Below, piece after piece: positions 1 through 62,654 of a DNA stretch of 62,654 bases. The notes under the pieces are model-generated. The model was not told where the DNA came from, ran no database searches, and worked only from the letters and a program-made list of their open reading frames with translations. Origin of the DNA: a virus. Numbering within the stretch: position 1 is the first letter of the stretch; every line of letters begins with the position of its first letter. The stretch lies in the IMG/VR virus record IMGVR_UViG_3300045988_095058; one strand, 5' to 3'. The translations under genes and the position numbers were made by a program.

Positions 1-99
1 GTTTTTTTTTGCTCTGAAATAAAAATCTAAAGAAACTGAAAAAAGATTACATAGTAAATACATATTTTCTCCAGATATTTACCCTAACTTATGTAGAAA
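1..99. repeat. Terminal direct repeat, left copy (identical to 62556..62654)
   Basis: All 99 nt read identically at both ends of the window. This implies a circularly closed or terminally redundant genome of 62555 unique bp. Confidence 0.95.
72..93 (+). promoter_or_regulatory. Conserved 22-bp box CAGATATTTACCCTAACTTATG upstream of the head module, paired with ATTACATAG at 46..54
   Basis: A near-identical box (20 of 22 nt) is at 51592..51613, with ATTACATAG at 51621..51629. Both lie in intergenic DNA ahead of late-type gene blocks. Confidence 0.4.
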
Positions 100-171
100 C
101 AGTAGGGATATTTTGCAGATAACTTACGAGGGATCAGCATTATATAACTCATTTTAAGGAGGATAACAACT

Positions 172-834
172 ATGGCAGATGTAAACACAAACACAGCTAC
201 ACAGACACAGGAGCAGGGTAACGGTACCCAGACTAATACCACAGCTAACGCTAACACTACTGGAGCAGGTGCAGATACTACTCCTAAGGCAAAGACAGAG
301 GAGGAGATCAGAGCAGAACTCCAGAAAGAGTATGAAAAGATGGCAGATAAGCGAGTAACGGATGCTATCAAGAAAAAGGAAAAAGAGTGGGCGGATAAGC
401 AGGCTAAGGAAAAAATGACAGAGGATGAGCGTAGACAGGCGGAGGAGCAGGAACGCTTACAGGCACAGGCTAAGAGAGATCTGGATCTTACTATCAAGGG
501 CTTAAAGCTGGATGTAGTAGATGCAGTACAGGAGATGGGGCTGGATGCTGGCTTTAGAAATCTTATCGCTGTAGAGGACTTAGCAACTATCACAGATGAG
601 GATGAGCGTAAAGCTAAGCTCACTGAGAGAGTAAAGGGTATGAAAAAGCTCTTTGATGCTGAGGTAGCTAAGGAAGTTACAAAGGCTAAAGCTGAGTTTC
701 TCAAAGGTACTACACCTACTACAGGTACAAGTACAAAGAACACGGAAAAGGATACCTATAACAAGGCTAAAAAGGCAGGAGATGTTAAGGGTATGCTTGA
801 TGCAAAATTTTATGCCACAGAGGAAACAGATTAA
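172..834 (+). CDS. Head scaffolding protein
   Basis: 220 aa, Glu/Lys-rich with coiled-coil character. AGGAGG RBS. Lies immediately upstream of the major capsid gene. Confidence 0.65.
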   Translation: MADVNTNTATQTQEQGNGTQTNTTANANTTGAGADTTPKAKTEEEIRAELQKEYEKMADKRVTDAIKKKEKEWADKQAKEKMTEDERRQAEEQERLQAQAKRDLDLTIKGLKLDVVDAVQEMGLDAGFRNLIAVEDLATITDEDERKAKLTERVKGMKKLFDAEVAKEVTKAKAEFLKGTTPTTGTSTKNTEKDTYNKAKKAGDVKGMLDAKFYATEETD

Positions 835-855
835 GAAAATAGGAGGTAAATAACG

Positions 856-1767
856 ATGGCAGAAATGGTAAAAAGAAAAAAGTTTCTTGATGGAGAGGTA
901 TTAGATCTTAGTGAGCAGATTGCTCTTACATCTCCTACAGATACTCCACTCTCTACTCTTATTTTAGGTAGAGGAGCTGTAGTACCAGCAAAGGATATTA
1001 CAGTAACATGGAGAGAGCGTAAACTCAATGAGGATAAAGGTACTCTTAAGTTAGAGGGTGCTGAGGCAGGAGAGGTAATTACTTCTACAAGAGGATCACT
1101 CTCTAACGTGTGTCAGATCATCGAAAAGGTAACGCAGGTATCCGGTACAGCACAGGCTCTTCATCCGCTTGGGATTGGTAACAGCTTTACCGCAGAGGTT
1201 AATGATCGCTTAGTAGAAACTAAGAGAGATATGGAGTGGTATTTCCTTAATGGTACAAAAACACTGGAGCAGGATACCACACCTAGACAGATGAACGGAT
1301 TACTTAACTTAGTAAACACTGAGAATGTAATTGATGCTACTGATACAGGACTTACTGAGGATCTTCTCTTAGATGCTTTACAGAAAATGTGGGATCACGG
1401 AGCACAGGGAGAGTATTTCACTTTCGTCAATGCTACAGTAAAACGCCTTATTAACAAGTTAGCTAAGAGTGGAGATAACATCCGCTTTGTTAAGGGTGAT
1501 GAGGGCGTAGGTAAGGCTTTTGGTGTTACTTACAATCGTTTTGAGAGTGATTTTGGTGTGCTTAACATGGTACTTAACCGTCATGTAAAAGCAGATGCTC
1601 TCTTAGCTGTAGATCTGGAGCAGGTGCAGATTGCAGAGCTTAGACCTACTTTCTATGAGGATCTTCCTAAGGGCGGAGATTACGAAAAAGGTCATATCAT
1701 CAACGAGAGTACAATTAAGCTCCTTAATAGCTATGCTGGAGCTAAGATCATTAACATTTCAAAATAA
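856..1767 (+). CDS. Major capsid protein
   Basis: 303 aa ORF with a strong RBS. Sits between the scaffold and head-tail connector genes, and its size is typical of HK97-fold capsid proteins. Confidence 0.8.
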   Translation: MAEMVKRKKFLDGEVLDLSEQIALTSPTDTPLSTLILGRGAVVPAKDITVTWRERKLNEDKGTLKLEGAEAGEVITSTRGSLSNVCQIIEKVTQVSGTAQALHPLGIGNSFTAEVNDRLVETKRDMEWYFLNGTKTLEQDTTPRQMNGLLNLVNTENVIDATDTGLTEDLLLDALQKMWDHGAQGEYFTFVNATVKRLINKLAKSGDNIRFVKGDEGVGKAFGVTYNRFESDFGVLNMVLNRHVKADALLAVDLEQVQIAELRPTFYEDLPKGGDYEKGHIINESTIKLLNSYAGAKIINISK

Positions 1768-1784
1768 GCAGGAGGTAAATAGTC

Positions 1785-1961
1785 ATGGCAACTACAGCAA
1801 AAACGGAAACAGCTAAGGTATACAAGTTTGTTTCTCAGAATAAATTTTTGACTTGTACAGCCCTTAATATCCAGTTTATGGATGGAAAGGCAGAAACTAA
1901 GGATCTGGCAGTAGCTAAAGAGCTGGCTAAGATTGATGGGGTACAGTTAGTAGAGGAATAA
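1785..1961 (+). CDS. Small head-associated hypothetical protein (58 aa)
   Basis: ATG preceded by AGGAGGTAAATAGTC. It fills the gap between the capsid and connector genes and is below the 60-aa cutoff of the ORF track. Confidence 0.55.
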   Translation: MATTAKTETAKVYKFVSQNKFLTCTALNIQFMDGKAETKDLAVAKELAKIDGVQLVEE

Positions 1962-1974
1962 GGAGGGATCTCCT

Positions 1975-2373
1975 ATGGATAGCTTAGAGCGTTGTAGGAT
2001 CCTCTGTGGAATATCGGAGGATAACACAAAAAAGCTGGGGCTATTGAGTGTGCTCTTAGAGAAAGCAAGAGAAGATATAGAGGCATTTTGTAGAGATACC
2101 TTTATAGAGCCTCTTACTAATAATGAGGGCATTATTACAGGATATACGGATGTATTCCCTAAACAGCTTAAGAATGTGCAGGAGGATTTAGCTATCCAGC
2201 GATTTAGAAAGCTGGGGGCTGAGGGGGAGAGCTCTTATACCTTAGCGGATGAGAGTGTAACCTTTGATGATCCATTACCTGTATCAGTAGAAAAAAAGCT
2301 GTACCCATACCGCCAGCTATTCCCTAGATCCTATACGCTGGATGATCCAGTAGGCGGATATAAGGAGGGCTAA
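1975..2373 (+). CDS. Head-tail connector (gp6-like) protein
   Basis: 132 aa. Position and N-terminal helical region are typical of phage gp6-like head-tail connectors. Confidence 0.55.
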   Translation: MDSLERCRILCGISEDNTKKLGLLSVLLEKAREDIEAFCRDTFIEPLTNNEGIITGYTDVFPKQLKNVQEDLAIQRFRKLGAEGESSYTLADESVTFDDPLPVSVEKKLYPYRQLFPRSYTLDDPVGGYKEG

Positions 2374-2376
2374 GGT

Positions 2377-2724
2377 ATGCAATTTCTCTATGATAAGCAG
2401 GTGGTAGTAAAAAGATACTCCTCAACTTTAGGAGAGTTTAACCGCCCTAATAAAACTCTTGTAGAGGTTAGTACTTATGAGTGCCATACCGCAGAGAGTA
2501 GTACTACCACAGCACAGCTCCAGCCACAGAAAAAGAATACCACAGATCTTACACTCTACACAGATCCAGAGGCTCCTATCAAAAGGGGAGATATTTTATA
2601 TATCTATGAGCTGGATGAGTACGATAAGCCTATTATGAGTACGGAGTTTAAGGCTATTGCAGATAAGCCTTATAAAAAGCGTACTCAGCTCATTGTATCG
2701 CTCCTCAGTGAGGAGGAGGTATAG
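2377..2724 (+). CDS. Head closure / head-tail adaptor protein
   Basis: 115 aa, called by gene order in the head-tail joining block. Confidence 0.4.
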   Translation: MQFLYDKQVVVKRYSSTLGEFNRPNKTLVEVSTYECHTAESSTTTAQLQPQKKNTTDLTLYTDPEAPIKRGDILYIYELDEYDKPIMSTEFKAIADKPYKKRTQLIVSLLSEEEV

Positions 2725-3200
2725 TGGAGGGCTTTACTATCGAGGGCTGGGATGATTTTGTAGAGAACTTTAGTAAGTTTGTGGATAAATGGGCGGATAA
2801 GAAAAAGATCCTCCTCCAGAGGATGGCTAATATCTATCATAGCGAGGTTATACCTCATGTGCCAGTAGATACCTCACGGTTAGTAGATAGTATTACCATT
2901 TTCGGAGAGGGGATACCTCACGATTTTGTAGAGGTGGGAACTAATGTAGAGTATGCTCTGTATGTAAATGATGGTCATGTACAGCATAAGAGATTTTTAC
3001 CAGCGGATAAGCTGAGTGTAGGCGGAAAAGCTAAATACCTTAAGAACAGGAACCAAAAAGGGATCATGTTAAAAGAGAGCTATGTAAATGGCTCTTTTTT
3101 TATGGAAAAAGGTATGCAGGATGCTAAGCCCAGACTTAACAGGCTGGTAGAGAGCTTTTTACAGCAAATAGGCAGAGAGATAGAGGGAGGTAGCTTATGA
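2724..3200 (+). CDS. HK97 gp10-family tail-joining protein
   Basis: GTG start overlapping the upstream stop. Has DTSRLVDSI and GTNVEYALYVNDGH segments typical of the HK97 gp10 family. Confidence 0.6.
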   Translation: MEGFTIEGWDDFVENFSKFVDKWADKKKILLQRMANIYHSEVIPHVPVDTSRLVDSITIFGEGIPHDFVEVGTNVEYALYVNDGHVQHKRFLPADKLSVGGKAKYLKNRNQKGIMLKESYVNGSFFMEKGMQDAKPRLNRLVESFLQQIGREIEGGSL

Positions 3201-3673
3201 GATTGCTTAATAGCGTATGCAGGGTTATAGCCTCCGCTTATTCTGGGGTGCCAGTGCATATAGAGGAGGTTCCTAATAACTTTGAGCGTAACAGCTTTTA
3301 TGTAACGCTGGCTACAGGCAGTAGCGAGCTAAAAAATCTCAATGTGTATGAGGATGATCCGATATTCCAGATTGTTTACTTTGCGAAAAGAAACGAGGCT
3401 AATCAAGTGGTAGCAGAAAAGCTCTATGAGGTAAAGGAGGAGCTTAAAAGGCTTTTCCTCCTTAAGAGGGTTGTACCTGTGATCCCTTTAGCTGGAGTAA
3501 AGGAAAAACCCAGATATGCAAAGATAGAGAATTACTCCGATGATGTGAGGGTTAGTGAGGGGGCTTTATATGTAAAGATCACTCTCAACTTTACAGAGGA
3601 TGTACCTGTAGAGGATAACTATGAGCTTATCGGAGATGTGGATATTGAAACAAAGACAGTAACAAACGGATAG
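3197..3673 (+). CDS. Tail terminator / tail completion protein
   Basis: 158 aa. ATGA overlap with the upstream gene, directly upstream of the sheath gene. Confidence 0.4.
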   Translation: MRLLNSVCRVIASAYSGVPVHIEEVPNNFERNSFYVTLATGSSELKNLNVYEDDPIFQIVYFAKRNEANQVVAEKLYEVKEELKRLFLLKRVVPVIPLAGVKEKPRYAKIENYSDDVRVSEGALYVKITLNFTEDVPVEDNYELIGDVDIETKTVTNG

Positions 3674-3686
3674 GAGGTTAAACAGA

Positions 3687-4790
3687 ATGGGATTACCAGA
3701 TATTATTATTGAGTTTTCCAAAAAGGCAGTAACAGCCATCCAGAACGGATCTACAGGCATTGTAGGTATTATGCTTAAGGATGCCAAAAACAAGGGGGCT
3801 ATGGTGCTCCGTAGTGTGGATGAGATCCCTACTGGAGATAGTGCTTTTAGTGCAGAGAATACCGCTTATATTGAGAGAGCGTTTATTGGCTCTCCATCTA
3901 AGGTAATTATCTACACGATGGATACAACAGCAGAGAGTTACGATGAGGCTACAAAGTATTTTGCTACACAGAAAGTAAATTACATTGTAGGAGCTCCAGA
4001 TCTTACCACAGAGGAGGCTACTAAGCTGGCTACATGGGTTAAGGGTATCAGAAAGAACTCTGTACGCAGACCTGTAGCAGTACTCCCTAAGACCGCTGGA
4101 GATAGCAGGGGCGTTATTAACTTTGAGGTAGTAAACAGCTCCGCTACAGATAAGATCGAGGTAGGAGAAAAGCAGTACACAGAGGCGGAGTACTGTAGTA
4201 GAATTGCTGGCTTGTTAGCTGGCTTAGATCTCAGAGTATCCGCTACCTATAAGCCTCTTACTGAGGTAACAGCTATCCCTCTGGTAGATAGTGATGAGGA
4301 AGTAGATACCGCTATTGATGCTGGTAAGCTCACTCTCTATAACGATGGAGAGCGTGTTGTAATTGCAAGAGGTGTAAACTCTCTCACTACAGTTACAGAG
4401 GTAGAAACAGCGGATCTCCAGAAAATCAAGATCAATGCTATACAGGATCAGATTGAGGGAGATATTTACAGCACTATTAACAAGAGCTACATCGGTAACT
4501 ACAGTAACTCTTATGATAACAAGTGCTTACTCATTACAGCTATCAAGGGCTACCTTAGAGGGCTGGAGGCTACAGAGGGCGGTAAGGGCTGGCTTAAGGC
4601 AGACAGCTCTACTATGGAGATCAATGTAGCTAAGCAGAAACAGTACTTAGAGAGTATCGGAGTAGATACCTCTGAGATGGATGAGCAGGCTATTAAGGAG
4701 GCTAATACAGGCTCTCATGTATTCCTTAAGGGTACTATCTCTATCTTAGATGCTATCGAGGATGTAGATATTTTCATCAATAAGGATTAA
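3687..4790 (+). CDS. Contractile tail sheath protein (XkdK-like)
   Basis: 367 aa with an MGLPDIIIEF N-terminus typical of Firmicute myophage sheaths. Followed by the tube gene. Confidence 0.75.
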   Translation: MGLPDIIIEFSKKAVTAIQNGSTGIVGIMLKDAKNKGAMVLRSVDEIPTGDSAFSAENTAYIERAFIGSPSKVIIYTMDTTAESYDEATKYFATQKVNYIVGAPDLTTEEATKLATWVKGIRKNSVRRPVAVLPKTAGDSRGVINFEVVNSSATDKIEVGEKQYTEAEYCSRIAGLLAGLDLRVSATYKPLTEVTAIPLVDSDEEVDTAIDAGKLTLYNDGERVVIARGVNSLTTVTEVETADLQKIKINAIQDQIEGDIYSTINKSYIGNYSNSYDNKCLLITAIKGYLRGLEATEGGKGWLKADSSTMEINVAKQKQYLESIGVDTSEMDEQAIKEANTGSHVFLKGTISILDAIEDVDIFINKD

Positions 4791-4804
4791 GGAGGTAATT
4801 ACAG

Positions 4805-5239
4805 ATGGCAGTAGAAACAAAGCGAATTTGTAACGGTACCTTTGGAGAGCTCTGGTTAGACGGAGATTATGTAGGAGAGTGCTATAAGGCACAGGCAAAG
4901 GTAGAGTTTACAAAAGAGGAGATTAAACAGTGCGGTACTTTCTTCACTGATAACAAGGTTGTCGGATGTAAGGGTACAGGATCTCTTACTATGCACAAGG
5001 TAAATTCCAGAATGGCTATTAAGGTAGCTAACATGGTTAGAAATAAGCAGGATGTACGCTTTACGCTTATCAGTAAGTTAGCGGATCCAGATGCTTACGG
5101 TGCAGAGCGTGTATCTATCACAGGAGTACAGATGGATGATCTTACTCTCTTTGATTGGGAGGCTCAGAAACCTCTTGAAACAGAGGCTCCGTTTACCTTT
5201 ACAGGGTACGAGTACTTAGATCAGATTACTCCTCAGTAA
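4805..5239 (+). CDS. Tail tube protein (XkdM-like)
   Basis: 144 aa with NGTFGELWLDG and GTGSLTMHKVNSRM segments typical of XkdM-type core tail proteins. Confidence 0.75.
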   Translation: MAVETKRICNGTFGELWLDGDYVGECYKAQAKVEFTKEEIKQCGTFFTDNKVVGCKGTGSLTMHKVNSRMAIKVANMVRNKQDVRFTLISKLADPDAYGAERVSITGVQMDDLTLFDWEAQKPLETEAPFTFTGYEYLDQITPQ

Positions 5240-5259
5240 GAGTTATAAGAGTGCAGTTT

Positions 5260-5288
5260 GGGGAGGGTAAAACCTCCCCTTATTTTTA
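5260..5288 (+). terminator. Rho-independent terminator
   Basis: GGGGAGG stem, 6-nt loop, CCTCCCC stem, then a T-rich tract. Confidence 0.7.
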
Positions 5289-5317
5289 TTATATGAAAAA
5301 TTAAGGAGGGCTATAAC

Positions 5318-5797
5318 ATGGCTACAAAGAATGTAAATGCAGAGGCAGTACAGGCAGAGGAAACAGAAAAGAAAGAGGCGGTTAATATCTTAGATCTCCT
5401 CTTAGGATCCGATGTAGGAGAGATTAAGCTCCCTACTAAGGAAGTAGAAATTACCAGATTATCACAGGTATACGGTGCTCCGTTTATCCTCACTATTAAG
5501 GCGATTACTCCAGCTAAGTTTGAGGAGATACAGGATATGAGCATTGATGTAAAGGGCAAGGATGCAGATATTGATATTACCCAGCTCCAGCTCTTTACAG
5601 TAATCGAGGGCGTAGTAGATGCTACAGGTGCTCCAATGTTCAAGAATAAGGAGCTTATGAGTAAGTTTAAGGTATCTACTCCTAAGGATCTGGTAAGAGC
5701 GATCTTACTTTCTGGAGAGATCGCTAAGATTTACGGAGAGATCTCTGAGCTGGCAGGTTTCGGAGATAATGCGGTTAAAGAAGTAAAAAACTCATAA
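5318..5797 (+). CDS. Tail assembly chaperone (XkdN-like), zero-frame product
   Basis: 159 aa, located between the tube and tape measure genes. Confidence 0.7.
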   Translation: MATKNVNAEAVQAEETEKKEAVNILDLLLGSDVGEIKLPTKEVEITRLSQVYGAPFILTIKAITPAKFEEIQDMSIDVKGKDADIDITQLQLFTVIEGVVDATGAPMFKNKELMSKFKVSTPKDLVRAILLSGEIAKIYGEISELAGFGDNAVKEVKNS

Positions 5798-5997
5798 GTA
5801 CAGATGGGCTTACCCAGATGATGTACTACTACTGGAAACACGGTAGAGTACTCCCATCTGTATTTTACAAATTGCCTAGAGGAGAGCTCTTAGTATTACA
5901 GGCTTTTTATGAGCAGGAGATAGAGGATAATAACAAAGAGCTGGAGAGGGCAGATAAGAGTAAGAGTGTTATGTACAATATCAATCTACTCACATAG
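5318..5997 (+). CDS. Tail assembly chaperone, -1 frameshift fusion product (G/GT-like)
   Basis: The -1 frame reads KKLISTDGLTQMMYYYWKHG...NINLLT without stops and ends just before the tape measure RBS. Confidence 0.6.
5785..5791 (+). promoter_or_regulatory. Programmed -1 frameshift slippery heptamer A AAA AAC
   Basis: The heptamer is in X XXY YYZ register with the chaperone frame, 4 nt before its stop. The -1 frame stays open for 68 codons to TAG at 5995..5997. Confidence 0.7.
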
Positions 5998-6011
5998 AGG
6001 AGGTGGCATAT

Positions 6012-9000
6012 ATGGCGGTAGAGTTTGGTGCAAAACTTTACTTAAAAGATAATATGTATGCTACCCTTAAGAAAAATCTAGGTTTACAGCGTGAATTTTC
6101 GGAGCAGGTAGATAAAACTAATGCGAGTATGCAACAGATGGGGCGTACAAGGGTTAATGCTACTATCAATGCTACGGATAACGCCTCTGGAGTTGTAGAG
6201 AGCGTTAGACAGACTGTAGAGAATGTAGGCAATACAACAGTATCCCCAGAGGTATCCTTACAGGATAACGCCTCTGGGGTTATTGGTGCTATACAGGATA
6301 CCTTAGATACCGTCAATACTACCACAGCTACTCCAGAGGTGGAGGTAGAGGATAATGCCTCTCCTACTATCAGTGAGGTAGAGAGTAGAGTACACAGGCT
6401 GGGTAATGTAAGAGCATTAACCAGAGTGGAGGTAAACGATCAAGCCACAGAAAAGGTAGAGAGAATAACCCAGAGGATCAAGGATCTTACTAAAAAGGTA
6501 TTCTCTCCAGTGATTAAGCTAAAGGATCTCACGGTTAGTACAGTAGGAAAGATTAAGCAGAGGCTTAAGGAGATAGCCACTACTTTTACTCCTATCGTAA
6601 AGATCAGAGATCTAGCCTCACAGGGCTTAGCTAAAATCAAAAATACCTTAGGTGGGCTACGAGATAGAGTTACCTCTGTAGCGGTAGGGATCCATGATAG
6701 AGCTACATCTGGATTAAATAAAATAAGGGTAGGTGTACGAACAGTAGGAAAGCTGGTGGCTAAGCCTTTTATCTCTATTAAGGATGGAGCCACTAGAGGG
6801 ATCACAAAGGTTAGGAACTCCCTAAAATCCGTAGGGAAAACAGTAGCTAAGCCTTTTGTTACTCTGAGGGATAAAGCAAGTGCTCCTCTGGGTAAGGTAG
6901 GCGGTGTACTGAAATCCGTAGGTAAGGTAGTAGCTAAGCCTTTGATAGCAGTAAAAGACGGTGCTAGTAAGATCCTCCACGGTATAGGCAGTAGCTTAAA
7001 ATCCATCGGTAATATGTCTGTAAAGGCTATGGTAGCGGTAAAGGATGGAGCTAGTGCTGTACTGGGTAAGATCGGTAGTACACTTAAGAGCCTTGCAAAA
7101 GGCGTAACAATCGCTGTAGGAATTGCAGGAGCAGGAGCTACAGCTCTTATGGGTAAATCTTTAGGAGAGGGAGCTAAACTACAGCAAAGTATAGGCGGTA
7201 TTGAAACGCTGTACACAAAGACTAATAGCGATGGTAGCACAGATACCTCAGCGGTAGATAAGATGTTACAGTACGCTAATCAAGCGTATAAAACTACAGG
7301 CTTATCCGCTAATGAGTATATGGAAAATGTTACCTCATTTAGTGCCTCTCTTTTGAGTGCGTGTGCAGGAGATACAAATAAATCCGCTGAGATTGCTAAC
7401 AAAGCTATGGTAGATATGGCGGATAACGCTAACAAGATGGGTACTGATATGGGATCCATTCAGAACGCTTATCAAGGCTTTGCAAAGCAAAATTACACGA
7501 TGCTAGATAACCTTAAGCTTGGTTATGGTGGTACTAAGGAGGAGATGGAGAGGCTCCTTAAGGATGCACAGGCTATCACTGGTACTAAGTACGATCTAAA
7601 CAACTTAGCGGATGTATATACAGCTATCGGAGTAATACAGGATAAATTAAATATCACAGGAACCACAGCAAGAGAGGCAGAGCAGACCTTTAGCGGATCT
7701 TTTGCGATGATGAAAGCCTCCGTTACTAACCTCTTAGGTAATTTATCTGTAGGGGATGGAGAGGCAGTAGCTAGAAGTATGGGAGAGCTGGTAGAGAGTG
7801 CAAGTACTTTCTTTTTCGGTAACTTTATACCGATGCTCCAGACGATTTTTAGCAACTTGCCTACAGCAATAGGAACAGCGGTAGAAAAGGTAGCTCCTCA
7901 GATTAAGGAGAATGTATTACCACTCCTTACATCTATCAAGGATGCAATCTTTACAGGGCTGGGTAATATCGGTATTGATACTGGAGCATTACAAGCTATT
8001 TTCGATCAGCTTTTTAATGTAAAGGTAGACGGTGGCGGTATTTCTAGTATGTTCTCTGGGCTTAAGGATGGAATAGTACAGGCGATCAATACGATCTTAC
8101 CTATCATCCCTCCGATTATCTCAGCGGTACAACAGATAGCCCCTGTAGTAGGGCAGGTAATTAGTACGATTATGAGCGGTGTATCTCAGATCATCCCTTA
8201 TATTGTGCCAGTGATCCAGACTATTACTAATATCATCGTAACAGCTATGCCAGTGATCCAACAGATCATTACAGTAGTGGTAAATGCGATTGTAGCTATT
8301 ATGCCTACATTGAGCTCTATTTTTACTTTTGTGGGAAATGTGATCCAGCAAGTACTTACTGTGATCGGTAATCACATGGGATTATTCCAGACTATTGTAT
8401 CAACGGTGGTTACAGTGGTTTCTACAGTCTGGCAGGCTCTAGCCCCTGTAATTTCGGCTGTGGTCGATTTGATTTTAACAGTGGTCGATGGGCTCCTTAC
8501 TGGTATCGAAACTGTGTTCAACTTTTTAGCCCCATATATACAGCAAATTTGGGAGAGTATCTGTGGATTTTTCGACAGTGCAAGCTCCACGATTACAACT
8601 ATCGTAGAAACCATTAAGAGCGTATTTCAAGGCTTATTCGATGCGGTATCCACTATTTTCGGTGGTATCTCCGATGCGGTATCAACAGCGATCGGAACCG
8701 TAACGAGTGTGATAAGCGGAGCGATAGATGCTATCAGCGGTTTTGTAGATAAGATCGGTGGTGCAATCTCAAAGGCTAAGGACTTTGTAGGAGGTATCGG
8801 AGGCAAGGTTAAGAGTGCTTTAGGTTTTGCCTATGGTAAAGATAGAGTACCATATGATAACTACCCAGCTATCCTCCATCAAGGCGAGAAAGTCTTAACA
8901 AGAAATCAAGCGGATCAATATGATAGGGCGATGAGCACAAGGGGCGTACAGCTCAGCGATGTTAAGCCTATAGATAGAGATCCAGATCCACAGGATGATA

Positions 9001-9182
9001 AAGGCGGTACAGGAGGTACAGGAAATCCACAGGATAGCGATTTACCTAAGAGCGGTGGTATCGGATCCGTAACGATTGAAAAATTGGCGGATACGGTAAT
9101 CATTGAGAAAGAGGCAGATACCGATAAGGTGGTATCTGATATGGTGGCAAAATTCAAAAAGTTGTTACCTAATATGACTTAA
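6012..9182 (+). CDS. Tail tape measure protein
   Basis: About 1056 aa with internal degenerate repeats (VAKPF..KDGAS..) and hydrophobic helical stretches. ATG 6012 lies 8 nt after GAGGAGG; an in-frame GTG at 6003 is the alternative start. Confidence 0.85.
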   Translation: MAVEFGAKLYLKDNMYATLKKNLGLQREFSEQVDKTNASMQQMGRTRVNATINATDNASGVVESVRQTVENVGNTTVSPEVSLQDNASGVIGAIQDTLDTVNTTTATPEVEVEDNASPTISEVESRVHRLGNVRALTRVEVNDQATEKVERITQRIKDLTKKVFSPVIKLKDLTVSTVGKIKQRLKEIATTFTPIVKIRDLASQGLAKIKNTLGGLRDRVTSVAVGIHDRATSGLNKIRVGVRTVGKLVAKPFISIKDGATRGITKVRNSLKSVGKTVAKPFVTLRDKASAPLGKVGGVLKSVGKVVAKPLIAVKDGASKILHGIGSSLKSIGNMSVKAMVAVKDGASAVLGKIGSTLKSLAKGVTIAVGIAGAGATALMGKSLGEGAKLQQSIGGIETLYTKTNSDGSTDTSAVDKMLQYANQAYKTTGLSANEYMENVTSFSASLLSACAGDTNKSAEIANKAMVDMADNANKMGTDMGSIQNAYQGFAKQNYTMLDNLKLGYGGTKEEMERLLKDAQAITGTKYDLNNLADVYTAIGVIQDKLNITGTTAREAEQTFSGSFAMMKASVTNLLGNLSVGDGEAVARSMGELVESASTFFFGNFIPMLQTIFSNLPTAIGTAVEKVAPQIKENVLPLLTSIKDAIFTGLGNIGIDTGALQAIFDQLFNVKVDGGGISSMFSGLKDGIVQAINTILPIIPPIISAVQQIAPVVGQVISTIMSGVSQIIPYIVPVIQTITNIIVTAMPVIQQIITVVVNAIVAIMPTLSSIFTFVGNVIQQVLTVIGNHMGLFQTIVSTVVTVVSTVWQALAPVISAVVDLILTVVDGLLTGIETVFNFLAPYIQQIWESICGFFDSASSTITTIVETIKSVFQGLFDAVSTIFGGISDAVSTAIGTVTSVISGAIDAISGFVDKIGGAISKAKDFVGGIGGKVKSALGFAYGKDRVPYDNYPAILHQGEKVLTRNQADQYDRAMSTRGVQLSDVKPIDRDPDPQDDKGGTGGTGNPQDSDLPKSGGIGSVTIEKLADTVIIEKEADTDKVVSDMVAKFKKLLPNMT

Positions 9183-9200
9183 CAGGGAGGAGGATACTTA

Positions 9201-9824
9201 ATGGAATTTTGGTTACAACAGAATAGCGATAAGTTTCAACTCCCAGTTAAGCCCTCTGATTACACGGTGTCCGTAGCTCATAAAAATACGGTTGTCAATG
9301 TAATACAGGTGGGAGATGTAAACCTTATCGGAAATACAGGCTTAAGAGAAATTTCTCTTAAGTCTTTTTTTCCAGCAAAAGATTATAACTTTAGTAATAA
9401 TGCAGGGCGTAAACAGCCTCTAACTTATGTAAAGAAGATCGAGAGCTGGAGAAAGTCTGGTACTCCTATTAGGGTTATCATTACAGGCACTCTTAACATG
9501 GAGGCTACAGTGGAGAGCTTTGTGTGGGGAGAGCAGGATGCTACAGGAGATATTTATTATACCTGTAATCTAAAGGAGTACAAAAAGATAAAGACAAAAA
9601 AAGCTACCGTTACTATAGCTACTGTAAAGCCTACAGTAAGGGCTACAAAGCCACAGGCTAGTACAGCCAGAACATACACGGTAAAAAGTGGGGATTGCCT
9701 CTGGAAAATAGCTAAACAGTTTTACGGTAACGGAGCTCAGTACACTAAGATCTACAATGCTAACAGAGATAAGATAAAAAATCCTAATCTTATCTATCCT
9801 AATCAAGTATTGACGATCCCTTAG
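9201..9824 (+). CDS. LysM-domain tail protein (XkdP-like)
   Basis: C-terminal LysM segment [18 protein letters not shown]...[11 protein letters not shown]. Located directly after the tape measure gene. Confidence 0.8.
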
Positions 9825-9836
9825 GAGGTGGTAAGA

Positions 9837-10790
9837 GTGATAGTAGTGCATAAGGATACAGACATTACAGAGTATGTTTCCTCTATGAGCTGGGGAGGTA
9901 GCAGATCGGAGGTAGCTAGAAAGCTGGAGCTCCATATAGTCAATGCTCCCCTAGATAAAAATATTACTCCTCTTACCATCAACTTAGCGGATCCTGTTTA
10001 CCTATTTGAGGATGATGGAAAAACAGAGCTCTTTAGAGGCTTTGTAGTAGAGAGGGAGGCAAGCAGTACCACAGGTACAGTTACTTATACCTGTTATGAT
10101 CTTCTTTTCTATACCATCAAGAGTAACGCCACTTATAATTTTAGCTCTAAGACAGCGGAGGCGATAACTCAGATGGTATGTGATGATATGGAGATCCCTG
10201 TAGGCTCCTTAGCTCAGACAGGACTAACACAGAAACTCATAGTACAGAATGTATCTATCTATGAGATTATTATGAGAGCCTATACACAGGCATACCAACA
10301 GAACGGAGTAAGCTACAGGGTGGTAGCTAAAAAAGGCTACCTCAATGTAGAGGAAATGGGTAAGGTGGTATGCAGTATTGAGATCACAGAGGATAGCAAT
10401 ATTACCAGCTCCAACTATAAAGAGAGCATTACTAACATGGTTAATAAGGTTCGTATTTATGACGGAGAGGGCAAGCCACAGGGAGTAGTACAAAATGATG
10501 CAGATGTGAAAAAGTACGGTATATTCCAACAGACCTACACTAAAGAGGAGGGCAAGGATGCTACTACCACAGCTAAGAGTATGTTTAAGACGGTTGAGAA
10601 AACCTTTACTTTGGAATGTGTAAACCTCAATGAGGCAGTAACAGGAGCAGGGGCGGTAGTAAGAGATAGCTCTACAGGGCTCAGCGGTGTAGTGTGGATA
10701 GATGCAGATACTCACACATGGCAAAATGGAGTAGCTACCATGAGCTTAACAGTAACTCTAAAACAAATGATGGATACTAAGGAGGGATAG
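9837..10790 (+). CDS. XkdQ-like baseplate hub / late control D-like protein
   Basis: About 317 aa in the PBSX gene order. GTG 9837 lies 8 nt after GGAGG; the ORF track start is 9828. Confidence 0.6.
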   Translation: MIVVHKDTDITEYVSSMSWGGSRSEVARKLELHIVNAPLDKNITPLTINLADPVYLFEDDGKTELFRGFVVEREASSTTGTVTYTCYDLLFYTIKSNATYNFSSKTAEAITQMVCDDMEIPVGSLAQTGLTQKLIVQNVSIYEIIMRAYTQAYQQNGVSYRVVAKKGYLNVEEMGKVVCSIEITEDSNITSSNYKESITNMVNKVRIYDGEGKPQGVVQNDADVKKYGIFQQTYTKEEGKDATTTAKSMFKTVEKTFTLECVNLNEAVTGAGAVVRDSSTGLSGVVWIDADTHTWQNGVATMSLTVTLKQMMDTKEG

Positions 10791-10791
10791 C

Positions 10792-11208
10792 ATGGCTGGT
10801 ACTGGGGATAACATGAAAAACGATCATCAATATGCGGAAGTGCTAGAGATGATGAGATCACAGGGAGCTAAAGACAATCCTACCTTAGCCCAGATAGGAG
10901 TAATGCAAAGCTCTAACAGCGTAAAGATAGATGATCTGGTACTCAATGCTGAGGATTTGTATATAGCAGATTACTTAGTAGCAGGGTATACCAGACAAAT
11001 AAAAGTACCTTATGTATCTGGAGTATCTGTGGATACTACACAGAGTAATGGTTTTGCCAGTAAGGATAACCCAGATCCAGATACTAGGGTATGGAAACAG
11101 AGCCAGATAACCTATACCGATGGGCTTAAGGCTGGGGATATGGTGCTGGTACAGAAACTTAATGATAATAACAAGTATGTAATCATAGCAAGGGTGGTGG
11201 AGGCGTAA
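10792..11208 (+). CDS. XkdR-like baseplate protein
   Basis: 138 aa, called by position in the Xkd-like baseplate block. Confidence 0.45.
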   Translation: MAGTGDNMKNDHQYAEVLEMMRSQGAKDNPTLAQIGVMQSSNSVKIDDLVLNAEDLYIADYLVAGYTRQIKVPYVSGVSVDTTQSNGFASKDNPDPDTRVWKQSQITYTDGLKAGDMVLVQKLNDNNKYVIIARVVEA

Positions 11209-11625
11209 ATGAGTTTATTTCCTTTTGCAACTACAGAGGATCTTACTCTAGCGGATCAAGAGGTAACAGCCTCCTCTATCCGTGAGTATGAGATCGACTT
11301 TGAAAAAGGCACACTCACAGGGAGGATAGTAACTGGTGTGGATGCTCTTTGTGTGTGGGCTTACTTAGCTCTTAAAGCTAAGAGATACCGCTGGATTATT
11401 TATAGCTGGGGTTATGGGGATGAGGTTTATGATCTCATCGGATATAGCTACAGTGAGGAATACCTTAACAGTGAGGTAAGGCGGTATATGGAGGAGTGCT
11501 TATTTGAGAATGAGCACATAACAGGAGTACAAGATCTGGAGGTATCCCAGATTAAAGATGTACTCCATATAAAATTTACTCTGGTAACAGATGTAGGTAG
11601 TAAGGAGGTGGAAATGGATGTATGA
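11209..11625 (+). CDS. XkdS-like (gp25/W-like) baseplate wedge protein
   Basis: 138 aa with EYEIDFEKGTL and WIIYSWGYG segments typical of XkdS-type proteins. Confidence 0.55.
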   Translation: MSLFPFATTEDLTLADQEVTASSIREYEIDFEKGTLTGRIVTGVDALCVWAYLALKAKRYRWIIYSWGYGDEVYDLIGYSYSEEYLNSEVRRYMEECLFENEHITGVQDLEVSQIKDVLHIKFTLVTDVGSKEVEMDV

Positions 11626-12682
11626 GGATCAGACATACGAAAATATATTAGATAGATCCCTAGCAAGGGTAGCAAGTGATGTAGATAAGCGTGAGGGCTC
11701 CGTTATTATGAACGCTATAGCCCCTGTATCCGCAGAGCACGCAGATGTATATATCCAGCTAGGTAATATCGTAAATAATGGGTATGCAGATACCGCAGTA
11801 AGAGAGTTTTTAATCCTCCGCTGTAAGGAGAGAGGTATTATCCCTTATGAGGCTACTAAGGCTACTCTAAAGGGTAAATTTAATATGGAGATCCCTATAG
11901 GATCCAGATTTAATCTGAATGAGCTTAACTATGTAGCCACAGCATTTATGGAGAGTGCTGATGGCTATTTTTATTACCAGATGGAGTGTGAAACGGAGGG
12001 TACTAATGGTAACAAGTTTTTTGGAGAGCTTAGCTCCATTGAGTACATTGATAAGGATCTTACTGGAGAACTTACAGAGCTCCTTATCCCAGCGGAGGAT
12101 GAGGAGGATACAGAGGCTCTAAGGGCACGATACCTTAACTCCTTTGATAGTAACCCTTTTGGCGGTAATAAGCAGGATTATGTAGAGAAAACCGATGCTC
12201 TGGATGGTGTAGGCGGTACAGTGGTTATCCCTGTATGGAATGGGGGAGGCACTGTTAAGCTAATCATTATCAACAGTGATTTTGGAGTAGCATCTAGCAC
12301 GCTGGTAAAGGCGGTGCAGGAGGCTATAGATCCAGATCCACAGGGTACAGGTAGTGGTATAGCTCCTATAGGGCATACCGTAACAGTAGTATCCGCTGTA
12401 GGTAAGACTGTAAGCATAAAATCCAGAATAACTCTAAATGATGGCTACCAGTGGTCACAGGTAAAACCTAAGGCGGAGGAAACTCTGGAGGCGTATTTTC
12501 TGGAGATGCGTAAGAACTGGCAGAAAGGTAACTTAGTAGTGCGTATCTCTCAGATAGAAAACAGGCTCCTTAATCTGGATGGGATCTTAGATGTGGCGGA
12601 TACAAAGCTAAACGATGTAGCCAGTAACTTAGCCTTAGCACAGGAGGAGATACCTCTGTTAGGAGGTGTTTATATTGGCTAG
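11618..12682 (+). CDS. Baseplate J-like protein (XkdT-like)
   Basis: 354 aa with the N-terminus YEDQTYENILDRSLARV...REGSVI, typical of the baseplate J family. Confidence 0.8.
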   Translation: MYEDQTYENILDRSLARVASDVDKREGSVIMNAIAPVSAEHADVYIQLGNIVNNGYADTAVREFLILRCKERGIIPYEATKATLKGKFNMEIPIGSRFNLNELNYVATAFMESADGYFYYQMECETEGTNGNKFFGELSSIEYIDKDLTGELTELLIPAEDEEDTEALRARYLNSFDSNPFGGNKQDYVEKTDALDGVGGTVVIPVWNGGGTVKLIIINSDFGVASSTLVKAVQEAIDPDPQGTGSGIAPIGHTVTVVSAVGKTVSIKSRITLNDGYQWSQVKPKAEETLEAYFLEMRKNWQKGNLVVRISQIENRLLNLDGILDVADTKLNDVASNLALAQEEIPLLGGVYIG

Positions 12683-13547
12683 AGAGATTGATCTATTAGG
12701 CTATTGGATGCCTGTACTCCGACAGCTTAAAGAGTTTAAGGAGATAGCAAAGGCGGAAACGCCAGAGCTTAAGTACATCCTAGAACAGGTTGAGCGTACT
12801 CTTAACAATATGTTTATTGAAACAGCGGATGAGTACGGTATTAAGCGTTTTGAGGATATGATGGGTATTTACCCAGAGGCAGGAGCCAGCCTAGAAACAA
12901 GGCGTTTTAATGTGCTGGTTAAGTGGAATGATAAAGTACCTTATACGGAGAAAGAGCTTTATAACAGGCTTATTAGTATCTGTGGAGATGATAACTTTAG
13001 CGTTAATCCAGATTATAAAAATTATTTTGTAGAGATTATAACTCATTTAGGGATAGAGGGGGCGTTTGATACGATCTCCTCTATTTTGCAGGATATGATC
13101 CCCTGTAATCTGGTGCTGGATCTTAAAAACACTCTGGAGGAGGGAAATACAACTCCTTTTAGTGTGGCGGTAGTATCCTGTGTGGCTATGAGGTATCAGA
13201 TCACGAACGATATTAACCCTAAGGTAGCTACAGAGAGCCCTATGTACTACGGTGTAGGCTTAGGTAGAGCTGGTACTCACATTATCACTCACGATATAAA
13301 GAGTACTGTAAATAAGAGCTCAGATCTCAATATAGCACAGGCATTATCTACAGGAGGCTCCTCTGGAGCTATCACAATGGATATAGCTGTAAAGGATGAG
13401 GTAGAAAGCCCTCATTATGAGGGAGTAGGCGTTGGAATGGCGTTTACAAAAATCATTACCCACGATATTAACAGCAAAGCAACTAACAGCGGTAATACTA
13501 CTGTAGCAAGCCCTGTAAACACAGCTACAGTTATTACAATAAATTAA
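12666..13547 (+). CDS. XkdU/YmfQ-like tail protein with a repeated C-terminal extension
   Basis: The N-terminal half resembles DUF2313-type proteins. The C-terminus carries two copies of ESP.Y.GVG.G.A.T.IITHDI. Confidence 0.55.
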   Translation: MFILAREIDLLGYWMPVLRQLKEFKEIAKAETPELKYILEQVERTLNNMFIETADEYGIKRFEDMMGIYPEAGASLETRRFNVLVKWNDKVPYTEKELYNRLISICGDDNFSVNPDYKNYFVEIITHLGIEGAFDTISSILQDMIPCNLVLDLKNTLEEGNTTPFSVAVVSCVAMRYQITNDINPKVATESPMYYGVGLGRAGTHIITHDIKSTVNKSSDLNIAQALSTGGSSGAITMDIAVKDEVESPHYEGVGVGMAFTKIITHDINSKATNSGNTTVASPVNTATVITIN

Positions 13548-13566
13548 AGAAAAGGAGTGTGATAAA

Positions 13567-15372
13567 ATGGGTGCTTTTAAGAGTGCAGTAATCACAAAAA
13601 AAGGACAGGAACTCTTAGCAAAAGTGGTAGCAGGTACTACTAAGCTGGAGTTTACTAAGATCAAGGTATCCGATACTAAGTTATCTGGAGATCTGGCAAG
13701 TATGACAGGTATCGGTACTATCAAACAGGAGGAAAAGGTAGCCTCTGTAGTGAGAAAAAATGGATCTAATGTTACAGTATCCGCTAGTTTCTCTAATCAG
13801 ACCTTAGGGCAGGGTTATTATGTAAGAAACTTAGGACTTTATGCAAATGATCCACAGGCTGGAGAGATCCTCTACAGTATCTCAGTGGCAGATGAGAGTA
13901 CCGCTACAGCGGATTATATGCCTCCATTTAATGGTATCGGTGTAAGCTCCCTTATGGTGGATCTTGTAACAGCGGTATCTAATGCCTCTAGCGTAAAGGT
14001 AAACGTAGATCCTACCGCTGGAGCCACAGTAGCACAGATCGTTAATGTACAGGAGCAGATTGACGATGTTAAGAGCTTTGTAGGCTATGAGAGCTCCGAT
14101 GTATACGGTGTGGAGATTGATTTTCCTAATAGGCGGTTTACCAGAATTGCAGGAGCAGAAAATCTTACCGCTGGAGCTGATTTTGATAAGCTCAATCCGT
14201 GGGGCGGTAGAAAGAGATGCATCTTAGCTGATGATGGTACAGTACTTGCATACAGAGGAGAAACAGGATACACAGAGGCAGGAGCTACTACTGTAGAGCT
14301 TAAAAAGACAGTAGACGGAGCAGAAAAAACCTATGCTAGTGGTACTAAGGTACAGGTAATGGTAGAACAGCCTGTATTTTATGTTAAGGCTGTACCTGTA
14401 AGCTCTAAGAACGCTACCAGCGGTAAGGGTAAGCAGTACACTAAGGGTAGATTTTATATCAGCCCTACACCTAAGGCAGGATTTACAGCTCCTAGAGCCT
14501 TTTACGATAATCACGGTATCGTACAGGATAAGATCTATCTCTCAGCGTTTGAGGGCTGTATTTATGATACAGATGCTAAAAAGTATCTTACAGCGGATGA
14601 GCAGGTAGCGGATTTTGCTACAGATATGCTCTCATCTATTGCAGGTGCTAAGCCAGCCAGTGGACTTACACAGAACCTCACAAGAGCGAATGTGAGAAAG
14701 CTCTGTGCTAACAGAGGTGCAGGCTGGGAAAGTCATAGTATTTTTGCTATGGCGGTTACAGAGTGGCTCCTTATGATTGAGTATGCTAGTTTAGATGCTC
14801 AGCGTAAAGTAGGTAGAGGCGTTTGTGATTTTACCGATGATGGTAAAACTAATATGGCTGTAGTAACAGGTGCTACCTCTGGATTAGGTAATGGATCTGG
14901 TATTGATCCTAACGGTGGTGTAGATGGTAAGTGCTCAGTATCTTACAGAGGAGAAGAAAATCTCTGGGGCAATATCTGGACTTGGCTGGATAAGGTAAAT
15001 ATCTTAGCTAAAGGACAGAATGAGGTATTTGTGCATGAGATCGGAGCTACAGTAGCAGATGATACTACCACAGGATACAAGAGCTTAGGCTATCACTGGA
15101 GCCATAGTAACGGCTATCAAAGTGCCTTTGGTATTGATCCAGAGCATCCAGAGTTACTTATCCCTACAGAGGCTAGTGGATCGGATGTATTCACAGGTAA
15201 CTTTGTATGGCAGAATTACACCTACAACGGTTTCTTGATTGCTAAGTTGGGCGGTCTATGGGGTAGTGGCTCTAGTTGCGGTTTCGATCTGAGTGGTAGT
15301 AGTGCCTCTGGTTATCGCTATCGTAGTATCGGCGGTCGCTTGCTGTATGTGCCTCAAACAAAGGTTGCTTAA
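13567..15372 (+). CDS. Tail fibre protein; the DGR variable (target) protein, with the VR in its C-terminal lectin/FGE-like domain
   Basis: 601 aa. N-terminus looks like a tail-collar fibre domain. C-terminus has the NLWGNIWTW segment typical of FGE/C-type-lectin folds. The last ~42 codons form the VR. Confidence 0.85.
   Translation: MGAFKSAVITKKGQELLAKVVAGTTKLEFTKIKVSDTKLSGDLASMTGIGTIKQEEKVASVVRKNGSNVTVSASFSNQTLGQGYYVRNLGLYANDPQAGEILYSISVADESTATADYMPPFNGIGVSSLMVDLVTAVSNASSVKVNVDPTAGATVAQIVNVQEQIDDVKSFVGYESSDVYGVEIDFPNRRFTRIAGAENLTAGADFDKLNPWGGRKRCILADDGTVLAYRGETGYTEAGATTVELKKTVDGAEKTYASGTKVQVMVEQPVFYVKAVPVSSKNATSGKGKQYTKGRFYISPTPKAGFTAPRAFYDNHGIVQDKIYLSAFEGCIYDTDAKKYLTADEQVADFATDMLSSIAGAKPASGLTQNLTRANVRKLCANRGAGWESHSIFAMAVTEWLLMIEYASLDAQRKVGRGVCDFTDDGKTNMAVVTGATSGLGNGSGIDPNGGVDGKCSVSYRGEENLWGNIWTWLDKVNILAKGQNEVFVHEIGATVADDTTTGYKSLGYHWSHSNGYQSAFGIDPEHPELLIPTEASGSDVFTGNFVWQNYTYNGFLIAKLGGLWGSGSSCGFDLSGSSASGYRYRSIGGRLLYVPQTKVA
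15229..15355 (+). repeat. DGR variable repeat (VR)
   Basis: Aligns to 15463..15589 at a constant offset of 234 nt. 100 of 127 positions are identical, and all 27 differences fall at TR adenines. Confidence 0.9.
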
Positions 15373-15398
15373 ATCTTTGAGGAAAAATAAATAAAATC

Positions 15399-15447
15399 AA
15401 AAAGGGTAATAGGAGGAGCTGGAAAGCTCTTTTTTATTACCCTTTTT
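15399..15447 (+). terminator. Long hairpin plus T-run after the fibre gene; candidate DGR homing-enhancing stem-loop
   Basis: AAAAAGGGTAATA pairs with TATTACCCTTTTT. The inner stem is AGCT/AGCT with a GGAA loop, and GGAGG opposes a T-run (G-U pairs in RNA). Confidence 0.65.
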
Positions 15448-15462
15448 GTCGGTAGCTGATAA

Positions 15463-15589
15463 GGTTTCTTAATTACTAAATTAGGCAGTAAATGGAATAA
15501 TGGCTCTAATTGCAGTTTCAATCTGAATGGTAATAATACCTCTGGTAATCGCAATCGTAATATCAGCAGTCACTTACTATATGTGCATA
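15463..15589 (+). repeat. DGR template repeat (TR)
   Basis: Non-coding and adenine-rich. Read in the VR frame it contains 10 AAT codons. Confidence 0.9.
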
Positions 15590-15872
15590 TAAAAATAAAA
15601 GAAAATCAGAGAAATATGTGTTCACTGTGACACTTATTTTACATTAAGTGAGTAACAGCTACCGTGGCTCTTGCCAGAACATAAAACTCCTCTATGAGGA
15701 GCGGTAAAAAATAGCTAAGAGGGTGCTTATGTGCGGAGAAATCCGTAAACCATGTTAGCCTAGCAAGCTAAGAACTGATTGTTATGTGAACGATAGCACA
15801 GGGGTACTACAGCAGGTAGTTAGCTCCCTCTTATGCACATACAAAATTATGATAAGGTGGGTGCCAAAACAC
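15590..15872 (+). ncRNA. Putative DGR RNA spacer region between the TR and the RT start
   Basis: 283 nt with no convincing ORF. Contains local hairpins such as CTCCTCtatGAGGAG and TTAGCctagcaaGCTAA. Confidence 0.4.
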
Positions 15873-17123
15873 ATGAAAGATACTGGAGATTTATTTTCTA
15901 AGATATGCGATATGGATAATCTTAGAAAAGCCCACAAGAACGCAAAGAGAGGTAAAGGGTGGTATGCAGAGGTAAAGCGTATAGAAAAAGATCTGGATCA
16001 TTACCTAAGGAGGCTACAGGAAAATCTAATAGAACACAGGTATCATACCTCAGACTATGAAACTTTTGTAAGAAAAGAGGGGAGTAAGGAGAGGGAGATT
16101 TATAAGTTACCGTACTATCCAGACCGTATATGTCAATGGGCTATCTTACAGGTTATAGAGCCCTACTTACTTAATTCCATGACAAAAGATACCTATAGTG
16201 CAATCCCTAACAGAGGGATCCAGCCTATTATCAATCAATTACGAGGGTATAAGAAAAAGATTAAGAAAGATGGAAAAGTAGTAGCGGAGAAGTGGATACC
16301 CAGTATTTTAGTATCAGATCCAGAGGCTACAAAGTATTGCTTAAAGCTGGATGTAAGAAAGTATTATCCCAGCATTGTACACGATGTACTAAAGGCTAAG
16401 TATAGAGAGCTCTTTAAGGATGAGGAGCTTATCTGGTTAATGGATGAGATCATAGATAGTATTAGTACTTGTCCAGCCACAGAGGAAAATATAGAGATCC
16501 TCCAGAGGCTAGGTGTGGCGGTAAATATTATCATAGACGATAACGGTAGAGAGTTTGTGGATGGCGTAGGTATTCCTATTGGAAACTATGTTAGCCAGTA
16601 TGACGGTAATTTTAATCTATCTGTAGTAGATCACTGGCTCAAAGAGGTTAAGGGCGTTAAGTACTACTTTAGATACATGGATGATATGGTTATTTTCGGT
16701 AGCAGTAAAGAGGAATTACACAAACTCAAAAGAGAGTTAGATGAGTTTATGGCGGTAAATCTTAAGCAGGTGCTTAAGCATAACTGGCAGGTATTTCCTA
16801 CTAAGGTAAGAGGTGTAGATTTTGTAGGCTATAGATTTTTCGGAGAATATACCTTACTCAGAAAATCGACTTGCAAAACATTTAAGCGTAGGATGCTTAG
16901 CATCTCCAGTAAAAGAGAAAACAATGTGAGCCCTACTTATAGTGAGTGGTGCTCATTTAATAGCTATGTGGGCTGGCTACAGCATTGTGATAGCTTTAGG
17001 CTATACCAGAAATATGTAGAGCCTAATGTAGAATATATGCACAATTATTACTTAAAGGAGGTAAAAGGTAATGCAGAAATTTGTAAACGTAAGAACTACA
17101 GCGGAGAGCGTAAAGCCTCTTGA
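15873..17123 (+). CDS. DGR reverse transcriptase
   Basis: YMDD at 16674..16685 and the DGR-type IGNYVSQ motif at 16578..16598. N-terminus is MKDTGDLFSKICDMDNLRKAHKNAKRGK. The ORF-track start at 15786 is probably a non-coding extension. Confidence 0.9.
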   Translation: MKDTGDLFSKICDMDNLRKAHKNAKRGKGWYAEVKRIEKDLDHYLRRLQENLIEHRYHTSDYETFVRKEGSKEREIYKLPYYPDRICQWAILQVIEPYLLNSMTKDTYSAIPNRGIQPIINQLRGYKKKIKKDGKVVAEKWIPSILVSDPEATKYCLKLDVRKYYPSIVHDVLKAKYRELFKDEELIWLMDEIIDSISTCPATEENIEILQRLGVAVNIIIDDNGREFVDGVGIPIGNYVSQYDGNFNLSVVDHWLKEVKGVKYYFRYMDDMVIFGSSKEELHKLKRELDEFMAVNLKQVLKHNWQVFPTKVRGVDFVGYRFFGEYTLLRKSTCKTFKRRMLSISSKRENNVSPTYSEWCSFNSYVGWLQHCDSFRLYQKYVEPNVEYMHNYYLKEVKGNAEICKRKNYSGERKAS

Positions 17124-17364
17124 GATTGATGATTACCATGTATATGTAAATACAGGTATCAAAGAGATCCATGAGGAGGTTAAGAAGGGAGATCTTAGCT
17201 CTGGGTTTGATGGGTTTGAAATTGAAACACAGGAGATCTATGAGAAAGATGAGTACATCCAGCTCATGGCAGAGAAAAACAGTTCCTTAGAGGAGCAGGC
17301 TACAGATTTACAGTTAGCCTTAGCAGATGTGTATGAGCAGATGTTGGGGTTATCAGCTAACTAA
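17071..17364 (+). CDS. Hypothetical acidic protein in the XkdW position
   Basis: 97 aa, RBS AAAGGAGGTAAAAGGTA, overlaps the RT 3' end by 53 nt. Confidence 0.55.
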   Translation: MQKFVNVRTTAESVKPLEIDDYHVYVNTGIKEIHEEVKKGDLSSGFDGFEIETQEIYEKDEYIQLMAEKNSSLEEQATDLQLALADVYEQMLGLSAN

Positions 17365-17381
17365 GAGGGAGGAGAAAGATT

Positions 17382-17492
17382 ATGGCACAGGTTTACGCTA
17401 CTTTGATCCGCAAAGGGTTAAGGACTATTGATAATATACCAAAGGATCTCAGAAAAGCCGTACAAAAAATCTTAGACGGAGATAATGAGTAG
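17382..17492 (+). CDS. Small protein (36 aa), paralog 1 of a tandem pair
   Basis: MAQVYATLIRKGLRTIDNIPKDLRKAVQKIL. RBS GGGAGGAG. Below the ORF-track cutoff. Confidence 0.5.
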   Translation: MAQVYATLIRKGLRTIDNIPKDLRKAVQKILDGDNE

Positions 17493-17544
17493 TATGTTAC
17501 TCAATATTATCTTAAAAACAATACTCAGAAAGGAGGTAAAGGCT

Positions 17545-17670
17545 ATGGCAGTAATTTACGCTACCCTTATTGTAAAGGGCAAAAAGACGATCAATGATGT
17601 ACCGCCAGTAATCAGAGAGCAGGTTAAGCAGATCCTCATTGATCTTGATTTACCAGAGCTTGCAGAGTAA
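17545..17670 (+). CDS. Small protein (41 aa), paralog 2 of a tandem pair
   Basis: MAVIYATLIVKGKKTINDVPPVIREQVKQIL. RBS AAAGGAGGTAAAGGCT. The track start at 17485 has no RBS. Confidence 0.55.
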   Translation: MAVIYATLIVKGKKTINDVPPVIREQVKQILIDLDLPELAE

Positions 17671-17678
17671 GCCACAGG

Positions 17679-17704
17679 GGGAGAGCTAAATGCTCTCCCT
17701 TTTA
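17679..17704 (+). terminator. Rho-independent terminator
   Basis: GGGAGAGC-taaat-GCTCTCCC followed by TTTT. Confidence 0.7.
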
Positions 17705-17726
17705 TTATGGCGGAAAGGAGGATCTT

Positions 17727-18041
17727 ATGGATATGGCTACAGATGCAGATATTAACATCGAGCACAGACTTACTGAGGTAGAACAGCGAGCAAAGAGTAA
17801 CACTAATCGACTTAATGAGCATGATGAGATACTCAAAAGTAACAGTGAGATGATCGGAGCTATAAAGGAGCTGGCTACTGAGGTTAAGTATATGCGTGGG
17901 GATCTGAATGAAACTGTTGAGAGGCTTAACAAGCTGGAGGGTAAGGATGGGGATAAGTGGGATAAATTCAAGTGGCTTATTGTAACAGGGCTTGTAACAC
18001 TTATCTTAGGATACTTAGCGGTTTCTGTAGGATTAAAGTAA
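17727..18041 (+). CDS. XhlA-like hemolysin / lysis accessory protein
   Basis: 104 aa with a coiled-coil N-terminus and a single C-terminal TM helix (WLIVTGLVTLILGYLAVSVGL). Lies upstream of the holin. Confidence 0.65.
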   Translation: MDMATDADINIEHRLTEVEQRAKSNTNRLNEHDEILKSNSEMIGAIKELATEVKYMRGDLNETVERLNKLEGKDGDKWDKFKWLIVTGLVTLILGYLAVSVGLK

Positions 18042-18119
18042 GGAGGGGATCCAGTTTATCTCTTTACCTCATTTTGAGGTATCGTAGCAACTATTAACAA
18101 ACTCACAAGGAGGTACAGT

Positions 18120-18383
18120 ATGAATTTAAAAGTTAGAGTAAAAAATCCTGTATTCTGGGTACAGATTGTACTTAGTATTTTAACTCCTGTGCTTGCGTAT
18201 GCAGGACTTACAGCACAGGATCTTACCACATGGAGTAAGGTAGGGGAGCTCATTGTAGGAGCTGTCTCTAATCCTTATGTACTCTCTTTAGTGGCGGTAT
18301 CGGTTTGGAACACTCTGAACGATCCGACTACAAAGGGATTAGGCGATAGTGCCAGAGCAAAGAGCTATACAGCTCCACAGTAA
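18120..18383 (+). CDS. Holin (phi LC3-family-like)
   Basis: 87 aa, MNLKVRVKNPVFWVQIVLSILTPVL... with two TM segments and the NDPTTKGLGDS motif. Confidence 0.75.
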   Translation: MNLKVRVKNPVFWVQIVLSILTPVLAYAGLTAQDLTTWSKVGELIVGAVSNPYVLSLVAVSVWNTLNDPTTKGLGDSARAKSYTAPQ

Positions 18384-18404
18384 ATATATTTATCAGACAG
18401 ACAG

Positions 18405-18432
18405 GGAGAGCCTTTACAGGGCTCTCCTTTTT
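18405..18432 (+). terminator. Rho-independent terminator
   Basis: GGAGAGCC-tttacag-GGCTCTCC followed by TTTTT. Confidence 0.65.
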
Positions 18433-18457
18433 AAGTGTTTAGATCGGAGGTATTATT

Positions 18458-19372
18458 ATGACAGAGAAAGAAATCAGATCAAAGGTTGTTGAGATCGCTA
18501 AGGGTTGGTTAGGCTGTAAAGAGAGTGACGGATCCCATAAAAAGATTATTGATACTTATAACGCTTGTAAGCCACTCCCTAGAAGTTATGCTGTAAAATA
18601 TACAGATGCGTGGTGTGCTACTTTTGCATCCGCTGTAGGTATCAAGGCAGGGCTTACAGATATTATCCCTAGAGAGTGTAGCTGTAATCAGTTTATCCAG
18701 CTTGCTAAGAATATGGGTATCTGGGTAGAGAATGATGCTTACACCCCATCCGCTGGAGATATGATCCTCTATGATTGGGATGATAACGGAGTAGGAGATA
18801 ATACAGGTAGTGCGGATCATATCGGTATTGTAGTATCTGTATCTGGAGGCGTTATTAAGGTTATCGAGGGTAACAAGAGTAACGCTGTAGGATATAGAGA
18901 TCTTGCAGTAAACGGTAAGTATATCAGAGGCTTTGTTACTCCTAAGTACAGCTCTAAGGCTACTAAAGAGGAGGCTCCTAAGCCATCTGGTAACGGAGGG
19001 GGCTCTTACAATATTGGAGATATTGTAAACTTTACAGGATGCCTCCACTATACCAGCTCTACAGCTAGTGGCGTTGCATACGGTTGTAAGGCAGGACAGG
19101 CTAAGGTAACTAACAAGGCTGAGGGTGCGGTACATCCGTATCATTTACAGGCTATCTCTGGTAAGGGCTCTACTGTATATGGCTGGGTAAATGCTGGAGA
19201 TATTTCTGGTAAGACAGGCGGAGGATCCGCTAAGACCTACACAGTAGTTAAGGGAGATACTCTTAGCAAGATCGCTAAAAAGTATGGAACTACTGTAGAT
19301 ACTCTGGTTAAGCTCAATGGTATCAAAAATAAAAACCTTATTAACATCGGACAGGTAATCAAGTTACCTTAA
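18458..19372 (+). CDS. Endolysin: CHAP peptidase, SH3-like domain and LysM
   Basis: Cys (DAWCATFAS) and His (SADHIGIV) segments of CHAP. C-terminal LysM is [17 protein letters not shown]...IGQVIKLP. Confidence 0.85.
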
Positions 19373-19405
19373 TCCTTTAGGCACTCCTTAATATTTTTTC
19401 ATATA

Positions 19406-19446
19406 GAGGGCTACTGGCTGTAAAATGCTGGTAGCCCTCATTTTTT
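19406..19446 (+). terminator. Rho-independent terminator
   Basis: GAGGGCTAC...GTAGCCCTC stem followed by ATTTTTT. Confidence 0.7.
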
Positions 19447-19447
19447 A

Positions 19448-19476
19448 GTTGTATCTAGTATATAAGGGGTGTATAA
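19448..19476 (+). promoter_or_regulatory. Sigma-A-type promoter upstream of the integrase
   Basis: TTGTAT, 17-nt spacer, TATAAT. Confidence 0.5.
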
Positions 19477-19608
19477 TAGATAGGAACTGAAAACAGCCTC
19501 ATAAAGCCCTCTATTTTATCGAGAGTAAAGAAGTCTACACCTAATATATAAAAGTGGCTGTATGAGGCACACAGGAGCTCACAGGACTATTACAGGAGGG
19601 TAAACAGG

Positions 19609-21327
19609 ATGGCATACAGGAAAATAACGGATATAAAAGATACTATTGGTATGAGAGCGGTATTTTATGCCAGAGTATCTACAGCGGAGGAGGAACAGCT
19701 AAACGCTATAGAACTCCAGATTGAGGAAAATAGAGGATGTATTAAGGATCATGGCTGGAAACTGGTAGGAGAGTATATTGATCGCAGTAAGAGCGGTACG
19801 ATGGTAAAGGGCAGAGATGATTACCAGAGGCTCTATGAGGATCTGTATGAGGATCTATTTGATATTGTAGTAATCAAGGATCAAGAGAGGCTCCAGAGAA
19901 ATACTCTGGATTGGTACCTCTTTATTAACAGGGTAGTACAGACAGGAAAGCTCCTGTTTATGTATATGGATGGAAAATTTTACTCTCCAGATGATGCTCT
20001 AATCACAGGTGTACGAGCAATCATAGCGGAGGAATTTAGTAGAAATCTTAGTAAGAAACTCCATAACTACCACGATCACAGAATAGAGAAAGCCAGACAG
20101 GGGCAGGAGATAGCCTTACAGGGTAGTGGTAATGTATATGGATGGGATAAAAAGGATGGTAAGTATTATATAAATCCAGAACAGGCTAAGGTAAGGAGGC
20201 TCATGTGTGAGGGAATTATGGCAAGAAAAGGATCTACCCTCATAGCTAAGGAGCTTAATGAGGCTGGATACCGTAACACAGTAGGGAAACTGTGGAAACC
20301 TATGGATATACCTAAATTTGTATATGATTGTAAAAATGTAGGTACCATGATTATAAACAAAGAAAGACATGATTTTGAGAGTAAGCAAACTATAAAACTC
20401 CCTAAGGAGGAGTGGGTATATGTAGAAAACGCTCTCCCTCCGATAGTCACACAGGAGGAGTGGGATCTAATCTGTAAGATCCATGAGGAGAGAGTAATAG
20501 CCACAGGATCCGACAGGAGAGGCAAGAAAACCAGCGGATACTCTTTTAGTGGTAAGCTGGTATGTGGTATCTGTGGGGCTCCTTACTGGAGGAAACAGAG
20601 AGTATCTAAGGATGAGTACTGGGTATGCAGTACAAAGCAGACTAAAGGCAGGAGAACCAGAAAAAGAGATAGCACGATGGGGAAAGCTGGAGAGATAAAT
20701 CCTTTAGGCTGTGATAATGAAAATATCTCTTATAACTCCCTCATGGAGATAATGGGGGTAGTATCAGAGCGATTACAGGCAAATACAGACACAATAAAGC
20801 ATGATATGATAAATTGGCTTACTAAGCTCAGAAAACAGCTCCTAGAGGCAAATGGAGGGCATACAGAGGCAGATCTACAGCGTGAGCTCTCCAGAAAAAG
20901 TAAGTTACTGGATGCCTACTTAGATGGGATCCTAAATAAACAGGAATACCAGAAAAAAGCAGAGGAGTTAGATGAGAGGATCATCCAGCTCAAAGCAGAA
21001 ACAGAAAAGAATAAGGCTAACTCTGGAGATATTGCAGAGATAGATAAGGTACTGGCTAACATAGATGAGGAGGTATCCAGATATGTAGATGGTAATGAGA
21101 AATTAAAAGTAGAATACCTCTTAGAGCACTTAGAGCAGGTACAGATATTCCCAGATAAGGTTATAGTTATAGTGCCGATATTGAGCGAGGGGATAGTAGT
21201 AGAAAAAGCTCAGTATGTATCTAGGGAGAAATGTTCCAAGATACATACTGAAAGCATGATCCACTACTTAGAGGATTATATGTACTGTACTAGAAAACTG
21301 GGGCTTTATGTGCAGTTAGTAGCATAA
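19609..21327 (+). CDS. Large serine recombinase (integrase)
   Basis: Resolvase-type N-terminus VFYARVSTAEEEQ with the catalytic Ser context, a recombinase domain, a Cys-rich zinc ribbon (CGICGAPYWRK...WVCSTK) and a coiled-coil tail. Confidence 0.9.
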   Translation: MAYRKITDIKDTIGMRAVFYARVSTAEEEQLNAIELQIEENRGCIKDHGWKLVGEYIDRSKSGTMVKGRDDYQRLYEDLYEDLFDIVVIKDQERLQRNTLDWYLFINRVVQTGKLLFMYMDGKFYSPDDALITGVRAIIAEEFSRNLSKKLHNYHDHRIEKARQGQEIALQGSGNVYGWDKKDGKYYINPEQAKVRRLMCEGIMARKGSTLIAKELNEAGYRNTVGKLWKPMDIPKFVYDCKNVGTMIINKERHDFESKQTIKLPKEEWVYVENALPPIVTQEEWDLICKIHEERVIATGSDRRGKKTSGYSFSGKLVCGICGAPYWRKQRVSKDEYWVCSTKQTKGRRTRKRDSTMGKAGEINPLGCDNENISYNSLMEIMGVVSERLQANTDTIKHDMINWLTKLRKQLLEANGGHTEADLQRELSRKSKLLDAYLDGILNKQEYQKKAEELDERIIQLKAETEKNKANSGDIAEIDKVLANIDEEVSRYVDGNEKLKVEYLLEHLEQVQIFPDKVIVIVPILSEGIVVEKAQYVSREKCSKIHTESMIHYLEDYMYCTRKLGLYVQLVA

Positions 21328-21342
21328 ATTATATAGGGGTTA

Positions 21343-21380
21343 TCTAAATATATTTCCCTCCTGTGATTAAGTTATATAAA
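21343..21380 (+). promoter_or_regulatory. Class-1 bipartite motif, copy L (TCTAAA-N14-GTGATTAAGTTA...)
   Basis: Precedes the SNF2 helicase gene. Exact 14-nt spacing between the two boxes. Confidence 0.55.
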
Positions 21381-21406
21381 GACTAAATCACAGGAGGTTT
21401 ATTTTT

Positions 21407-23086
21407 ATGATAACAGTAGAAAAACTGGAAAAAGGTACTTATTTTGATGATGCTTTTAAGATCTCATTTAGATACGATCCCACTACTGTAGCTAAGGTAA
21501 AAGAGCTTGCAGAGCGGAGATATTTACCAGAGGATAGAGCGTGGGAGATCCCAGCACATGAGCTACCAGCTCTCATAGAGAAAGTAGGGCTTAGCAATAT
21601 CAAAAGTGAGGAGGCTGTAGTACAAGCCCTCAATACTAAGGAGATCGAGGATAAAAGGGAGGCTACACAGGAGAGGCTAAAGGGTATTAAGCCTGTAAGA
21701 GATTTTGATTTTAAAACAGCTCCCCTCCCTCATCAGATCGAGGCTTTTAATTATGGAATGGAGAAAAACTCTTTACTTATCGGAGATGAGCAGGGCTTAG
21801 GCAAGACAAAGGAGAGTATTGATATTTGTGTAGCCAGAAAGAAAGAGCTCATTAAAACTCTTATTGTATGCGGAGTAAACTCTGTAAAATATAACTGGGA
21901 GAAAGAGATCCAGATCCACTCTAACGAGGGCTGTGTAATGGTAGACGGTAAGACAATGGATGTTAGAGTACAACAGCTAAATGACTGGTACAGAGGCTCC
22001 TCTTATTTTGGGGTTATCAATATTGAGAGCCTCAGAAATGAGAAAATACAGGATGCTCTCTATCTGGGGATTAAGGATGGATATATAGGGGCTATTATTG
22101 TGGATGAGATCCACAAGGCTAAAAACGGAGGCTCTCAACAGGGAAAAGCTCTTAGATTTTTGAAAGCTCCAGTTAAGATAGGATTATCTGGTACTCCGAT
22201 GAATAAAGCGGAGGATCTGTGGAATATCCTTACATGGCTGGGAGTAGAGAGGAGATCCTTTTATAGTTTTAGAAATGCCTATTGTACTATGGGAGGTTTC
22301 GGAGGCTATAAAGTAATCGGATATAAAAACTTAGATAGCCTCAATGCTGAGTTAAATACTGTAATGCTTAGAAGAAAGAAAGAGGAGGTACTAGATCTCC
22401 CTCCTAAGCTATACAGTACTGAGTATGTAGAACTTACCACAGCTCAGAAAAAACAGTACAGGGATATTAAAAATGGCATTGTAGCGGATATGGAGAATAT
22501 CTTAGCCTCTGTTAATCCTCTTAACTGTACTCTCCGCCTCAGACAGCTTACCAGCGGTAATCCTAACTTAACAGATGATAGCCCTAAGCTGGATCGTATT
22601 AAGGAGATGCTGGAGGAGGAGATTATCCCTAACGGTCACAAGGCTATCATATTTTCTCAGTGGAGCACGATAGCTAAGGATCTGGGGATAGAGCTTAGTG
22701 AATATGATCCGATTGTAATTACAGGAGAGGTACCTCCAGAGCAGAGGCAGAGATTAGTAGACAATTTCCAGACTAACCCACACTGTAAAGTAGCTATAGG
22801 AACTATCGGAGCTATGGGTACTGGATTAACTCTAAATAAAGCCTCTTATGTATTTTTTATGGATAAAGCATGGAATAGCGGAGATAATGCACAGGCTGAG
22901 GATAGAGCCCACAGAATAGGTACCGTAGGGGCTGTAAATGTAATCTCTATGGTGGCTAAGGGTACAATAGATGAGGCAGTAGAGGATTATCTGTTAGAAA
23001 ATAAAGATCTTATTGATCGAGTAGTAGACGGTAAAGGATCTAAGCAGGATATTAAAACCATCCTTAACAAATTACTTAGCATTTAA
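21407..23086 (+). CDS. SNF2-family DEAD/DEAH helicase
   Basis: LPHQIEAFNYG, GDEQGLGKT (Walker A), VDEIHKAKN (DExH) and C-terminal helicase motifs. Confidence 0.9.
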   Translation: MITVEKLEKGTYFDDAFKISFRYDPTTVAKVKELAERRYLPEDRAWEIPAHELPALIEKVGLSNIKSEEAVVQALNTKEIEDKREATQERLKGIKPVRDFDFKTAPLPHQIEAFNYGMEKNSLLIGDEQGLGKTKESIDICVARKKELIKTLIVCGVNSVKYNWEKEIQIHSNEGCVMVDGKTMDVRVQQLNDWYRGSSYFGVINIESLRNEKIQDALYLGIKDGYIGAIIVDEIHKAKNGGSQQGKALRFLKAPVKIGLSGTPMNKAEDLWNILTWLGVERRSFYSFRNAYCTMGGFGGYKVIGYKNLDSLNAELNTVMLRRKKEEVLDLPPKLYSTEYVELTTAQKKQYRDIKNGIVADMENILASVNPLNCTLRLRQLTSGNPNLTDDSPKLDRIKEMLEEEIIPNGHKAIIFSQWSTIAKDLGIELSEYDPIVITGEVPPEQRQRLVDNFQTNPHCKVAIGTIGAMGTGLTLNKASYVFFMDKAWNSGDNAQAEDRAHRIGTVGAVNVISMVAKGTIDEAVEDYLLENKDLIDRVVDGKGSKQDIKTILNKLLSI

Positions 23087-23105
23087 TATACAGGTGTGGT
23101 ATAAT
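23076..23105 (+). promoter_or_regulatory. Extended -10 promoter (TGgTATAAT) with a weak -35 TTAGCA
   Basis: TGGTATAAT at 23097..23105, 22 nt upstream of the MerR-like ORF start. Confidence 0.4.
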
Positions 23106-23126
23106 AACTCAAAATGGAGGTACATA

Positions 23127-23354
23127 ATGAGAGCGATAACAATAGATGCAGATACAGGAAAAAGAATATATACAAGAAAAGAGGTAGCGGATCTGGTAGG
23201 AGCCTCTACTCAATCTATCCGCCTCTGGGAAGATGCTGGAGCTATTCCAGCCAGTGTAAGAGATGAGGGAGGCTATAGATACTGGTATGAGGAGGATCTG
23301 GAGGCTATAAAGGCTTATGCCTCATTACCGAGAAAAGCAAAACTTAAAAAGTAG
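23127..23354 (+). CDS. MerR-family HTH protein
   Basis: YTRKEVADLVGASTQSIRLWEDAG is a MerR-type HTH. ATG 23127 follows GGAGGTACATA; the track start is 23094. Confidence 0.65.
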   Translation: MRAITIDADTGKRIYTRKEVADLVGASTQSIRLWEDAGAIPASVRDEGGYRYWYEEDLEAIKAYASLPRKAKLKK

Positions 23355-23364
23355 CCCTAAGTGT

Positions 23365-23395
23365 GAGGAGAGTGTAACAGCTCTCCTCTTTTTTT
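23365..23395 (+). terminator. Rho-independent terminator
   Basis: GAGGAGAG-tgtaacag-CTCTCCTC followed by T7. Confidence 0.8.
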
Positions 23396-23415
23396 GCCCT
23401 TAATTTTGAGGGCTA

Positions 23416-23455
23416 TCTAAAAATTTACCGTTTGTGTGATTAGGTTAAGTATCAA
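23416..23455 (+). promoter_or_regulatory. Class-1 bipartite motif, copy A
   Basis: TCTAAA-N14-GTGATTAGGTTAAGTATCAA. Confidence 0.55.
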
Positions 23456-23475
23456 AAGAAAAGGAGGTAAGCAGG

Positions 23476-23784
23476 ATGCTTAAAATCAGTTTTACAAATG
23501 CTGAGGTATCGGATCACGGATACGGTTTAGAGGTAAATGGTAAATCCTTAGAGGATATTATCTCTACCGCCTTAGGAACTAAGGTAAAAGGTAATGGCGG
23601 TTACGGATCTGGATTACCTAGCTTTAGCTCTAATAGCTGTGATGTAACGGTTACTATCAATCCACACGATAAAGAGTGTGAGATTGAAATAGAGGATAAC
23701 GTGTGGCACAGCGTAGAGGAAATGGAGGCAGAAAAGAGTGAGCAGTTTCAAAAGGAAAATGCAGAGGCAGATCCAAAAGAATAA
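23476..23784 (+). CDS. Hypothetical protein
   Basis: 102 aa, RBS AAAGGAGGTAAGCAGG. Confidence 0.6.
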   Translation: MLKISFTNAEVSDHGYGLEVNGKSLEDIISTALGTKVKGNGGYGSGLPSFSSNSCDVTVTINPHDKECEIEIEDNVWHSVEEMEAEKSEQFQKENAEADPKE

Positions 23785-23903
23785 CGGTACCCTCCTCCAC
23801 AAAAAGGTAGTAGCTAGAAAGATGGGCTGTAAATCCGTGGAGGAGTATAACCGTAGAATGGCACGCAGAGAAAAGAATTTAAAAGAGATGGAGGATAACA
23901 AAG

Positions 23904-24116
23904 ATGGCAAATGATTTTACAGCAAGGGTAGCAGGTATCAGCGTAGAGCTGGGTATGAGTGTACAGAATAAGAGTGGTATCTGGTGTAAGCCTACAGTAA
24001 AGATGGATCTTAAGATTGATGGAGGTACGAACCCTCAGCAGAGAGAGGCTATTATTAAACAGGCTTTTGATGAGGTTTGTAATAACATTGAGAAAACCAT
24101 CTCAGAGATGGAGTAA
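23904..24116 (+). CDS. Hypothetical protein
   Basis: 70 aa ORF with RBS GGAGGATAACAAAG. Confidence 0.55.
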   Translation: MANDFTARVAGISVELGMSVQNKSGIWCKPTVKMDLKIDGGTNPQQREAIIKQAFDEVCNNIEKTISEME

Positions 24117-24124
24117 TACTTACA

Positions 24125-24134
24125 GGGGGGGGGG
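24125..24134. repeat. Intergenic G10 homopolymer
   Basis: Ten consecutive G, read directly, 37 nt upstream of the DnaD-like gene start. Confidence 0.95.
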
Positions 24135-24170
24135 AGAGTATCTCTCCTCTCTCCTTAACTGGAGGTAATT

Positions 24171-24929
24171 ATGGATCACAGTTTTAATATAAATGTGGCT
24201 AAAAAGCTGGGGATAGCCTCAGCGGTAATACTAAACAATCTGTACTGGTGGATTGATAAAAACAGGGCTAACGATAAGCATTTTCACGATGGTTACTACT
24301 GGACTTATAACAGTAGAAAAGCCTTTGTAGAGCAATTTCCATACCTCACAGAGAGGCAGATAGAGTATGCACTAAGAAAGCTCATAGATGGAGGCTATGT
24401 AATTACTGGAAATTACAATAAAGCCTCCTTTGATCGTACTCTCTGGTATGCCATCACAAAAGAGGGGTATTGCATTTTACAAAATTGTGAAATGGAAGAA
24501 ACAAAAGTGTTAAATGCAAACAACAGAAATGTAGAACCTATACCAGATATAAACACAGATAGTAAACCAGATAAGAAGAAAGAAAGTAAAACAGAGCCAG
24601 AGGAGAGCTTTGACGATATAATAAATTCCTTAGTGGATAATGATGATATTAAAGGCGTGTTAGTGGAATTTATCAAAATGCGTAAACTCATAAAGAAACC
24701 TCTAACAAACAGAGCTCTAAAAAATATCATCTCAAAGTTAAAAAAATTAGCTGGAGAGGATGTTACTTTAGCAGGAGCTATACTGGATCAAAGTATTACC
24801 AATAGCTGGCAGGATATATACCCATTAAAGGATCTGAATAAAAAAGTAGGAGGAAAGCCTACAGCGGTTAGTAAAAAGTTTAGCGGTAATACCCTTAAAG
24901 ATGCTGAGGGTAAGGATATTGTATTTTAG
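24171..24929 (+). CDS. DnaD-like replication initiation / replisome organizer protein
   Basis: N-terminal winged-helix-like region. C-terminal segment VLVEFIKMRKLIKKPLTNRALKNIISKL...WQDIY is typical of DnaD/DnaB_2 domains. Confidence 0.65.
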   Translation: MDHSFNINVAKKLGIASAVILNNLYWWIDKNRANDKHFHDGYYWTYNSRKAFVEQFPYLTERQIEYALRKLIDGGYVITGNYNKASFDRTLWYAITKEGYCILQNCEMEETKVLNANNRNVEPIPDINTDSKPDKKKESKTEPEESFDDIINSLVDNDDIKGVLVEFIKMRKLIKKPLTNRALKNIISKLKKLAGEDVTLAGAILDQSITNSWQDIYPLKDLNKKVGGKPTAVSKKFSGNTLKDAEGKDIVF

Positions 24930-24936
24930 TAATCTG

Positions 24937-24970
24937 GAGGAGAGTGTAAAAGCTCTCCTCTAAATTTTTA
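24937..24970 (+). terminator. Hairpin terminator; its 3' end overlaps the TCTAAA box of copy B
   Basis: GAGGAGAG-tgtaaaag-CTCTCCTC followed by TAAATTTTT. Confidence 0.55.
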
Positions 24971-24996
24971 CCTCTTTTGTGATTAGGATTACTCAA
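24959..24996 (+). promoter_or_regulatory. Class-1 bipartite motif, copy B
   Basis: TCTAAA-N14-GTGATTAGGATTACTCAA. Confidence 0.5.
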
Positions 24997-25012
24997 AAGG
25001 AGGTAAAAGCGG

Positions 25013-25675
25013 ATGAAATGCTATGCAAGTGATTATTGCCAGAAAGATAAAAGCTCCTGTAGTGATGTATGCGGAGGCTACAGAGTACTTAGAGCTTTAT
25101 ACAATTTAAGCAGGATCCCAGAGAGATACCGTTATACTATCGCTCTTAAGCCAGAGAATGGAGAGGATCTGGAGGCGTTTACAGTGCTGGATAACTATAA
25201 AAATGATGTGCTCAATATGGTAGATGAGGGCAGAGGCTTATATATCTGGGGAAAGAGTACAGGGAATGGTAAAACCTCATGGGCTTGTAAGATTATGAGT
25301 TACTTTTTCAGAAAAATAGCGTTTAATACAGGGCTGGAAAATGAGGGGCTATATATTTTTCTCCCCACTTTCTTAGAAGATCTCAGAGATAACTATGATA
25401 ACAAAGATCCAGAGTTTGATGAGATACTCAGAATGATAAAAACCTGTAGGCTCCTCATCATAGACGATATAGGAGCCGAGAGGGTAACGGACTGGGTAAG
25501 GGAGAGGATGGTAAGTATCATAAATACCAGAGTATCTAATAACCTCACTACGATCTATACCAGTAACCTCTCTCCAGAGGAGCTTAGGGGCGAGTTAGGG
25601 GATCGGATAGCCAGTAGAGTATTGGGATCCTCACAGGTAGTAGAAATTACAAGCGGAGATAGGAGGGGATTATAA
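25013..25675 (+). CDS. DnaC/IstB-like helicase loader ATPase
   Basis: Walker A GKSTGNGKTS and Walker B LLIIDDIGAE. Confidence 0.8.
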   Translation: MKCYASDYCQKDKSSCSDVCGGYRVLRALYNLSRIPERYRYTIALKPENGEDLEAFTVLDNYKNDVLNMVDEGRGLYIWGKSTGNGKTSWACKIMSYFFRKIAFNTGLENEGLYIFLPTFLEDLRDNYDNKDPEFDEILRMIKTCRLLIIDDIGAERVTDWVRERMVSIINTRVSNNLTTIYTSNLSPEELRGELGDRIASRVLGSSQVVEITSGDRRGL

Positions 25676-27022
25676 ATGGCTAATATGATTGAGCAGAGCT
25701 TACTCTGTAAAGTATTAGATGCTCCAGATCTGGAGATCCTCCACTCTAACGGAGTAATAGAGGAGATGTTTCTTACCTGTAAGGATGAGATCCATTTTAT
25801 CATAGAGCATTACAACAGCTATAAGCAGATGCCAGATAAACTAACCTTTTTAGGCAGGTTCAAAGATTTTCAAATGCTGGAGGTTACAGAGAGTACAGAT
25901 TACTTAGTATATAAGCTCAAAGAGGCTTACACATATACTAAGCTGGTGCCTCTGATTGAGGATACAGCAAAGGTAGTAAAAGAGGATAGTATTAAGGCTA
26001 TCCAGTACCTCAAAGAGGAGATAGAAAAGCTGGAGAAATCCGTACCAGTGAGCAGGAATAAAGATGGCTATGATATTATCTCTAACGCTGGAGATCGCCT
26101 TACAGAGTATAAAAAGCGTTGTGAGGTAAAGGGGCTTATAGGTATTCCTACAGGTATCCCTAAGCTGGATGAGATTACTAATGGCTGGCTCTGGGGAGAG
26201 GATCTGGTAGTACTCACAGGGCGTACTAACGTAGGTAAAACGTGGATCGGAGAGTACTTTGCTACTATGGCGTGGAACATGGGTTATAAGATCCTTATGT
26301 ACTCTGGAGAAATGAGTACCGCTATGGTTGGTTTTCGTTTTGATACTCTCAATAAGCACTTTAGTAATATGGGGCTCCTTAATGGATCTGGTACTCTGGG
26401 AAAGAAACCAGATACAGACGGAGCAAAGTACTTACAGGAGGATTATGAGAAGTACATAACACAGCTCCAGCAAAAGAGCGGATTTATCGTAGTTACTCCA
26501 GATGATTTTGAGGGGCGTAAGCCTAATGTAGATGAGATCAAGAGCTTAGCTATTAAGCATGGGGCGGATATGATTGTAATAGATCAGCTCTCTCTTATGA
26601 GTGATAAGCGTAGGGCGGATATACCTAGAATAGCTTATAATAATATCTCAGAGGATCTCTTTTTGATGAGTAAGGAGCTTAAAAAGCCTGTACTCCTTAT
26701 GGCACAGGCTAACCGTGAGGCAGTTAAGAACCGTAAAAAAGGGGAGAGCCCAGAGCTCCACGATCTGGCAGAGAGTGACGGTGTAGGACAGAACGCCACA
26801 AGAGTATTATCTCTATCCGTGATAGATGGCACTCTTAAGATCAGTGTTAAGAAAAACAGATATGGTATCAATAACAAAGAGGTACTTATGATCTGGGAAG
26901 TAAACACAGGATACCTTAAGCCCCTCCTTAGTGAAAATCCAGAGGAGAGCACAGAGGATAAAAAGGATGATAAATCAGATGGAGAAAAGGATAAAGGAGG
27001 AGAGAAAGACTATGGTTTCTAA
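25676..27022 (+). CDS. dnaB: Replicative DNA helicase (DnaB family)
   Basis: 448 aa, Walker A GRTNVGKTW, with DnaB-like N- and C-terminal organisation. Confidence 0.85.
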   Translation: MANMIEQSLLCKVLDAPDLEILHSNGVIEEMFLTCKDEIHFIIEHYNSYKQMPDKLTFLGRFKDFQMLEVTESTDYLVYKLKEAYTYTKLVPLIEDTAKVVKEDSIKAIQYLKEEIEKLEKSVPVSRNKDGYDIISNAGDRLTEYKKRCEVKGLIGIPTGIPKLDEITNGWLWGEDLVVLTGRTNVGKTWIGEYFATMAWNMGYKILMYSGEMSTAMVGFRFDTLNKHFSNMGLLNGSGTLGKKPDTDGAKYLQEDYEKYITQLQQKSGFIVVTPDDFEGRKPNVDEIKSLAIKHGADMIVIDQLSLMSDKRRADIPRIAYNNISEDLFLMSKELKKPVLLMAQANREAVKNRKKGESPELHDLAESDGVGQNATRVLSLSVIDGTLKISVKKNRYGINNKEVLMIWEVNTGYLKPLLSENPEESTEDKKDDKSDGEKDKGGEKDYGF

Positions 27023-27233
27023 AGGCGGAGTACCTAAGGGGAGGATCATCCCTGTATATCTTACAGATGAGGGAGATGTGTACCCTATTTATTTACATGA
27101 GATGGGAGAGTTAGAGATTATACAGAGGCTTGTAGCAGGTATCTTAGATAATAAAATTGTGGTAGATACTAATACCAGAATTAACTCAGAGAATGATAAA
27201 ATCTCTATTTTTGATTTAAGTAAGAAAAAATAA
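27012..27233 (+). CDS. Hypothetical protein
   Basis: 73 aa from ATG 27012, preceded by AAAGGAGGAGAG. The track start at 26931 lies inside dnaB. Confidence 0.5.
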   Translation: MVSKGGVPKGRIIPVYLTDEGDVYPIYLHEMGELEIIQRLVAGILDNKIVVDTNTRINSENDKISIFDLSKKK

Positions 27234-27243
27234 TAAAAATTTC

Positions 27244-27283
27244 TCTAAATGTTACCTCTTTTTCTGATTAGGTTAAGTAAATC
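27244..27283 (+). promoter_or_regulatory. Class-1 bipartite motif, copy C
   Basis: TCTAAA-N14-cTGATTAGGTTAAGTAAATC. Confidence 0.5.
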
Positions 27284-27305
27284 GGAAAAGGAGGTACTTT
27301 TTTAT

Positions 27306-27773
27306 ATGACGATTACAAGTAAGGAAGTAGCGGAGATGCTGGGAAAGAGGCACGATAACCTTTTGAGAGCGATCCGCAAATATATTACACAGTTAGGAGA
27401 TGAGGCTCCTAAGTATTTCTCAGAGGATCCAGATAAGGGCGGTAGATTGTACCACATTACTAAGGCTGGCTGTGATCTTATGGCAGGGCGTATTATCGGA
27501 GCTCAGAGTGAGGCTTTTAAGACTAAGTATGCTCCAGTGTTTGGAGAGGAGGCTCCTGTAGAGGTGGTAGAGGAAAAGCAGGAGGAGCCACAGGAGAAAG
27601 CCTACACAGTAGAGGAGGTAGCTCAGATCTTAGGCTGTAGTGAGAGAAATGTTTATAGAAATATCCAGAGCGGAAAGCTGGAGGCGGTAGAGCGTGAGGT
27701 AATGATCCCTACTCTTAAGAAGTTTGTAACGGAGGAGGCTCTGGAAAAATATAAAGCAGGGAGGGCTAGTTAA
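27306..27773 (+). CDS. Rha-family phage regulatory protein with a C-terminal excisionase-type HTH
   Basis: ITSKEVAEMLGKRHDNLLRAIRK is a Rha signature. The C-terminus has YTVEEVAQILGCSERNVYRNIQSGKL. Confidence 0.65.
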   Translation: MTITSKEVAEMLGKRHDNLLRAIRKYITQLGDEAPKYFSEDPDKGGRLYHITKAGCDLMAGRIIGAQSEAFKTKYAPVFGEEAPVEVVEEKQEEPQEKAYTVEEVAQILGCSERNVYRNIQSGKLEAVEREVMIPTLKKFVTEEALEKYKAGRAS

Positions 27774-28036
27774 TGAACTACTTTGAAATGAAATGGAGGC
27801 TCTCCGCTTGCAGAATACAAGCAGGGTACTCACAGGCAGAGGTGGCAGAGATCTTAGGCTGTAGTGATAAGACTATTGTTAGCTGGGAAACAGGTAAGAC
27901 AGCTCCTAAGATGGAGAAAGCACAGGAGCTTAGTGATCTGTACGGTATCCCTCTGGCTTATATGGATTTTTCAAAGGCTGGAAACTCTACACCTCTTAGA
28001 GAGCGTGAGAGTGAGCCACAGATCCCAGCTTTTTAA
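27773..28036 (+). CDS. XRE-family HTH regulator
   Basis: GYSQAEVAEILGCSDKTIVSWETGKTAP. Confidence 0.7.
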   Translation: MNYFEMKWRLSACRIQAGYSQAEVAEILGCSDKTIVSWETGKTAPKMEKAQELSDLYGIPLAYMDFSKAGNSTPLRERESEPQIPAF

Positions 28037-28055
28037 TTTATAGGAGGAAAAAAAG

Positions 28056-28496
28056 ATGATTAAAGGACAGTTTGCAAAAAATTTACACAAAGCAGTTTCA
28101 GAGAGAGGGATTAAGCAGGTAGAGCTTGCTAAGGTGCTGGAGGTACCGCCTACTACAGTAAATGGGTGGATGAGAGGAGCCCATTTACCAGACATTGAGA
28201 AGTTAATGGAAATTTGTGATTATTTGGAAATGCCTGTAGGAGAGATGTTAGGAGATCATAGACATATTAACGATTTAGACGAGGTTAAGCATCTTATGGA
28301 TGTATCGCTTAAACAGAAAGCCTATATTGAAAATTTAGAGGCGGAGCTTAATGAGTGTAAAATGTTAAATAATCAGCTTATGAGCGATCTGGATGCAGAT
28401 GAGGGGCTTGCAGAAATTTGTGTGAATGAGTTTATTGCAGATACCATAAAGGATGTAAAAGACGCTGGCGTAAAGAAGATTACGGTTGAGTTTTGA
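28056..28496 (+). CDS. XRE-family HTH regulator with a coiled-coil C-terminus
   Basis: GIKQVELAKVLEVPPTTVNGWMRG. Confidence 0.7.
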   Translation: MIKGQFAKNLHKAVSERGIKQVELAKVLEVPPTTVNGWMRGAHLPDIEKLMEICDYLEMPVGEMLGDHRHINDLDEVKHLMDVSLKQKAYIENLEAELNECKMLNNQLMSDLDADEGLAEICVNEFIADTIKDVKDAGVKKITVEF

Positions 28497-28500
28497 TAAA

Positions 28501-28530
28501 GAAAAAGAGCCAGCTTTTGCAGGCTGGCTC
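28501..28530 (-). terminator. Terminator of the minus-strand repressor gene
   Basis: GAGCCAGC-ttttgcag-GCTGGCTC. The T-run follows only on the minus strand. Confidence 0.65.
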
Positions 28531-28541
28531 CATCCAGAGGA

Positions 28542-28919
28542 TTACTCCTCTTTAAGATTTTGTAGCTCATTGATGCGTTGAGCTAATCCCTTAAGTAGCT
28601 CCAGATCCTTATCTGATAGTGAGATAGATAGCTTAAATAAATCGTATAGAGAGGGCTTACTCTCTAAGATCTTTGAGATTAAAGCAGGATCAGTAGAAAA
28701 CTTTTCCTGTGAGAAAATCTCTGGATCTCTTAGGAGATCCGTAGCATCTATCCCTAGATAAGTTGCTACAGCCTCAATCCTATCCATTCTAGGAGTGTTC
28801 TTTCCAGTACACCATTGAGAAACTGTAGAGGAGCTGTAGTGGAGATCGTTGATTAGATCTTGCTGAGTTTTACCTTTTACCGCTAGGTAGTAGGTAAGTG
28901 CTTTAGTAAATGTACTCAT
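28542..28919 (-). CDS. CI-like repressor (XRE HTH); the only minus-strand gene
   Basis: KTQQDLINDLHYSSSTVSQWCTGKNTP. Divergent from an operator-rich intergenic region. Confidence 0.8.
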   Translation of the reverse strand: MSTFTKALTYYLAVKGKTQQDLINDLHYSSSTVSQWCTGKNTPRMDRIEAVATYLGIDATDLLRDPEIFSQEKFSTDPALISKILESKPSLYDLFKLSISLSDKDLELLKGLAQRINELQNLKEE

Positions 28920-28955
28920 TGTTTTTACACCTCCTCTCCTTTGAGGGATAAGTTA

Positions 28956-28984
28956 ATTATACAGTATTACAGAGAAAAAGTAAA
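28956..28984 (-). promoter_or_regulatory. Candidate repressor-maintenance promoter
   Basis: On the minus strand: TTTACT, 17-nt spacer, TATAAT. Confidence 0.35.
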
Positions 28985-29001
28985 GTAAAACAGAGATAAA
29001 A

Positions 29002-29016
29002 CTCTGTAAAACAGAA
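29002..29016. promoter_or_regulatory. Operator O1 CTCTGTAAAACAGAA
   Basis: One of four 15-bp sites fitting CTCTGnnAAACAGAG. Confidence 0.55.
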
Positions 29017-29025
29017 AATTAGGTA

Positions 29026-29054
29026 TTGACATCTCTGTAAAACAGGATTATATT
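29026..29054 (+). promoter_or_regulatory. Rightward early promoter (PR-like)
   Basis: TTGACA, 17-nt spacer, TATATT. Operator O2 lies inside the spacer. Confidence 0.65.
29033..29047. promoter_or_regulatory. Operator O2 CTCTGTAAAACAGGA
   Basis: Occupies the spacer of the TTGACA/TATATT promoter. Confidence 0.55.
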
Positions 29055-29063
29055 ATAATTGTT

Positions 29064-29078
29064 CTCTGAGAAACAGAG
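29064..29078. promoter_or_regulatory. Operator O3 CTCTGAGAAACAGAG (perfect 5-5-5 palindrome)
   Basis: CTCTG and CAGAG arms around a 5-nt core. Confidence 0.6.
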
Positions 29079-29122
29079 AGAACACAGAGGGGGTACTCCC
29101 CTCATATATTTTTGCTATCAAT

Positions 29123-29137
29123 CTCTATTAAACAGAG
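29123..29137. promoter_or_regulatory. Operator O4 CTCTATTAAACAGAG
   Basis: Fits the same consensus, 42 nt upstream of the first rightward gene. Confidence 0.5.
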
Positions 29138-29178
29138 AATGATATACAATAAAACAGAGATAAAGGAGGTACAAGCTA

Positions 29179-29565
29179 ATGAATTTAGCAGAGTTAAAGG
29201 AGGCTTATAAAGCCAGAAAGTTAGCCTTAGACAGTGCAAAGAAAGAGGAGGAGAAATACAAGGCACTCCTTAAGGATGCGATGTTAGAGGCTGGAGAAAG
29301 TGATTACACGGATGAGGCTGGATACCGCTTTGAGCGAATTGTGCAGGAGCGTAAGAGCATGGATGAGGAAAAGCTCTTAGCAGAACTCCATGAGAGAAAC
29401 CTTACTAGCTGTATCGCAACTAAGGAGGTTGTAGATGAGGATGCAACTCTTAAGGCGGTAGAGGCTGGAGAGTTGCCACAGGAAGTATTAGCAGATGCCT
29501 TAAAGGTAACAGAGGTAGTAATGCTTAAGCTCACAGCTCCTAAAAAGGCAAAGGCTAAAAAGTGA
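29179..29565 (+). CDS. Hypothetical early protein
   Basis: 128 aa, first gene of the rightward operon. Coiled-coil with a lysine-rich tail. Confidence 0.6.
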   Translation: MNLAELKEAYKARKLALDSAKKEEEKYKALLKDAMLEAGESDYTDEAGYRFERIVQERKSMDEEKLLAELHERNLTSCIATKEVVDEDATLKAVEAGELPQEVLADALKVTEVVMLKLTAPKKAKAKK

Positions 29566-30587
29566 TAACGATCTGGAAAACTCCAATAGTAGCCACAGTA
29601 GAGCAGGTACTTAAGGATCTTAAGCTCCAGCTCTACGGAGCAGGGCTACTTAAGGAGATTAAAAACACAGGATCGGATCTTATGTGTACTTGCCCTTTTC
29701 ACGCAAACGGTAAGGAGCATAACCCATCTTGCGGAGTGCTCCTACAGCAAAAGGTAACAAAGGATAAGACCTATGAGGCTGGTACGGTGCATTGCTATAC
29801 CTGTGGATACACAGCGGATCTACCTCAGTTTGTAGCGGATTTATTAGGGCTGAGTAGCCCAGTAGAGGGCTTTAAGTGGCTGGTAAATCAGTACAACTAC
29901 CAGACGGAGGAGAGAGAGCTCCCAGATCTGGATATGTACAGAGGCTCCACAGCTAAATCCTCAGTACTGGAGGAGAGCTTAGTAAAGCAGTACACACAGA
30001 ACCTCCTACAGAGTGAGGAGGCGTGTAGGTACTTACATAAAAGGCGGATAGCTAACTGGGTGTTAGAGGCTTATGAGCTGGGGTTTGATCCAGAGGATAA
30101 AACAGTACTTTTCCCTGTAAGGGGCATGGATGGGAAAGTGATCTTTTACAAAGGCAGGAGCATAGCTGGAAAGCATTTTTATAACGCAAAAGAGGTAGAT
30201 AAAACCTCCGTAGTGTTTGGGCTCTGGGAGATCCTTAACGGATCTTTTAGCTGGGGTACATCGGATCAGATAGAGGAGGTTTGGATTACAGAGAGTGAGA
30301 TAGATGCTCTCAGCCTTATCTCTTATGGAGTACCAGCGGTAGCCATCATGGGATCACATATCTCAGAGGATCAGTGTAAAGAGCTGGAGCGTACACCTTT
30401 TAGGCGGTTTGTACTTGCCACAGATAACGATGATGCAGGGAGAAAAGGAGCCTCCCAGATCAAGAGGTTACTGATACCTAAAGGTTTTCGGTTTATCAAC
30501 CTCAAATGGCATACGAGCCTAAAGGATATTAACGATCTTGTCAAAGAGTACGGAGATGGCTGGAAAGACCATCTCACAGGATATTAA
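29562..30587 (+). CDS. DNA primase (CHC2 zinc finger plus TOPRIM)
   Basis: CPFHANGKEHNPSCGV zinc finger. TOPRIM segments ESEIDALSL and ATDNDDAGRKG. Confidence 0.85.
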   Translation: MITIWKTPIVATVEQVLKDLKLQLYGAGLLKEIKNTGSDLMCTCPFHANGKEHNPSCGVLLQQKVTKDKTYEAGTVHCYTCGYTADLPQFVADLLGLSSPVEGFKWLVNQYNYQTEERELPDLDMYRGSTAKSSVLEESLVKQYTQNLLQSEEACRYLHKRRIANWVLEAYELGFDPEDKTVLFPVRGMDGKVIFYKGRSIAGKHFYNAKEVDKTSVVFGLWEILNGSFSWGTSDQIEEVWITESEIDALSLISYGVPAVAIMGSHISEDQCKELERTPFRRFVLATDNDDAGRKGASQIKRLLIPKGFRFINLKWHTSLKDINDLVKEYGDGWKDHLTGY

Positions 30588-30601
30588 AGGAGGAAAACAG
30601 G

Positions 30602-31210
30602 ATGAGTAAAGGATTTATTACAGGAACAAATGAGGAACTTATTAAAGCGTACAAAGAGAGTAGAGATGAGAGCTATCTTAAAGAGCTCATAGAGGCTAAC
30701 AAGGGGCTTATTAACCTTTTAGTATCCCCATATTTAACCTCTATCCCTAATTCTGAGTTAGAGGATCTTACAAGTGAGAGCTATATACCGATGCTTAGAG
30801 CTATAGAGGATTACGATCCAGAGCAGGGAGTAGCTTTTTCTACTCTCCTTAAGGTTTATGTACGCCAGCACCTTAACCGTTTATACAACGAGGCTACACG
30901 CCAGAAAAGATTTACAGGTACCACTCCAGATAGCTTAGATCGGTTATCCGAGATCAATAAAGAGGGAGGTACAGAAACAGATAGCACCTTTGAGGTAGAG
31001 TGTAAGGATTTTAGCTCTGTAGAGTTTATGGATCTCTTAGATAGCTTACAGCTCAATGATAAGGAGCAGGTAGCGGTAAATATCCTCATGGCTGGAGGAG
31101 CTAAGGGAGAGATTGCTAAGGCTCTCAATATTACTAATGCTACCGTAAGCTGGCATATCAAGAACCTCAAAAAGAAATTTATTTTAGCTGGTTATCAATA
31201 TGCTGTCTAA
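30602..31210 (+). CDS. Sigma-70-family RNA polymerase sigma factor
   Basis: Region 2-like LIEANKGLINLLV...EDLTSESYIPMLRAIEDYDPEQGVAFSTLL. Region 4-like KGEIAKALNITNATVSWHIKNLKKK. Confidence 0.8.
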   Translation: MSKGFITGTNEELIKAYKESRDESYLKELIEANKGLINLLVSPYLTSIPNSELEDLTSESYIPMLRAIEDYDPEQGVAFSTLLKVYVRQHLNRLYNEATRQKRFTGTTPDSLDRLSEINKEGGTETDSTFEVECKDFSSVEFMDLLDSLQLNDKEQVAVNILMAGGAKGEIAKALNITNATVSWHIKNLKKKFILAGYQYAV

Positions 31211-31245
31211 ATAATCTGGGTGGATGTGATTAAGTTATTTATCAC
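31206..31245 (+). promoter_or_regulatory. Class-1 bipartite motif, copy D
   Basis: TCTAAA (overlapping the sigma gene stop codon)-N14-GTGATTAAGTTATTTATCAC. Confidence 0.55.
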
Positions 31246-31267
31246 GAAAAGCAAGGAGGTAAGCGGT

Positions 31268-31426
31268 ATGAGTAGTTTAAGAACCCTGTTAGCCATCTTA
31301 AAAGGAGAGGCTGTAGTGCTTACTAAAAAGAGTGAGCATAAGGCGGATGTGCTGGTAGGAAAGAATGTGGATAAGCGTTTTGCTATCAACAGCATGGTAG
31401 GAGCTGTAAAGGCTTTGATGCTGTAG
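31268..31426 (+). CDS. Hypothetical small protein (52 aa)
   Basis: ATG 31268 follows AAGGAGGTAAGCGGT. The track start at 31220 falls inside the motif. Confidence 0.5.
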   Translation: MSSLRTLLAILKGEAVVLTKKSEHKADVLVGKNVDKRFAINSMVGAVKALML

Positions 31427-31469
31427 TTATAGAAAAAAAATAATCAAGGAAAAACAGGAGGATACAGAA

Positions 31470-32102
31470 ATGGGATTACAGGATCTTATTAACAAGTATG
31501 ACAATGGAGGATTTTCTAAAACAGGCTGGTTTCAGTTAAAGGATGATGGAGATACAGCTACAGTAAGATTACTCCACAAAGGAGAGGTAGGAGTAAAGGA
31601 TGGAGAAACAGATTATGATTTTCCCATCTACGAGGTACACAAATTAGATGTAGACGGTAGCGGTAGAGATCGTACTTGCCTCTGTAAGGGAGAGAGCTGT
31701 GAGTTTTGTAAGAGTGGTAACAAGCCTCAGTTAAGAATGTTCTTACAGATGATTAACAAGGATGAGAAAGATAAGGATAAGCAGGTACAGCTCTGGGAGA
31801 GAGGCTTAACAGACATTAAGAACCTTATCGGCTTAGCTGGAGAGTACGGAGATCTCACTAAGAGAGATATTAAGATCAAGAGATCTGGAGCAAAGGGTAG
31901 CCTTAAGACTACATACCAGTATTTCCCTAAGGATCCTAGTGAGATGGAGATCCCAGAGCCTCAGAACTTAGTAGGCTCACTTATCTTAGATCTGGATCGT
32001 GAGGATCAGATTAAGGCTATCGAGGGTAGATTACAGCTTAACAAGGGTAACAATAACGATAGTAACAATGACAGCGGAGCAGGAGCTACAAGAGTATTTT
32101 AA
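31470..32102 (+). CDS. Putative ssDNA-binding protein (zinc-containing, gp32-like)
   Basis: 210 aa with a CLCKGESCEFC cluster and an acidic/Asn-rich tail. Adjacent to the DNA polymerase. Assignment is tentative. Confidence 0.35.
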   Translation: MGLQDLINKYDNGGFSKTGWFQLKDDGDTATVRLLHKGEVGVKDGETDYDFPIYEVHKLDVDGSGRDRTCLCKGESCEFCKSGNKPQLRMFLQMINKDEKDKDKQVQLWERGLTDIKNLIGLAGEYGDLTKRDIKIKRSGAKGSLKTTYQYFPKDPSEMEIPEPQNLVGSLILDLDREDQIKAIEGRLQLNKGNNNDSNNDSGAGATRVF

Positions 32103-32109
32103 GGCAGGG

Positions 32110-32136
32110 AGGGAGGCTAAAAACCTCCCTCTTTTA
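32110..32136 (+). terminator. Rho-independent terminator
   Basis: AGGGAGG-ctaaaaa-CCTCCCT followed by CTTTT. Confidence 0.65.
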
Positions 32137-32155
32137 TTAAACAGGAGGATACAGG

Positions 32156-34330
32156 ATGGCAAGAGAGATACAGGTAGATATGAGTAGAGAGAGCGTGGAT
32201 CTGGAGGATCTTAGTAGCAGATTAGCTCATAAAAAGGTATGTAATATAAATTTGAAAAGAAACCAGAATACCTTACTTAAAGGGCTGGAGGTAATAAATG
32301 AGCTGGTAAAGAGCGGTAGGCTCCATGCTGAGGGAGAGTATGAGATTATCCGTACTCCAGAGAGGCTTAAGGAGGTAATGGAAACCTACTTAACTGGAGT
32401 AAGTGAGTATGTACTGGATGTGGAAACTACAGGGCTGGATGTGTATAACGATATTTTAGTAGGTATCTGTTTATATAATCCAGATCTCCCTAGTTTCTAT
32501 GTACCGTTTAATCATACGGATCTCCAGAATAAAAGAGTTGAGGGGCAAATGACAGAGGAGGAGTGTAAGGCGGTTATGCTCCCTTATCTGGCTAATGGAT
32601 CCCTTAAGTGCATCAATCATAATATCAAGTTTGATGATAAAGTAGTTACTTTCCAGTGGGGGCAGAGGATCGCTAATGTATGGTGGGATACTAATATAGC
32701 TGGATGGGTACTTAATGAGAATGAGAAACACGGATTAAAACCGATGTATAACAAGTATATCCTCAATGGGGAGGGCTCAGATGAGGATTTTGGAGATCTC
32801 TTTGAGGGTATCCCATGTAACTATATTCCTATTGATATTTTCGCTATTTATGGTGCTAACGATGGTTTTAAAACATGGGCTTTGTATCAATTCCAGAAAA
32901 AGTATCTTAGAGAGGATCATCCGAGAGCAGACTACAGAAAGCTCTGCCATGTGTTTAGAGATATTGAGATGCCTCTTATTGATGTTTGTATGGATATGGA
33001 GCTTAGGGGTGTAGAGATCCGTGAGGATTATGCTAAGGAGCTTTCTGTAAAATTTAATGCAGAGATGGCGGAGAAAGAAAAGCTCTGTGATGAGTATGTA
33101 GCTAAGTTTGATAAGTTTATAGAGGAAAATCCTACTCTTATGAGATTAACTAAGGGTACTAAGAAGATTAACTATAACAGCCCTCAGCAGGTGGCTTGTT
33201 TATTCTATGATATTTTCAAATTGAAAAGCGTATCCAGAAAAGAGCCGAGAGGTACAGGAGATAAGATAGTACAACAGCATAGAAATAAGGCTAAAAAGGC
33301 AGGTACTAAAAAGGGAGAGGAGTTTATCCAGTTTTTAGATAACTACCAGAGATATAAAGAGTGCGGAAAGCTCTTAGGAACTTACATAGATAAGATCCCA
33401 GAGGTTAAGTGTGCTAAGACTAATGCAGTACATACCACATATAACCAGTATGGAGCTAAAACAGGTAGATTTTCAAGTAGTGATACAGTTACTAAGATCA
33501 ACCTCCAGAATATCCCTAGCCATGAGAAAAGCATCCGTAAGATCTTTAGAGCCAGAGATGGTTATAAGTTTGTGGGAGGAGATTTTAGCCAGATTGAGCC
33601 ACGAGTACTCTCTTATGTATCTGGAGATGAGGCAATGCAGGAGGCATACAGAGAGGGTAAAGATCTATACGCCATCATGGGATCTAAAGTGTATGGAGTG
33701 CCTTATGAGGATTGTAGAGAGTTTTATCCAGATGGTACGGTAAACGCTGAGGGTAAACACAGGCGTACAACTATGAAAAGTGTACTCTTAGGTATTATGT
33801 ATGAGCGTGGAGCTAAAGCCATTGGAGAGCAGTTTGATAGATCCGCAGAGTGGGCTCAGAAACTTATTGATGATTTTTATAAGAGTTTTCCTAAGATCCA
33901 ACAGCTCCGCCTTAAGGTAGAGAAGATGGCGGAGGAGTACGGATATGTAACTACCATACAGGGCAGAAAGAGAAGATTGCCAGAGATGCAGTTACCAGAT
34001 CACGATGATTACCGCTATCAAGAGGCTCACAGGCAGAGCCTTAACGCTGTAATACAGGGATCCAGTGCGGATATTATGAAATTAGCTATGATCGCTATTT
34101 ACAATGATCCTCAGTATAAGGCTCTGGATTGCCACATGGTAATAACCGTACATGATGAGTTAATCATGGAGGTACCAGAGGATCATATTAAGGAGGGAGC
34201 AGATCTCTTAGTAAACACTATGAAAAGAGTAGGACACAGCCTAATAGATCTCCCTATGAGCGTAGATGCTGAGGTAAATGATTACTGGTACGGAGAAAAC
34301 TTAGCGGATGATTATTTAGAGGAGGAGTAA
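32156..34330 (+). CDS. Family A DNA polymerase with a 3'-5' exonuclease domain
   Basis: Exo I VLDVETTGLD. Motif A DFSQIEPRVL, motif B RRTTMKSVLLGIMYERG, motif C VHDELIMEV. Confidence 0.95.
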   Translation: MAREIQVDMSRESVDLEDLSSRLAHKKVCNINLKRNQNTLLKGLEVINELVKSGRLHAEGEYEIIRTPERLKEVMETYLTGVSEYVLDVETTGLDVYNDILVGICLYNPDLPSFYVPFNHTDLQNKRVEGQMTEEECKAVMLPYLANGSLKCINHNIKFDDKVVTFQWGQRIANVWWDTNIAGWVLNENEKHGLKPMYNKYILNGEGSDEDFGDLFEGIPCNYIPIDIFAIYGANDGFKTWALYQFQKKYLREDHPRADYRKLCHVFRDIEMPLIDVCMDMELRGVEIREDYAKELSVKFNAEMAEKEKLCDEYVAKFDKFIEENPTLMRLTKGTKKINYNSPQQVACLFYDIFKLKSVSRKEPRGTGDKIVQQHRNKAKKAGTKKGEEFIQFLDNYQRYKECGKLLGTYIDKIPEVKCAKTNAVHTTYNQYGAKTGRFSSSDTVTKINLQNIPSHEKSIRKIFRARDGYKFVGGDFSQIEPRVLSYVSGDEAMQEAYREGKDLYAIMGSKVYGVPYEDCREFYPDGTVNAEGKHRRTTMKSVLLGIMYERGAKAIGEQFDRSAEWAQKLIDDFYKSFPKIQQLRLKVEKMAEEYGYVTTIQGRKRRLPEMQLPDHDDYRYQEAHRQSLNAVIQGSSADIMKLAMIAIYNDPQYKALDCHMVITVHDELIMEVPEDHIKEGADLLVNTMKRVGHSLIDLPMSVDAEVNDYWYGENLADDYLEEE

Positions 34331-34334
34331 GCCT

Positions 34335-34766
34335 ATGGGATATTTTCCTTTACCAGAGCTAAAGGGTAAGTCTAACAGGATCTTTGTAGATGGTAAAACT
34401 CTAAATCAGATAGCTAAGGAGAGCGGTATAAGGCTGGATACCGTACAGCATAGATATAGCAGAGGTATAAGAGATTATGAGGGCTTAACAAAGCCATCTC
34501 ATATCAGAGTAGAGCACGAAAAGACACAGAGGAAAACCTACTCTATAATGAGTGCTGGAGAGAGAGTAATGGAGAGGATCTGGGAGCTGGATATACCTCT
34601 CCAGACTATCTCCGATAAAACAGGGATAAGTAGATCCACAATATACGCCTTTTTATATAACGGTACAGATCTTAGTAGTATGAGGCTTGCTAAGATCTGT
34701 AGCCTTTTAGGATTATCAATGGATTATGTGATGGGATTAAAGGAGAAACCAGATGGCAAAATGTAA
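34335..34766 (+). CDS. Hypothetical DNA-binding (HTH) protein
   Basis: 143 aa with two HTH-like segments (LNQIAKESGIRLDTVQHRYSRG and ISDKTGISRSTIYAFLYNG). Confidence 0.5.
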   Translation: MGYFPLPELKGKSNRIFVDGKTLNQIAKESGIRLDTVQHRYSRGIRDYEGLTKPSHIRVEHEKTQRKTYSIMSAGERVMERIWELDIPLQTISDKTGISRSTIYAFLYNGTDLSSMRLAKICSLLGLSMDYVMGLKEKPDGKM

Positions 34767-35061
34767 ATTCTGTGGAGCTGAGGTAACAATAGGGGAGAGA
34801 TGTACCTATTGTGGCAGTAAGGCGGAGGGCTGGTACTATTCTGGAGAAGAAAAGAAACAGGAGCCTAAAAAGAAGAAAGCCTCACATGATAGAGTAAGAG
34901 ATCTGTTTAATGGAAAGATCTATATTGTAAAAAAGGGAGATTGCCTTTGGAATATTGCTAAAAATTTGTATGGATCTGGAGCAGAGTATTACAGGATTGT
35001 AAGGAAAAACCATCTACAGGATCCTAACCATATAGAGGTAGGGCAAAAATTATACTATTAG
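34753..35061 (+). CDS. Zinc-ribbon plus LysM domain protein
   Basis: CKFCGAEVTIGERCTYCG followed by YIVKKGDCLWNIAKNLYGSGAEYYRIV...VGQKLYY. Confidence 0.7.
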   Translation: MAKCKFCGAEVTIGERCTYCGSKAEGWYYSGEEKKQEPKKKKASHDRVRDLFNGKIYIVKKGDCLWNIAKNLYGSGAEYYRIVRKNHLQDPNHIEVGQKLYY

Positions 35062-35074
35062 GAGGATAATTATT

Positions 35075-35773
35075 ATGAGTATGACGGAATGGGCTAAAAG
35101 AGAGGTAGAGATAGCATCTAAGAGAGAAAGAGGAGATAAGCCAGAGAGTGAGTGGGATTATGGATGTGCTTGCTATGATAGTGCTCTTAAGGCTTTTGAG
35201 AGCCTTTGTGGAGACGGTCACAGTGGTTTTAGTATAGGTATTACAAAGGGGATCCTTAACAGATTGATAGATGGAAAACCTCTTACTCCGATTGAAGATA
35301 TAGAGGATGTATGGAATGTATGTAGTAGAGGAGAAAATGGAGGAGTAGTTACATACCAGTGTAAGCGTATGAGTAGCCTGTTTAAGGATGTATACCCAGA
35401 TGGTACAGTAAAATATCACGATAACGATAGATATTATTGTATTAAATGGGATGATCCTAATTTGTGCTGGCATAATGGGTTTATTGGTAAGATTTATAGT
35501 GAGATGTTCCCTCTTACTATGCCTTATATGCCATCTAATAAAGCGGATGTGATTGTATGTGACGAGCTCCTCACAGATCGTAAAAACGGAGATTTTGATA
35601 CTTTAGCTGTATTGTATATCCAGAGATCTCACGGAGAAAAGGTAGAGGTAAACAGATATTTTAAGGAGGGAGAAAAGAGCTTTATAGAGATCTCTCCAGA
35701 GGAGTATGAGGAGCGTAAGAAGATGCACGAAAAGAGGCAGGAGCAGGAGGATAAGGCACAGGATGAAAATTAG
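35075..35773 (+). CDS. Hypothetical protein
   Basis: 232 aa ORF with RBS TAGGAGGATAATTATT. Confidence 0.6.
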   Translation: MSMTEWAKREVEIASKRERGDKPESEWDYGCACYDSALKAFESLCGDGHSGFSIGITKGILNRLIDGKPLTPIEDIEDVWNVCSRGENGGVVTYQCKRMSSLFKDVYPDGTVKYHDNDRYYCIKWDDPNLCWHNGFIGKIYSEMFPLTMPYMPSNKADVIVCDELLTDRKNGDFDTLAVLYIQRSHGEKVEVNRYFKEGEKSFIEISPEEYEERKKMHEKRQEQEDKAQDEN

Positions 35774-35942
35774 ATATAATCGTTTTGCTGTATTTCCTGT
35801 GATGTGTCACGATTGCCATAGGTATATCTGGATGGAGCCTTATAGGAGGGCTGATGTGTGGCATAACTTGTTAGATAGATATGTAAAGAAAACTATCTGT
35901 AATGAGTGCCTTAAAAAGTATGATGTAGGAGGTAAACAGTGA
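35763..35942 (+). CDS. Hypothetical Cys-rich small protein (59 aa)
   Basis: MKIRYNRFAVFPVMCHDCHRY...CNECLKKY. The internal ATG is preferred over the track start at 35706. Confidence 0.45.
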   Translation: MKIRYNRFAVFPVMCHDCHRYIWMEPYRRADVWHNLLDRYVKKTICNECLKKYDVGGKQ

Positions 35943-36097
35943 GATATAAAGTATATGATGAGGAAGATAAGAAAGAGAGAACTCTGGAGGAGTGCGTAAC
36001 TCCGTTAGAGGTAGGATCTGTAAGGAGAGTACAGGTTAAAAAGGGAGATACAAGAGAGGTACACCACTTTAGAGTACTGGAGGAATTAAAAGCATGA
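35939..36097 (+). CDS. Hypothetical small protein (52 aa)
   Basis: GTG start 6 nt after GGAGG. Its stop overlaps the ATG of the next gene (ATGA). Confidence 0.45.
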   Translation: MRYKVYDEEDKKERTLEECVTPLEVGSVRRVQVKKGDTREVHHFRVLEELKA

Positions 36098-36486
36098 GAG
36101 TGTATATAGCTGGAGCTATGACAGGAGTGTTTAAGTATAAAGAGAAATTTATTGAGGCTGAGGAGTATATAAGAGGGCTGGGGCATATAGTACTTAATCC
36201 CTCATTTTTACCAGAGGGGCTCTCAGATTATTACGAGATCAATAAGGCTATGATAGATCAATGTGATGCTATTTATGTTCTTTTGAATTATGAAAACTCT
36301 AAGGGTACAAAGAAAGAGATTGAGTATGCAGAGAGTACAGGTAAGCAGGTAATTTATCAGAATAGTACAGAGGTAAGAGATCAGAACGGTAACTCATGGA
36401 GCTGGGTAAATAGACCTTTAGGGTATAGTGATTATCCTATAGGATATGGTAATTACTGGGAGTATCCGTGGAGAAGATGTTGGTAA
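36094..36486 (+). CDS. DUF4406 / nucleoside 2-deoxyribosyltransferase-like protein
   Basis: MRVYIAGAMTG N-terminus and overall layout are typical of the DUF4406 family. Confidence 0.55.
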   Translation: MRVYIAGAMTGVFKYKEKFIEAEEYIRGLGHIVLNPSFLPEGLSDYYEINKAMIDQCDAIYVLLNYENSKGTKKEIEYAESTGKQVIYQNSTEVRDQNGNSWSWVNRPLGYSDYPIGYGNYWEYPWRRCW

Positions 36487-36494
36487 AAATTTAA

Positions 36495-36532
36495 TCTAAA
36501 GAAACCTCCTTTATGTGATTAGGATCGATCAA
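36495..36532 (+). promoter_or_regulatory. Class-1 bipartite motif, copy E
   Basis: TCTAAA-N14-GTGATTAGGATCGATCAA. Embedded in a 12-bp inverted repeat that includes the RBS. Confidence 0.55.
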
Positions 36533-36553
36533 AACATAAAGGAGGTTTTTCTA

Positions 36554-37045
36554 TTGAAAGTAGATATTTTTAACACAGAAAACAAGTATAAGATAATCTA
36601 TGCAGATCCAGCATGGCTGTATAGAGATAAGGCGGTAGCAGGAGGGAGAGGGGCTGGATGCCATTATACAGTAACCAGATTAGAGGATATAAAGGCTCTC
36701 CCTGTAGAAAAGTTAGCAGATGATGATAGTGTGCTTTTTATGTGGGTTACAATGCCATTTTTAGAGGAGGCTTTTGATGTGATGAGATCATGGGGATTTG
36801 AGTATAAAACCTGTGCTTTTACATGGATAAAGCAGAATAAGAAAGCAGATACTCTCTTTTGGGGTATGGGTAATTGGACTAGAGCTAATGCGGAGTTATG
36901 TTTATTAGGTGTAAGAGGAAAGCCTAAGAGAATGGATGCAGGAGTACATAGTGTAATTATGAGCCACATAGAGGAGCACAGTAAAAAACCAGCGGAAACA
37001 AGAGATAGAATTGTAAAGTTAATGGCAGGGGGGGGGGCTACCTAA
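36554..37045 (+). CDS. MT-A70-family DNA adenine methyltransferase, truncated as read by the G10 tract
   Basis: TTG start 8 nt after GGAGG. Has YADPAW (DPPW-like motif) and EEHSKKPAETRDRI. The frame ends 8 nt after the G-run. Confidence 0.8.
   Translation: MKVDIFNTENKYKIIYADPAWLYRDKAVAGGRGAGCHYTVTRLEDIKALPVEKLADDDSVLFMWVTMPFLEEAFDVMRSWGFEYKTCAFTWIKQNKKADTLFWGMGNWTRANAELCLLGVRGKPKRMDAGVHSVIMSHIEEHSKKPAETRDRIVKLMAGGGAT
37028..37037. repeat. G10 homopolymer inside the methyltransferase gene
   Basis: Ten consecutive G, read directly. Confidence 0.95.
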
Positions 37046-37106
37046 AATAGAGCTCTTTGCAAGACAGTGTATAGATGGATGGGATTGTTGGGGAAATGAG
37101 GTATAA
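37038..37106 (+). pseudogene. Out-of-frame conserved C-terminal segment of the methyltransferase
   Basis: The +1 frame reads LPKIELFARQCIDGWDCWGNEV-stop, matching the ELFAR...GWD.WGNE ending typical of MT-A70 enzymes. G9 would fuse it in frame. Confidence 0.7.
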
Positions 37107-37113
37107 GAATTGT

Positions 37114-37143
37114 AGGAGGTGTAAAAAGCCTCCTCTTTTTTTT
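37114..37143 (+). terminator. Rho-independent terminator
   Basis: AGGAGG-tgtaaaaag-CCTCCT followed by CT8. Confidence 0.75.
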
Positions 37144-37144
37144 A

Positions 37145-37184
37145 TCTAAATTTACTTACCGTTTGTGATTAGGTTACTTATCAA
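37145..37184 (+). promoter_or_regulatory. Class-1 bipartite motif, copy F
   Basis: TCTAAA-N14-GTGATTAGGTTACTTATCAA. Confidence 0.55.
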
Positions 37185-37204
37185 TCAAAACAGGAGGATC
37201 AAGG

Positions 37205-37354
37205 ATGGTAAGACAGATTAAAAGAAAATGGAGAAGATTTTACAGAACTCATAGAGAGGGCTGTGAGTTGGTAGGAGATTTTATTGGAGCTGTAAGTATT
37301 TTTGTAGTTTTATTTGAGCTCTATATCATCGGAGTTATGTTAGGAGGTCACTAA
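37205..37354 (+). CDS. Small membrane protein (49 aa)
   Basis: Basic N-terminus followed by the TM helix FIGAVSIFVVLFELYIIGVML. RBS CAGGAGGATCAAGG. Confidence 0.5.
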   Translation: MVRQIKRKWRRFYRTHREGCELVGDFIGAVSIFVVLFELYIIGVMLGGH

Positions 37355-38412
37355 TGGGATTAAAGAGCTTAATAGCAGTAGCACAAGGAAAAAATGCAGA
37401 GAGCGTATCCTTTGAGGATAAGTTTCTTAAAAATTATGAGGAGGCTGTAAAGGCTAAGGAGCTGGAGGAGAGGCAGATAGCCCCATCTGAGTATATCCGC
37501 CCATCCTCTATGTATGGCTGTGAGCGTATGTTATTTTTCCAGAGAGTACATGGAGGCTCCCAGAATGGAGAGCAGAGTGAGGTAAATCTTATTGAGATAT
37601 GCCAGAGCGGTACAGATAGGCACTTAGACATACAGCACATAGTAGAGCGTATGGAGGGTGTAGAGTGCTTAGATCTGGAGGAAATGGTAAAAGAGGCACA
37701 GGCTAAAGGCATTAAAACAGAGTTTGTAGGCTGGAATGAGGATCACACAGAGGGCAGATGTAAAAATGATGAGCTTTCTATTTATTTCCAGCCAGACGGA
37801 GTTATTAGATTTAATGGTAAGGATATAATCTTAGAGATTAAAACAGAGAGTACTTATCAGTTTAGTAACCGTTATGAGCCTAAGGCGGATCATAAGTGGC
37901 AAGCTACTTGTTACGGTATGGGGCTGGGGATAGATTATATCCTTTTCTTTTATGAGGATAGAAATTTTTGTAAAAAGAAACCGTACCTCTGGAAAATAAC
38001 CGATGAGATGAAACAGGCAGTACTTAACAAGATACGAACTGTAAACAATGCTTGTAAAACAGGGATCCCTCCAGAGAAAGATGATAGCAAGTGTACATAC
38101 TGTAGATATAAAAATGAGTGTGCTTTAGTGGATGCTGGTAAGTGGGTACATCCTAACCCTCCAGAAAAGCCTCAGACAGCCAAGAAAGATACAAACAGAA
38201 AAAAGGATAATAAGTCTACAGGTAAAAAGAAAAAAGCCTCTACAGGGCAAAATACAGCGTTGAGAGCGGTATGTGGTAACTGTGAGCATTGTGGTAGAGA
38301 GCTGGGAGCTTACTACTGTAGCATTGATAAAGATGGATCTATGTATGTAGATCGTAGAAAGAAATGTAAGTTTACTCCTAGCAGGTTTAAGGGGGTACAG
38401 GATGGCAAGTAA
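37354..38412 (+). CDS. PD-(D/E)XK (Cas4/RecB-like) nuclease with a Lys-rich, zinc-ribbon C-terminal extension
   Basis: GCERMLFF, FQPDGVI and ILEIKTES segments plus a CTYCRYKNEC cluster. The tail has CGNCEHCG. Confidence 0.65.
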   Translation: MGLKSLIAVAQGKNAESVSFEDKFLKNYEEAVKAKELEERQIAPSEYIRPSSMYGCERMLFFQRVHGGSQNGEQSEVNLIEICQSGTDRHLDIQHIVERMEGVECLDLEEMVKEAQAKGIKTEFVGWNEDHTEGRCKNDELSIYFQPDGVIRFNGKDIILEIKTESTYQFSNRYEPKADHKWQATCYGMGLGIDYILFFYEDRNFCKKKPYLWKITDEMKQAVLNKIRTVNNACKTGIPPEKDDSKCTYCRYKNECALVDAGKWVHPNPPEKPQTAKKDTNRKKDNKSTGKKKKASTGQNTALRAVCGNCEHCGRELGAYYCSIDKDGSMYVDRRKKCKFTPSRFKGVQDGK

Positions 38413-38875
38413 TAACATCGGTAAAACCTTTGAGCAGGAGTTTAAGGAGTGTGTACCTCCAGATTATTACCTGTATCGCCTAAAGGATGATACAAGCGGA
38501 TTTTATGGAGTATCTAATCCATGTGATTATATTCTTTTCAGATCTCCTTATCTCTTTCTGGTAGAGCTTAAAACCCATAAGGGAAAGAGTATACCGATAG
38601 CTAAGATCAGACCTAACCAGATACAGGGGATGGAGAAAGCTACTCAATATGAGGGAGTGTATGGAGGCTTTTTAATCAATTTTAGAGAGCTGGAGGAAAC
38701 ATATTACATAACCGTACAGGATGTGATCCAGTTTACTCAGACGGAGGAGAGAAAGAGTATACCTGTAGAGTGGTGCAGGGATCACGGAGTAAAGATAGAG
38801 CAGAAAAAGAAAAGAGTGAGATACAGCTACGATTTGGAGAGCTGGTTAAGGAGGTACTATGGAAAATCCATGTAG
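38402..38875 (+). CDS. RecU-like Holliday junction resolvase
   Basis: GKTFEQEF...NPCDYILF...LVELKTHKG is a PD-(D/E)XK pattern typical of RecU. Confidence 0.55.
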   Translation: MASNNIGKTFEQEFKECVPPDYYLYRLKDDTSGFYGVSNPCDYILFRSPYLFLVELKTHKGKSIPIAKIRPNQIQGMEKATQYEGVYGGFLINFRELEETYYITVQDVIQFTQTEERKSIPVEWCRDHGVKIEQKKKRVRYSYDLESWLRRYYGKSM

Positions 38876-39161
38876 TAATTGTGACAGTACATCAATGGAG
38901 ATGTGTTTACTTATTAGACATTGTGAGCACTTTGTAACAAAGAAATCTAAAGAGGAGAGCAGGTGTAAAGATTATGTAGGAGTTACCTGTGTAAATGGTG
39001 GATGCCCTAACGCTATGGCGGATGAGTACCCAGAGTATGGCTATGAACATTGTACCTGTGAGGAGTGTGGATATTATAAGGGCTGTGAGGATTGTGCCTT
39101 AGCAGGTACAGAGCATTGTAATAAGGCTCCTACAGGAGGAGGTAAAGATGGTACAGAGTGA
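38859..39161 (+). CDS. Cys-rich hypothetical protein
   Basis: 100 aa with many CxxC-type pairs. Confidence 0.5.
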   Translation: MENPCSNCDSTSMEMCLLIRHCEHFVTKKSKEESRCKDYVGVTCVNGGCPNAMADEYPEYGYEHCTCEECGYYKGCEDCALAGTEHCNKAPTGGGKDGTE

Positions 39162-39699
39162 TAAATTAAAGAAAATCATAGCAGAGGTAAAAGAGGAGAG
39201 CTCCCCTGTAATAACCCTCTCAAATGAGTTAATAGCAGATTTTAGTAAGGAGCTTGATAGTGCTATCTCAGAGCTGGATATGATTATGGAAAGCATAGGA
39301 GAAAACTCTATAGAGGATATACCAGATAGCCAGATAGAGTATTACTGTGTTAAGATCCCAGCCCTTATGTACTATGCAGGGCAGAGAGTAGAGGAGCTGG
39401 GTATGCAGGTAGATCTAGCCTCTAACGCTAAGAAAAGTGCTCAAAATGAGGCGATGGTAAAAGTATCTGGTACTGTGCAGGAGAAGAAAGCCAGAGTAGA
39501 ACAGCTCACAGAGGACAAAGCTTTAGTAGAGGCTATTTATCGTAGAGCTTACAACAGCCTCAAAGTTAAGTTAGAGATGGCTGAGAAGATCTACAGCGGA
39601 TTAAAGAAATCTCTCTCAAAGAGGATAGCAGAGGTAGATCTGGATAGATTTAGTAAGGATAAATATACCAGAGAGCCAGAGGATCCTATGGAGGAGTAA
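39148..39699 (+). CDS. Hypothetical coiled-coil protein
   Basis: 183 aa ORF. Confidence 0.55.
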   Translation: MVQSDKLKKIIAEVKEESSPVITLSNELIADFSKELDSAISELDMIMESIGENSIEDIPDSQIEYYCVKIPALMYYAGQRVEELGMQVDLASNAKKSAQNEAMVKVSGTVQEKKARVEQLTEDKALVEAIYRRAYNSLKVKLEMAEKIYSGLKKSLSKRIAEVDLDRFSKDKYTREPEDPMEE

Positions 39700-39703
39700 G
39701 CCT

Positions 39704-39937
39704 ATGGAGCGATGGGCTTATGAGTACTTTAGGAGGCAAGCCATAGAGGATAGATGTAAGCAGGAGGCACAGTGGCTAATTGATAACCCTAAAGACAGTA
39801 TCCGTAAAATGGCTAAAGAGTTTTGTATAAGTAAGAGCCAGCTACATAGAGATCTCCATGAGCTCAGAAATATAGATGATGATCTCTATGTACAGTGTAG
39901 AAATATTTTAAGGAGGCATAAAAGACGATGTTTATAA
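39704..39937 (+). CDS. SpoIIID-like HTH transcriptional regulator
   Basis: SIRKMAKEFCISKSQLHRDLHELRNIDDDLYVQCRNILRRH parallels the SpoIIID segment IAKEFGVSKSTVHKDL...L...V..IL. Confidence 0.55.
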   Translation: MERWAYEYFRRQAIEDRCKQEAQWLIDNPKDSIRKMAKEFCISKSQLHRDLHELRNIDDDLYVQCRNILRRHKRRCL

Positions 39938-40191
39938 GAGTTGAGGATCAGAGCGGAAACCTTACTATCTGGCTTAATGTGAACCAGATAGCAAAGATGG
40001 AGGAGAGTAGGAGCTCAGAGGAGTTAATGGGATACAGCATAACTACTGTGGATAATAAGGAGTATTATTCTCCAGATGTTAAGGCTATACAGGCTTTATT
40101 GATACCATTAGTTGTAATGGAGCCAGAGGGCGATATTGTAGAGGAGCTTAAAAAACTGGATATGAGAAGAAATGTTATGGTGGAGTGTTAG
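39928..40191 (+). CDS. Hypothetical protein
   Basis: 87 aa ORF overlapping its neighbours. Confidence 0.5.
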   Translation: MFIRVEDQSGNLTIWLNVNQIAKMEESRSSEELMGYSITTVDNKEYYSPDVKAIQALLIPLVVMEPEGDIVEELKKLDMRRNVMVEC

Positions 40192-40448
40192 ATATGGAGG
40201 AAAAGTTAGATAAGTTTTTAGCATATCTGGAGGAAAACGGTGTAGAGATCTCTGGAGAAACAGCTTTTAAGTGTGATGATGGTATTGTACTTTTTAGCCC
40301 TAATGAGGGAGGCGGAGTAGACATAGCCATTATTAGAAATGTAATTGAGTTAAATTACAGTTTAGGTATCACGGATGCAGATGTAAACCTTTTTAATACT
40401 GAGGTAGGCATTATGCAGGAGTTAGGAGGATCTGAGGATGGAGAATAA
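40185..40448 (+). CDS. Hypothetical protein
   Basis: 87 aa acidic ORF. Confidence 0.5.
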   Translation: MLDMEEKLDKFLAYLEENGVEISGETAFKCDDGIVLFSPNEGGGVDIAIIRNVIELNYSLGITDADVNLFNTEVGIMQELGGSEDGE

Positions 40449-40926
40449 TAAGCCAGTATTTTATATGTTAGTTGGATTGCCAGCCAGCGGTAAAAGCTCT
40501 GAGAGTGATAGGCTGGGAGATGTAATTGTTAGATCCTCCGATTATCTCAGAGATAAGCTCTGTGGAGATATAAACGATATGAAAAATAATGGTGCTGTGT
40601 TTACCATTTTACAGAGTTTGGTTAGAGCGGATCTATATCATGGTAAGGATGTAGTATATGATGCTACAAACTTAAAAGCGAGTTATAGAGTGGAGTTTTT
40701 GGATACTCTTAGGTTATTAAACTGTAAAAAGGTTTGTGTATTTGTAGATACTCCTTTTGAGGTTTGTGTTAAGCGTAACGAGGAAAGGGAGCGTACAGTA
40801 CCTAAGGAGGCTATGGAAAGGATGAAAAGATTTTTAGAGCCTCCTACTTTTGCTGAGGGCTGGGATGAGATACGAGTAGTTAAAAATTGGGATGAAAAGG
40901 AGAATAGCGATGGCGGAGATAGATAA
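40438..40926 (+). CDS. P-loop kinase (AAA_33 / polynucleotide kinase-like)
   Basis: Walker A VGLPASGKSS near the N-terminus. Confidence 0.6.
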   Translation: MENNKPVFYMLVGLPASGKSSESDRLGDVIVRSSDYLRDKLCGDINDMKNNGAVFTILQSLVRADLYHGKDVVYDATNLKASYRVEFLDTLRLLNCKKVCVFVDTPFEVCVKRNEERERTVPKEAMERMKRFLEPPTFAEGWDEIRVVKNWDEKENSDGGDR

Positions 40927-41920
40927 CCTCATAGCGGAGGTAAATAAAAAATACAAAACGGATATAATCCGTAAAGCATCGGATCTTAAGGGGATAGAGT
41001 TTATCCCCTATACCTCCCCTATGATGAATTACTTAACCAGAGGAGGAGTACCTGTAGGGAGGATCATAGAGCTGGTAGGATTACCTCAGAGTGGTAAAAC
41101 TACTACAGCTCTGGATATTATCTCTAATTTCCAGAAAAAGTACACAGATAAGTACTGTGTATATCTGGATGCAGAAAATACAATAGATAAGGAGTGGGGA
41201 GAAACTCTGGGGGTAGATTGGAGTAAGGTAATACTCATCCAGCCAGAGAGTGAGTACGGAGAGGAGCTCTTAGATATGCTCTTAGACTACATAAGATCTG
41301 GTAAGATCGGCTTAGCAGTATTAGATAGTGCTCCTTTTATTATCCCTAAAGCAGTACAGGAAAAAGGCTTAGATGAGAAAAGCTATGGCGGTAACAGTGC
41401 TCTTATGAAAGCCTTTTGTGATAAGGCGGTACCGCTCTGTAAGAAAGTGGAGTGTACTTTTCTGATGATTAACCAGCTCAGAGAGAATATTGGAAATCCG
41501 TACAAGCCTTATAAAATTCCTTGCGGTACAGCTATAGCTCATGCGTGCTCACAGATCTTATGGTTTACAAAGGGATCCTTACTGGATGAGAAGTATAAAG
41601 AGGTAAGTAGCGGATATGCTAACCCTAGTGGTAATCTGGTAAGCGTGAAAGTGGAGAAAAATAAGGTTACTAAAAATGATCGTAGGCTCCAGACTTACAC
41701 ACTTAACTACAGTACAGGAGTGGATGAGATTAAGGATACCTTAGATCTGGCTATTATGCTGGGGATCATCTCACAGGCTGGGGCGTGGTTTAAGGCTACT
41801 CTTAAAGACGGTAAAGAGCAGAAAATGCAGGGATTTAACGGAGTGCAGGAGTTTTATTACAACGATCTGGAGGAGCTGGAGTATCTTAGAAAACAGGTAT
41901 ATGAGGCAGGTATGGTATGA
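40910..41920 (+). CDS. RecA-family recombinase
   Basis: GRIIELVGLPQSGKTTTALD (Walker A) and LAVLDSAP (Walker B-like). ATG 40910 follows AAAAGGAGAATAGCG. Confidence 0.8.
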   Translation: MAEIDNLIAEVNKKYKTDIIRKASDLKGIEFIPYTSPMMNYLTRGGVPVGRIIELVGLPQSGKTTTALDIISNFQKKYTDKYCVYLDAENTIDKEWGETLGVDWSKVILIQPESEYGEELLDMLLDYIRSGKIGLAVLDSAPFIIPKAVQEKGLDEKSYGGNSALMKAFCDKAVPLCKKVECTFLMINQLRENIGNPYKPYKIPCGTAIAHACSQILWFTKGSLLDEKYKEVSSGYANPSGNLVSVKVEKNKVTKNDRRLQTYTLNYSTGVDEIKDTLDLAIMLGIISQAGAWFKATLKDGKEQKMQGFNGVQEFYYNDLEELEYLRKQVYEAGMV

Positions 41921-42126
41921 GAGAAGTAGAGGAAACCTTAGCACATAACCTTAGAGAGGTAAGAGAGAAAAAGGGCTACACTCTAAAAGATGTGGTAAAA
42001 GGTACAGGATATACAGAGGTAAGTATAAGTAGATGGGAAACAGGTACACGGATCCCTAAGGCTACAGTACTTTACAATCTGGCTAAATTCTATGGAGTAT
42101 CTGTAGATAGATTTTTCTGGAAATAA
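41917..42126 (+). CDS. XRE-family HTH regulator
   Basis: GYTLKDVVKGTGYTEVSISRWETGTRIP. Confidence 0.7.
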   Translation: MREVEETLAHNLREVREKKGYTLKDVVKGTGYTEVSISRWETGTRIPKATVLYNLAKFYGVSVDRFFWK

Positions 42127-42132
42127 GAGCAG

Positions 42133-42168
42133 GAGGAGGCAGTAAAAAGCCTCCTCTATTATTTTATA
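42133..42168 (+). terminator. Hairpin terminator
   Basis: GAGGAGGC-agtaaaaa-GCCTCCTC followed by a T-rich tract. Confidence 0.6.
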
Positions 42169-42189
42169 CAGGGGTTATATAAAAAGTAA

Positions 42190-42218
42190 TTGACATTATT
42201 ATATAGGGGGTGTATATT
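42190..42218 (+). promoter_or_regulatory. Sigma-A-type promoter
   Basis: TTGACA, 17-nt spacer, TATATT. The spacer ends GGGGGTG, similar to the integrase promoter. Confidence 0.6.
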
Positions 42219-42266
42219 ATAAGTGAGGTAAGGAACTAGATACGAACTGAAAGAGAGGTAAACAAT

Positions 42267-42821
42267 ATGAGATATAAAAACAGTGATGATAACAGATACA
42301 GAGTACAGTTTATGAGATCTACAGAGGAGCTTATGGATCAGCTTACAGTTAAAGAGTTTATCTCTTATCTGGAAGAAAACGCAGAGTTTGAAGATTACAC
42401 AGTAGAGTACATTGATAAGAAATGTGTTAAGTGTAGAGCCTATGATCTCACAGAGGAAAACAGCAAGCTCCATAAGGAGTTTTTAGTAACAGAGGATGGT
42501 AGAGTATTTTACTGGAGATCCTTAATCAGCAAGATTGAGCTGGTAGATGCTGAGGAAGAAAAACAGGAGGTAAGTAAGATGGTTATTAAGAGATTAAAAG
42601 GAGCTAAGTTTGGTACAGATAGAATAGCTAGAGTAGTTACAGGATATGCCCTCTATGAGGAGGGCAAGGGCTACATAGCTTTTAGCTCAGATAGAGATGA
42701 GTTTGGTATTTTAGCTCCATATATTCCCTGTGGAGGGAAAAGAGCTTTACAGAGTATTTTAGATGCTGGAGGCTTTTGTAGCTTTGATGGTATGGAGTAT
42801 GTACAGGAGTTGGGAGCCTAA
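42267..42821 (+). CDS. Hypothetical protein
   Basis: 184 aa ORF. Confidence 0.6.
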   Translation: MRYKNSDDNRYRVQFMRSTEELMDQLTVKEFISYLEENAEFEDYTVEYIDKKCVKCRAYDLTEENSKLHKEFLVTEDGRVFYWRSLISKIELVDAEEEKQEVSKMVIKRLKGAKFGTDRIARVVTGYALYEEGKGYIAFSSDRDEFGILAPYIPCGGKRALQSILDAGGFCSFDGMEYVQELGA

Positions 42822-42844
42822 GGGCTCCCAGATCGGAGGGAAAT

Positions 42845-43000
42845 ATGTTTACAGTTTATCTTAAGAGTGCTGGAGGCACAAAGAAATACTTTACAGAGTT
42901 TGAAACAGAGGCGGAGGCTGAGAGCTTTTGTAGAGAGTATGGCTGGGAGTGGGTAGATGAGAATGAGTTTGTATGGGATATGGATTATGAGGAGGCGTAA
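42845..43000 (+). CDS. Hypothetical small protein (51 aa)
   Basis: ATG after GGAGGGAAAT. Fills a gap and is below the track cutoff. Confidence 0.45.
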   Translation: MFTVYLKSAGGTKKYFTEFETEAEAESFCREYGWEWVDENEFVWDMDYEEA

Positions 43001-43002
43001 AG

Positions 43003-43842
43003 ATGGCTAAGATCGTTTATCTGAGAACCGATAAAAACGGTACTAAGTATTATGCTAATTACACTTGCCCTAGATGTGGAGGAGCTGGAGGATCTGATAA
43101 ATGGGCTTTTACAGGCTGGACTTGTTATGAGTGCGGAGGAACTGGAGAAAGACCTACTCCAGTTATTGAAAAAGAATATACTCCAGAGTATAGAGCTAAG
43201 CTGGATGAGAGAGCTAGAAAGAGAGCAGAGGCTAAGACGGCTAAGCAGGTAGAGGAGTTTAATAACAATCGTTTAGCAATAGCTGAGAAATACGGATTTA
43301 ATCCAGAGGGTAAGATCTATGTAGTAACAGGTAACACCTATGAGATCCGTGAGGAGCTTAGGGAGGCAGGAGCAAAGTATAGAGGAGGGATTAACTGGTA
43401 TTTCTTAGAGAAACAGGATAGATACCCTACAATAGAGCTTAGTTATGAGGAGTGCCTTAATATCTATCCAGAGTACGGTACAATGAGCTGGAAAGACCTT
43501 ACAGAGGTACAGGCAGTACTTAACAGTAAGATCCCTACAGAGGAGGATCCTAGCCAGTATGTGGGGCAGGTAGGAGAGAGGTTAGATCTGGTAGTAACTT
43601 TTAAGAAAAGATCTACTTATGAGATCCCTAGCTATGCAGGATGGGGTACAGATACGGTAGGGATCAATGTATTTAGAGATGATGCTGGTAATTGTTTTAT
43701 CTGGAAAAGCACCTCAGCATTTTTTAACATAGCGGAGGGATCGCAGGTAAGATTGAGAGGAACTGTAAAGGAGCATAGCGATTATAAAGGCACTAAGCAG
43801 ACTATATTACAGAGATGTAAAGTGGATGCGGTAAAATTATAA
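43003..43842 (+). CDS. Hypothetical zinc-ribbon protein
   Basis: CPRCGGAGGSDKWAFTGWTCYECGGTG near the N-terminus. Confidence 0.55.
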   Translation: MAKIVYLRTDKNGTKYYANYTCPRCGGAGGSDKWAFTGWTCYECGGTGERPTPVIEKEYTPEYRAKLDERARKRAEAKTAKQVEEFNNNRLAIAEKYGFNPEGKIYVVTGNTYEIREELREAGAKYRGGINWYFLEKQDRYPTIELSYEECLNIYPEYGTMSWKDLTEVQAVLNSKIPTEEDPSQYVGQVGERLDLVVTFKKRSTYEIPSYAGWGTDTVGINVFRDDAGNCFIWKSTSAFFNIAEGSQVRLRGTVKEHSDYKGTKQTILQRCKVDAVKL

Positions 43843-43888
43843 AGACAAGGGAGGAGTTAATTAACTCCTCCATAAGGAGGGCTAAGAG

Positions 43889-44098
43889 ATGAGTATACAC
43901 GGAGTAAATGCTAGACAGCTCCAGATAATAAGTATCCTTAAGGAGGCTAAGTGTACAAATACAGCGGAGCTACAAGAGGAGTTAGGAGTATCTAGGAGAA
44001 CGCTTAGAACGGATATAGCGTATCTAAAGAGAGTGTATCCAGATAAGTTAATAACCCACAGAGGCAGGTATACAGGCGGTTTAGAGTGGGTAGAGTAG
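43889..44098 (+). CDS. HTH (DeoR/HTH_11-like) protein
   Basis: LQIISILKEAKCTNTAELQEELGVSRRTLRTDIAYL. Confidence 0.55.
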   Translation: MSIHGVNARQLQIISILKEAKCTNTAELQEELGVSRRTLRTDIAYLKRVYPDKLITHRGRYTGGLEWVE

Positions 44099-44107
44099 GA
44101 GGAGTAT

Positions 44108-44548
44108 ATGGATCTAATAGAAAGAGTAGAAAGCTATAAAGTGTTATTTAAGGAGTGTAAAGCTCTGGAGCCTGTTAGTATGGCTCTAGCAAAGGGCTAT
44201 AAATCCGCTACACCTCTCCAGAGATTGGAGATAATCAGAGAGTTAGATACAGAGCTGGCGGATGTGTACAGTGTAGAGATCCCTGTTATTACAGCATGGG
44301 TAAGGGATGATAACTATGTACACTCTACAAAGGAGATTTTCTTAGGGGAGCCCTCCTTAGAGGGTTTTCTCCATCAATTTAGGCACCACTTACAAAATAA
44401 GGCAAGGGAGCCACAGTATAAGTATTTACTGGTAGAGAATGATCCTAAGGCGGATTATAGGATCCCTTATAAGGATTGTGTGTATAGGATGTATGGGGAG
44501 GATGATGCCAGAGCGTGGGCTAGGATGGTTATTGAGTTAGCCTCATAA
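44108..44548 (+). CDS. Hypothetical protein
   Basis: 146 aa ORF. Confidence 0.55.
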   Translation: MDLIERVESYKVLFKECKALEPVSMALAKGYKSATPLQRLEIIRELDTELADVYSVEIPVITAWVRDDNYVHSTKEIFLGEPSLEGFLHQFRHHLQNKAREPQYKYLLVENDPKADYRIPYKDCVYRMYGEDDARAWARMVIELAS

Positions 44549-44592
44549 CTGAGTTATAATATAACCACTATATAAAAAGGTAGGCGGTTATT

Positions 44593-45036
44593 ATGAAAGA
44601 GAGCTTAGGATCATTCTGGGATGAGTGGGAAAAAGAAACAGAGCTAGAAGAAAAGAAATTAAAGGAAATGCAGGACAAGATACACAAACAGTATTTAGAA
44701 AATATGCAGGAGGAAAAGCAGATGAAACATGAACAGATTAGGAAGATGCAGAAAAGATATAACTTTTCTATTGAGGATGAGAGGATCCAGATAGCGTTAG
44801 AGAGGCTAGAGAGCTTAGCGGTAGATAGATTTAGGAATTATGATTACAGTGCTCAAAAGAGCTTTGATGATGTGTGGTGGAGCGTGTTACATGAGGTAGA
44901 TCTGTATGAGGAGGGAGAAGAAACTGAGTTTAGATCTGTAAGGAGCGTTGAGGCTACTAAGAAATGGTTAAAGAGTTTTTCTCATTTGTGTACAGAAAAG
45001 GTACCAGAGGAATATAAGTCAGAGGAGGTAAAGTAA
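44593..45036 (+). CDS. Hypothetical protein
   Basis: 147 aa ORF with a charged N-terminus. Confidence 0.55.
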   Translation: MKESLGSFWDEWEKETELEEKKLKEMQDKIHKQYLENMQEEKQMKHEQIRKMQKRYNFSIEDERIQIALERLESLAVDRFRNYDYSAQKSFDDVWWSVLHEVDLYEEGEETEFRSVRSVEATKKWLKSFSHLCTEKVPEEYKSEEVK

Positions 45037-45037
45037 T

Positions 45038-45238
45038 ATGAAAATCGGAGTAAGAAAACCTAGCCTTAAAAAGGCTATCAAAGCAAGTACCACAGGTAAG
45101 GCTAAGAGAGCGGTAAAGAAAGCAGTTAATCCTCTGTATGGTAAAAAGGGTGTAGGGCTGGCAAAGAACCCTAAGAGAGCTGTAAAAAATGCTGTGTATA
45201 AGAAAACCACAGTAGGAGTAAAAGATTTACTCAAATAG
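45038..45238 (+). CDS. Lysine-rich basic small protein
   Basis: 66 aa, repeated KRAVKKAV/KRAVKNAV segments. Confidence 0.5.
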   Translation: MKIGVRKPSLKKAIKASTTGKAKRAVKKAVNPLYGKKGVGLAKNPKRAVKNAVYKKTTVGVKDLLK

Positions 45239-45247
45239 GAGGGTTTA

Positions 45248-45415
45248 ATGGATGAGCGTATAAGAGAGCTGATAGATTATATAAAAATGTTACAGGTAGC
45301 CTTAGAGTGTAGCACAGATCCAGAGGATATAGAGGCGGATAATCTACTGGATGCTATCTGGGAGAGTAAGATGGAATTAAAAGAGCTGGGATATGCTGGC
45401 TGGGAGGATTTATAG
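45248..45415 (+). CDS. Hypothetical small protein (55 aa)
   Basis: ATG after TAGGAGGGTTTA. Below the track cutoff. Confidence 0.45.
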   Translation: MDERIRELIDYIKMLQVALECSTDPEDIEADNLLDAIWESKMELKELGYAGWEDL

Positions 45416-45424
45416 GAGGTATTT

Positions 45425-45598
45425 ATGGATAATGAAAATCAGAAACAGGAGGTAATAGACTTTCTGGAGAACACTTACACAGGGGCTAAAATGATGGGAG
45501 ATGAGGAGGTAATGCTAAGAGCCTCCAGAGCACTCTTAGCATTTAAGGCAGATGTGCATAAGGATATTTTCATAGAGGAGAATGTGCTGGAGTTTTAA
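45425..45598 (+). CDS. Hypothetical small protein (57 aa)
   Basis: ATG after TAGGAGGTATTT. Below the track cutoff. Confidence 0.45.
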   Translation: MDNENQKQEVIDFLENTYTGAKMMGDEEVMLRASRALLAFKADVHKDIFIEENVLEF

Positions 45599-45610
45599 TA
45601 CCAGATAGAG

Positions 45611-45639
45611 AGAGGATCTTAGGATCCTCTTTTTTTTTA
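45611..45639 (+). terminator. Rho-independent terminator
   Basis: AGAGGATC-tta-GGATCCTCT followed by a long T-run. Confidence 0.8.
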
Positions 45640-45640
45640 T

Positions 45641-45680
45641 TCTAAATTTACTTACCGATTGTGATTAAGTTAAGTATCAC
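45641..45680 (+). promoter_or_regulatory. Class-1 bipartite motif, copy G
   Basis: TCTAAA-N14-GTGATTAAGTTAAGTATCAC, with the dyad GTGAT-N10-ATCAC. Confidence 0.55.
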
Positions 45681-45699
45681 AACAAAGGAGGTAAACAGA

Positions 45700-46512
45700 G
45701 TGGCACAGAAAGTAACCAGTACAGATATAAAGCTGGCTCTTAAAGAGTTTCATAATGGAAAGCCCAGTTATTTTATAACAGAGTGTAAAACCTGTAGTAC
45801 TTATTTTCCAGATCCACAGGGGCTACTTAAGTTTGATGGGCTGGCTATCACAAAGAGCTATACAAAGCCTAATATTATTGGCTATGAGATCAAAGTGAGT
45901 AGAAATGATTTTCTACAGGATAATAAGTGGCATTTATATCTACAGTACTGTAATGAGTTTTATTTTGTAGTACCTAAGGGGCTGGTAAAGAAAGAGGAGC
46001 TCCCAGATCATGTAGGGCTTATCTATTTTAATCCAGATACTAAGGGTTTGAGAACTGTTAAAAAGGCATTGTACAGGCAGATAGAGGAGCCTGTAGGAGT
46101 GTATAAGTACATTATCTTTAGTCGGCTTGAGGAGGATAGGATCCCTTTTTACAATGACAGGGCGGAGTACTGTAAGGATTATCTGGAGGATAAGGTAGTA
46201 AAGAGTGCCATAGGGCAGAGATTGGGCACAAAGTTAGCAAAGGATTTAGAGGAGGCAGAAAAGAAGTTAAAAAGCCTCCAGAGTGTAGAGAAAGAGCTAC
46301 AGGCGTGGAAAAGTGTTAAGAAAGTCTTAGATAAGGCTGGTATTTTACCGTGGAGATGGTGGGATAACGATAGCTGGGTAACAGATCTGGAGCAGAGGCT
46401 TAATGGAAAGATGGATCCTATGGATCTGGAGTTAGCCATTAAGGATACCAGTAGATTACTAACCAGATTACAGGATATGCAGGTACAGGAGGAGCAGGAT
46501 GATAAAAGCTAG
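45700..46512 (+). CDS. MmcB-like PD-(D/E)XK nuclease family protein
   Basis: GTG 45700 follows AAAGGAGGTAAACAGA. GYEIKVSRNDFLQDNKW...CNEFYFVVP pattern. Confidence 0.5.
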   Translation: MAQKVTSTDIKLALKEFHNGKPSYFITECKTCSTYFPDPQGLLKFDGLAITKSYTKPNIIGYEIKVSRNDFLQDNKWHLYLQYCNEFYFVVPKGLVKKEELPDHVGLIYFNPDTKGLRTVKKALYRQIEEPVGVYKYIIFSRLEEDRIPFYNDRAEYCKDYLEDKVVKSAIGQRLGTKLAKDLEEAEKKLKSLQSVEKELQAWKSVKKVLDKAGILPWRWWDNDSWVTDLEQRLNGKMDPMDLELAIKDTSRLLTRLQDMQVQEEQDDKS

Positions 46513-46708
46513 ATACATAGGGGTAGATAATGAACTCTTACAGAGCGGTAAAGTATATAAGATCAAAACAATTTCTGTAATGTGGAATGGTAAGCCCAGA
46601 TTAAGAGTAGCTTTTGGAGAGCGTTTTAGATACTGGGTGCATTACGGTAGCCTAGAGGAGTTTCTTAAGCGGTGGAAAGTAGAGGCGGTATATCATGGGC
46701 AGAGCTGA
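46499..46708 (+). CDS. Hypothetical protein
   Basis: 69 aa ORF. Confidence 0.5.
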   Translation: MIKARYIGVDNELLQSGKVYKIKTISVMWNGKPRLRVAFGERFRYWVHYGSLEEFLKRWKVEAVYHGQS

Positions 46709-47060
46709 GAGGCGTAGACTTGAAAAGCAAAAAGGTAAACAGGTAAAAACCTATAATCTAACCAGATCACAGCTCCACAATGCAGTAAGGCAGGTAACAG
46801 AGGAGGATCTTAAGAGGATTAAACAAGAGGCTATGGAGGATGCCATAAATACAGCTATGACATTACTCTTAGTACTTCCTATGGAGGTACTCATGGATCA
46901 CTACTGGAAAAAGACCTATGCAAAGAAAATACCAGAGTTTACAGAGTTGGTATTACAGTACTATGAACGCTGGCAAAATGGAGAGCTAGATATGGATGAG
47001 ATGAAAAAGGATCTCTGGGAGTATGGCGGAGTGAGATTAGAAGAAAGAGAGGCGGAGTAA
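46695..47060 (+). CDS. Hypothetical protein
   Basis: 121 aa ORF. Confidence 0.55.
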   Translation: MGRAERRRLEKQKGKQVKTYNLTRSQLHNAVRQVTEEDLKRIKQEAMEDAINTAMTLLLVLPMEVLMDHYWKKTYAKKIPEFTELVLQYYERWQNGELDMDEMKKDLWEYGGVRLEEREAE

Positions 47061-47229
47061 TGTTTGGATATGTATTACTTGTGATTTTAGTAACAGCAGG
47101 AGTAACTCTAGCAGAGAGTTTTTAATAGCTTTTGTAGCTGGATTGTTAGGGATTGGAGTTTCTTTTAAGGTTATTTTCTTTGTGATGTTTGTTATCAATT
47201 TCTTTATAAGGGGAGGCAGTAGTAAGTAA

Positions 47230-47460
47230 ATGAAAAAGAAAATTAAGGATTGTACATTTAAGGAGTTTACAGGGTGGGCTAACGCTAGAGCCTGTGATGG
47301 TAGATGGAGTATGTTAGATGCTATGAATAGTATAAGTGTAATTAGTATGGTATATGAGGTAAAGCCTCTTTTCTTTAGAGGTAGGGTTAGAGAGGCTTTA
47401 TGGAGAAAACTTAGGGATCAGTATTTAAACATGGAGGCAGAGATAGAGATTGAAAGATAG
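47230..47460 (+). CDS. Hypothetical protein
   Basis: 76 aa ORF, RBS AGGGGAGGCAG. Confidence 0.55.
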   Translation: MKKKIKDCTFKEFTGWANARACDGRWSMLDAMNSISVISMVYEVKPLFFRGRVREALWRKLRDQYLNMEAEIEIER

Positions 47461-47878
47461 TACAAGAGCTAAGAGCTCAATACAGGAAAAGCGTATAGCT
47501 AAGGCTATAGGAGGTAGGCAGGTAGTAGGATCTGGATCTACTCCATTCCTAAAAGGGGATGTAATAGCAGGAGCTCTCTTTATAGAGGCAAAAACAAAGA
47601 TGAACCCTAGCCAGAGTATCACAGTAAAAAAGAGCTGGATAGATAAGGCTAAGGAGCAGAGCTTAGCTATGAGAAAAGAGGATTATGCCATAGCGGTATC
47701 CTTTGGAGATCCTAAGGAGTATTACCTCATTGAGGATAATTTAATGGAGGATCTGTATAAGAGCAGGGAGGCACTCAGAGCGGTTATAGATGCTATTGGA
47801 GGAGTAGATCACGATCCATTAGGGTTAGAGAGTGCAGAGATTTACAGAATAAGAGAGCTGATAAAGGAGGCATATTAG
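47450..47878 (+). CDS. Putative PD-(D/E)XK-type resolvase/nuclease
   Basis: EKRIAKAIGGRQVVGSGS...KGDVIAGALFIEAKTK pattern. TTG start. Assignment is tentative. Confidence 0.4.
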   Translation: MKDSTRAKSSIQEKRIAKAIGGRQVVGSGSTPFLKGDVIAGALFIEAKTKMNPSQSITVKKSWIDKAKEQSLAMRKEDYAIAVSFGDPKEYYLIEDNLMEDLYKSREALRAVIDAIGGVDHDPLGLESAEIYRIRELIKEAY

Positions 47879-47880
47879 AT

Positions 47881-48198
47881 ATGTGTAAAATTAGTGAAAT
47901 GAACTTAGATACAGCTAAGTACTATGGATATGAGGCACAGAGTAACCAGTTAGTAGAGGAGTGTGCAGAGCTCATACAGGCGGTAAATAAGTATCGTAGA
48001 GTAGAAACAGGCTTAGGACAGCCTGTAGCGGAGGATAAAAAGGCTATTGCCAGAGATAACTTAGTAGAGGAGATCGCAGATGTAGAGTTAATGCTGGAGC
48101 AGGTAAAGTATCTCCTCCAGATCCCAGAGGATGAGCTCTTAGCGGTTAAGACTTTTAAGGTAAACCGTACTAAGGAAAGAATGGAAAGCAATAAATAA
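47881..48198 (+). CDS. MazG-like nucleotide pyrophosphohydrolase
   Basis: QLVEECAELIQAV and LVEEIADVELMLEQV helices, typical of MazG. Confidence 0.6.
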   Translation: MCKISEMNLDTAKYYGYEAQSNQLVEECAELIQAVNKYRRVETGLGQPVAEDKKAIARDNLVEEIADVELMLEQVKYLLQIPEDELLAVKTFKVNRTKERMESNK

Positions 48199-48216
48199 AA
48201 TATTTTTCAAAAACTA

Positions 48217-48256
48217 TCTAAATTTTCCTCATATTGAGGATTAAGTTATTTATCAA
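48217..48256 (+). promoter_or_regulatory. Class-1 bipartite motif, copy H (variant)
   Basis: TCTAAA-N14-aGGATTAAGTTATTTATCAA. Confidence 0.45.
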
Positions 48257-48290
48257 TAAAAATAACACACATAGAAAAGGAGAAAAATCT

Positions 48291-49265
48291 ATGAGAGCAT
48301 TTAAAGGATTTAACAAGGATCTTACCTGTAGAGGTTATCAGTATGAGGAGGGTAAGGAATTTCACACAGAAAGAGCGGAGTGCTGTGATACAGGTTTTCA
48401 CGCTTGCGAGTATCCGTTAGATTGTTTCGGATATTATGATCCAGCACATAGCGTATTCCATGAGGTAGAGTTATCTGGAGAGATGGATAAGAGCGGAGAT
48501 AATACTAAGGTATGTGCTACTGATATTAAGATTGGAGCTAGATTATCTATTGCAGGACTTGTAAAGATGGCTATTGATTTTACTATGAGTAAGGTAAACA
48601 AAGAGGCAGGATCAGACGAGCGACACGGTTTTGCATCTGCTACAGGGAATTGTGGAGCCTCATCTGCTACAGGGGATTATGGAGCCTCATCTGCTACAGG
48701 GGATTATGGAGCCTCATCTGCTACAGGGAATTATGGAGCCTCATCTGCTACAGGGTATAAAGGAGCCTCATCTGCTACAGGGAATTGTGGAGCCTCATCT
48801 GCTACAGGGTATAAAGGAGCCTCATCTGCTACAGGGGATTATGGAGCCTCATCTGCTACAGGGAATTGTGGAGCCTCATCTGCTACAGGGGATTATGGAG
48901 CCTCATCTGCTACAGGGAATTATGGAGCCTCATCTGCTACAGGGAATTGTGGAGCCTCATCTGCTACAGGGTATAAAGGAGCCTCATCTGTTAGTGATCC
49001 TACTGGTGTAGCGGTTGCATGGGGGCATGAGGCAAGAGCTAAGGGCTGTAAGGGAGCTCATCTTATCCTCTCTGATTGGAAATATGTAGGAGCCAGATAT
49101 AGCGACGGAGATTATATGGATCCTTATGATAAGGAGAGCTGGGAGCTCACAGGAGCTAAGATGGTAGTAGTAGATGGAGAGAAGATCAAAGAGGATACAT
49201 ACTACCGCTGTATCGAGGGAGAAATTGTAGAAGTTACAGAAGATGGAGAGATCGTAGAGGAATAA
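48291..49265 (+). CDS. DUF7666-like protein with a 9-aa tandem-repeat core
   Basis: N-terminus MRAFKGFNKDLTCRGYQYEEGKEF...CDTGFHACEYPLDCFGYY, then 13 ASSATGxxG units. ATG 48291 follows AAAAGGAGAAAAATCT. Confidence 0.7.
   Translation: MRAFKGFNKDLTCRGYQYEEGKEFHTERAECCDTGFHACEYPLDCFGYYDPAHSVFHEVELSGEMDKSGDNTKVCATDIKIGARLSIAGLVKMAIDFTMSKVNKEAGSDERHGFASATGNCGASSATGDYGASSATGDYGASSATGNYGASSATGYKGASSATGNCGASSATGYKGASSATGDYGASSATGNCGASSATGDYGASSATGNYGASSATGNCGASSATGYKGASSVSDPTGVAVAWGHEARAKGCKGAHLILSDWKYVGARYSDGDYMDPYDKESWELTGAKMVVVDGEKIKEDTYYRCIEGEIVEVTEDGEIVEE
48630..48990 (+). repeat. 27-bp in-frame tandem repeat, 13 units plus a partial unit
   Basis: The unit is gcctcatctgctacaggg-NNNNNN-gga. The variable hexamer is AATTGT, GATTAT, AATTAT or TATAAA. 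Confidence 0.9.
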
Positions 49266-49273
49266 TACAGGGA

Positions 49274-49311
49274 GTGGTACATTTTGTAAGAAAAGATGTA
49301 CCACTTTTTTC
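49274..49311 (+). terminator. Rho-independent terminator
   Basis: GTGGTACA...TGTACCAC followed by T6. Confidence 0.75.
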
Positions 49312-49318
49312 TATTTTA

Positions 49319-49358
49319 TCTAAAAATCCTCCTCAAAAGTGATTAGGTTATATATCAA
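49319..49358 (+). promoter_or_regulatory. Class-1 bipartite motif, copy I
   Basis: TCTAAA-N14-GTGATTAGGTTATATATCAA. Confidence 0.55.
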
Positions 49359-49379
49359 TTTAAAAGGGAGGTAAAAACC

Positions 49380-49694
49380 GTGTCAGAGGTAGGATGTGAT
49401 ATAGTTGAGTACCTTAAAGAGTTTCATACATCGGAGGGAAAAGCGGTAAAGGCTAGAGAGCTGTGTGTACTGTTTAATGTACATGAGAAACAGCTAAGAA
49501 ACATTGTAAGCGATCTGAGGCAGAATGGAGAGGCTATATGTAGCTCTACTTATGGTTACTGGTACTCCAGAGATCCAGATGATATATCCACTACCCTAAG
49601 CAGGTTAGTAGGGCAAGTGGATAATATGCAGAAAGTAATAGCAGGATTAAACAGGATCTTACAGGAGGTGCAGGATGAGCAAAAGGAGAATTAG
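49380..49694 (+). CDS. Hypothetical winged-helix-like protein
   Basis: 104 aa, GTG start after AGGGAGGTAAAAACC. Confidence 0.5.
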   Translation: MSEVGCDIVEYLKEFHTSEGKAVKARELCVLFNVHEKQLRNIVSDLRQNGEAICSSTYGYWYSRDPDDISTTLSRLVGQVDNMQKVIAGLNRILQEVQDEQKEN

Positions 49695-50436
49695 AAGAAA
49701 GAAGAAAGCCAGAGTAAAAATATTGCCTTTAATACTGGTAGGAGCGGTAATAGCAGGAGTAATTACTGTGATAATGAGTGTAAATCTAAAGGGAGCAGAT
49801 AAAGAGCCTCCTACTGAGGAGGTTTATATTACGGAAATTCCACAAGCTGAGAACACAGAGCCAGTAACGAAAACAGAGCAGGAGGCAAAGCTAGAGCACG
49901 ATCTTAATTATACATATCCGTATAATACGATGAGTGCAGACTGGGGATCAGAGGTATACGAGGATGGATTTAGATATTATGAAATCCAGCAGGAGTATAA
50001 GGATGCTGGAGGATGTTTTCCAGAAATAGTACAGGTTTACCTCTGGTGTGAGTGTAAAGAGTACGGAGTAGATTATTATACGGTACTAGCCCTCATAGAG
50101 AGGGAGAGCGGTTATCACTGGGATAAGGTGGGAGATAACGGAAACAGTAAGGGCTATATGCAGATATACGAGAAATGGCATACAGAGCGGATGGAGGCGG
50201 AGGGAGTAACAGATCTCTTTAATCCATATCAAAATATCAGAGTAGGGCTTAACTGTTTAAGAGAGATACAGGATAAGTACTTAGCCTCCAGCGGAGAAAA
50301 TTGTGTACTCATGGTATATAACATGGGAGAGAGCGGAGCTAAAAAGCTGTGGGCTAAAGATATTTATAGCTCAGCATATAGCAGAGAGGTAATATCAAGA
50401 GCACAGGAATTAAGACAGGAACTAGCACAGGAATAA
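49675..50436 (+). CDS. Membrane-anchored lytic transglycosylase (SLT domain)
   Basis: N-terminal TM helix ILPLILVGAVIAGVITVIMSV. SLT segments LALIERESGYHW and SKGYMQI. Confidence 0.75.
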   Translation: MSKRRIRRKKKARVKILPLILVGAVIAGVITVIMSVNLKGADKEPPTEEVYITEIPQAENTEPVTKTEQEAKLEHDLNYTYPYNTMSADWGSEVYEDGFRYYEIQQEYKDAGGCFPEIVQVYLWCECKEYGVDYYTVLALIERESGYHWDKVGDNGNSKGYMQIYEKWHTERMEAEGVTDLFNPYQNIRVGLNCLREIQDKYLASSGENCVLMVYNMGESGAKKLWAKDIYSSAYSREVISRAQELRQELAQE

Positions 50437-50449
50437 TACAGGATCAAGC

Positions 50450-50482
50450 AGGAGTATAGGAAAAACTATACTCCTTTTTTTC
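50450..50482 (+). terminator. Rho-independent terminator
   Basis: AGGAGTATAG-gaaaaa-CTATACTCCT followed by T7. Confidence 0.8.
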
Positions 50483-50503
50483 TTGTTAAAAGGGAGGTAC
50501 ACG

Positions 50504-50740
50504 ATGTTTAAGGTAGGAGATGCCATTAAGTGGATGTGTCCTCTGGATAATGATTATACCTATGGAGAGATTACAGCTCTTAGAAAGAGTGTAGCTACAG
50601 TAAAAGGCACTGGGTTATACAGCGGTATTACAGCGGAGGTACACCTAAGATACATAGAAAAGCTAATGAGAGGAGGCGGTAGCGTTGGGAGCGATTGTAA
50701 GAAATGTAGTAAACGATCAATTACTAAGGCTGAGTTATAA
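50504..50740 (+). CDS. Hypothetical protein
   Basis: 78 aa from ATG 50504, preceded by AAGGGAGGTACACG. Confidence 0.5.
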   Translation: MFKVGDAIKWMCPLDNDYTYGEITALRKSVATVKGTGLYSGITAEVHLRYIEKLMRGGGSVGSDCKKCSKRSITKAEL

Positions 50741-51089
50741 GGATCCTAAGAACATAAAGAGATTTTTGAGAAATTGGGGAGGCTTAGAGGGCTTAAGTGA
50801 AAAAGGAGATACAGTAGCTACCTGTATCCTCACAGACCTTAAGACAGTAACAGCTATTGATCTGGATAAATACCATAAAAGCGATAGAGCGGAGTTTAAC
50901 AAGGCGTATAGAAAAGGAAAGTTAAGTCACTATCAGTATATGAGTATAGCGTATGTGCTGATACTGGGATATACACAGGATGAGTTAGCGTTTGTAATGG
51001 GCGTGGATCAGAGTGTGATTAGCAAGAATATAAACAGCGGTATAAAGAGAATACAGAGAGAGCTTAGAGCTTATCTGGAGGAGGATTAG
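50685..51089 (+). CDS. Sigma region-4-like HTH regulator; candidate late activator
   Basis: TTG start 8 nt after GGAGG. C-terminus LILGYTQDELAFVMGVDQSVISKNINSGIKRIQREL. Confidence 0.5.
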   Translation: MGAIVRNVVNDQLLRLSYKDPKNIKRFLRNWGGLEGLSEKGDTVATCILTDLKTVTAIDLDKYHKSDRAEFNKAYRKGKLSHYQYMSIAYVLILGYTQDELAFVMGVDQSVISKNINSGIKRIQRELRAYLEED

Positions 51090-51341
51090 ATGAGTTTAAT
51101 AAAGTGCGGAACCGATGAAAATGGATCCTACATAGAATTGAAAAGACCGAGAGGAGAAACGCCCCAATGCTTTATAGATGAGTGTGGAGTAGTACACGAT
51201 ACCATAAGGATTTATGAGTACAAGGCAGTAAGGAGTAAAGAGATCACCACAGATAGCAGATGTGTAATGTGCGGAGAGATAATACCGGAGGGCTCTATGG
51301 TATGTGATAGATGCAGAGAGGCGGTGGAGGGCTTTGAGTAA
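51090..51341 (+). CDS. Zinc-ribbon hypothetical protein
   Basis: CVMCGEIIPEGSMVCDRC. Confidence 0.5.
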   Translation: MSLIKCGTDENGSYIELKRPRGETPQCFIDECGVVHDTIRIYEYKAVRSKEITTDSRCVMCGEIIPEGSMVCDRCREAVEGFE

Positions 51342-51573
51342 GTTTAGGCGTGAGGAAGATGAGGCGGATAAATGGCTAAGAGAGCATGATCCTTACTATA
51401 CATCCTCAGATAGGGATAAAAGAAAGAAAATGAGTAATCCCTATGAAACTCCAGAGCAGGAAAAGCGGAGGAGAGAAACAGAGATCCCTCTTAGTAACCT
51501 AAATAGCTACCAGAGAGTGCAATTTAAGCAGGTAGGAGGCTCTTATACAGAGCGTGGAGAGTTTGATCTGTAA
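51304..51573 (+). CDS. Hypothetical charged protein
   Basis: 89 aa, GTG start, overlaps the upstream gene. Confidence 0.4.
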   Translation: MIDAERRWRALSKFRREEDEADKWLREHDPYYTSSDRDKRKKMSNPYETPEQEKRRRETEIPLSNLNSYQRVQFKQVGGSYTERGEFDL

Positions 51574-51591
51574 AAGGGTGCATAAAAATTA

Positions 51592-51613
51592 CAGATATGT
51601 ACCCTAACTAATG
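51592..51613 (+). promoter_or_regulatory. Conserved 22-bp box CAGATATGTACCCTAACTAATG, paired with ATTACATAG at 51621..51629
   Basis: Second copy of the box found at 72..93. Confidence 0.4.
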
Positions 51614-51665
51614 AAACAAAATTACATAGCTTAGGAAATAAATAGAAAGAGAGGTACATGAGGCT

Positions 51666-52253
51666 ATGAAAGATTTACAAGTAAAGTACATAGATCCGCT
51701 GGATCTTATCCCTTATGAGAATAACCCTAGAATTAACGACTATGCAGTAAAAAAGGTTATGGAGAGTATTAAGGAGTACGGATTTACTAATCCGATTATC
51801 GTAGATGCAGATATGGTTATCATCGCAGGGCATACGAGGAGAGAGGCTAGTATCTTAGCAGGGCTGGATAGAGTACCGTACATAGTAAGAGATGATCTCA
51901 CTCCAGAGCAGGTAAAGGCTTACCGTATTGCAGATAACAAGCTGGCAGAGTTAAGTAACTGGGATGATGAGTTACTCAAAAAGGAGTTATTTGAGTTACA
52001 GGCGGTAGATTATTCCTTAGAGGTAATGGGCTTTACAGAGATAGACCTTAAAGAGATCTTTACAGAGAAAGAGGTACCTAAGGAGAAAAAGAAGAAAGAG
52101 GAGAAAACTACTTTACCTATGCTCCGTTTCGGATCCAACAGTGTAAGGATTACAGAGGATGAGCTGGTAATGCTTAGCAATAGATACAATGAGTATGTAG
52201 AGAGTACTCCAGATGAGGGCTTTATTACATGGCTTTTAAAGAGAGGCTTATAA
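51666..52253 (+). CDS. ParB-like nuclease domain protein
   Basis: YENNPRIND...IIVDADMVIIAGHTRREA is ParB/Srx N-terminal domain-like. Confidence 0.8.
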   Translation: MKDLQVKYIDPLDLIPYENNPRINDYAVKKVMESIKEYGFTNPIIVDADMVIIAGHTRREASILAGLDRVPYIVRDDLTPEQVKAYRIADNKLAELSNWDDELLKKELFELQAVDYSLEVMGFTEIDLKEIFTEKEVPKEKKKKEEKTTLPMLRFGSNSVRITEDELVMLSNRYNEYVESTPDEGFITWLLKRGL

Positions 52254-52275
52254 AAAAGAGCGTGGAGGCGGAAAA

Positions 52276-52530
52276 ATGGTTATGAGCGGAGTAAGAGAAA
52301 TGACCTTAGCAGAGGAGATAAGAAATCTGGCAGATCTGGGAGTAGATCAGAATGTTATAGACAGAATGACACAGAAATATAACAGGATGCTCACAGATCA
52401 TGGAAATACCTGTAATAAGATCCGAGATGAAGTATACAGAGAGGTAAGAGGCGTAAAGGCGGAGCTGGCGGAGAAAGAAACTATCATAAGAGTATTAACA
52501 ACTCATATAAGAGAGAAAGAGCTACTGTAA
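52276..52530 (+). CDS. Hypothetical protein
   Basis: 84 aa ORF, RBS GGAGGCGGAAAA. Confidence 0.5.
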   Translation: MVMSGVREMTLAEEIRNLADLGVDQNVIDRMTQKYNRMLTDHGNTCNKIRDEVYREVRGVKAELAEKETIIRVLTTHIREKELL

Positions 52531-52550
52531 GAGGTAGCTCTATTTAATTT
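52519..52550 (+). terminator. Hairpin terminator
   Basis: GAGCTAC-tgtaagag-GTAGCTC followed by TATTTAATTT. Confidence 0.55.
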
Positions 52551-52839
52551 CATTCTATGTACTGAAATCCCTATGAAATGAGTAAAAGGTGGAGAAAAGG
52601 GTAAAAGGGCGGAAAAGAGGCTTAAATACAGTAATAATACTAAATAAACAAATAAGAGTAGATATTACAGTAATAACAAAGAAATATAAAAACTAATTTC
52701 AGTACTATAAAAGAAAACATAGTAAGAGAGATAGATAGAAAGAAAATAGAGGGAATTAACGGACAACAACAGGAATGTAAGTAAAACTGTAGAAAATCTC
52801 CCTCATTTACAAAGAGCAAAGAAAGGAGGCGGATCGAGG

Positions 52840-53310
52840 GTGGCTAATACATTGAGTAAAGAGAATGAGCTCCAGAGGAAAGCCTTTGAGCTGTATTATG
52901 GCTTAGGAGATAAGAGATCCCTTAGAGCGGTAGCAGAAACCATAGGAAGAACGGAGAGAACGGTAGCAGGGTGGAGCAGGGCTTTTAACTGGGTAGCTAG
53001 AGTAACCCAGAGAAATATAGAGAACGCTCAGAACAGTAACGAGGCTAAGATCACAGCGGAGCTAACGGATGTACGGACTAAGTACCGTATCCTTATCAAT
53101 AACCTTATGGCTGATTTTAGTAAGGATATTGCACAGGGCAAGGTAAAAGTAAAGAATATCAACGATTTTGAGAGGCTGGTTAAGCTGGATATGCTCCTTA
53201 TGGGAGAGGCTACAGAGCGTGTAGAGCGTGGCGGTACACAAGAGCTCTCACAGGATGCTAAGGATCGCTTAGATGAGATCGCTCAGCTTATGAAAAGTGC
53301 TAAGAAGTAG
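52840..53310 (+). CDS. terS: Terminase small subunit
   Basis: 156 aa, GTG start after AGGAGGCGGATCGAG. N-terminal HTH SLRAVAETIGRTERTVAGWS. Upstream of the packaging genes. Confidence 0.55.
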   Translation: MANTLSKENELQRKAFELYYGLGDKRSLRAVAETIGRTERTVAGWSRAFNWVARVTQRNIENAQNSNEAKITAELTDVRTKYRILINNLMADFSKDIAQGKVKVKNINDFERLVKLDMLLMGEATERVERGGTQELSQDAKDRLDEIAQLMKSAKK

Positions 53311-53404
53311 TGCAGATTGCACAATGGGTATAAGGTTTTTCTCTAGGGAAAATACAGAGTCCTTTGTAAGAATTGCACAAAGGAAAAGAAAAAAGGTAAA
53401 TAAA

Positions 53405-53444
53405 TCTAACTTTTTAAGGTTTATGTGATTATGTTACTTATCAA
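53405..53444 (+). promoter_or_regulatory. Class-1 bipartite motif, copy J
   Basis: TCTAAc-N14-GTGATTATGTTACTTATCAA. Confidence 0.5.
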
Positions 53445-53465
53445 ACATAAGGAGGTAAGCATAAT

Positions 53466-53975
53466 ATGAGTAATGCTATTAACCCAGAACACTATAACAG
53501 ATTGAACCCACAGCCTAAGGATGTAATCAGAGCGTGGGGCTTAAATTTCAACTTAGGGAGTGCTGTAAAGTACATCTCCAGAGCAGGGCATAAGGATGAT
53601 ATTGTACAGGATCTTAAGAAAGCACAGGAGTTTATCCAGTTTGAGATTGATGCTATCGAGGGAGCCAGAGCGGAGAGAAAAGACAAGCCTAAGCATGAGG
53701 ATTTTATGGATGCTATGTTAAGAGGTTTGTTTGGAGGCTCTGTAGGACATATCGAGATCACAGGAAAGAGAAACGGTAAGACCGATGAGGAGATTGCTGA
53801 GATCGTAGATAAAACCATTAAAGATATTATCTCTGGTATGGCAGGAGTAGAGCTGGAGGAGATCAAAGAGGGAAACGGATACACGGAGGTACATATTACA
53901 GGTAATGCTAATCCGATTGAGGTAAGAGAGTACATTGAGAAAGAGCTTAAGGATCGCTTAGCTATGGTGCTGTAA
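53466..53975 (+). CDS. DUF3310-family protein
   Basis: NPEHYNRLNPQPKDVIRAWGLNFNLGSAVKYISRAGHK is typical of DUF3310. Confidence 0.65.
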   Translation: MSNAINPEHYNRLNPQPKDVIRAWGLNFNLGSAVKYISRAGHKDDIVQDLKKAQEFIQFEIDAIEGARAERKDKPKHEDFMDAMLRGLFGGSVGHIEITGKRNGKTDEEIAEIVDKTIKDIISGMAGVELEEIKEGNGYTEVHITGNANPIEVREYIEKELKDRLAMVL

Positions 53976-53985
53976 GGAGGTAATT

Positions 53986-54291
53986 ATGTTAGATGGAAAG
54001 ATCTCTAAAGTAGAGAGAATTGTAGAGCTTGTATCTAATAGTGGTAAGAAAGAGCAGTTTAGAGTAGGAGATACTGTAGATGTAAATTATGTAGCTCCCT
54101 TTGATCCTAGAGGAGTAGGGTTTAATGGGGAGCGTGGGGGTACTGGTAAGATCGTAGATATTAAGGATGAGTATATCTATGTTGATGAGAGTACTTTGTT
54201 TCATAGCTGTGTAAGCACTATTCCTATTAGTAGCATAGTGCTTATCTCCATAGCAGATCCAGAGCATATAGAGGATAAGAGGAGGGCATAA
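53986..54291 (+). CDS. Hypothetical protein
   Basis: 101 aa ORF. Confidence 0.5.
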   Translation: MLDGKISKVERIVELVSNSGKKEQFRVGDTVDVNYVAPFDPRGVGFNGERGGTGKIVDIKDEYIYVDESTLFHSCVSTIPISSIVLISIADPEHIEDKRRA

Positions 54292-54292
54292 G

Positions 54293-54937
54293 ATGAGAAT
54301 TGTAGATGCAGGATATGAGATCTTAGATCCCCTCAATGGGGAGGAAATCTTAAAGAAGATCGAGAGAGTAGCCAGAGTGTGTTATAAGAGTGAGGATAAA
54401 ATCACAGAGGGATCCGCTGAGAAGATGGTAAGAGCTCTCATTAAGAGTAATCACATGGCGATGCTGGAGCACTACTCTTTTAGTGTAAAGTTTATCTGTG
54501 ATAGGGGTGTATCCCATGAGATTGTACGCCACAGAGTAGCCAGCTATGCACAGGAGAGTACAAGATATTGTAATTACAATAAGAGCGGAGATGTAGCTTT
54601 TATCCGCCCTGTATTCTTTGCAGAGGATACTCCAGAGATGGATAACTGGGTAGATAGCTGTATGAGAGCAGAGAAAACCTATAATTATCTGATTAGTGAG
54701 GGAAGAACTCCACAGGAGGCAAGATCTGTATTACCTAACAGCCTCAAAACAGAGGTAGTAATGACAGCTAACCTTAGAGAGTGGAGGCACTTCTTAAGCC
54801 TCAGAGCTTGCGGATCTACAGGAAAGCCTCATCCGCAGATGTTAGAGGTAGCAGTACCGCTCTTAAAGGAGCTTAGAGAGAGAGTACCTGTGGTATTTGA
54901 TGATCTGGAGCCTATGGAGTGGGAAACAGTTAAATAA
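54293..54937 (+). CDS. thyX: FAD-dependent thymidylate synthase ThyX
   Basis: ThyX signature RHRVASYAQESTRY (RHRxxSxxxxSxR). Confidence 0.9.
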   Translation: MRIVDAGYEILDPLNGEEILKKIERVARVCYKSEDKITEGSAEKMVRALIKSNHMAMLEHYSFSVKFICDRGVSHEIVRHRVASYAQESTRYCNYNKSGDVAFIRPVFFAEDTPEMDNWVDSCMRAEKTYNYLISEGRTPQEARSVLPNSLKTEVVMTANLREWRHFLSLRACGSTGKPHPQMLEVAVPLLKELRERVPVVFDDLEPMEWETVK

Positions 54938-54954
54938 AGGCAGAGGTTAGGGAG

Positions 54955-54981
54955 GGAGAGCTGTAAAAGGCTCTCCTTTTC
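54955..54981 (+). terminator. Rho-independent terminator
   Basis: GGAGAGC-tgtaaaag-GCTCTCC followed by TTTT. Confidence 0.7.
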
Positions 54982-54997
54982 AGTTAGGAGGGATTAT

Positions 54998-55129
54998 ATG
55001 ATTATCTTAGTAGGGATCGGATGCTTTATGGCAGGAGCAGTAGTGGGAATTGTTATGATGAGCCTTTGTGTGGCAAGCCATAACAGTAGCTTAGAGCTGG
55101 AGAACAGACAAAAGGAGGATAAAGAGTAA
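54998..55129 (+). CDS. Small membrane protein (43 aa)
   Basis: MIILVGIGCFMAGAVVGIVMMSLCV TM helix. RBS TAGGAGGGATTAT. Confidence 0.5.
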   Translation: MIILVGIGCFMAGAVVGIVMMSLCVASHNSSLELENRQKEDKE

Positions 55130-55677
55130 TGCAGATAGTAAGCGGAGATATAACCAGAGATATTACTGGAGAGATTGTATATCTTAAGGCATATAAGCAG
55201 ATGGTAGGAGAGGTAACGGAGTACAGCACCTCAAAGAATACAGCTACAGTAAAGCTCTGTGATACAGGGCTGGAGATAACAGTATCTTTAGATGATATTG
55301 AGAGTACAGGCAGTACACAGCCTCACAGAGCTTTTAATAGTGAGGTACATATCTTAGGAACCAGATACAGTATCCGTATTATAGATGAGGATGATTACAG
55401 ATATGATAGAGAGGCGGATGGATGGTGTGATCCTAGTGTAAAGGAGATCCTCATTTTTAACTATAAGCAGAGTGCGGAGAGTGTAAAGGATCTGGTAGCA
55501 TATCAGAAAAAGGTACTCCGCCATGAGATAGTACACGCTTTTCTCTATGAGAGCGGTTTATGGCAAAATGCCTACGGTAGTAAGTGCTGGGCTAAAAATG
55601 AGGAGATGATAGATTGGATGGCTATACAGATCCCTAAGATCCAGAGAGCGTATAAGGAGGCGTACTGTGATGAGTGA
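55129..55677 (+). CDS. Hypothetical protein with an HExxH motif (putative metallopeptidase)
   Basis: LRHEIVHAFLYESG contains HEIVH. Confidence 0.45.
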   Translation: MQIVSGDITRDITGEIVYLKAYKQMVGEVTEYSTSKNTATVKLCDTGLEITVSLDDIESTGSTQPHRAFNSEVHILGTRYSIRIIDEDDYRYDREADGWCDPSVKEILIFNYKQSAESVKDLVAYQKKVLRHEIVHAFLYESGLWQNAYGSKCWAKNEEMIDWMAIQIPKIQRAYKEAYCDE

Positions 55678-55834
55678 TTTAGGAAGATGCAAACATACAC
55701 TCTATATCCTTAAGCATAAGCCAGAATATACAAAAGGCTGGGGCTGGAGGTGTAGATACTGTGGCAGGACTTATAAAGACCTCAGAGAGGAGGCAGAGTA
55801 TAAAGAGCGTGAGAGGAGGAGTAGAACATGGTAG
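55670..55834 (+). CDS. Hypothetical small protein (54 aa)
   Basis: ATG overlaps the upstream stop. Has CKH...CRYCG. Below the track cutoff. Confidence 0.4.
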   Translation: MSDLGRCKHTLYILKHKPEYTKGWGWRCRYCGRTYKDLREEAEYKERERRSRTW

Positions 55835-56016
55835 CAGGATTATTAAAGCTGGTATTTATCCTCTGTACCATAGCGGTAGTAGGATTATCGGTAGTAGATA
55901 CTCTCTGGTTTAATGCTATGCCAGAGAGTAACCGTTATAAGAATGTACAGGCGTTTAATGTGGTTACGCTGTGGATCGTAGCTATAGTACTTATTATCAA
56001 ACTGGTAACGATGTAG
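55828..56016 (+). CDS. Small membrane protein
   Basis: 62 aa with two TM helices. Confidence 0.5.
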   Translation: MVAGLLKLVFILCTIAVVGLSVVDTLWFNAMPESNRYKNVQAFNVVTLWIVAIVLIIKLVTM

Positions 56017-56038
56017 GGAGCTAACAGGCTCCCTTTTA
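56016..56038 (+). terminator. Rho-independent terminator
   Basis: GGGAGC-taacag-GCTCCC followed by TTTT. Confidence 0.65.
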
Positions 56039-56066
56039 TTATGCGTAGAAAGGAGGTTAGGCGGAT

Positions 56067-57557
56067 GTGTTAGATTATAAAGTAGTATCCCTAGTAGAGA
56101 ATAAGCTAGGGGAGGTACAGGATCAGAGAGAAAGAGATGCTATGATAAAGTACCTCATACAGGAGGCAGATTTTGAGATAGCGTATTATCTGGTATGCAC
56201 CTACATTACTAAGAGAAATGTAATGGATCTCCATAAGAGTATTATCTCTAACATATCGAATAGTAAGAGCACGCTGGATCTAGCCCCTAGAGGTTTCGGT
56301 AAAAGTACTGTAGGCGATGTGGATTATTGTATTACAAGGATCCTCAGAGATCCTAATATCCGTATTATGATAGGATCAAAAACACAAACACAGGCGGAGG
56401 CGTTTCTTAAAGAGGTTCGTACTCACTTTGAGCAGAATGAGGATCTTATTAGGATTTTCGGAGATTGGAAAACCAGTAAGGATAATGTGTGGAATGATAG
56501 AGAGTTTACTGTAAATAAGCGTAGCATTATTAAGAAAGAGGCTACTCTAACAGCACTAGGAGCCTCTGGAGCGGTTATTTCTAAGCACTTTGATGTAATT
56601 ATAGGCGATGACTTAGTAGGGCTGGAAAATGCCAGAACAGAAAAGCAGAGGAGTAACCTTAAGGAGTGGTTTTATAGCTCTCTTTTTCCTACACTGGAGC
56701 CAGATGGGGAGATCCATATACTGGGTACACGATATAACCCATTGGATCTGTATGAGGATCTGATAAAGAGTAAGGATTATGTGGTAAATACTCAGAGAGC
56801 TATAAGAGTGGTAAACGGTAAAAAAGTATCTCTCTGGGAGGAAAAGTTTAGCTTAGAGAGGCTGGAGGCTATTCTTAAGCAATCTGGTAAGATCATTTTT
56901 AATATGCAGTATCAAAATGATACAGAGCTGGCAAAGGGTAAAATCTTTAAGGCTCAGTATTTCAGATATTACGAGGAGTACAAGATTGATTATGATTTTC
57001 AGACCGCTAAGGTACGAGTTAAGACAGAGGATGGTATAGATCAGTGGATCAAGGTAAGGCTTTGTTTTGGATGCGACTTAGCAATATCTGAGAAAGAGCA
57101 GGATAAAGGAGATTATTTTGTACTCATGGTAATAGGGGTAGATGCAGATCATAATGTGTATGTATTGGATTATGTGAAAGAGAGATTAACCTTTAATACC
57201 CAGCTTAATACCATTATTGACTACGGTAGAAATAAATTTCCTATGGTAGAGCGGATCGGAGTAGAAACGGTAGCCTATCAGAAATCCTTAGCACAGGAGC
57301 TTAGGAGATTATCTTTACTCCCTATTATCAATATCAATACCTCTAAGGACAAAGTAACAAGAGCTATGAGGAGATCGGCTAACTTTGAAAACCACAAGGT
57401 ATATTTTAGAGAGGGTATGGATGATCTGGAGGAGTGCTTACTGTTATTCCCAGAGGTGGATCACGATGATTTATTTGATGCCCTAGATTTTGCTATGACT
57501 ATGGCAGATGGTGGTAATGAGATCAGAGTACTTAAAAGAGAAGATTTTAGAATTTAG
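56067..57557 (+). CDS. terL: Terminase large subunit
   Basis: Walker A LAPRGFGKST, Walker B VIIGDDLV, and a C-terminal nuclease-like region. Confidence 0.85.
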   Translation: MLDYKVVSLVENKLGEVQDQRERDAMIKYLIQEADFEIAYYLVCTYITKRNVMDLHKSIISNISNSKSTLDLAPRGFGKSTVGDVDYCITRILRDPNIRIMIGSKTQTQAEAFLKEVRTHFEQNEDLIRIFGDWKTSKDNVWNDREFTVNKRSIIKKEATLTALGASGAVISKHFDVIIGDDLVGLENARTEKQRSNLKEWFYSSLFPTLEPDGEIHILGTRYNPLDLYEDLIKSKDYVVNTQRAIRVVNGKKVSLWEEKFSLERLEAILKQSGKIIFNMQYQNDTELAKGKIFKAQYFRYYEEYKIDYDFQTAKVRVKTEDGIDQWIKVRLCFGCDLAISEKEQDKGDYFVLMVIGVDADHNVYVLDYVKERLTFNTQLNTIIDYGRNKFPMVERIGVETVAYQKSLAQELRRLSLLPIININTSKDKVTRAMRRSANFENHKVYFREGMDDLEECLLLFPEVDHDDLFDALDFAMTMADGGNEIRVLKREDFRI

Positions 57558-57562
57558 TGTAA

Positions 57563-57590
57563 AAGCCCTAATAAGTGAGGGCTTATTTTT
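57563..57590 (+). terminator. Hairpin terminator or attenuator
   Basis: AAGCCC-taataagtga-GGGCTT followed by ATTTTT. Confidence 0.55.
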
Positions 57591-57616
57591 ATGCAGAAAA
57601 GGAGGATATAAGCAAT

Positions 57617-59176
57617 ATGGCAGAGCTTAGTAGACCGATAGATAAAGAGTTTAATGTAGAAGTTGAGGGAGGCAGATTTAGTACAGAGTTTCTTAATGAT
57701 CTGGTAGATACTCATGTAAATAAGATCGCTCCCAGATATATAAAGTTTCAAAAACTGTACGAGGGTAAGCATAAGATCCAGAACAGACCGAGAAAAGATA
57801 AAAACAAGCCTAATAACAAGCTGGTAAATGACTTTTTCGGACAGACGATTGATAACACAGTAGGTTATTTTTTGGGTAATCCTATTGTACTTAACTATAC
57901 AGAGCCTAAAAAGGATAAGGCACCTGTAGAGGCAGATCCAGCGGATGTAGGAGTAGACCTTACAGAGCTGGAGGATACAAAGGTACAGGATGAGTTAGAT
58001 AAGATTTGTAGCGATAATGATAAAGACGATCTTTTTATAGAGTGGGGTAAGGAGGCTATGATTAAGGGCTTATCCCATATTTTAGTATATCAAGATGAGG
58101 AGAGCCACACTAAGATGATGAGAGTATCCCCAGAGGATCTTATTGTGGTGTATAAGAACAGCTCAACAAAGGAGCCAGCCTATAAGATCCGCCTGTATGA
58201 TATTGATACAGAGGATACTAAAAAAACTACCCACTATGCAGAGGTGTATAGCCCTACTAAGATAGAAACTTTTAAGTGTGTAGATGATGGATCCTGTGGG
58301 GCTACAGGTAAGGGCAAGGCTAGACAGTTTGCAAGCTATGAGTTTGTAAAAGAGGAGCCTCACATTTTCGGTAGGATCCCTATTATCACTGTTTATAACA
58401 ATGAGGAGCAGATGAGCGATCTTGAAAAGATAGAAACTCTTGTAAATGATTATGATAAGGTGCTCTCCGATGTGTCTAATGAGTTTGAGGCATTTAGAAA
58501 CGCCTATTTAATGCTTAAAAACATGACAGCGAGTGGGGATAATATTCAAAAACTCAAAGATGAGGGCATTATTGAGGTAATGGAGAATGGAGATGTTAAA
58601 TTTATCACTAAGGAGATCCAGACGGAGGCACTAGAGAACCATCTTAACAGGCTGGAGAAGAATATCCACAAGTTTTCCGCTGTACCAGATCTCTCAGATG
58701 AGAACTTTGCAGGAAATCTTAGCGGTGTAGCTATCAGATTTAAGCTCTTTGGGCTGGAAACTAAGTGTATTATCAAAGAGAGAAAGATGGAAAAGGCTAT
58801 AAAGGAGCTGGTAAGAGTGCTTAGTGTGCCTATCCATGTAAATACAGGGCGTGAGGTGGATGTACTTAACCTCAAAGTGGAGTTTAGTAGAAATGTACCT
58901 AACAATCTTACAGAAATTGTAGATACAGTAACTAAGCTGGATGGAAAAGTGGATAAGGAAACGCTCCTCAGCTTACTCCCATTCATTGATAACCCTAAGG
59001 AAGTGCTGGAGAAACTGGAGGCAGACAAGGAAAGAGATAGACAGAGTACAGATCCTTACTCTACGCAGAATATTACAGAGGATAGTAATAATTTATTCCC
59101 TAACCTTAACGCACAGAATAGCCCACAGGAGGCTTTAAATGCACAGGGGACTACAATTCCTCAGCCAGAACAGTAA
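57617..59176 (+). CDS. Portal protein (SPP1 gp6-like)
   Basis: About 519 aa. ATG 57617 follows AAAAGGAGGATATAAGCAAT. Lies directly downstream of terL. Confidence 0.85.
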   Translation: MAELSRPIDKEFNVEVEGGRFSTEFLNDLVDTHVNKIAPRYIKFQKLYEGKHKIQNRPRKDKNKPNNKLVNDFFGQTIDNTVGYFLGNPIVLNYTEPKKDKAPVEADPADVGVDLTELEDTKVQDELDKICSDNDKDDLFIEWGKEAMIKGLSHILVYQDEESHTKMMRVSPEDLIVVYKNSSTKEPAYKIRLYDIDTEDTKKTTHYAEVYSPTKIETFKCVDDGSCGATGKGKARQFASYEFVKEEPHIFGRIPIITVYNNEEQMSDLEKIETLVNDYDKVLSDVSNEFEAFRNAYLMLKNMTASGDNIQKLKDEGIIEVMENGDVKFITKEIQTEALENHLNRLEKNIHKFSAVPDLSDENFAGNLSGVAIRFKLFGLETKCIIKERKMEKAIKELVRVLSVPIHVNTGREVDVLNLKVEFSRNVPNNLTEIVDTVTKLDGKVDKETLLSLLPFIDNPKEVLEKLEADKERDRQSTDPYSTQNITEDSNNLFPNLNAQNSPQEALNAQGTTIPQPEQ

Positions 59177-59210
59177 AAGGGCTATATGAGGCTGTAAGGA
59201 GGTGTAAAGA

Positions 59211-61412
59211 GTGGCTAATGTAGGCTATATAAACAAAGAAGTAGCGAAAATGTACGGTATCCCATACTCAGAGCTTACTCCAGAGCAGAAAAAGATCCTC
59301 CATGAGGACAGTGTGAGGAGAGCTAAGCTCATTAAGGAGCGTGAGGAGGCAGTACTTAAAAATAATCTCAAAGCGTTTGAGGATGAGGCTAAGATGGAGA
59401 AAGTCTTAGCCTCTATTTATGCTAGTTGTCAGAAAGAGATCCTTGCCAGTGTAACAGAAACCATAGCAAAGGTTAAAAAGGCTGGAGGAGATTGGAGCTA
59501 TGCTAATCAATCAGCACTCACACGGAGTAGAGGATTATTTGAGCAGATCGGAGAGCAGATAAAAGCCTTAGGACAGAAAGAGCAGATTACCTTGAGGCAG
59601 GGGCTTAGTAATATCTATACGGATCAGTTTTTAAGGCAGGTGTACGATCTGGGGCAGAGCATAACGGTAAAGGTTAATTTTAACAGACTTAATCCAGCTC
59701 TGATACAGAAAACCTTAGATTATCCGTGGAGCGGTGCCATGTTCTCAGATAGGCTCTGGCAGGATAAGGAGAGGCTGGGTAGAAATCTCCGTGTAGGACT
59801 TACTCAGAGCATGATCTTAGGAGAGGGAATACCTCAGATCACGGATAGGATCAATAAGGGCATAGATACAGCTAGATATAACGCTGAGAGGGTAGCAAGG
59901 ACAGAAACAAAGAGAGTTACTTACTGTGCTCACGATGATGTATATAAAGATACTGGGGTAGAGGAGCTTAGATACCGCTGTGCTAATGGCGGAGATAGTA
60001 GAACTTGTCAGTATTGCAGAGCAGATAATGGTAAAGTGTTCAAAAGGGGGGAGGAGCCTACTCTCCCACGCCATCCTAACTGTAGATGTGTATATATTCC
60101 TGTAGTAAGTGATACCTTTGAGGATAATGAGCTTAACGAGCTTACAGGATCCGTTAGGGGATCTGAGAACTATGAGAAGTGGGAGAAAGCTCAACAGGAA
60201 AAACTCAAAGCAGAAAAAATTATTACTCCAGAGGAAAAAGCATACAATAAATGTTTTGACGATATTGATATAGAGTATAAAGCAAAACAGGCAGAGATTA
60301 GCATACTACAGGATCAATATGATACTTTAAACAAAGAGTATAAAGGGCTTGCCACAATACGGAGAGGGTTTATTACTCCAGAGGAGGGCGGATTTAAAAA
60401 TACTATGGATTATAAATTTAAGGAAAACCAGCTTTATACAGATATGGCTAGTATCAAGGATAAGATAGAGCAGGCTCAAAAGGCTCTTAAAGATCTGGAA
60501 AGGGATGGTGCTTATTTACAAGAGGTCGGAATAAAAAGGGTTAGTAGCATATCTGATTACAAAGCTATTAGAAAAACTCTAAAAGAAAATAAAACTTTTG
60601 ATTATGATAAATATGCAGATGAGCTAGTGCAGATGGTAGCCAAAATGGATGATGAGGCACTCACAGTACAAAAGGGTTTAGCTAGTGCTATAAAGGCTAG
60701 TAATTACAACTCTGGAGGAGGCGGAAAGGGCGGAAAAACTGTAAGTATGACTATGAGCAACAATCATCACGAAAAGGCTAGAGGAAACGGCTTATTAGGT
60801 TCATGGGAAACTAAGTACCATGAGGAGGGGCACGTTTTAGATCATCTTTTAGGAGATCATGCAGAATTTAATAAAGCTGGTACAGGCAAATACACAGGAG
60901 AGCACACACGTTATATGTTAGGATTTTTGGATGTGTCAAAAGAGTACGGAGAAAAAGCCTGTGATGCTGTAGCAGATGATATTTTATCTTTTGTAAATAC
61001 TTCTATTAAATGGTATAATAAAGAAAATCAGACAAATTATAAAGATCAATCCTCTCTAAACCGTATATCTGGGGATAGTAAGTTAGCTACAATCTCATAT
61101 TTACGCCACTTAGTTAATGATGAGGGCATAAATGCAGTAGATTTAAGTATATTAACAGATACTATAGGATGTTACACTAAAGGTAGTATACATCCGTATG
61201 CTCACGGATTTTGGGGGCATGATAAAGCTTATTGTAAGGATGGCGGTAAAAACATGAGTGTAGCGGAGAGCTGGGCTACATGGAATTATATTAGAGAGGT
61301 TGGAAGTGATGATGAAAAAGCTCTTATAGAGAGGTTGATGCCTAATACTTATGGATATTATTCTGGAGTATATAGCGAGATTGCAAAATGGTTAAAGAAA
61401 AATACACTATAG
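59211..61412 (+). CDS. MuF / SPP1 gp7-like minor head protein fused to a ~430-aa C-terminal extension with an HExxH motif
   Basis: MuF core RVARTETKRV...RHPNCRCVYIPV spans about aa 220-295. HEEGH is at 60819..60833. Confidence 0.8.
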   Translation: MANVGYINKEVAKMYGIPYSELTPEQKKILHEDSVRRAKLIKEREEAVLKNNLKAFEDEAKMEKVLASIYASCQKEILASVTETIAKVKKAGGDWSYANQSALTRSRGLFEQIGEQIKALGQKEQITLRQGLSNIYTDQFLRQVYDLGQSITVKVNFNRLNPALIQKTLDYPWSGAMFSDRLWQDKERLGRNLRVGLTQSMILGEGIPQITDRINKGIDTARYNAERVARTETKRVTYCAHDDVYKDTGVEELRYRCANGGDSRTCQYCRADNGKVFKRGEEPTLPRHPNCRCVYIPVVSDTFEDNELNELTGSVRGSENYEKWEKAQQEKLKAEKIITPEEKAYNKCFDDIDIEYKAKQAEISILQDQYDTLNKEYKGLATIRRGFITPEEGGFKNTMDYKFKENQLYTDMASIKDKIEQAQKALKDLERDGAYLQEVGIKRVSSISDYKAIRKTLKENKTFDYDKYADELVQMVAKMDDEALTVQKGLASAIKASNYNSGGGGKGGKTVSMTMSNNHHEKARGNGLLGSWETKYHEEGHVLDHLLGDHAEFNKAGTGKYTGEHTRYMLGFLDVSKEYGEKACDAVADDILSFVNTSIKWYNKENQTNYKDQSSLNRISGDSKLATISYLRHLVNDEGINAVDLSILTDTIGCYTKGSIHPYAHGFWGHDKAYCKDGGKNMSVAESWATWNYIREVGSDDEKALIERLMPNTYGYYSGVYSEIAKWLKKNTL

Positions 61413-61425
61413 GAGGTGCAGTAGT

Positions 61426-61671
61426 ATGAAAGTAGAATATGATGATATTGATATTAAACTTTTCAAATCGGATCCTATTGGGAGAGTGTACTTAGAGTAT
61501 AATGATACCGTAGGAGGGGAGCCCTTTAACAGGTGCGGTGTAGAGGGCGTGGATATTGATAAGCTATATGGTGGAGAGATTGGTTTATACCACGAGTGTA
61601 TTAAGCAGAGAAAAACGTGGGAGGATCTTTTAGGCGTAAAAGTTAATAGTGATATAATGGTAGAGGCGTAG
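61426..61671 (+). CDS. Hypothetical small protein immediately after the MuF fusion gene
   Basis: 81 aa, RBS TAGGAGGTGCAGTAGT. Confidence 0.5.
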   Translation: MKVEYDDIDIKLFKSDPIGRVYLEYNDTVGGEPFNRCGVEGVDIDKLYGGEIGLYHECIKQRKTWEDLLGVKVNSDIMVEA

Positions 61672-61678
61672 TTTATAA

Positions 61679-61719
61679 GAGGCTAATAGGTGTAAAAACT
61701 TGTTAGCCTCTTTTTTTTT
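61679..61719 (+). terminator. Rho-independent terminator
   Basis: GAGGCTAA...TTAGCCTC followed by T9. Confidence 0.8.
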
Positions 61720-61720
61720 G

Positions 61721-61757
61721 CCTAAATTTTGAGGAGAAATCTGATTAAGATAGATAA
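61721..61757 (+). promoter_or_regulatory. Class-1 bipartite motif, copy K (variant)
   Basis: cCTAAA-N14-cTGATTAAGATAGATAA. Confidence 0.4.
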
Positions 61758-61772
61758 AAGGAGGCGGATAAC

Positions 61773-62525
61773 ATGATAGAGATAGGACAAGCAGTATATT
61801 TTATTGAGAGTAGAGGGCTGGATCCTGTTATAAAGTTTGGAATAGTAAGAGATCTATGGGAGGATAAGGGATTTTATCATTATGCTGTAGATTTTCTTAG
61901 CATTAAAGAGCACAGATACATAAAAGGTATTCCTTTTGAGGAGTTTACTAATACTGAGTGGAGAAAAATACCTAAGGAGCTAAGAGATAAAGCGTACACG
62001 ATACAGCCAGATGTAGTATGGAGATTAAAACCAGAGGAGAGAGCTTTATTGCAGACTAGCTTTATTGATAATCCTAGAGATATTGAGAGGCTGTATAAGG
62101 CTGGATTATTGGTATCTAAAGAGAAAATTTCTACAGCACATATAGAGGTAGAGTTAAATAGATCTAATGAGTATAGGATCGTAAAAATACAGCATGAGTG
62201 GACTTATGATTATGGCAAGGATAAGCGTACAGGCGTTATTTTAGAGGCTTGTAAACTTTATGAGGTATATTCTAAGGCTAACGAAGAAAAAGAGCGTATA
62301 GAGGCAAAATACAAAGCAGAAAGAGCCCTCTCAGATTATGAGTGGAGTGTAAGAGAGATAGATAAGGTACTTAAATTACTACACGATGATCCACTAGCTA
62401 AGGAGTATAGGCGGATCCTCCTTAGTATGGCTAATGTAGATGATATTGAGATAAAAAAGGTAGGAAACATTATTTACTACAGGTATTTTAGCAAGAAAGA
62501 GCCCTATAAAATGGTGCAATTATAA
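61773..62525 (+). CDS. Hypothetical protein
   Basis: 250 aa ORF, RBS AAAGGAGGCGGATAAC. Confidence 0.6.
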   Translation: MIEIGQAVYFIESRGLDPVIKFGIVRDLWEDKGFYHYAVDFLSIKEHRYIKGIPFEEFTNTEWRKIPKELRDKAYTIQPDVVWRLKPEERALLQTSFIDNPRDIERLYKAGLLVSKEKISTAHIEVELNRSNEYRIVKIQHEWTYDYGKDKRTGVILEACKLYEVYSKANEEKERIEAKYKAERALSDYEWSVREIDKVLKLLHDDPLAKEYRRILLSMANVDDIEIKKVGNIIYYRYFSKKEPYKMVQL

Positions 62526-62534
62526 GAAAGATAA

Positions 62535-62565
62535 ACTACTAGCGTTATGCTGGTAGTTTTTTTTT
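62535..62565 (+). terminator. Rho-independent terminator
   Basis: ACTACTAGC-gttat-GCTGGTAGT (one G-U pair) followed by T9. Confidence 0.75.
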
Positions 62566-62654
62566 GCTCTGAAATAAAAATCTAAAGAAACTGAAAAAAG
62601 ATTACATAGTAAATACATATTTTCTCCAGATATTTACCCTAACTTATGTAGAAA
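62556..62654. repeat. Terminal direct repeat, right copy (identical to 1..99)
   Basis: Read directly; 99 of 99 nt identical. Confidence 0.95.

Follow-up and report, generated by a model that had tools for sequence, protein, structure and literature searches.

A length-variable poly-G tract in an orphan MT-A70 methyltransferase of a temperate phage of human-gut Lachnospiraceae: a probable slipped-strand contingency switch

Among a few host-adapted Gram-negative pathogens, it is a textbook strategy to switch methyltransferases by slipped-strand mispairing. Known phasevarions include those of the Type III mod genes of Haemophilus, Neisseria, Helicobacter, and Moraxella; and that of ModS in Streptococcus suis. 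To our knowledge, homopolymer G switches have hardly been described in Lachnospiraceae (Firmicutes), and the only phages known to use poly-G switching are those of Campylobacter. Phages also carry orphan methyltransferases that act against restriction, such as T4 Dam, P1 Dmt, and many temperate MT-A70, Dam, or Dcm genes; we know of no report that such anti-restriction enzymes are switched by repeats. A homopolymer within a gene recalls, in addition, programmed slippage and +1 frameshifting, for which dnaX, the transposases of IS elements, and prfB are established examples.

The phase-variable methylases driven by repeats belong to the Type III, Type I, and Type IIG classes (e.g., PMC5909438, PMC4889913), and cj0031 of Campylobacter jejuni is a poly-G Type IIG enzyme (PMC4889913). 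In Campylobacter phages, according to the account cited in PMC12823448, hypermutable polyG tracts are found in receptor-binding genes (Sorensen et al. 2021, Cell Rep 35:109214). Here, we analyzed a stretch of viral DNA of 62,654 nucleotides, hereafter the window, in which a gene for an MT-A70 methyltransferase is interrupted by a run of ten Gs. We conclude that this G10 run is probably one allele of a slipped-strand contingency switch in a phage orphan MT-A70 methyltransferase.

The methylase cassette and the reading frames at its tract

The window holds the whole genome of a temperate phage, with an exact 99-nt terminal direct repeat and a unit of 62,555 bp. Its genes for integration and regulation include a large serine recombinase (19609..21327) and a CI-like repressor; its structural and lysis genes include a terminase, an SPP1-type portal, and a CHAP-LysM endolysin; and its replication module comprises an initiator, a DnaC-like loader, DnaB, a primase, and a family A polymerase. 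The receptor-binding gene of this phage is diversified by a diversity-generating retroelement (DGR). The methylase gene is also found on contigs of up to 1.85 Mb, from which we conclude that the phage integrates. Among GenBank phages there is no near match and the MT-A70 matches are distant only, and among GTDB species representatives there is no close copy, the best one (83% identity) being in a Lachnospiraceae MAG. Host assignment therefore rests on the names that NCBI gives to identical proteins, the G9 form of the methylase being labeled "MULTISPECIES [Lachnospiraceae]", and on this basis the carrier is a temperate phage of human-gut Lachnospiraceae.

The region that houses the methylase is mosaic and is flanked by the polymerase and by a conserved gene for a Cas4/RecB-like nuclease (37354..38412); in it, the methylase adjoins two candidate anti-defense genes, i.e., a Tad3-family gene and a DUF4406 gene; no restriction partner is seen nearby. 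The gene is a self-contained cassette, having its own leader hairpin and its own intrinsic terminator. The conserved leader (36501..36549, + strand), which also precedes the Dam cassette in sister phages, is predicted to fold into a long hairpin that buries the ribosome-binding site (dG -25.4 kcal/mol, z -5.5). It carries one copy of a recurring motif, TGTGATTAGG (36514..36523), followed by TTTTTCT, and this motif, TGTGATTARG, is present in 7 copies where 0.2 are expected. The terminator (37114..37143, + strand) consists of a 7-bp stem and a T8 run, and we used this T-run as a neutral homopolymer control.

As read, the gene of this MT-A70 (N6-adenine) methyltransferase extends from 36554 to 37045 on the + strand and encodes 163 aa from a TTG codon located 8 bases downstream of a ribosome-binding site, AAGGAGG (36539..36545). 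The mechanical list of open reading frames places its start at a GTG (36515); we preferred the TTG at 36554, which is the start of full-length homologs (P0001/P0121 match). The catalytic DPPW-type motif is present as YADPAWLY (residues 16-23; DPPW or DPAW in relatives). The poly-G tract (G10, 37028..37037, + strand), a hypermutable element, encodes Gly-Gly-Gly, and the frame of the G10 allele passes through it as ...AAG TTA ATG GCA GGG GGG GGG GCT ACC TAA. As the original prediction had it, the ten Gs break the MT-A70 frame: the protein ends in MAGGGAT at a premature TAA (37043..37045), which makes G10 a predicted OFF allele.

The next frame was said to encode the conserved ending of MT-A70 enzymes, and this proved correct. 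In the +1 frame relative to the G10 gene, 22 codons and a stop, LPKIELFARQCIDGWDCWGNEV*, occupy 37038..37106 (+ strand), with the stop codon at 37104..37106, and they are joined to the gene in G9 alleles. The resulting full-length protein of 183 aa spans the whole Pfam MT-A70 domain (PF05063, 1-172 of 172, E 9e-31, 107.6 bits for a cut-off of 23.9) and matches the PHROG family phrog_359, DNA methyltransferase (5e-86). On the contrary, the as-read G10 protein matches PF05063 over 1-147 of 172 only (E 2.5e-22, 80.1 bits), in agreement with the foreseen loss of about 22 C-terminal residues. Following the frame logic, G9 or G12 restores the full-length protein as anticipated, and G6 does likewise.

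The segment shifted out of frame is the conserved C-terminal strand and loop that bears AdoMet residues. When the protein is aligned with the PDB sequence of METTL3, the three glycines of the tract are placed in the loop LSP-GTRK, immediately ahead of the last strand, and the 22 lost residues align with K530-Q550, the stretch KIELFGRPHNVQPNWITLGNQ. In the METTL3-METTL14 structure, as reviewed, 11 residues coordinate AdoMet, and either E532A or N539A abolishes activity (PMC9095908). Seven of these 11 residues, i.e., E532, L533, R536, H538, N539, N549, and Q550, are aligned to the lost segment (PMC9095908), and we infer from this, on good grounds, that the G10 product would be inactive, i.e., OFF. 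Homologs and the METTL3 alignment both confirm that the C-terminal segment belongs to the enzyme.

The composition of the window does not account for such a tract. It contains two G runs of at least 7, both G10 (24125..24134 and 37028..37037), for an expectation of 0.08 G10 runs from base composition, and none of 100 dinucleotide-preserving shuffles reached the observed count of G9 matches; the G10 run in the methylase thus exceeds chance expectation. Of the Gly codons, this phage uses GGG least (14.6%), so that codon usage gives a probability of about 0.003 for using it three times. In the other genes (n = 64), GGG-GGG was found in none of the 81 Gly-Gly pairs and in none of the 7 Gly triplets.

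Tract length in assemblies and its drift

We took a census of tract lengths by building the product of each length on the N-terminal haplotype of the window and looking it up by exact sequence. In the main lineage, contigs were found for every length from G5 to G13: 2 for G5, 3 for G6 (ON), 147 for G7, 861 for G8, at least 1000 for G9 (ON), 891 for G10, 78 for G11, 12 for G12 (ON), and 2 for G13, with 0 for G14. This distribution is bell-shaped around the in-frame G9, with a mean of about 9.0 and an SD of about 1, and the other in-frame lengths, G6 and G12, show no enrichment over their neighbors in the main-lineage census. Counted as assembly-index blocks, G9 reaches 1886 in this lineage and the exact 163-aa G10 product 1551, the latter coming from MEGAHIT, SPAdes, and scaffolded assemblies of independent samples. 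G10 is hence not a one-off assembly error. A replicate census in a sister lineage (about 80% identity) gave 5 contigs for G7, 20 for G8, 65 for G9, 35 for G10, and 8 for G11, and 0 contigs at G5, G6, G12, G13, and G14. Among the IMG/VR loci of the species, retrieved irrespective of tract length, 16 are G9, 4 are G10, and 3 are G8.

ON and OFF alleles share an identical N-terminal haplotype, and OFF is accompanied by no further disabling mutations. The original prediction had favored phase variation or slippage, and this option gains from the occurrence of all lengths from G5 to G13 on one haplotype and from the number of blocks that hold the G10 product. The ON share of assemblies is about 36% in the main lineage (with the G9 count being at least 1000) and about 49% in the sister lineage. 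We also considered that OFF alleles might be enriched in integrated prophages, taken as contigs of more than 200 kb; no significant link was found between ON/OFF state and integration (Fisher p = 0.09), and this idea was dropped.

The rate of length change was approached by aligning about 3.5 kb around the methylase in 38 loci, with homopolymers masked, and by scoring the pairwise discordance of the tract. In pairs separated by 1-5 substitutions in these 3.5 kb, the length of the G tract differs in 30-40% of the cases; therefore, the turnover of tract length is much more rapid than the accumulation of point mutations. In the intergenic terminator, the presumably neutral T-run, which varies from T6 to T10 at methylase loci, is discordant in 40-50% of the same close pairs. 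The G tract is thus not more mutable than a neutral homopolymer, as we had supposed it might be, and, since the T-run drifts equally fast, length drift alone is no proof of a selected switch. What the comparison does show is a tolerance of OFF alleles similar to that of neutral variants. The equal drift of neutral homopolymers had no place in the original prediction, and it tempers a reading of the tract as a designed switch.

Such drift is what favors the most serious alternative, i.e., that the methylase is a dispensable cargo gene with a mutational hot spot and that OFF alleles are tolerated losses of function. The ON share of the main lineage, close to the one third expected under neutral length, agrees with this explanation as well. 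We nevertheless regard it as unlikely, and the evidence that argues against it comes in part from diverged lineages. Three lineages with 81-82% protein identity (L025, L027, and L028) and a sister-lineage locus (L144) have G runs at the matching codon, set between different flanks, the in-frame length being G9 in each of them and the state seen G10. In each of the five G10 alleles from diverged lineages, the "lost" C-terminal segment has kept its own frame intact. Between lineages, the differences in this segment are mostly synonymous (5 synonymous and 2 non-synonymous between the window and L028), silent changes inside IELFAR and GWDCWGNEV leave both of them invariant, and the ratio of synonymous to non-synonymous changes equals that of the N-terminal core of the gene. 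These substitutions point to purifying selection on the out-of-frame segment; an intact C-terminus, so selected in OFF alleles, requires that ON alleles recur and are exposed to selection. Mere decay would hardly leave such a segment intact in lineages diverged to about 81% identity, nor keep across lineages a pure G run made of the rarest Gly codon, nor spare OFF alleles any other disabling mutation on an N-terminal haplotype identical to that of ON alleles. Homologs at 69% identity or less have no G run and read LCGDIPRIELFAR.

Parallel tracts in the same region and the remaining alternatives

We used the primase gene, which is 99-100% identical, as an anchor to fetch both G tracts from the same contigs, and found that the methylase region has several alternative contents. 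The first is the MT-A70 gene (PF05063), in which the tract lies in ...KLMA-GGG-LPKIELFAR, with G8-G10 in the loci and G5-G13 in the census. The second is a D12/Dam methylase (PF02086, 1e-39), with the tract in its motif I, DLFA-GGG-NVSV (FAGGG), and lengths of G7, G8, G9, and G10. The third is a C5-cytosine methylase (PF00145, 4e-53), which reads ...PQNRDRIIAVSKLRA-GGG-LHNFEFP, with G9 and G10. The Dam and C5 methylases, swapped in by the same phage species with G runs of their own, were not part of the original prediction. At one locus (L124), the region holds no methylase; the gene is dispensable for some phages of the species, as the decay of a neutral cargo would have it, and one Dam allele (L127) has an interrupted tract, GGGGGGTGG, which favors decay too. 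Against this, we place what we consider our strongest argument for selection on switchability: three unrelated methylase families, sharing one function and one region, each carry a run of about nine Gs, and no other gene of the window has one.

These tracts vary in length as the MT-A70 tract does. The census of Dam stubs gave 85 for G7, 742 for G8, 452 for G10, and 134 for G11, and the full-length G9 forms amount to several hundred in total across haplotypes, the OFF length G8 being the commonest in the Dam cassette. For the C5 gene, the census gave 3 for G7, 9 for G8, 6 for G9 (together with other full-length variants), and 6 for G10. In NCBI, Dam stubs of 43-46 aa are named "DNA adenine methylase" in isolate genomes of Agathobacter rectalis and Dorea longicatena, and the full-length form is named in [Ruminococcus] lactaris. 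Outside this group, Dam homologs encode the FAGGG of motif I in mixed Gly codons, without a run. A relative at 71% identity (L156/L179) has G9/G10, with a contig that ends exactly inside the tract, and two other phage Dam genes have out-of-frame runs, i.e., G7 in motif I (L172) and C10 near the N-terminus (L180). In the 20-kb stretches of the species, long G or C runs are confined to the methylase, the intergenic tract described below, and a G10 at the DnaC/DnaB junction of one locus.

The window contains a second G10, which the original prediction did not mention. It is intergenic (24125..24134, + strand), outside the methylase gene, and lies 36 nt upstream of a gene (24171..24929) that matches phrog_11233, replication initiation protein. 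Its length varies in relatives (G8/G9/G10). In RNA folding, its poly-G pairs with the CU-rich stretch to which the Shine-Dalgarno sequence is otherwise paired; a role in RNA structure is only suggested. A switch acting as a promoter spacer is not supported for this tract, as no sigma-70-like promoter is found on the + strand around it.

The length data also bear on the possibility that G10 is itself a functional state and its broken frame merely apparent, the full-length enzyme being made from G10 alleles by RNA polymerase slippage or by +1 frameshifting on GGG-G. Judged from the sequence, a tRNA-Gly could re-pair perfectly one base along in the G run; moreover, G10 is very common, it is seen in three of the three unselected diverged IMG/VR lineages, and its C-terminal segment is conserved. 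However, the length is not fixed out of frame, since in two lineages the commonest length, G9, is in frame; its neighbors G8 and G10, about equally common, would require shifts in opposite directions. At the shift position, the A-site codon is neither rare nor a stop, and no conserved stimulator lies downstream; the bacterial transcriptional slippage that has been documented concerns A/T runs with weak RNA:DNA hybrids (PMC6260861). Recoding of this kind strikes us as quite improbable; some leaky expression of OFF alleles, at a low level, may occur and would be compatible with a switch. Finally, that the true tract is G9 and the extra G of the window contig a homopolymer error, the option that the original prediction had left beside phase variation, is scarcely credible: homopolymers of 9-10 are indeed error-prone in library PCR and in nanopore data and one related contig breaks inside its G tract (L156/L179), but identical copies of the G10 product turn up in 1551 index blocks and in 891 contigs, across independent samples and several assemblers, the smooth spread from G7 to G12 would not be produced by consensus errors at Illumina homopolymers of such length, isolate genomes in NCBI have annotated, frame-shifted stubs of the related Dam cassette, and the locus would still be polymorphic even if the count in the window were off by one.

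The proposed switch and its relation to known systems

The reading we prefer, a slipped-strand contingency switch, would operate as follows. Slipped-strand mispairing at the G run, during replication of the phage or prophage, would add or remove Gs. G9, and also G6 and G12, would give the full 183-aa enzyme (ON), and G7, G8, G10, and G11 would shift the frame just before the last beta-strand, with loss of the AdoMet-binding C-terminus (OFF). Judging by the differences between assemblies, this switching would be reversible and fast compared with point mutation, within clonal populations, and populations of phages and lysogens would be mixtures of methylating and non-methylating genomes. Methylation-dependent and methylation-blocked restriction are classically opposed by DpnI and DpnII for GATC. 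A mixture may be a form of bet-hedging, in which methylated DNA would escape classical restriction-modification and unmethylated DNA would escape methylation-dependent restriction; OFF may also spare the lysogen the cost of methylating its chromosome.

We put forward a broader proposal more tentatively, as one that falls somewhat short of an even chance. In a widespread group of temperate phages of human-gut Lachnospiraceae, poly-G tracts (poly-C in relatives) would have evolved independently in three interchangeable families of orphan methylases and before the replication initiator, and they would form, together with the DGR, a phage-borne module for epigenetic bet-hedging. Bursts and lysogen lineages would then be mixed, methylated and unmethylated, a phage that has been reported in several genera of hosts could thereby get past classical restriction as well as methylation-dependent restriction, and lysogens would have phase-variable methylomes. 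By analogy with phasevarions, changes in host-gene expression are conceivable in lysogens, since the element integrates.

If the switch is real, methylase switching would extend to temperate phages of the dominant Firmicutes of the human gut, present in thousands of public metagenomes, and the switch would be tied to a function and not to one gene family, sitting on whichever methylase fills the region. On the broader proposal, prophages would also drive phase-variable methylomes in abundant gut commensals. Two consequences can be tested, i.e., the balance of the phage between evasion of classical restriction and exposure to methylation-dependent restriction, and the heritable but reversible epigenetic heterogeneity that prophages would impose on gut commensals. 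In practice, annotation pipelines will label such genes as pseudogenes or, as NCBI already does, as stubs of 43-46 aa named "DNA adenine methylase", and the G tract may be a point at which assemblies break.

Among the known systems, the methylases of bacterial phasevarions are alike in having a simple repeat inside the methyltransferase reading frame, the length of which shifts the frame between ON and OFF. The range of lengths, G8-G11, and their spread further recall the poly-G loci of Campylobacter and Helicobacter. Unlike in phasevarions, the enzymes are here orphan and Type II-like (MT-A70, D12/Dam, C5) and are carried by a temperate phage and not by the chromosome, and the MT-A70 tract of the window lies close to the 3' end of the gene, which leaves an OFF product that is truncated but almost full length. 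Campylobacter phages share with this phage the poly-G tracts themselves; in the account cited above, theirs produce mixed populations and counter host resistance. Yet, in that same account, those tracts are located in receptor-binding or other structural genes of virulent phages, whose Gram-negative host is itself a poly-G switcher, whereas here they are located in methylases of the anti-restriction type, in a temperate phage of a gut Firmicute that varies its receptor binding by a DGR.

The gene resembles the anti-restriction methylases of phages in being small and solitary, in an early/replication region that is mosaic, and beside candidate anti-defense genes. It differs from the T4 Dam and P1 Dmt class in that its expression, as proposed, would be stochastic and heritable through tract length. 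With recoding sites, it has in common a homopolymer at which two overlapping frames of one protein meet; however, recoding sites have a fixed out-of-frame layout, usually with A/T runs or a defined slippery site and a stimulator, and here the mode is in frame with variation on both sides. In the literature searched, we found no description of repeat-switched methylases in phages of gut Firmicutes, which is no proof that none exists. In conclusion, the mechanism is a known one, and what is new is the host clade, the temperate phage as carrier, the class of orphan methylases, and the convergence in three families.

A second G10 tract upstream of the replication initiator

Another ten-G tract of the window lies at 24125..24134, in intergenic DNA; the replication-initiator gene (24171..24929) follows it after 36 nt. 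In relatives (loci L107-L140), the equivalent tract counts G8, G9 or G10, and its AGAG flank shows small variants. No sigma-70-like promoter was found in a search at this tract. In RNA folds, a CU-rich segment, CUCUCCUCUCUCC, pairs with the poly-G, and the fold energy of the leader goes from -22 kcal/mol with G8 to -29 kcal/mol with the longest tract folded; when the run is cut to GG, this same segment pairs instead with the Shine-Dalgarno GGAGG. These predicted folds suggest that the intergenic tract may exert a length-tuned translational control on the replication initiator.

In a single relative, L119, a third G10 run (6550..6559 of that locus) occupies the junction between the DnaC-like gene and dnaB, equivalent to about position 25660 of the window. 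It changes the DnaC-like C-terminus from GDRRGL* to GDRRGGGL* and overlaps the helicase gene's ribosome-binding site.

Leader and terminator of the methylase cassette

Ahead of the MT-A70 methylase gene lies a strong hairpin at 36501..36549, with a dG of -25.4 kcal/mol and a z of -5.5. The methylase ribosome-binding site forms its 3' arm, and TTTTTCT follows the hairpin. This leader is common to the Dam cassette of sister phages, where it precedes Dam. The hairpin could terminate the upstream gene, mask methylase translation initiation, or both. At the other end of the cassette, the terminator T-run (37136..37143) varies from T6 to T10 at the same site among near-identical phages (L001-L080), and between such phages its length changes as fast as that of the G tracts. 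Every T8/T9 run in the window is a terminator tail, and no A/T run longer than 7 was found inside the genes of the window.

Homopolymers in other Dam-like genes

Dam-like genes broken by homopolymers are also found on other gut phage contigs: L172 carries an out-of-frame G7 in motif I (2606), L180 an out-of-frame C10 near the N-terminus (2483), and L156/L179 a G9/G10, the contig end falling exactly inside the tract. They suggest a wider phenomenon, with assembly breaks at such tracts. In the same-species phage L127, the run of the Dam allele is interrupted as GGGGGGTGG and stays in frame, motif I reading FAGGW; the allele may be locked, and its AdoMet motif is possibly altered.

Genomic surroundings and a diversity-generating retroelement

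Of the genes adjoining the methylase, one (35075..35773) encodes a Tad3-family protein, an assignment taken from a precomputed Pfam match (PF25185) to its near-identical counterpart in relatives; the other (36094..36486) encodes a DUF4406 / nucleoside 2-deoxyribosyltransferase-like protein. A Mom-family DNA-modification gene is carried by the sister lineage in another variable region (L144/L145, 3265..3900). This stretch of the genome resembles an island of anti-defence genes.

The motif TGTGATTARG is present in 7 copies in the window, for 0.2 expected (21362, 23435, 24978, 31225, 36514, 37164 and 45660). Every copy is intergenic, lies on the + strand and sits ahead of early-region genes. The motif is probably a promoter or operator element specific to this phage, which also encodes two sigma-like proteins (30602..31210 and 34335..34766).

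The window carries an exact 99-nt terminal direct repeat (1..99 and 62556..62654) and spans a complete genome, circular or terminally redundant, with a unit length of 62,555 bp. It contains a diversity-generating retroelement (13567..17123), composed of a reverse transcriptase (RVT_1, 15786..17123), a template repeat (15463..15595) and a variable repeat (15229..15361) at the C-terminus of a 601-aa gene (13567..15372). Template adenines account for 28 of the 29 mismatches between the two repeats. Thus, with this retroelement, the phage has two separate diversity generators.
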